Position numbers and translations under genes: made by a program. A stretch of 32,000 bases of DNA from Opitutus sp. GAS368 (GTDB lineage Bacteria > Verrucomicrobiota > Verrucomicrobiia > Opitutales > Opitutaceae), in the NCBI RefSeq assembly GCF_900104925.1, contig NZ_LT629735.1, forward strand, positions 372,291 through 404,290, given 5' to 3'. Under the pieces are notes generated by a model. The model saw only the letters and a list, made by a program, of their open reading frames with translations. It was not told the DNA's origin and searched no databases. Of this stretch, positions 1 through 32,000 are shown one piece after another (positions within the stretch are counted from its first letter, which is position 1; each line of letters begins with the position of its first letter).

Positions 1-275
1 ATCAGTCCACCCACCGCCGGGATCGCCAGCCGCTGCCACCAGACCAGGTCGCGGAACGAATCCACGATGCCCTCCGCCGTGCCGGTGAGCATGTAGTGGA
101 TGAGCTCGATGCCCCCGCGGAAGGTCAGGGCCGCCAGCGCCCCGAGCACGCCCGCCCCGGCCGCCCAGAAAAGCGTCTCCTGCCACGGCGAAGGCCGCAG
201 CTTCTCGATGATCCACAGCCGCCAACGCAGCAGGCGCAGCAAGCGCTCGTAGATTTGCGGCACCACTTCCTTCAC
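1..275 (-). CDS. ClC-type chloride channel family protein, N-terminal fragment (gene runs off the left edge)
   Basis: My own reverse-strand translation from GTG at 275 stays open to position 1: VKEVVPQIYERLLRLLRWRLWIIEKLRPSPWQETLFWAAGAGVLGALAALTFRGGIELIHYMLTGTAEGIVDSFRDLVWWQRLAIPAVGGL. A Gly/Ala-rich first TM helix followed by 'P..GGL' resembles ClC N-termini. It is absent from the ORF track because there is no stop in the window. The start codon is uncertain (GTG at 275, 266 or 263). Confidence 0.45.
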   Translation of the reverse strand, partial: MKEVVPQIYERLLRLLRWRLWIIEKLRPSPWQETLFWAAGAGVLGALAALTFRGGIELIHYMLTGTAEGIVDSFRDLVWWQRLAIPAVGGL

Positions 276-287
276 GGCGAAATATCC

Positions 288-400
288 CCGACACACCCCG
301 CCCTGCGGGCACCCCTCTCCAGAGGGGATTCAAGGCATTGCTGGCGAAAGTCTGGATCCCCTCTGGAGAGGGGTGGCGCGACCGCGCCGGGGTGTGTCGG
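288..400. repeat. Inverted doublet of the 'SPLERG' element (family 3): copy A 288-329 (reverse), 26-nt spacer, copy B 356-400 (forward)
   Basis: Copy B is atcccctctggagagggg-tggcgcgaccgcgcc-ggggtgtgtcgg. Copy A is its reverse complement, except that the middle hairpin is gccctgcgggc instead of ggcgcggtcgcgcc. Each copy holds hairpin cccctct/agagggg plus a second GC hairpin. The doublet lies between the SNF2 gene 3' end and the ClC gene 5' end. Confidence 0.9.
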
Positions 401-505
401 AGAGCAGCCGGCAACCGATCTCGCCTCCGCCCGGGTTGCTGTGTGTTGCGGCACTTCCACGAAATAACCATGGCCGACTCGGCCCGCCTGACAAGGCTTG
501 TTCCG

Positions 506-3112
506 TCAGGAAGCGACGGGCGGCGTGATCACCGGGACCGGCTCGGCCGGCAGCGCGGGCCCCAGCGGCCCGGTCGCCACCGCGGCGTTGAGCAGCTCGG
601 TCTCGCCGGCCTCCACCGCGCTGAGCTGGATGAGGCTGTTCAACGAGCTGAAATGCTTGGTCCACTCGAAGTCGCCGCTGTGGTGGCCGACCACCTGGTT
701 GAACAGCTGCTTCTTCTCCCCCTTCAACGACTGGATGCGCTCCTCGATCGTGCCGGCCGTCACCATGCGGTAGACGAACACCGTGTTCGTCTGGCCGATG
801 CGGTGCACGCGGTCGATGGCCTGGTCCTCGACCGCGGGGTTCCACCACGGGTCGAGCAGGAAGACGTAGTCCGCCGCGTGCAGCGTGATGCCCGTGCCGG
901 CGGCCTTGAGGCTGACCAGCATCGCCGCCGCGCCCGCCGCCGACTGGAAATCCTTCACCGGCTTCTGCCGGTCCACCGTCATGCCGGTGATCTCGTAGCG
1001 CGGCAGGTCCGGGTAATGCTGGTCGAGCGCCGTGCGCACGCGGTCGAGCAGGGTGACGAACTGCGAGAAAATGACGACCTTGTGGCCGCTGGCCACGACC
1101 TCGCTGAGCTTTTCCACGAGGAGCTGCAGCTTGCCGCTGTCGGTCAGCGGCGAATTCATCCACGGGAGCAGGTCCGGGTCGCAGCACACCTGCCGCAGGC
1201 GGGTGAGCAGGGCGAGGAAGCCGAAGGATTTTTCGCGCAGCGCCAGGCTGATGTCCTCGCCGAGGCGCGCCAGGCCCTCGGTGCAGATGCGGGCATACTC
1301 GGCGCGCTGCACCTCGGTGAGCGGGCAGAGCAGGTCCATCTCGACCTTGGGCGGGAGTTCCGTCGCCACCTCGTTCTTGGTGCGGCGCAGGATGAACGGC
1401 GCCACCTGCTGGCGCAGGCGGTTCATCGTCCGCTCGCGGTCCAGCACCAGCGCCGACTCGAACCCGGCCCGCGAGCCGAGCAGGCCGGGCAGCAGGTAGC
1501 GGAAGATGGACCAGAGATCGAGCTGGCGATTCTCCAGCGGCGTGCCGGTCATCACCAGCCGGTGCCGCGTCTTGATGGCGAAGCAGGCCTGCGTGACCTT
1601 GGCGTCGGGGTTCTTGATGAACTGGCCCTCGTCGAGGATGGCGTAGCCGAACTCCGTCGTGTCGAGCAGCGCGCGGTGCTTGCGCAGCTGCGTGTAGCTC
1701 GCGAGCCAGATGCACGGCGCCTTGTTGGTCTTGAAATCATTGCCCGATTTCAGGATGTCGACCTTCGCCTCGGGGTAGAAGCGGGCGATCTCCTCGCGCC
1801 AGACCGGCACGACGCTGGCGGGACAGACCACAACGTGACGGAACTTGGCCATGGGCCGGGTGCGCAGCAGGGCGATGACCTGCGCGGTCTTGCCGAGGCC
1901 CATCTCGTCGGCCAGCAGGCCGTGGCACTCGGTCTCGCACAGGTGGTGCATCCACTCGACGCCGCGGCGCTGGTAGTTGCGCAGATACTCGGGCAGCTCC
2001 GGCGGCGTGGCGGGCGGCGTCAGCACCTTCTGGCGCCAGGCTTCGATCTCGGGGCCGAGCGTGACCTTGAGGCGGTGGTCGTTGAAGAGGGAGAAGATCA
2101 GGTAGGGAGGGATCTCGCCGGCGGCGGCGGTGTCCTCGAGGTTGCGGCGCCACTGGTTGTAGCCCTCGAGCTTCTCGGGCGTGAGGGTGACGATGCCGAG
2201 GTCGGGCAGCAGCATCGGCGTGCGGCCGTGCTTGAGCAACGCGGCGGCCTGCTCGTCGGTCAGCAGCTTCTCGCCGGCGCGGAAAATCCAGCGCAGGTTC
2301 AGCCCGCCGTCGCCGCGCCGGTCGGCCACGGCCTCGATCTCGATGGCGCGCGCGCCCTGCTTGATGTTGTCCACCTTGACGTCGAGCTCGATGGCGAACT
2401 GCTTTTTCCAGTGCGGCAGCAGGTCGCGCAGGAAGCCCGGGATGTCGGCCAGCGCGTCGAGCGCGTAGGCGTGGGTGGACTGGTTGTAGCGGAAGTGGGC
2501 CTTGCGGGCGTAGGTGGCCAGCGCGATGAGCTTGGCGCGCTCGGCGGCGGTCGGCGGGTTGGCGGTGTTGCCGAGCGCGGGGATGCGGCTGCGGCCGCTC
2601 TTCCAGTAGGCGAGGAAGACCAGGCCGTCGGCGTTCGTGGTGAAGCTCAGCAGGAGGTCGCGCGCGGGGGCGTCGGGCTTGGGCGCGTCGTTGGCGCCGT
2701 TCCCATTGCCGTTGGCGCTGGCGTGATGGCCGTGGGCGGCGGGGCTGGCCTTGGGCAAGGCGCCGGGCAGCAGCGCGGCCATCTCGTCGACCAGCAGTTC
2801 CTCGATCTCATGCAAACCGGCGACGGCGATGGCGTTGGCCAGCAGGACGTCGGTCGAGGAGGAGCGGACCTTGATCCGGTCGTTGTCCCACTCGATCACC
2901 GCATATTCCTCCTTCTTCTCGACCTTGCGGTGGATGATGGCGTCCTTGGCGCCCAGCTCGACCTCGCGGATCTCGCCGTCGCGATACATGTCATGGCCCC
3001 GGTCCACATGGGTCGCGTCAAACTGCCCCTCCCAGTCGACCTCCATGCGGCCGAACCAGAATTCCAAGGATTGCGGAGTATAGATGCGCTTGGGCCCGTG
3101 GGTTTGCATCAA
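506..3112 (-). CDS. SNF2/RapA-family DEAD/DEAH-box helicase (868 aa)
   Basis: Motif I LLADEMGLGKT; motif II ILDEGQFIKN; LVMTGTPLENRQLDLWSIF; helicase-C HKVVIFSQF ... GTGITLHAADYVFLLDPWWNPAVEDQAIDRVHRIGQ. About 370 aa of non-helicase N-terminal region precede these motifs. Confidence 0.9.
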   Translation of the reverse strand: MMQTHGPKRIYTPQSLEFWFGRMEVDWEGQFDATHVDRGHDMYRDGEIREVELGAKDAIIHRKVEKKEEYAVIEWDNDRIKVRSSSTDVLLANAIAVAGLHEIEELLVDEMAALLPGALPKASPAAHGHHASANGNGNGANDAPKPDAPARDLLLSFTTNADGLVFLAYWKSGRSRIPALGNTANPPTAAERAKLIALATYARKAHFRYNQSTHAYALDALADIPGFLRDLLPHWKKQFAIELDVKVDNIKQGARAIEIEAVADRRGDGGLNLRWIFRAGEKLLTDEQAAALLKHGRTPMLLPDLGIVTLTPEKLEGYNQWRRNLEDTAAAGEIPPYLIFSLFNDHRLKVTLGPEIEAWRQKVLTPPATPPELPEYLRNYQRRGVEWMHHLCETECHGLLADEMGLGKTAQVIALLRTRPMAKFRHVVVCPASVVPVWREEIARFYPEAKVDILKSGNDFKTNKAPCIWLASYTQLRKHRALLDTTEFGYAILDEGQFIKNPDAKVTQACFAIKTRHRLVMTGTPLENRQLDLWSIFRYLLPGLLGSRAGFESALVLDRERTMNRLRQQVAPFILRRTKNEVATELPPKVEMDLLCPLTEVQRAEYARICTEGLARLGEDISLALREKSFGFLALLTRLRQVCCDPDLLPWMNSPLTDSGKLQLLVEKLSEVVASGHKVVIFSQFVTLLDRVRTALDQHYPDLPRYEITGMTVDRQKPVKDFQSAAGAAAMLVSLKAAGTGITLHAADYVFLLDPWWNPAVEDQAIDRVHRIGQTNTVFVYRMVTAGTIEERIQSLKGEKKQLFNQVVGHHSGDFEWTKHFSSLNSLIQLSAVEAGETELLNAAVATGPLGPALPAEPVPVITPPVAS

Positions 3113-3245
3113 GCTAAAAGCCAGACGTTAAAAAGTTCCGCGCCCCCCGCGCAATCCCTATTTCGCTTATTTACCAGCGCCCCTGCGGTGGAGCGTTTTA
3201 CGCAATCGTCACCGGACCGGCACCGGTCCTTGACACATTGCGGCC

Positions 3246-4532
3246 ATGCTCCGGGTGCGCTCGACGGCTGGCCGGTGGCCGCCGTCCGGGCCACCCACAT
3301 TGCAACTTGTCCTCGTAACCGAAACCTTCTCTCCCGAAATCAACGGCGTCGCCATGACGCTGGGGCACCTCGTGCACGGCCTCACGCAACGCGGCCACCA
3401 AGTCACGATCATCCGCCCGCGCCAGCGTGCCGAAAAGGGCGCTCCCGCCCTGCAGGTCAACGGCGCCGTCACGCAACACCTGCTGCCCGGCCTGCCCATC
3501 CCGGGCTATCCCCTGCTCCGCTTCGGCCTGCCCGCCGGCCGCTGCCTCCGTCGGCTCTGGTGCACCAACCGCCCCGATCTCGTGCACATCGCCACCGAGG
3601 GCCCGCTCGGCTGGTCGGCCCTCAACACCGCGCATGTCCTCGGCCTGCCGGTCACGTCGAGCTTTCACACCAACTTCCATCACTACACGCACGATTACCG
3701 CTTCAGCTGGCTGTTCACGCTCACGGCGAAGTGGCTGCGTCATTTCCACAACCGCACGCTCCGCACCTTCGCGCCGACCCGCGAGCTGTGCGCCGAGCTC
3801 GCGGCCGACGGCTACCACAACCTTCGCGTGCTTTCCCGCGGCGTGGACACCGGCCACTTCACTCCCGCCCGGCGCGACGCGGCCCAACGCGCGGCTTGGG
3901 GCGCCCCCGGCGACGACCCGGTCGTCATCCACACCGGCCGGCTCGCCCGCGAGAAAAATTACGGGCTGATCATCCGCGCCTTCGACGCCATGCGCACCGC
4001 CAACCCGCGCTGCCGCTTCGTGGTCGTCGGCGACGGCCCGTTGCGCGCCGGGCTGGCGGCCAAGCTGCCTTACGTCCGCTTCACCGGCTTCGTCGACCGC
4101 ACCACCCTCGCCGCCCACTACGCCACGGGTGACATCTACCTGCACGCCAGCGTGACCGAGACCTACGGCAATGTCGCCGCCGAGGCGCTGGCCAGCGGCC
4201 TCGCCTTCGCCGGTTACGACTACGCCGCCGCCCACGAGCTCGTGCGCCCGGAAGAAAACGGACTGCTGGTGCCGCTCGACGACGAGGCGGCGTTCATCGC
4301 CGCCGCCGTCCGCCTCGCCACCGACCCGGTGCTCGTCGCGCGCCTGCGCACCCGGGCCCCCGCCGCCGTGGCGGCCCGCTCCTGGGACAACGTCGTCACC
4401 CAGTTTGCCGCCGACCTCGCCGAGGCGGCCGACAAATCCCTTCCCCGTGCCTGTCATCCTGGACGAAGTGAAGGATCCAGCAGCATGACCGCCCCGGCTG
4501 TCATCCTGGATTCTTCGCTGCGCTCAGAATGA
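3246..4532 (+). CDS. GT4-family (GT-B fold) glycosyltransferase
   Basis: N-terminal LVLVTETFSPEINGVAMTL and C-terminal TGRLAREKNY. The EX7E motif is ETYGNVAAE within SVTETYGNVAAEALASGL. The real start may be TTG at 3300, giving MQLVLVTETF. The last ~25 codons are encoded by the 4453-4533 repeat, so the true C-terminus is uncertain. Confidence 0.85.
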   Translation: MLRVRSTAGRWPPSGPPTLQLVLVTETFSPEINGVAMTLGHLVHGLTQRGHQVTIIRPRQRAEKGAPALQVNGAVTQHLLPGLPIPGYPLLRFGLPAGRCLRRLWCTNRPDLVHIATEGPLGWSALNTAHVLGLPVTSSFHTNFHHYTHDYRFSWLFTLTAKWLRHFHNRTLRTFAPTRELCAELAADGYHNLRVLSRGVDTGHFTPARRDAAQRAAWGAPGDDPVVIHTGRLAREKNYGLIIRAFDAMRTANPRCRFVVVGDGPLRAGLAAKLPYVRFTGFVDRTTLAAHYATGDIYLHASVTETYGNVAAEALASGLAFAGYDYAAAHELVRPEENGLLVPLDDEAAFIAAAVRLATDPVLVARLRTRAPAAVAARSWDNVVTQFAADLAEAADKSLPRACHPGRSEGSSSMTAPAVILDSSLRSE

Positions 4533-4533
4533 C
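4453..4533. repeat. Imperfect inverted repeat of a 28-nt unit (arms 4453-4480 and 4506-4533)
   Basis: Arm 1 is gtcatcctggacgaagtgaaggatccag. The reverse complement of arm 2 is gtcattctgagcgcagcgaagaatccag. That gives 22/28 identity, and 3 of the 6 differences still allow G-T wobble pairs. 'ctgtcatcctgga' is also directly repeated at 4451 and 4498. Confidence 0.85.
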
Positions 4534-4548
4534 AAACCCGCTTCCACC

Positions 4549-5361
4549 ATGAGCAAACTCCACGTCCGCACCGTCATCCTGTCCGACATCCACCTCGGCA
4601 CGCCGCACAGCAAGGCCGAGGAAGTCACGCACTTCCTCAAGCACGTCCGCTGCGACCGGCTCATCCTCAACGGCGACATCATCGATGGCTGGCGCCTGCG
4701 CCGCGGCGACCCGTGGACCAAGGCCCACACCAGGTTCGTCCGCCGCGTGCTGACCATGATCCAGAAGCGCGACACCGAGGTCGTCTACCTCCGCGGCAAC
4801 CACGACGACTTCATCGGCCGCCTCCTCCCGATGCAGTTCGAGCACCTCAGCCTGGTCGAAGACCACATCCTCGAGACCTCCCGCGGCCGCTATTTGGTGC
4901 TGCACGGCGACGTGTTCGACGGCGTCGTGAAGAACATGGTGGTCCTCGCCCACCTCGGCGACCTCGGCTACAATCTGCTGCTCCGCCTCAATCGCGCCTA
5001 CAACTGGTTCCGCCGCCTCCGGGGCAAGGAATATTTCTCGCTCAGCCAGGCCATCAAGGCCCGCGTCAAGCAGGCCGTCAGCTTCATCGGCAAGTTCGAG
5101 GACCAGGTCGCCGCCCTCGCCCGCGAGCGCGGCTGCATCGGCGTCATCTGCGGCCACATCCACACGCCGGCCGACAAGATGATCGGCGACATCCACTACC
5201 TCAACTCCGGCGACTGGGTCGAATCGCTCACCGCCATCGTGGAGCACCACGACGGCCGCTTCGAGCTCGCGACCTACCGGGAGTTCGCCGCCCGTTTCGG
5301 CCCCGAGCCGGCCGCGGCCGACGAGGTGGACGAGCCGATGCAAATGCCCGTCCTCGCGTGA
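4549..5361 (+). CDS. LpxH-like calcineurin-type metallophosphoesterase (UDP-2,3-diacylglucosamine pyrophosphatase family)
   Basis: The ordered metallophosphoesterase motifs are present: LSDIHLG, LNGDIIDGW, LRGNHDDF, VLHGDVFD, CGHIHTP. Size is 270 aa. Confidence 0.8.
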   Translation: MSKLHVRTVILSDIHLGTPHSKAEEVTHFLKHVRCDRLILNGDIIDGWRLRRGDPWTKAHTRFVRRVLTMIQKRDTEVVYLRGNHDDFIGRLLPMQFEHLSLVEDHILETSRGRYLVLHGDVFDGVVKNMVVLAHLGDLGYNLLLRLNRAYNWFRRLRGKEYFSLSQAIKARVKQAVSFIGKFEDQVAALARERGCIGVICGHIHTPADKMIGDIHYLNSGDWVESLTAIVEHHDGRFELATYREFAARFGPEPAAADEVDEPMQMPVLA

Positions 5362-5371
5362 GTGCATTTTT

Positions 5372-5445
5372 GGAGGCGGGGCCATCAGCCCCGCGAGGCA
5401 TGGGCCACGTTGCCTACAACCCGCCGGGCTGATGGCCCCGCCTCC
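5372..5445. repeat. Perfect 19-bp-arm inverted repeat with structured 36-nt centre
   Basis: ggaggcggggccatcagcc (5372-5390) and its exact reverse complement ggctgatggccccgcctcc (5427-5445). The centre contains a small hairpin aggca/tgcct and a 'cctac'. It fills the intergenic gap between the LpxH-like and GT28 genes, and no U-tract follows it. Confidence 0.9.
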
Positions 5446-5459
5446 CCTGCCTTATCCGC

Positions 5460-6605
5460 ATGAATAAAGTCCTGATTCTCACCGCCGGCTACGGCGAGGG
5501 CCACAACAGCGCGGCGCGCGCCCTGCAGGCCGCGTTCAATGAGCGGCCGGGCCTCGACGCCGAGCTGGTCGACCTGTTCGCCCTGCGCGCCCCCCGGCTC
5601 AACCACGTCTCCCGCCGCGGCTATCTCCGGCTGATCAACACCGCCCCGAAGCTCTGGAGCCGGCTCTATCGCTGGCTCGACGAGTCGCCGCGCGCGCCGT
5701 GGATGTTCCGCACACTCGCCAGCCACCGCCGTCTGCTCGGCCGGATCATCGCCGAGAAGGAACCCGTCGCGCTCGTCTCCACCTACCCGGTCTACGCGTG
5801 GCTGCTTAACCAGCTGCGCCGCGAGGGGCACATGTTCTGCCCGCACTACACGGTCGTCACCGACGCGCTGACCATCAATTCCCTCTGGTATCGGTCCGGC
5901 TCGGCCGGGTGGTTTGTGACCGACCCGGATTCCGCCGCCTTCCTGACCGCCCGCGGCGTGCCGTCGGCCCGGGTCCACGTCAGCGGCTTTCCCGTCGCGC
6001 TCGCCTTTGCCGACCGGCCGGCGCATCTCGCGCCGCCCGAACCGACCAACCCCGCCCATCCCCGCCGCGTCCTGTTCATGATCAACACCGGCCGCACCCG
6101 CGCTCTGGCCGTCGCCCGGGCCCTTCTGCAGAATCCGTCCTGGCAGCTGACCATCACGGCCGGACGCGATGAAGGTCTGCGCCGTGAACTGATTGCCCTG
6201 GCCGCCGGCGCACCGGCCAAGGCCGACATCCTCGGCTGGACCGACCGCATCCCGGAGCTGCTGATGACGCACCACGTCGCCATCAGCAAGGCCGGCGGCG
6301 CCACCACGCAGGAATCCATCAACGCGCTCTGCCCGCTGATCGTGAGCCAGATCGTGCCCGGGCAGGAGGAGGGCAACTATGAGCTCATCCGCCGGAATGA
6401 CGCCGGGGCGCTCGCCGAGACGCCGGAGGCGATTGTCGCCACGCTTGAGCGCCTCTTCGCCGACGACGCGAGACTCTGGCGCCACTGGCGCACCAACCTG
6501 CGCCGCCTGGCCCAGCCCGCCGCCGCCCGCACCGTTGCCGACATCGTGCTGGCCGGGCCCGCGGTCGCGAACACGGAGCCTCATACCGTCAGTCTGGCCG
6601 GCTGA
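5460..6605 (+). CDS. GT28-family MGDG-synthase/UgtP-like diacylglycerol glycosyltransferase
   Basis: N-terminal VLILTAGYGEGHNSAARAL (MGDG_synth-type) and C-terminal ISKAGGATTQESINALCPLIV ... PGQEEGN (GT28 C-domain). Confidence 0.8.
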   Translation: MNKVLILTAGYGEGHNSAARALQAAFNERPGLDAELVDLFALRAPRLNHVSRRGYLRLINTAPKLWSRLYRWLDESPRAPWMFRTLASHRRLLGRIIAEKEPVALVSTYPVYAWLLNQLRREGHMFCPHYTVVTDALTINSLWYRSGSAGWFVTDPDSAAFLTARGVPSARVHVSGFPVALAFADRPAHLAPPEPTNPAHPRRVLFMINTGRTRALAVARALLQNPSWQLTITAGRDEGLRRELIALAAGAPAKADILGWTDRIPELLMTHHVAISKAGGATTQESINALCPLIVSQIVPGQEEGNYELIRRNDAGALAETPEAIVATLERLFADDARLWRHWRTNLRRLAQPAAARTVADIVLAGPAVANTEPHTVSLAG

Positions 6606-6692
6606 GGGCGGGGAGTCCGGCGGCGCGAACCGGCTCCGGCGCAGGCCGATTTGCCGGGGCTCGGCGGCACATGAAATTCGCCGCAATTCGCC

Positions 6693-9311
6693 TTGCCCCA
6701 CCGATTGAAACATCGTCCATTGCAGGCCAGCGTGAATCTTCCTCCCGGCCAATACACCCTGCCCGAATCAGAGCTGTTCGCCCAGCTCGGCAGCTCCGCC
6801 AACGGACTCACTTCCGAGCAGGCCGCGGCCGTTTTAAGCAAGGTCGGCCCCAATGCCGTCGCCGCCGGCGGGCGCCATTCCATGCTGCGCGATCTCTTGG
6901 ATCGGTGCCGTAACCCGCTCGTCATCCAACTCCTGGTCATCGCGATCGTCTCCTATTTCATGGACGACATCAGTTCGACGGTCGTCGTCGGCGCGATGGT
7001 GTTCCTGAGCGTATTCCTCTCCTACGTTCAGGAGGCGCGTTCGTCGCGCGCGGTGGAAAAACTCCAAAAACTCGTCACCACCAACGTGCACGCGTTGCGC
7101 GACGGCAAGGAGACGGCCGTGCCGCTGGAGCAGATCGTGCCGGGCGATGTCGTGATCCTCGCCGCGGGCAGCCTGATCCCCGCCGATCTGCGTGTGCTCT
7201 CGGCCAAGGACTTCTTCCTTACCCAATCGGCCCTCACCGGCGAGTCGATGCCGGTGGAGAAGACGGCCGACACCAATCAGACCGCCGGCAAGGCGGCGTT
7301 TGAATTCACCAACGCCTGCCTGATGGGCAGCAACGTCCTGAGCGGATCGGCGCGCGCCATCGTGCTCGCCACCGGTCCGAAGACCTATTTCGGCTCCCTG
7401 GCGGAAAAGCTCCTGGGGAAGCGCGAACCCACGAGCTTCGACAAAGGCGTGAAGGACTTCACGTGGCTGATGATCCGCTTCATGATCGTGATGGTCTCCG
7501 TCACGTTTGTCATCGTCGGGCTGACCAAGGGCAACTGGTCGGAAGCGCTGCTGTTCGCGCTGTCCGTCGCGGTCGGCCTGACCCCGGAGATGCTGCCCAT
7601 GATCATCACGGTCTGCCTTTCCAAGGGCGCCCTGCGCATGGCCCGCAAGAAGGTCATCGTGAAGCATCTTCACGCGATCCAGAATTTCGGCGCGATGGAC
7701 GTGCTGTGCACGGACAAGACCGGCACCCTTACGCAGGACCACGTCGTCCTGGAGCGCTATGTGGATGTGACGAACCGGTCCAGCGAGGACGTGTTGCGTT
7801 ACGCCTACATGAACAGTTTCTACCAGACGGGCCTGCGCAACCTCCTCGACCGCGCCATCCTCGCCCATTCCGACCTCGACGTGGAACGCGACTGCCGGAA
7901 GGTCGATGAGATACCCTTCGACTTCAAGCGGCGGCGCATGTCGGTCGTCATCGATCACGAGGACCGCCACGTGCTGATCTGCAAGGGTGCCGTCGAGGAG
8001 ATCGCCGCCGCCTGCGAGCACTACCAGGTCGACGAGGACATCAATCCCCTCGTGCGGCTCATCCGCGACGATCTGCTGGACGAATACCGTCACCTCAGCG
8101 CCGACGGTTATCGCGTCCTCGCCATCGCCTACCGGGAGTTTGACCGCACGAAGCAGACCTTCACCGTCGCCGACGAATCCGAGCTGATCCTGCTCGGTTA
8201 CGTCGCGTTTTTCGACCCGGCCAAGGACACCTCCGCTCGCGCCATCGAGGCGCTCACCCGCTCCGGCGTCACCGTGAAGATCCTCACCGGCGACAACGAA
8301 CTGGTCACGAAAAAGGTCTGTCACGACGTCGCCATGCCGATCACCCGGGTGGTCACCGGCCCGCAGCTCGCCGCGCTCGACGAGGAAGCCTTCGGCCGCG
8401 AAGTGGACGAGGCCAACGTCCTCGCGCGCCTGACCCCCGACCAGAAGGAAAAGGTCATCAAGACGCTCCGCGCGCGGGGCCACGTCGTCGGCTTCATGGG
8501 GGACGGCATCAACGACGTGCTCGCCATGAAGGCAGCCGATGTCGGCATCTCCGTCGATACCGCGGTGGACGTGGCGAAGGAATCCGCCGACATCATCCTG
8601 CTGGAAAAGAGCCTGCTCGTCCTCGAGGACGGCATTCTTGAAGGCCGGCAGGTCTTCGGCAACATCATCAAATACATCAAGATGGGGGCGAGTTCCAACT
8701 TCGGCAATATGTTCAGCGTGGTCGGCGGCGCCTACTTCCTGCCCTTCCTTCCGATGGCGCCGATCCAGGTGCTCGTGAACAACCTGCTCTACGATTTCTC
8801 CCAGGTTGGCATCCCCCTCGACCATGTGGACCCCGAATACCTGAACAAGCCGCGCCGCTGGAACATCAAAAGCATCCAGAACTTCATGGTCTTCATCGGC
8901 CCGATCAGCTCCATCTTCGATTACGCAACGTTCTTCCTGATGCTGTATTTCTTCGGCTGCGCGGCGTTCAGCACGGCCGGCGCAACGGAAGCCGACAAGG
9001 CGCATTGGGAAGCCCTGTTCCACACGGGCTGGTTCGTCGAGTCGCTGCTGACCCAGACGCTCATCGTCCACATCATCCGCACGCAGCGCATCCCCTTCAT
9101 CCAGAGCCGGGCGAGCCGGCCGATGATGTTCACGACTTTCCTCATCATGGGCATCGGCCTCTGGCTGCCGTTCTCCCCCTTCGCGCACTTCCTCGGCTTC
9201 ACCCCGCTGCCGGGCGTGTTTTTCCTCTGGCTCGCGGCGTTTCTTGTCGCCTACAGCGTGCTCACGCACATCGTCAAAATGTGGTTCGTGCGTCGATTTG
9301 GCATGGATTAA
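6693..9311 (+). CDS. mgtA: Mg2+-importing P-type ATPase
   Basis: CTDKTGTLT phosphorylation site, TGDN, and GDGINDVLAMKAADVGISV. The N-terminal GLTSEQAAAVLSKVGPN and overall 872-aa layout match MgtA/MgtB. Confidence 0.9.
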   Translation: MPHRLKHRPLQASVNLPPGQYTLPESELFAQLGSSANGLTSEQAAAVLSKVGPNAVAAGGRHSMLRDLLDRCRNPLVIQLLVIAIVSYFMDDISSTVVVGAMVFLSVFLSYVQEARSSRAVEKLQKLVTTNVHALRDGKETAVPLEQIVPGDVVILAAGSLIPADLRVLSAKDFFLTQSALTGESMPVEKTADTNQTAGKAAFEFTNACLMGSNVLSGSARAIVLATGPKTYFGSLAEKLLGKREPTSFDKGVKDFTWLMIRFMIVMVSVTFVIVGLTKGNWSEALLFALSVAVGLTPEMLPMIITVCLSKGALRMARKKVIVKHLHAIQNFGAMDVLCTDKTGTLTQDHVVLERYVDVTNRSSEDVLRYAYMNSFYQTGLRNLLDRAILAHSDLDVERDCRKVDEIPFDFKRRRMSVVIDHEDRHVLICKGAVEEIAAACEHYQVDEDINPLVRLIRDDLLDEYRHLSADGYRVLAIAYREFDRTKQTFTVADESELILLGYVAFFDPAKDTSARAIEALTRSGVTVKILTGDNELVTKKVCHDVAMPITRVVTGPQLAALDEEAFGREVDEANVLARLTPDQKEKVIKTLRARGHVVGFMGDGINDVLAMKAADVGISVDTAVDVAKESADIILLEKSLLVLEDGILEGRQVFGNIIKYIKMGASSNFGNMFSVVGGAYFLPFLPMAPIQVLVNNLLYDFSQVGIPLDHVDPEYLNKPRRWNIKSIQNFMVFIGPISSIFDYATFFLMLYFFGCAAFSTAGATEADKAHWEALFHTGWFVESLLTQTLIVHIIRTQRIPFIQSRASRPMMFTTFLIMGIGLWLPFSPFAHFLGFTPLPGVFFLWLAAFLVAYSVLTHIVKMWFVRRFGMD

Positions 9312-9314
9312 TTT

Positions 9315-10157
9315 ATGCGTAGTGTCCTCACCGCCCTGCAGGAAGGCCGGCTCTTCGAGCTGCCCGATACCGGAAAACCGCGCTCGCTGACGTTTCTCGC
9401 GCGCATTCTCGATGCCAACCCCAACATCGAGGTCGGCACCGATGCCATCGAGGAGATCCAGGTCCGGGAACAGGAATGCAACACCGGCATCGGCCTGGGC
9501 GTCGCCGTGCCCCACGTGCGCGCACGGCGCGACGAGGGCGAGCTCTTCTGCGCCATCGGCTGGTCGGCCCAGGGCATCGATTACGGCGCCCAGGACGGCG
9601 CGCTCGTCCACCTCGTGTTCATGTATTACATTCCGGGCGCGCAGAAGAATGTCTATCTGAAGGAAATCTCGACCCTGATCAAGGCCGTCCGCAAGAGCGG
9701 CGGCATGGAGCCCATCGCGCACGCGCCCGATCTTAACGCGGTGCGCAACCTGCTCCTCGACTGGGTCAGCATGGTCGCCGGCGAGGCCGGCCCCGAGGCG
9801 GTGGCCCGTATGATCAAGCTGGACCTGAAGCAGGCGCAGGCGCCTTCCGGTCAGCCCGTATCACCCCCGGCGGTCGCGACGCCCGCACCGGCGGCTCCGG
9901 CACCGGTCGTTCCGCTGCCGCCCGCGGCGCAGGTCGCCACTTTCAGCGTGCTGATCGCTCCGCCGGCCACGGCCTTCGTGCTGGCGCACGACGCGGCCTG
10001 GAGTACCGCGATGGAAAAAGAGGGCAATCTCGGTCCGCGCCTCGCGGCGGGCACGCCGTTTACCGTCGCCGGGCGCCAGATTTTCGTCACCGGCGCGTCC
10101 CGCTATGAGGGCGACCGGACCCTCTACTACTGCGTGGCCGTGGTGACCGCCGTGTAA
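9315..10157 (+). CDS. PTS EIIA-type-2 (PtsN/EIIA-Ntr-like) domain protein with Pro/Ala linker and an unassigned ~85-aa C-terminal domain
   Basis: GIGLGVAVPHVR is the putative phospho-His loop, followed by LVHLVFMYYIP. Next come the P/A-rich linker PVSPPAVATPAPAAPAPVVPLPPAA and a C-terminal domain ending YYCVAVVTAV. The ATG lies 3 nt after the mgtA stop. Confidence 0.75.
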   Translation: MRSVLTALQEGRLFELPDTGKPRSLTFLARILDANPNIEVGTDAIEEIQVREQECNTGIGLGVAVPHVRARRDEGELFCAIGWSAQGIDYGAQDGALVHLVFMYYIPGAQKNVYLKEISTLIKAVRKSGGMEPIAHAPDLNAVRNLLLDWVSMVAGEAGPEAVARMIKLDLKQAQAPSGQPVSPPAVATPAPAAPAPVVPLPPAAQVATFSVLIAPPATAFVLAHDAAWSTAMEKEGNLGPRLAAGTPFTVAGRQIFVTGASRYEGDRTLYYCVAVVTAV

Positions 10158-10262
10158 CGGGCGGCCTCGCCCGCGCACCCGGCGGAATCCGCCCCGCCCG
10201 CTCCTCCCCCGACCAGACCGCCTCCGGAGGCCTGATACCAATCGCCTCAAGCTACTACACTC

Positions 10263-10338
10263 TACACCAAGGTCGCCAAGACCGCGAAGCAGATCCTGCG
10301 AGGGGAAATATCTCTGCGTTCTTTGCGGCCTTCGTGTA
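10263..10338. repeat. Word-array palindrome, period 9 (element E)
   Basis: Left array: three 9-nt units each ending in aag (tacaccaag, gtcgccaag, accgcgaag). Right array: ctctgcgtt, ctttgcggc, cttcgtgta, which are imperfect reverse complements in mirror order. It sits between the convergent 3' ends of the EIIA-like gene and waaA. A separate perfect 15-bp palindrome, taacgtaatacgtta, at 10359-10373 overlaps the waaA stop codon. Confidence 0.75.
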
Positions 10339-10370
10339 AAAGCTTTGGGTGTTTGGTATAACGTAATACG

Positions 10371-11684
10371 TTACAAATTATCGGTGCCGAGCTGCGCGCG
10401 GATGACGGCCAGTGTGCGCTCCGTCGCGCCGCGGTTGGCTTCGCTCCATTCGCGCGCCGCGGCCGCCAGTTTTTCCCGTTGGGCGGAGTCCTGCAGCAAT
10501 TCCACCGCCACGCTGATCAGCTCGCTGTGCGTCTCCACCTTGCGCACCGCGCCGGCCTCGGTGAGCGAGCGGATGATGTCGCGGAAATTCGTCATGCGCG
10601 GCCCGTGCAGCACCGGCTGGCCGAGGATCGCCGCCTCGACCGGCGTCTGGCCGCCCTCGTGCGGCGCCAGGCTCTTGCCCGTGAACACCAGGTCGGCCAG
10701 CTGCGTGAATTTCCGCAGCTCGCCCGTCGTGTCGCCGACGGCGACATCAACCGTCCCCAAGGCCGCGCCCTCGGAGCGGAAATGAAACTTCAACCCGCTC
10801 TTCTCCAGCAGGCCGCGCAGCTCCTCGCGTCGCTCGGCATGTCGCGGCACCAGCAGGAGTGACACCTTGAGCCCCTTCTCCCGCGCGGACTTGAGCGCCG
10901 TGACCAGCGCCACTTCTTCGCCGGCCCAGGTTGAGGAACCAAGCAGCACGAGCCCGGCGCCGAGACCGAGTTCACGCCTCAGCGCCGCCTTGTCCGCCTC
11001 GGCCAGCAGCGGAATGCTGACATCGAGCTTGAGATTGCCGGTGGTCTGCAACCGCTCCGGCGGAAACCCGAGCGCTTTGAACCGCTGCTCGTCGCGCTTC
11101 GCGGCGCACAGCACCCGGGTGATGCCGACAGCCAGCGGCCGCATGAGCGCGCGGAAGCGCAGCGAGCGCTTGAAGCTGCGGTCCGACATGCGGGCGTTGA
11201 TGCTGATGACCGGCACGCGATGCGCCTGCGCCTGCGCCACATGCTCCGGCCAGCGCTCGCCCTCCATCAGGATGGCCAGGTCGGGCGCGACCTTCCGCCA
11301 CGCCGCCGCGCTGAAGGCCCACCAATCGAGCGGGAAGTAGCCGATGCCCGCCGTCAGCGCGCCGTATTTCTCCTTCGCCAGCCGGTAACCGGTGCTGGTC
11401 GTGGTGGTCAGGTAAACCTCGACGCCGGCCTCGCGTTTGAACGACTCCAGCAACGGGGAAACAGCGAGCACCTCGCCCACGCTGACGGCCTGCAGCCAGA
11501 TGCGTTTCACCCCGGCCGCCTTGGCCGGCAGCGGCGGCACATCACCGAAGCGGTGCCAGAAACCCTCGGCATAGCCGCCCCGCCGCCGCATCCGCCACAG
11601 GTAATAGGGCGACGCCAGCAGCAGCAGCGGGAGAAACAGAATTCTATAGATCCAGATCAAGGCGGGGTAACCACTAATGGACAC
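10371..11684 (-). CDS. waaA: 3-deoxy-D-manno-octulosonic acid (Kdo) transferase
   Basis: N-terminal TM anchor then RIWLQAVSVGEV, matching the E. coli WaaA motif region, within a GT30-like layout of 437 aa. The start is GTG at 11684, inside repeat element A. Confidence 0.9.
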   Translation of the reverse strand: MSISGYPALIWIYRILFLPLLLLASPYYLWRMRRRGGYAEGFWHRFGDVPPLPAKAAGVKRIWLQAVSVGEVLAVSPLLESFKREAGVEVYLTTTTSTGYRLAKEKYGALTAGIGYFPLDWWAFSAAAWRKVAPDLAILMEGERWPEHVAQAQAHRVPVISINARMSDRSFKRSLRFRALMRPLAVGITRVLCAAKRDEQRFKALGFPPERLQTTGNLKLDVSIPLLAEADKAALRRELGLGAGLVLLGSSTWAGEEVALVTALKSAREKGLKVSLLLVPRHAERREELRGLLEKSGLKFHFRSEGAALGTVDVAVGDTTGELRKFTQLADLVFTGKSLAPHEGGQTPVEAAILGQPVLHGPRMTNFRDIIRSLTEAGAVRKVETHSELISVAVELLQDSAQREKLAAAAREWSEANRGATERTLAVIRAQLGTDNL

Positions 11685-11728
11685 TAAGAGACACTAATGA
11701 TTAGTGAGGAATTAGTGTAGATTAGTGG
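11671..11728. repeat. AT-rich word-array palindrome, period ~10 (element A): 3x CACTAA(T/G) then 3x ATTAGTG
   Basis: ccactaat-gg-acactaag-aga-cactaat-g-attagtg-aggaa-ttagtgt-ag-attagtgg. There are three 6-8 bp mirror segments: 11671-78/11721-28, 11681-87/11712-18 and 11692-98/11700-06. It overlaps the waaA start codon and lies 21 nt from the 3' end of the upstream gene. Confidence 0.9.
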
Positions 11729-11748
11729 TTAACTCCGGCTGCTTGGCT

Positions 11749-12837
11749 TTACTGGCCGAGGACCCACGCAAAGATCAGCGGCGCCACGATGGTCGCGTCG
11801 CTCTCGACGATGAACTTCGGCGTCTTGGCGCCGAGCTTGCCCCAGGTGATCTTCTCGTTCGGCACGGCGCCGGAATAGCTGCCGTAGCTGGTGGTCGAGT
11901 CGCTGATCTGGGCGAAGTAGCCCCAGAGCGGCACGCCGGTGCGGCCGAGGTCCTGATGCAGCATGGGCACGACGCAGATCGGGAAATCGCCCGCGATGCC
12001 GCCGCCGATCTGGAAGAACCCGATCGAGCCCTCGCCGTTGCGAAGCCGTTTCGCCGTCTTGGTATACCAGGCGGCCAGCCAGGTCATGTATTCGATGCCG
12101 GTGCGGACCGTGTGGACGTTCTTGATCTCACCGGTCACGACGCGACCGGCATACATGTTGCCGAGCGTGGCGTCCTCCCAGCCGGGGACGATGATGGGGA
12201 GGTTCTTTTCGCAGGCGGCGAGCATCCACGAGTTCTTCGGGTCGATCTGGTAATATTTCTTCAGTTTCCCGCCGCGCAGGATCTTATACATGAACTCGTG
12301 CGGGAAGAAGCGCTGGCCCGACTGGTCGGCGGCGAGCCACTCCTCGGCCACGGCGGCCTCGATGCGGCGCATGGCCTCGCCCTCGGGGATGCAGGTATCG
12401 GTCACGCGGTTCATGTGGCGGTCGACGAGATCCTGCTCGTCGTCGGCGGTGAGGTGGCGGTAGTGCGGCACGCGCTCGTAGTAGTCGTGGGCGACGAGGT
12501 TGAAGATGTCCTCCTCGAGGTTGGCGCCGGTGCAGACGATGGCGTGAACCTTGTCCTGCCGGATCATCTCGGCGAGGGTGATGCCGAGCTCGGCGGTGGA
12601 CATCGCGCCGGCGAGGGTCACGAGCATCTTGCCGCCGGCCTGCAGGTGGGTCTCGTAGCCCTTGGCCGTGTCGAGCAGCGCCGCGGCGTTGAAATGGCGG
12701 TAATTCAGCGCGATGAACTTGGAAACCGGCCCCTTCTTTTTCGCCAGGGCGGCATTGACGTGTTCGGGCAGTTTCTTGAGGCGTTTGGCTTTGATCATTT
12801 CCCACCCAGCTAGAAACCGGCGCCGGCTTTTGGCCAC
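11749..12837 (-). CDS. Deoxyhypusine synthase family protein (DHS-like / homospermidine-synthase-like)
   Basis: TGANLEEDIFNLVAH, FFQIGGGIAGDFPICVVPML and SDSTTSYGSYSGA are typical DHS-family blocks. The ORF starts with GTG at 12837; an alternative ATG at 12798 gives MIKAKRL. Confidence 0.85.
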   Translation of the reverse strand: MAKSRRRFLAGWEMIKAKRLKKLPEHVNAALAKKKGPVSKFIALNYRHFNAAALLDTAKGYETHLQAGGKMLVTLAGAMSTAELGITLAEMIRQDKVHAIVCTGANLEEDIFNLVAHDYYERVPHYRHLTADDEQDLVDRHMNRVTDTCIPEGEAMRRIEAAVAEEWLAADQSGQRFFPHEFMYKILRGGKLKKYYQIDPKNSWMLAACEKNLPIIVPGWEDATLGNMYAGRVVTGEIKNVHTVRTGIEYMTWLAAWYTKTAKRLRNGEGSIGFFQIGGGIAGDFPICVVPMLHQDLGRTGVPLWGYFAQISDSTTSYGSYSGAVPNEKITWGKLGAKTPKFIVESDATIVAPLIFAWVLGQ

Positions 12838-12864
12838 ACTAAATTCGGCGGCCTCGCCGTTCAG

Positions 12865-12914
12865 TGGAGGGCTCAGCTCCAGCTGAGCCGCGGCCCAGCT
12901 GGAGCTGGGTCCTC
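12865..12914. repeat. Family 2 variant doublet: GGAGGG - hairpin - hairpin - CCTCC
   Basis: ggaggg gctcagc-tcca-gctgagc cgc (g)cccagc-tgga-gctggg t cctcc. It has the same architecture and 'agtggaggg' left flank as the 30885 copy, but different stem sequences. It sits in the divergent promoter region between the DHS-like and M16 genes. Confidence 0.85.
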
Positions 12915-12977
12915 CAATATTCAGCCCTACCTCGAAACTTGCAGTCGGCCCGCGGGTCCGAAGACTCCTCCTCCGTC

Positions 12978-15818
12978 ATGCTCCTCTCCCGCCCCGCCCG
13001 CTTCCGCCTCGCCTTCACCGCCCTGCTGCTCGCGCCCCTGCTGGCCTTGGCCGCCGACTTCCCGCACGAGACCAGTGACCTGCCCGCCGATCCGGGCGTC
13101 ATCTGGGGCAAGCTCGACAACGGCCTGCGCTACGCCCTCCAGCACAACCCCGAGCCCCGCGGCCGGGTCAGCGTCCGCCTCGCCGTGCGGGTCGGCTCGA
13201 TCTACGAGAACGACAACCAGCGCGGCCTCGCCCATTTCCTCGAGCACATGGCCTTCAACGGCAGCCGGCACTTCCCGTCGGCCAACGTCGTCGAGTTCTT
13301 CCAGCAGCTGGGCATGGAGTTCGGCGGCGACACCAACGCCTCCACCGGCTTCGACCGCACTGTCTACCAGCTGGAGCTGCCCGACACCAAGCCGGAAACC
13401 CTGCGCCAGTCGCTCACCTTCTTCGCCGACGTCGCCGGGGGCCTGCTGCTGGAGACGAAGGAAATCGAGAAGGAACGCGGCATCATCCTGAGCGAAAAGC
13501 GCGCCCGCGACTCCGTCGGCCTCCGCACCTTCCAGGCCGAGCTGGAGTTTCTCGTCCCCGAGACCCGGTTCCCGCAGCGCCTGCCCATCGGTATCGACAA
13601 GGTCATCCAATCCGCCGACCACAACCGGTTCGTCGAGTTCTACAACGCCTGGTATCGCCCCGAGCGGATGGTGCTGATTCTCGCCGGCGACTTCGACCCC
13701 GCGGCCGTCGAGCCGTTGATCAGGGAACTCTTTGCCCCGCTCGCCGCCCGCGCCCCCGCGCTGCCGGAGCCACGCCTCGGCTCGGTCGCGCCGTCCGACG
13801 ATGTCGTCGCCCTGCTGCACACCGAGAATGAGGCCGGCAGCACCAATGTCGCCCTCGAGACGGTCGTGCCCTACGCCTTCGAGCCCGACACCGCCGCCAA
13901 CCGCCTCAAGGACCTGCCGCGCACGCTCGCGCTCAGCATGCTCAACCGCCGGCTCTCCATCCTCTCCAAGAAGGAAGGGGCGCCCTTCCTCAGCGGACTG
14001 GTCGGCGTGACCGAGCAGTTCGACTTCTTCCGCAACGCCTCCATCGAGCTCAACTGCCGCCCCGACCAGTGGTCGGCTACGCTCGCCGTCGCCGAGCAGG
14101 AGCTGCGCCGCGCCCTCGACCACGGCTTCCAGCCGGAGGAGCTCGCCGAGGCGGTCGCCGAGATGCAGAACAACCTGGAGCAGGCCGTCCAGACCGCGCC
14201 GACCCGTCGCTCCCCCGGCCTTGCCGACAAGCTGGCCGACGACCTGATCGACCGCAACGTCACCACGCACCCCAAGGCCGACCTCGCGCTCTACGCTCCC
14301 GCGCTGGCGGCCATGACGCCCGAGGCGTGCGCCGCCGCCCTCAAGGCCACCTGGAACGAGGCCGCAGGGCGCCGGATTTTCGTCAGCGGCAACCTCGAGC
14401 TGGCCAAGGCGCCGCAGAACATTTCCGCCGCCTACGCCGCCAGCCGGCGCACCATTGTCACGCCGCCGGCCCGCACCGCGTCGGCCGCGTTCGCCTACAC
14501 GGATTTCGGCAAGCCCGGCAAGGTGGGCGACACCAAGGCCGTGGACGACCTCGGTGCCACGCTCGTCGAGTTCAAGAACGGCGTGCGTCTCAACCTCAAG
14601 CCCACCGACTTCGAGGCCGGCCGCATCCGGGTCTCCGTCCGCATCGGCGGCGGCATGCTCACGCTGCCACCCGGCCAGCGCGGCCTCGCCCTTCTCGCCA
14701 ATGTCGCCTTCACCACCGGCGGCCTCGGCAAGCACAGCGTCGACGACTTGCAGCGCCTCCTCGCCGGCAAGACCGTCGGGCTCGGCTTCGGCGCCCAGAC
14801 CGACGCCTTCACCTTCACCGGCACCACCAACCGCGACGACCTCCTGCTGCAACTCCAGCTCTTCTGCGCCTACCTCACCGACCCGGGCTACCGGCCCGAG
14901 TCCCTGCGTCAGGTGCACAAGGCCGCCGACCAGATTTACACCCGGCTCGCCCACACGCCCGACGGCCCGCTGGAGCTCGAGGTCGCCAACCTCCTCGCCG
15001 GCGGCGACCCCCGCTTCGGCCTGCCCCCGAAGGAAGTTCTCCTGGCCCGCACGCTCGACGAGCTGAAAGCCTGGCTCACGCCGCAGTTCGCCAAGGGCCC
15101 CATCGAGATCGCCATCGTCGGCGACTTCGATCCCGCCGCCACCCTCACCGCCGTGGCGCAGACCTTCGGCGCGCTGGCCAAACGCCAGAAAAAGCCCGGC
15201 TACGACGACGCCCGCCAGGTCGCCAAGCTCGCCGCGCCCGTCGCCAAGGCCTACACCGTCGAGTCCGAGATTCCCAAGGCCCTCGTCCGCCTCTACTGGC
15301 CCGCCACCGACAACCGCGACGTCAAGCTCGCCCGCCGCCTGCGGCTGCTGGCCGACGTGTTCGCCGACCGCCTTCGGGTGAAGATCCGCGAGGAGATGGG
15401 CAGCACCTACAGCCCCGGCACCGCCACCGACCTCAGCGAGACCTACCCCGGCTACGGCTACCTCATCGCCGAGGCCACCGTGGCTCCCGACGACACCCGC
15501 CGCATCGCCGACGCCATCAAGGCCGTGGCTGCCGCCCTGCACGACGGCGGCGTCACCAATGAGGAACTCGTCCGCGCCAAGCAGCCGGTGCTCACCGCCC
15601 TGCGCGAGAGCGCCCGCACCAACGGCTACTGGCTGGGCACCGTCCTCGCCGCCGCGCAGGAATTTCCCGAACACCTCGAGTGGAGCCGCAGCCGTTACAG
15701 TGACAATGAGAGCGTGACCGTGGAGGAACTGAGCGCCCTGGCGAAAGAGTATCTCGATCCGGCCCGCGCCTCCGAGTTCATCGTCACGCCCGTCCCGCCG
15801 AAACCAGTCGGGCCGTGA
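12978..15818 (+). CDS. Secreted M16 (pitrilysin/insulinase) family zinc peptidase, double-module
   Basis: HFLEHMAFNGS provides the HxxEH zinc motif, and the length fits two tandem M16 active/inactive module pairs. I prefer ATG at 12978, which gives a signal peptide MLLSRPARFRLAFTALLLAPLLALAADF. The ORF-track start at 12864 lies inside the repeat. Confidence 0.85.
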   Translation: MLLSRPARFRLAFTALLLAPLLALAADFPHETSDLPADPGVIWGKLDNGLRYALQHNPEPRGRVSVRLAVRVGSIYENDNQRGLAHFLEHMAFNGSRHFPSANVVEFFQQLGMEFGGDTNASTGFDRTVYQLELPDTKPETLRQSLTFFADVAGGLLLETKEIEKERGIILSEKRARDSVGLRTFQAELEFLVPETRFPQRLPIGIDKVIQSADHNRFVEFYNAWYRPERMVLILAGDFDPAAVEPLIRELFAPLAARAPALPEPRLGSVAPSDDVVALLHTENEAGSTNVALETVVPYAFEPDTAANRLKDLPRTLALSMLNRRLSILSKKEGAPFLSGLVGVTEQFDFFRNASIELNCRPDQWSATLAVAEQELRRALDHGFQPEELAEAVAEMQNNLEQAVQTAPTRRSPGLADKLADDLIDRNVTTHPKADLALYAPALAAMTPEACAAALKATWNEAAGRRIFVSGNLELAKAPQNISAAYAASRRTIVTPPARTASAAFAYTDFGKPGKVGDTKAVDDLGATLVEFKNGVRLNLKPTDFEAGRIRVSVRIGGGMLTLPPGQRGLALLANVAFTTGGLGKHSVDDLQRLLAGKTVGLGFGAQTDAFTFTGTTNRDDLLLQLQLFCAYLTDPGYRPESLRQVHKAADQIYTRLAHTPDGPLELEVANLLAGGDPRFGLPPKEVLLARTLDELKAWLTPQFAKGPIEIAIVGDFDPAATLTAVAQTFGALAKRQKKPGYDDARQVAKLAAPVAKAYTVESEIPKALVRLYWPATDNRDVKLARRLRLLADVFADRLRVKIREEMGSTYSPGTATDLSETYPGYGYLIAEATVAPDDTRRIADAIKAVAAALHDGGVTNEELVRAKQPVLTALRESARTNGYWLGTVLAAAQEFPEHLEWSRSRYSDNESVTVEELSALAKEYLDPARASEFIVTPVPPKPVGP

Positions 15819-15831
15819 TGGGCCCTAGCTT

Positions 15832-21977: not shown

Positions 21978-24554
21978 ATGAATTTCTCCCTCGAAAACCG
22001 CACGGTCAGCCTGAGCGTCGGCGAATTCGCCGGCTTCACCCTCGGCCCGTCGGACTCCGGCGGCGGCTCGCAGGGCATCTGGCGGGCCCAGCTCGGCCAG
22101 CACTGGCACAACGATCTGCAGAAGCGCACGCTCGCCGAGTCGCCCGCCGCCCAGTTCGAAGTCGTCATCGACGGCCGCATCACGCACCGCGGCTGGACCT
22201 TCGCCCTCAGCGGCCGCATCGACCAGCTTCTGCCTGAATCCCCTCTAGAGGAGGGTGGCCCACCGGGCCGGGGTGTGTTGCTGCGCGAGATCAAAAGCGT
22301 CATGCGCCCGCTGCCGGCAGAAGAGACCGACCTGCGCACGGACTACCCGGCCTACTTCCTCCAACTCGCCGCCTACACGGTGCTGGTCCGGGCCTCGGCT
22401 TCTGGCTCTGCGCTCCCTGCTCCCCGCTCCAAGCTGGTTCGCGCCGAGCTCGTCTTCGTCGAGGCCGGCTCGGGGCTCGCGCAGACCATCGCGCTCACGC
22501 CATTCGACGAGGCGTTGGTCCACCACCAACTCGACGCCCTCGTCGAGTTTCTCAACCTGCGGCTCCGCGCCACCGAGCGCCGCCGGGCGCTGACATTCCA
22601 TCCGGCCTTCCCTTCGTTGCGCGCCGGGCAGGAAACCATCCAGCAGAATCTGTCCTCTGCCCTCCGTCCTCCGCTGGCCGCGCCGAAGCTTTCGTCCGGC
22701 GAAAGCGAAGGCGGGGCCTCTGTCGTCTTGTTCGAGGCCCCGACCGGCTACGGCAAGACCGGCTGCGTGCTTGAGTTCGCGCTCGGGCAGATGAAGGCCG
22801 GCCGCTTCGCCCGGCTCATCTGGCTGACCGGCAAGTCCACCGGCCAGCTGCAGGTTGTCCACACCCTCCAGCAGATGACCGGTGGAACCGGGCCTCTGGA
22901 CCGGTTTTCTGCGACCCCCGCCGAACCAACCCGTCCGGAGGCCGGGTTTCACCCTCTCGCCTTCTGGCAGGTGCGCAACAAGTCCGAGCACTGCATCAAC
23001 CACACCTTCCACTGCGTGCGCGACGGCTGCGATTTCCTGAAAGACTGCGCCGAGCGCTGGCCCGACAGCGGGCTGGCCAAGTTCTACCTCGACGACCGCC
23101 AGCCGCGCGACCTCGCCACCCTGCGCGCCGCCGGCCGCGAGGCCCGCATCTGCCCCTACGAGATCACGCGCGCCTCGCTCGCCTTCAACGACGTGTGGAT
23201 CGGCGACTTCAACTACGTCTTTGCTCCCGACAACCGCGGGCTTTTCTTCGACCAGCCTGGTTTCGACCCGGCGGAGACGCTGCTGGTCATCGACGAGGCG
23301 CACAACCTCCCCTCGCGCGTCGCCGGCGCCCACTCCCACCGCGCCACCGACACCGACGCCCGCTTGCTGCTGGCCGAGCTCGACCACTTGCAGGCTCCGG
23401 CCACCCTCGTGCTGGCGCTGGAGGAATGGACGCGCCTGCTCGCCTCGCTCCGGCCCGCCGACTCGCTCGATCCCGCCATCGAGGCCGAGGTGCACGACCA
23501 TGTGGCGAAACTGGCCAATCTCGTCAGCACGCAGCCACTGGACTACGCCGCGCTCGGCCCGAAGCACGCGGAAACGCTCTGGTCGTTCGGACAGCTCGCT
23601 GAATTTCTCGATGACGCCAAACTCACCAAACTCCTGTGGGTGGCCCGCGAGGGCGAACTGGAGTTCACCTGTGTGGACGCGGCGCCGGCCATCGGTGAAA
23701 TCCTGAAAACCTTTGGCGGTGCGATCCTGATGTCCGCCACGCTGCAGCCTTACCCCGAGTTCGCCGCTTCGTGCGGGCTGGTAGGGCGAGTCGTCCCCGA
23801 CGAGCCGCGGCTCACCGAGACGGTTCGCCCTACCTATGCCACCCTCCACGCGCCCACGCCCTGGCGGGCCGGGGCCTACGATGTCGCCGTGGACCTGCGC
23901 GTCAGCACCACGTTTCGCGAGCGCAGCACCTACTACGGCACGACTGCCGCGACGGTGGAAGAACTGCATCGAGCTTCCTCCCTTCAGGTTTCAGGTCTCA
24001 GGTCTCAGGTCTCCACAGCGACAGCCGCCGTCGCCGTCTTCTTCCCCTCTTACGCCTACGCCGAGGCGGTGCTCCGCGCGTTGGAACAGAACGGCTCGGT
24101 GCTCCGCGTCGCCCTGCAGCCGAAGCTCCCCGATCTCACGGCGCAGACGGCGTGGATCGAGGAGAACGTCGCCCTGAGCGACGCGCTCTTCCTCGTGCTC
24201 GGCAGCAGCTTTGCCGAAGGCATCGATCTGCTCGGCGGCCGCGTGAGCCACGCCATGGTCGTCGGCCCCGCCCTGCCCGAGGTCAATGCGGTGCAGAAGG
24301 CGCGCATGGACGCGCTGGCCGGGCTTGGCCGCGAAGCGTCGTTCCGCCGCGTCTACCAGATCCCCGGGCTGCAGAAGGTGAACCAGGCCGTCGGTCGCCT
24401 CGTGCGCGCGCCCGGCCAGCACGCCAAGATGCTGCTGCACTGCCGGCGCTTCGCCGAGCCGTCCTACGCCGCGCTGCTCGCGGCGGACTACCAGATGTTC
24501 AAGGAGATCGCCTCCGAGTCCGACCTCCGCGAGTGGTTGGACGGGACGGGCTAG
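21978..24554 (+). CDS. Fusion protein: N-terminal PD-(D/E)xK (Cas4/RecB-like) nuclease domain + XPD/Rad3/DinG-type Fe-S superfamily-2 helicase
   Basis: Nuclease motifs: GRIDQL (D), LREIKS (ExK) and YFLQLAAY (QxxxY). Helicase motifs: Walker A FEAPTGYGKTG and DEAH box LLVIDEAHNL. Cys cluster: HCINHTFHCVRDGCDFLKDC ... ICPYE. C-terminal blocks: FFPSYAY, SFAEGIDL and QAVGRLVR. I prefer ATG at 21978 (MNFSLENR); the ORF-track start is GTG at 21957. Confidence 0.85.
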   Translation: MNFSLENRTVSLSVGEFAGFTLGPSDSGGGSQGIWRAQLGQHWHNDLQKRTLAESPAAQFEVVIDGRITHRGWTFALSGRIDQLLPESPLEEGGPPGRGVLLREIKSVMRPLPAEETDLRTDYPAYFLQLAAYTVLVRASASGSALPAPRSKLVRAELVFVEAGSGLAQTIALTPFDEALVHHQLDALVEFLNLRLRATERRRALTFHPAFPSLRAGQETIQQNLSSALRPPLAAPKLSSGESEGGASVVLFEAPTGYGKTGCVLEFALGQMKAGRFARLIWLTGKSTGQLQVVHTLQQMTGGTGPLDRFSATPAEPTRPEAGFHPLAFWQVRNKSEHCINHTFHCVRDGCDFLKDCAERWPDSGLAKFYLDDRQPRDLATLRAAGREARICPYEITRASLAFNDVWIGDFNYVFAPDNRGLFFDQPGFDPAETLLVIDEAHNLPSRVAGAHSHRATDTDARLLLAELDHLQAPATLVLALEEWTRLLASLRPADSLDPAIEAEVHDHVAKLANLVSTQPLDYAALGPKHAETLWSFGQLAEFLDDAKLTKLLWVAREGELEFTCVDAAPAIGEILKTFGGAILMSATLQPYPEFAASCGLVGRVVPDEPRLTETVRPTYATLHAPTPWRAGAYDVAVDLRVSTTFRERSTYYGTTAATVEELHRASSLQVSGLRSQVSTATAAVAVFFPSYAYAEAVLRALEQNGSVLRVALQPKLPDLTAQTAWIEENVALSDALFLVLGSSFAEGIDLLGGRVSHAMVVGPALPEVNAVQKARMDALAGLGREASFRRVYQIPGLQKVNQAVGRLVRAPGQHAKMLLHCRRFAEPSYAALLAADYQMFKEIASESDLREWLDGTG
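22238..22280 (+). repeat. Family 3 ('SPLERG') element variant inside the nuclease domain
   Basis: atcccctctagaggaggg - tggcccaccgggcc - ggggtgtgttg, translated as ESPLEEGGPPGRGVL. It lies between GRIDQL and LREIKS. Confidence 0.85.
22645..22672 (+). repeat. Heptamer array (TCCTCYG-type, 4 units) inside the helicase gene
   Basis: gaatctg tcctctg ccctccg tcctccg, translated as NLSSALRPP in the linker before the Walker A motif. Confidence 0.75.
23984..24011 (+). repeat. Heptamer tandem repeat (TCAGGTY x4, three perfect) inside the helicase gene
   Basis: tcaggtt tcaggtc tcaggtc tcaggtc, translated as (L)QVSGLRSQVS just before the FFPSYAY helicase block. Confidence 0.9.
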
Positions 24555-24790
24555 AACGACTTGTCCGGCTTGGTTTTGATTGGCGCACTCGGTTCCAATT
24601 CGAACTTCTCCGTCTTCACCTCGCGGGTGAAGCGGGCCAGTGGTTTGGCGGCCAGCAGCACCAAATCGGCGTGCTCAAGCCAATCCGGATACCGCGCCAC
24701 CCACTTGCCATTGCGAATGACCCGGGCGGATGAAACCCCGCATATCGTCCAGCGGTGAGGGGTGCCCGCAGGGCGGGGGGTGTCGAACAC
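24551..24790 (-). CDS. Possible small hypothetical protein (49-79 aa); the N-terminal part of the ORF is repeat-derived
   Basis: Third-codon positions are strongly G/C-biased over ...VIRNGKWVARYPDWLEHADLVLLAAKPLARFTREVKTEKFELEPSAPIKTKPDKSF, which fits coding sequence in this genome. I recognise no motif. The ORF begins inside the family 3 fragment at 24757-24785. Its stop overlaps the helicase stop on the palindrome CTAG (24551-24554). Confidence 0.3.
   Translation of the reverse strand: MFDTPRPAGTPHRWTICGVSSARVIRNGKWVARYPDWLEHADLVLLAAKPLARFTREVKTEKFELEPSAPIKTKPDKSF
24757..24785 (+). repeat. Partial family 3 element (right two-thirds only)
   Basis: gaggggtgcccgcagggcggggggtgtcg. The middle hairpin gccc-gca-gggc is the same as in copy A at 288-329. 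The left cccctct arm is degenerate. Confidence 0.75.
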
Positions 24791-24801
24791 CGCGCGCCGG
24801 C

Positions 24802-25830
24802 TCAGACCGCGTCGACCTCGCCGAGCAGGTTGGCGAAGATCATCTTGCCACTTCCGCTGGGCAGCACGCCGATGATCTCGGCCGTCACGCGCTTGCCGAC
24901 GAAGGCCCGGCCGTTGTTCACGACGACCATGGAGCCGTCGGGGAGATAGCCGAGCGCCTGGCCGTCCTCCTTGCCGGGCTTGAGCAGCTCGACGCCGATG
25001 CTCTCGCCGATGACAAGCTCCGGGCGGAGCGCGGTTTCCAGCGCGTGCAGGTTGAGCCAGGACACGCCCTGGAACTTCGCCATCGTGGCGAGGTTGGTGT
25101 CGGTCGTGAGCAGCTTGGCGCGCATGGACTGGGCCAGGAAGACCAGCTTGGCCTCGATGTCCTGGCGGCGGGCGACCTCGCTCTGGTGGATGCGGATGTC
25201 GAGGTGCTTGATGGCGCGCAGCTCGTTCAGCACCTGCAGCCCGCGGCGACCGCGGGCCTGCTTGACCGGGTCGGGCGAGTCGGCGATGGCCTGGAGCTCG
25301 GAGAGCACGAAGCTGGGGATGACCAGCCCCGCTCCGAGGAACTGCGTCTGGCAGATCCGGGCGATGCGGCCGTCGATCAGCGCGGTGGCGTCGACCACCA
25401 CCAGCGGCACGTCCACCTCGTGGGGCACGAACCGCACGTAGGGGATGACGAGGTTGAAGTCGTCCTTGCCGCGCAGAGCGATCACGGTGCCGAGGTAGGT
25501 GCAGACGACGAACAGCACCATCTGGACGAGGTAGGTCGTCTGCTGGTTGAATTCACGTCCCTGGGGTGGGTTGAGCAGCGGCGAAATCCCGATCAACCAG
25601 GCAATGGCCGCACCGATGGCGAGGCCGAAAGTCAGGGCCGTCAGGCCGCGCAGGGAAAAGCCCTTGAGCATCAGGTCGACCAGCACCACGAGGGAGCCGA
25701 TCATCAGACCGATGGACACGGCGAGCCCGCGGTGGCTGTCCCATTCCTGCACGGTGTAGCAGATCAGCCAGCTGCCGATGGCGCAGAGGGCGATGAAGAC
25801 TATCCGGATGACGATCAGCGTTTTATTCAT
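24802..25830 (-). CDS. Membrane-anchored PIN + TRAM domain protein (YacL-like)
   Basis: Four N-terminal TM helices are followed by a PIN domain (PLVVVDATALIDGRI ... LVIPSFVLSELQ ... KLLTTDTNL) and a C-terminal TRAM domain (GKRVTAEIIGVLPSGSGKMIFANL). Confidence 0.85.
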   Translation of the reverse strand: MNKTLIVIRIVFIALCAIGSWLICYTVQEWDSHRGLAVSIGLMIGSLVVLVDLMLKGFSLRGLTALTFGLAIGAAIAWLIGISPLLNPPQGREFNQQTTYLVQMVLFVVCTYLGTVIALRGKDDFNLVIPYVRFVPHEVDVPLVVVDATALIDGRIARICQTQFLGAGLVIPSFVLSELQAIADSPDPVKQARGRRGLQVLNELRAIKHLDIRIHQSEVARRQDIEAKLVFLAQSMRAKLLTTDTNLATMAKFQGVSWLNLHALETALRPELVIGESIGVELLKPGKEDGQALGYLPDGSMVVVNNGRAFVGKRVTAEIIGVLPSGSGKMIFANLLGEVDAV

Positions 25831-25846
25831 ACCACGGGGCGGCGAA

Positions 25847-25987
25847 TCAATTGAATACTCCCTTGTTTTTCAGCCACAGCAAGACAAAGGGCAGGACGCC
25901 GAGGAAAATCATGACCCCGTAGAGAATCAGCTGGGCCCGGTGGGCCTTCTTCTGCAGTTCGGGATCCAACTCTTCCATGCGCGGCAT
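25847..25987 (-). CDS. Possible 46-aa single-pass membrane protein upstream of the PIN-TRAM gene
   Basis: MPRMEELDPELQKKAHRAQLILYGVMIFLGVLPFVLLWLKNKGVFN: charged N-terminus, one clear TM helix and a basic tail. Its stop lies 16 nt upstream of the PIN-TRAM start. It forms the C-terminal portion of a longer shadow ORF in the track. Confidence 0.4.
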   Translation of the reverse strand: MPRMEELDPELQKKAHRAQLILYGVMIFLGVLPFVLLWLKNKGVFN

Positions 25988-28340
25988 CCGACCAAGCGGG
26001 TGCGCGGTTGACAACGTTATACTGGCGGGGCCGGTGCATCCCTCTTTCGAGGGGGCCAAACGGTTCTTGGAATCGACCGCCGCCGCCGTAATTTTTCCGT
26101 CTACGCTTACCCCCTCTCCCAGCCCCTCTCCGGTCCGGTCCGTGATAGCCGCGGCGCTCGGCCTGTTGGTGTCCCTGCTCCCCGCCGCGGAGCCGGCGCC
26201 CGCCACCCTGCGCACGGCCGCGGAGGCGCTGGCGCTGCCCCCGGAGGTGGCGATGACGCACCTGCCGGTGGCCATCCGCGGGATCGTCACGGCCGCGGAG
26301 CCCGATTGGGCCGGCAAGTTCTTCGTGCAGGACGAGAGCGGCGGCATCTTCGTCAGCAACGCCGGCCGGCAACCCGCGGTGGGCGACGTGGTGGAGGTGA
26401 CCGGCGTCACCGGCCCCGGGGCGTTCGCGCCGGTGATCAGCAACGCCCGCTGCACCAAGGTGGGCCGGGCGCCGCTGCCGCCGGCCCGGCACGCCACCAT
26501 CGAGCGGCTGATGGCGGGCGCGGAGGACAGCCAGCGGGTGGAGATCACCGGCCTGGTGCGCGCCGCCTATTTCGCGCCAACCCGCAAGCTGCTGGTCGAG
26601 GTGTCCCTCGGCGCCTACCGCATCCGCGTCTTTCCCAAGCTGCCGCCGCAGATCAACCCGGAGTCGCTCATCGCCGCCAAGGTCACCGTGCGCGGCACGG
26701 CCGCGACCTCTTTCAATGCCGCCCTGCGCCAGCTGACAGCCGTGAACCTTTACGTGCCCACCGCCGAGGACTTCGTGGTGGAGCAGCGCGAGCCGCATCC
26801 GCCGTTCGAGCAGCCCGTCGTCAAGCTCGGCGACATCGCCCGTTACCGGCCGAATGTCAGCCTGGGCGAACGGTTGCATGTCAGCGGGACGGTGACCCTG
26901 CAGCGGGTCGGCCAGGATTTTTATATCCAGGATGACACGGGCGGCCTGCACCTGGAGAGCCAGCAGAACACGCCGCTCCTCGCCCCCGGGGACGTGGTCG
27001 AGGCCGTGGGCTTCCTGGAACTCATCAACTTCCAGCCGGTGCTGAAGGACGCCGTCTTCCGCCGGGGGCAGGAAACCGCGCTGCCCCTCCGCGGCCGCGC
27101 CGTGCCCTACGAGGAACTGCGCAACGGCCAGCACCCGGCCGAACTCATCGTGCTGCGCGGCAAACTGCTCGACCGCAGCCTCCGGCCGGTGCGCCGCGAC
27201 GGCGCTTCCTTCGCCGGCCAGCGCGTCACCTGCACGATCCAGACGCCCGACCTGACCTTCACCGCCGAGTGCGAGGAAGCCACGGACAACCTCCGCCTTG
27301 CTGCCGTGCCGCTCGGCAGCCTCGTCGAGCTGCACGGTATCGCCACCTTCGAGACGGGCGATGACGGCAAGCTGAAGGCCCTGAACCTGCTGCTGCCCGA
27401 GGCCAGCAGTCTCGTGGTGCTGGAGACGCCGAGCTGGTTCACCGCCGAGCGGCTGCTCGTCGGCCTGGCGATCGTCTGCGTGCTGCTGGCGGGCCTCGCC
27501 GCGTGGTCGCTGTCCATCGCGAAGAAGAATGCCATGCTGGGCATCCTGATCGCGGAACGGCAGAGGGCCGAGCGGGAGCTCCAGCAGGCGCACGACCACC
27601 TGGAGGAGCGCGTGCGGGAGCGCACCGAGCAGCTCAAGGTCGAGATGACCGCGCGCAAGACCGCGGAGCTCGAGTTCCGCGCCGTGCTGTCCGAGCGCAC
27701 CCGGCTGGCCCGCGAGCTGCACGACACGCTCGAGCAGGCCCTGACCGGCATCGCGCTCCAGCTCGACACCGCCGCCAAGCTTTTCTCGCGCAACCCGGAG
27801 GACGCCAGCCAGCGGCTCGAGCTGGCCCGGGGCTTCCTGCGGCAAAGCCAGCTGGAATTGCGCCGCTCGATCTGGGACCTGCGCTCGCGGGAGCTGGAAC
27901 AGTTCGACCTCGCCGAGGCGCTGACCATGGCGAGCCGGCAGATCGCGACCGGCACGCCGCTGCACGTGGACGTGGCGATCACCGGCAAGCGGCGGCGGCT
28001 GCCCGAGATCGTCGAGGAAAACCTGCTGCGCATCGGCCAGGAAGCCATGACCAACGTCGTAAAGCATTCCCACGCCACCCGCGTCGTGCTGCGCCTGGAA
28101 TTCCTACCGAACTCGGTCGCTCTCGAGATCCGGGACAACGGCCGTGGCCTGAGCGCCGAACGCGTCGGGGCTTATGAAGCGCGCCAATTCGGCCTGCTGG
28201 GCATGAGCGAGCGCGCCAAGCGTCTCGGCGGCCGTCTCGACCTCTCGGGCACCCCCGGCGAGGGCACCACCGTGCGCGCGGTCATTCCGCTGGAAACCGC
28301 CGCCGAATCCCCGGTCCCGCCCGTCCCCGCCATCATATGA
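25977..28340 (+). CDS. Sensor histidine kinase (HisKA_3/NarX-type) with a large ~430-aa extracytoplasmic sensor
   Basis: H-box RLARELHDTLEQALTGI; N-box LLRIGQEAMTNVVKHS; DNGRGL; GLLGMSERAKRLGG. The TM helix is LLVGLAIVCVLLAGLAAWSL. The sensor contains repeated modules with F(V/I)QD(E/D)(S/T)GG(I/L). The start is uncertain: ATG at 25977 overlaps the divergent small ORF, and in-frame GTGs at 26034 or 26142 are alternatives. Confidence 0.85.
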   Translation: MRGIRPSGCAVDNVILAGPVHPSFEGAKRFLESTAAAVIFPSTLTPSPSPSPVRSVIAAALGLLVSLLPAAEPAPATLRTAAEALALPPEVAMTHLPVAIRGIVTAAEPDWAGKFFVQDESGGIFVSNAGRQPAVGDVVEVTGVTGPGAFAPVISNARCTKVGRAPLPPARHATIERLMAGAEDSQRVEITGLVRAAYFAPTRKLLVEVSLGAYRIRVFPKLPPQINPESLIAAKVTVRGTAATSFNAALRQLTAVNLYVPTAEDFVVEQREPHPPFEQPVVKLGDIARYRPNVSLGERLHVSGTVTLQRVGQDFYIQDDTGGLHLESQQNTPLLAPGDVVEAVGFLELINFQPVLKDAVFRRGQETALPLRGRAVPYEELRNGQHPAELIVLRGKLLDRSLRPVRRDGASFAGQRVTCTIQTPDLTFTAECEEATDNLRLAAVPLGSLVELHGIATFETGDDGKLKALNLLLPEASSLVVLETPSWFTAERLLVGLAIVCVLLAGLAAWSLSIAKKNAMLGILIAERQRAERELQQAHDHLEERVRERTEQLKVEMTARKTAELEFRAVLSERTRLARELHDTLEQALTGIALQLDTAAKLFSRNPEDASQRLELARGFLRQSQLELRRSIWDLRSRELEQFDLAEALTMASRQIATGTPLHVDVAITGKRRRLPEIVEENLLRIGQEAMTNVVKHSHATRVVLRLEFLPNSVALEIRDNGRGLSAERVGAYEARQFGLLGMSERAKRLGGRLDLSGTPGEGTTVRAVIPLETAAESPVPPVPAII

Positions 28341-28966
28341 CCAAGGAACCCGCCGTCCGCATCCTCGTCGTCGACGATCATTTCATCGTCCGGATGGGCC
28401 TCATTGCCCTGATCAACACCGAGCCCGACCTGGCGGTCATCGGCGAGACCGACGACGGCGACCAGGCCATCGCGCTGTTCGAGAAACTGAAGCCCGACCT
28501 CGTGCTGATGGACTTGCGGATGCCGCGCCGCTCGGGCACCGAGGCCACGCGGCACATCCGCCAGATGGCCCCGGCCGCGCGCGTGCTGATGCTGTCCGCC
28601 TTCGACGGCGACGCGGACATCCACGCCGCCCTCGAGGCCGGCGCGCACGGCTACGTGCTGAAGAGCGCCACCGGCGAGGATCTGATCCCGGCCATCCGCG
28701 CCGTCGCCGCGGGCAAGCGCTGGATCCCGCGCGAGGTCGCCACGCGCCTCAAGTCACGGAACGCCTACGAGGAGCTCACCGCGCGCGAGATCGACGTGCT
28801 GAACCAGCTGGCCCGCGGCCTCGCCAACAAGGAGATCGCCGACGAACTGAAGATCAGCGAATACACGACGAAGGACCACCTGAAGAGCATCCTCGCCAAA
28901 CTGCGGGTCGCGGACCGCACGCAGGCCGTCACGGCCGCGCTGTCGCGCGGCATCATCCGGCTGTGA
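28337..28966 (+). CDS. NarL/FixJ-family response regulator (REC + LuxR-type HTH)
   Basis: ILVVDDH, DLVLMDLRMP (phospho-Asp), LMLSAF and GYVLKS. The HTH is LTAREIDVLNQLARGLANKEIADELKISEYTTKDHLKSILAKL. The start overlaps the kinase stop (ATGA). Confidence 0.9.
   Translation: MTKEPAVRILVVDDHFIVRMGLIALINTEPDLAVIGETDDGDQAIALFEKLKPDLVLMDLRMPRRSGTEATRHIRQMAPAARVLMLSAFDGDADIHAALEAGAHGYVLKSATGEDLIPAIRAVAAGKRWIPREVATRLKSRNAYEELTAREIDVLNQLARGLANKEIADELKISEYTTKDHLKSILAKLRVADRTQAVTAALSRGIIRL

Positions 28967-32000: not shown

Follow-up and report, generated by a model that had tools for sequence, protein, structure and literature searches.

Tandem-word hairpins at gene junctions of Opitutus sp. GAS368 appear to be gene-less relatives of two families of small-gene cassettes

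Hairpins with arms built from short words in tandem have been known for decades, among them the STRR repeats, the Xanthomonas heptamers and the intervening sequences of rRNA, and no account unifies them. The intervening sequence (IVS) in the 23S rRNA of Coxiella burnetii carries two to three tandem GACAGAT heptamers ahead of an S23p (PF05635) open reading frame; it is transcribed within a host RNA, its terminal repeats form a 28-bp stem that is cut by RNase III, and the number of heptamers varies between strains. The authors count the IVS among selfish elements (Warrier et al., 2016, PMC4990558). Xanthomonas genomes contain 70–75 convergent pairs of GGGAATC heptamer arrays, which are capable of forming stem-loops, are mostly transcribed, keep their position and type between species and have no known function (Rehm et al., 2015, PMC4692102). 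Related arrays are the short tandemly repeated repetitive (STRR) sequences and the TAACTGA heptamer repeats of cyanobacteria and Beggiatoaceae (PMC4679880). For the NTS repeats, a nuclease gene is itself part of the picture: the gene for the GIY-YIG single-strand nuclease Ssn lies amid the repeat that the enzyme recognises, hundreds of further copies are intergenic, and a wide range of bacteria share this arrangement (Chenal et al., 2025, PMC11893778).

The original prediction for the DNA studied here held that its hairpins belong to no named class. This is only partly right. Heptamer arrays are in print (PMC4692102, PMC4990558); for a family with a period of about 10 nt and its link to genes of the GxxExxY type, our literature search found no description, and the words CACTAAT/ATTAGTG returned only primer noise. 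The protein family concerned, PF13366, is listed as “Unknown” in a survey of PD-(D/E)XK proteins (PMC3424549). Hairpin-bounded mini-cassettes and their gene-less copies are barely described in print.

The window, a stretch of 32,000 nt (positions 372,291–404,290 of contig NZ_LT629735.1), belongs to a genome that consists of a single 4.15-Mb contig with 65.7% GC. Four elements lie in it, all between protein-coding genes, and direct reading found in each of them the shared layout that had been claimed: a short word in three to four tandem copies, a loop of 1–35 nt, and three copies of the reverse-complement word in mirrored order. None of them is assigned to a strand. Elements 2, 3 and 4 are clean, and element 1 is decayed. 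Element 1 (10265–10336) has a period of 9 nt and a 22-nt loop, and is located between the convergent genes for PTS-EIIA (plus strand, stop at 10157) and kdtA/waaA (minus strand, stop at 10371). Its left arm reads CACCAAG (10265–10271), CGCCAAG (10274–10280) and CGCGAAG (10283–10289), its right arm CTCTGCG (10312–10318), CTTTGCG (10321–10327) and CTTCGTG (10330–10336), with one to two mismatches in each word pair. Element 2 (11668–11731), of the form (CACTAAT)x3/(ATTAGTG)x3 with a period of 10–11 nt, sits between the stop codon of the deoxyhypusine synthase gene (11749, minus strand) and the start of kdtA, about 10 nt away. CACTAAT (11672–11678), CACTAAG (11682–11688) and CACTAAT (11692–11698) are followed, after a loop of a single nucleotide, by ATTAGTG at 11700–11706, 11711–11717 and 11721–11727, and outer TAAC/GTTA pairing lengthens the stem.

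Element 3 (18443–18527) is a heptamer palindrome with four copies of TAAGCnn, one of them degenerate, a 28-nt loop and three copies of nnGCTTA. The period is 7 nt in both the left arm (TAAGCTC, 18451–18457; TAAGCCG, 18458–18464; AAAGCTT, 18465–18471; TAAGCAG, 18472–18478) and the right arm (CAGCTTA, 18507–18513; AAGCTTA, 18514–18520; TCGCTTA, 18521–18527). The element overlaps the end of a HIT gene, the stop codon of which is the TAA of the second word (18458–18460), and a PhoH gene follows about 40 nt downstream. Element 4 (20202–20288) has a period of 9–10 nt and a 35-nt loop between CGCGGAT (20202–20208), CGCGGAT (20211–20217) and CGCAGAT (20221–20227) on the left and ATCCGCG at 20263–20269, 20273–20279 and 20282–20288 on the right; its start lies 17 nt past the stop codon of ybeY (20184), and 84 nt separate its end from the DUF502 start (20372).

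A segmented hairpin was predicted on both strands for all four elements, with z-scores against dinucleotide shuffles that range from −2.6 to −7.3 (two strands each: −4.5/−3.5 for element 1, −7.3/−6.9 for element 2, −2.6/−3.0 for element 3 and −4.8/−5.5 for element 4). As had been noted at first reading, the elements are less GC-rich than their surroundings, with values of 0.36–0.59 for elements 2–4 and 0.657 for the genome. Rfam at gathering thresholds gave no match in the window. Element 4, located through a look-up of the exact DUF502 protein, recurs without a single base difference in another, independent public assembly, spacer included, and is therefore no assembly artefact; in a second contig with the exact DUF502 protein the ybeY–DUF502 spacing is also 188 nt, an agreement in spacing only. 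The corresponding look-up of the exact deoxyhypusine synthase protein yielded no match.

Elements of this architecture are far from random in the genome, in agreement with the original prediction. We scanned for words at a period of 5–14 nt with reverse-complement repeats within 45 nt, and used order-3 Markov simulations as controls. With 5-mer words, a requirement of at least 2+2 copies and at least five in total gave 72 loci (5–8 simulated), and at least six in total gave 31 (0 simulated); 6-mer words with at least five copies in total gave 28 (0 simulated). A strict pipeline (at least 3+3 seven-mers, at most one mismatch, loop up to 700 nt) returned 114 elements as against one in one simulated genome. 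The loop is at most 150 nt long in 95 of these 114, and 77 of the 114 have a period of 10 nt. The most frequent words were CACGGAT and CACTAAT (23 elements each), CGCGGAT (13), CACGAAT (8), CACGGAA (6), CACGAAA (5) and CACAGAG (3).

Elements 1, 2 and 4 of the window share the skeleton C[AG]C…G[CT]G and belong to a family, termed family A, with words of the form C[AG]Cnnnn at a period of 9–10 nt, often within a TTAAC…GTTAA frame. The frame was found on 24/74, 18/52 and 11/28 arms and cannot be told from an extension of the stem because it is itself palindromic. Polarity is strict: among the 95 elements with shorter loops the C[AG]C arm comes first in 81 and the G[CT]G arm in none, and all 81 family-A elements open with the CRC arm. 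Read from the outside inwards, the arms reveal family-specific linker consensuses (e.g. CRCGGAT-TA-…-GAA), and these shared consensuses indicate that the copies probably descend from perfect palindromes. Element 3 likewise consists of convergent inverted arrays, and so do elements built from at least seven further words of heptamer or octamer length in this genome.

This regularity invites a reading as arrays of binding sites on duplex DNA, to which a phased protein (nucleoid-associated, partition-like or a regulator) would bind, in family A with one word per helical turn. The 10-nt period, the CRC/GYG triplet conserved in each word and the strict convergent polarity of family A would all agree with it, as would words that stay fixed while the linkers vary freely. 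More than 15 words, however, would demand as many proteins or a single one that reads only CRC, and in the latter case positions 4–7 need not match within an element. Periods of 7, 8, 9 and 10 nt moreover all share one architecture, and no candidate protein besides the cargo genes described below is linked to the arrays. We consider binding-site arrays very improbable.

The origin of the four elements is suggested by longer copies of the same architecture. Some elements have loops of about 385–395 nt that enclose open reading frames of 124–127 residues, and these encode GxxExxY proteins (TIGR04256/PF13366 PDDEXK_3, E 1e-36 to 1e-41). Eleven PF13366 genes were identified in the genome by a six-frame search, and 10 of the 11 are closely bracketed by inverted C[AG]Cnnnn arrays, with ten different words: CACGACG, CACAGAG, CACGAAA, CACGGAA, CACTAAT, AACGGAG, CGCGGAT, CACCAAG/CGCAAAG, CACGAAT and CACGGAT. 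Seven of these ten are the seven commonest words among the gene-less elements. The GxxExxY cassette at genome positions 114823–115170 has arms of the same word type as element 1 (CACCAAG/CGCAAAG), CACTAAT of element 2 brackets the GxxExxY gene at 3846595–3846939, and CGCGGAT of element 4 the one at 1041406–1041747; the loops of the three window elements (22, 1 and 35 nt) lack the GxxExxY gene and make them miniatures.

A second family, with a period of 7–8 nt, carries a PF05635 four-helix-bundle gene as its cargo, and by its arms element 3 belongs here. Six PF05635 (23S_rRNA_IVP) matches were found in the genome, the sixth of which scores under the family cut-off, and five of the six lie inside loops of TAAGCnn, GAGGACr, ACTCCGC, CTGAAnnn or GCCAAAn arrays. 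The cassette at genome positions 4088994–4089308 joins a PF05635 gene to arms of TAAGCnn x5 and nnGCTTA x4, the arm type of element 3. Arms that bracket small genes also nest inside one another. Since their arms match those of resident cassettes, the four window elements are best described, on the sequences compared, as gene-less miniatures of two cassette families. Behind the shared architecture a common generating mechanism or function had been suspected, and a common origin is supported; the accompanying view that the four are unrelated in sequence fails on the match of all four words to resident cassette arms and on the C[AG]Cnnnn words common to elements 1, 2 and 4.

The cargo of family A is a predicted minimal Cas4/RecB-like nuclease of the PD-(D/E)XK type. 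The AlphaFold2 model of a GxxExxY protein (pLDDT 93) has its best match in Cas4 SSO0001 (E 4e-5, query TM-score 0.59), followed by lambda-exonuclease and RecE; a PDB search by sequence found no solved relative. D72 and K84 are invariant among the paralogues, and the GxxExxY motif retains its E32. Going by this model, GxxExxY is plausibly an active DNA nuclease. A partnership like that of REP/RAYT or NTS/Ssn could build on such an activity: each GxxExxY lineage would be a sequence- or structure-specific nuclease that recognises its particular word in hairpins or single strands of DNA, and its cutting would drive the copying or gene conversion of its own cassette as well as, acting in trans, that of gene-less arrays built from this word. 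The ten cassette words correspond almost one to one to those of the gene-less elements, which fits this proposal, as do the Cas4-like fold (that of a DNA nuclease), the conservation across paralogues of the GxxExxY motif and of the catalytic D…(D/E)xK residues, the polarity of 81 to 0 and the family-specific linker consensuses, which point to master copies. It also has a precedent in print, a small nuclease gene framed by repeats that Ssn cuts (PMC11893778). Taken with the evidence from the genus, we regard the partnership as fairly unlikely.

PF13366 genes are present in 39 of 41 genomes of the genus, from which 80 loci were retrieved and a tree of 87 proteins was built. Most loci occupy a few conserved junctions, such as nadE–hemL in 13 genomes, and the words differ by species (CACTAAT, CGCTAAT and CACTGAT at nadE–hemL; CACGAAA, CACGGAA and CGCGAAT at another junction). 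The tree placed the proteins with CACGGAA arms at junction ctx01 as sisters of the CACGGAA proteins of junction ctx05 (support 89/91) and not of other ctx01 proteins, and at junction ctx02 the proteins fall into three distant clades that differ from one another in their word. Protein clades thus track the word rather than the junction, and gene and arms are therefore inherited and exchanged together as a unit. The tracking of the word by the clades also favours a partnership. Against it, identical words accompany distant protein clades (CACAGAG, CGCAAAG and CACGAAG each recur in this way), and at junction ctx03, where the words vary, no protein column changed consistently between the CACAGAG group and the CACGGAG group.

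Two further genomes weigh on the same side. In G037, which is 100% complete, no PF13366 match was found even at E 0.01, yet eight perfect-word family-A elements occur in 372 kb, about the density seen in Opitutus sp. GAS368. Strict dependence on a resident GxxExxY gene is thereby ruled out, and the constraint on the words therefore needs no such gene. G009 has a single cassette (CGCAAAG), yet carries CACAGAG and CGCGGAT elements. A PD-(D/E)XK nuclease alone could not perform strand transfer, and in the heptamer family an identical architecture encloses a four-helix-bundle gene, a cargo that encodes no enzyme. No movement was observed. Mobility can be read from phylogeny only, because neither a target-site duplication nor a transposase was found with the elements, nor a clean empty site in the relatives compared, which are represented by one genome per species and are too diverged.

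A special form of the partnership would make the variable 4-nt core of C[AG]Cnnnn a specificity code that is read by the cognate GxxExxY paralogue; we think this quite unlikely. Were it true, the family would comprise many very small Cas4-like nucleases whose sequence specificity, towards hairpins or single strands of DNA, can evolve, and each of them would seed and homogenise its own arrays. This would add a third repeat–nuclease partnership to REP/RAYT and NTS/Ssn and offer a possible source of programmable single-strand cutters.

The placement of cassettes and gene-less copies relative to host genes is highly ordered. All 15 armed cassettes (15/15; chance 2^-15) are co-oriented with the upstream gene, and they start 55–160 nt, mostly 55–80 nt, past the upstream host stop codon. 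This distance fits an arm but no promoter, so that the cassette gene must depend on host transcription; one cassette sits between atpG and atpD. Gene-less copies were tabulated by spacer type, as the original prediction had suggested, and the proposed enrichment at gene boundaries was recovered: 57 copies lie in co-directional spacers (41–44 expected), two in convergent spacers (11–12 expected) and nine in divergent spacers (13–15 expected; chi-square p 2e-4 to 2e-3). Within co-directional spacers the copies start at a median of 13 nt past the upstream stop codon.

Segmented Rho-independent terminators or attenuators, one of the functions first put forward, would explain stable hairpins (z down to −7.3) just past stop codons, and element 1 does lie between convergent genes. 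A downstream T-tract, however, follows just 8 of 57 copies, the stems are AT-richer than the genome, and convergent spacers are depleted (two as against about 11–12) while copies are enriched in co-directional strings that include atpG–atpD. The cassette genes moreover depend on read-through. Few T-tracts, the preference for co-directional spacers and the depletion of convergent ones together mean that these are not classic terminators; the reading was rejected on T-tracts and spacer type, and we leave it next to no probability.

Conservation between species was followed most closely at the site of element 2, the junction between the deoxyhypusine synthase gene (DHS) and kdtA, in 18 species of the genus. 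CACTAAT words occur there in five species, this genome included, CACAGAG words in another five, CACAAAAAA in one and CGCAAAGGA in one; two have longer or decayed word repeats, and one relative carries a PF05635 gene between GTCGAAG heptamer arms exactly at the element 2 site. The three most distant species (G004, G005 and G017) have no recognisable palindrome at this junction. Element 2 thus has orthologues in four other species, with one copy broken by an insertion. Among the four intact CACTAAT orthologues, pairwise differences affect 4.0% of word positions as against 52.9% of those in the linkers and the loop (p 2e-25), and the words of this gene-less element are therefore strongly constrained or homogenised. 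Pure replication slippage, which had been among the first suggestions, was rejected, as the linkers within an arm differ while the words are identical and are conserved across species.

At other junctions turnover is more evident. Element 3 is common to G006 only; the copy there consists of 2+2 words around another loop. Element 4 was not found at the ybeY–DUF502 junction of G010, G012, G002 and G014, the spacers of which were readable and hold other repeats or none; in G014 there is no palindrome. In the comparison with G037, the flanks of which are 86–89% identical, all seven junctions compared carry different palindromes and none of the seven is an empty site; at one position G037 has a gene-less heptamer palindrome where this genome has a GxxExxY cassette. 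Palindromes that are replaced in 7/7 cases and never absent fit a need of the host for junction hairpins at least as well as they fit selfish insertion.

Such a need is at the core of a further reading, operon punctuation of benefit to the host, in which a strong hairpin is required at the junction and any word-array palindrome will serve, so that position is kept while the sequence turns over. The hairpins would then provide differential mRNA stability, insulation of cistrons or translational control, as REP/BIME sequences do in E. coli. Besides the G037 junctions, this reading draws on the DHS–kdtA junction, which keeps a family-A palindrome with differing words in most of the 18 species, on the strong purifying constraint on the words independent of GxxExxY, and on the position of the elements near the next start, a median of 13 nt past the stop codon; with about 10 nt between it and the start of kdtA, element 2 might cover the ribosome-binding site. 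The bare DHS–kdtA junctions of G004, G005 and G017 and the ybeY–DUF502 junction of G014, however, argue against it.

A hairpin that acts in RNA might also be expected to leave a strand signature, and none was seen: predicted folds contain 151 G.U pairs on the sense and 179 on the antisense strand, and arm-to-arm mismatches compatible with G.U pairing (transitions) number 67 sense and 65 antisense, which gives no bias in either case. The arm-to-arm mismatches sit in the freely drifting linkers. In-register compensation at position 2 of CRCGGAT words was likewise not apparent (16/24 vs 28/48, p 0.6), with eight informative elements only. A simple hairpin, furthermore, needs no identical words within an arm, and the same arms, which can be nested in one another, enclose small genes that look selfish. 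On balance, host-beneficial punctuation seems to us unlikely.

The explanation that we favour, with moderate confidence, is that the elements are IVS-like foldback cassettes and their gene-less miniatures at co-transcribed junctions, tolerated through processing or insulation of the stem, selfish or near-neutral in nature and turned over by replacement. In its favour are the kinship with resident cassettes, the genome-wide excess, the placement behind co-oriented host genes, the linker consensuses, the constraint on the words, the joint behaviour of protein lineage and word, the turnover at junctions, the Cas4-like fold and the Coxiella precedent. Against it stand the symmetric G.U counts and the lack of in-register compensation, the failure to find a target-site duplication, transposase or empty site, the family-A elements of G037, the 7/7 replaced palindromes and the recurrence of single words in distant protein clades. 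A full cassette would be a small promoterless gene, co-oriented after a host stop codon and closed by inverted arrays, each arm being made of three to five copies of a lineage-specific short word. Both arrays would pair into one long segmented stem, and in the read-through transcript this stem may act like that of the 23S rRNA intervening sequence, as a substrate for RNase III. By analogy with that system, the insert would be cut out of the polycistronic RNA or insulated within it, which would make insertion between co-transcribed genes tolerable. The elements could then persist and spread as selfish or near-neutral DNA, with junctions swapping palindromes over time, and the repetition of words would arise from slippage-type expansion and contraction together with homogenisation within the element rather than from many different binding proteins.

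In this one genome, tandem-word hairpins thus fall into two families or more, and a small gene of unknown function goes with each of them. It offers handles on both, in that gene and word move together, cassettes rely on read-through, and gene-less copies are constrained even where the nuclease gene is missing. This bears on the role of the very widespread PF13366 and PF05635 families and on the repeat-built hairpins that fill operon junctions in many phyla.

Several described systems come close to these elements. [quoted passage not shown] With REP/REPIN–RAYT systems they share dispersed intergenic palindrome families, a cognate gene flanked by the repeats, a correspondence between families and paralogues, and targeting by insertion sequences of the IS110 type. 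They differ from them in that the flanked genes are PF13366 or PF05635, encoding a PD-(D/E)XK nuclease or a four-helix bundle and not an HUH Y1 transposase, and in that tandem word arrays make up the arms, in place of one imperfect palindrome headed by GTAG; loops are not shared among copies, and a relative without the gene keeps the repeats. The nuclease of NTS/Ssn is of a different superfamily, and here the arrays are inverted and tandem and the link between nuclease and repeat is a putative one. REP/RAYT and NTS/Ssn are functional analogies and not the same families.

The Xanthomonas and STRR repeats are nearer in form, as intergenic tandem heptamers in convergent inverted pairs, a description to which element 3 conforms. 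Those genomes, however, have one dominant word, which was read as G-quadruplex-forming, and no cargo gene was noticed, whereas many words with periods of 7–10 nt and a kinship with PF05635 and GxxExxY cassettes are found here. The 23S rRNA IVS of Coxiella burnetii and Leptospira differs in location, since the cassettes and gene-less copies described here lie between protein-coding genes and not in rRNA; it differs also in that many words coexist here and that three of the four window elements belong to the family with a period of about 10 nt and a different cargo. In both cases, however, terminal inverted repeats with a heptamer arm enclose a small PF05635 gene, and by this likeness the Coxiella 23S IVS is the printed counterpart of the heptamer-armed cassettes.

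Comparison of the genome of Opitutus sp. GAS368 with that of a relative (G037) at seven orthologous junctions showed that both carry a word-array palindrome at every one, always of a different word or family (examples on contig NZ_LT629735.1, to which all genome positions refer, are 1030568-1030766, 1041347-1041799, 144615-144718 and 3043156-3043383). The exchanged palindromes have sharp boundaries beside the genes, and the difference at these seven junctions is one of replacement, not of presence or absence. At the junction of ybeY and DUF502, which holds element 4, the 40 nt preceding the DUF502 start (window 20330-20371, AAAAAAATCAGTGGCGTCCnGGTTCATCTGTGnTTCACTGCG) are kept in five species and the remaining spacer turns over; the conserved stretch is a candidate promoter or 5′-UTR element.

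The word-array palindrome architecture directly adjoins the deoxyhypusine synthase gene in other groups (L086, L082, L079, L068, L074 and L076), the word being CGAGAAG in Gemmatimonadales, GACAGTT in Thermoanaerobaculia, TTAACAG in Hymenobacter, ATAGCAn in another Verrucomicrobiae genome and CACGAAGAG with a period of 9-10 in an unclassified bacterium.

In element 3, at the HIT-PhoH junction, the HIT-family gene terminates on the TAA of the second TAAGC word (window 18458-18460). The gene upstream of a PF05635 cassette likewise ends, at genome position 4088935, inside the first TAAGC word of that cassette. With periods of 7, 8 or 10 nt, an array whose words contain TAA or TGA provides stop codons in every reading frame. 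An in-frame TAG interrupts the PF05635 gene at 3548548-3548862, which lies between arms of GAGGACr heptamers in what is probably a decaying cassette. The sole GxxExxY gene of the genome without arms (3852657-3852998) has a long C-terminal extension.

Elements are also found nested or interleaved (882551-882797, 4014337-4014592, 1630618-1631170 and 3045575-3045749), with CACTAAT arms enclosing CACGGAT arms and these enclosing CAGGAGG/CAGAG arms in an onion-like order, and with at least four layers in one nest of 550 nt. The arrangement at 3045575-3045749 is not a nest: CACTAAT and CACGGAT arms alternate there in the order A5′ B5′ A3′ B3′. Many CACGGAT elements (2579900-2580070, 3365284-3365448, 3563171-3563334 and others) hold in their loops of 100-120 nt a different conserved palindrome, GTCATYCTGAGCGnAGCGAAGRATCC...GGATYCTTCGCTnCGCTCAGRATGAC, which replaces element 3 at the HIT-PhoH junction of a second relative, G010. 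In a third, G015 (L020), the orthologue of element 2 between the deoxyhypusine synthase gene and kdtA is a CACTAAT palindrome split at its centre by an unrelated insert of ~150 nt, itself palindromic.

Outside the window, an IS110-type transposase gene (331 aa) is present in two identical copies (549336-550733 and 2488030-2489446), both flanked by CACGGAT and ATCCGTG arms with the gene in the loop, and the loops of CACGGAT hairpins therefore appear to be insertion targets. In this they resemble REPs, which are targets of IS110-family elements.
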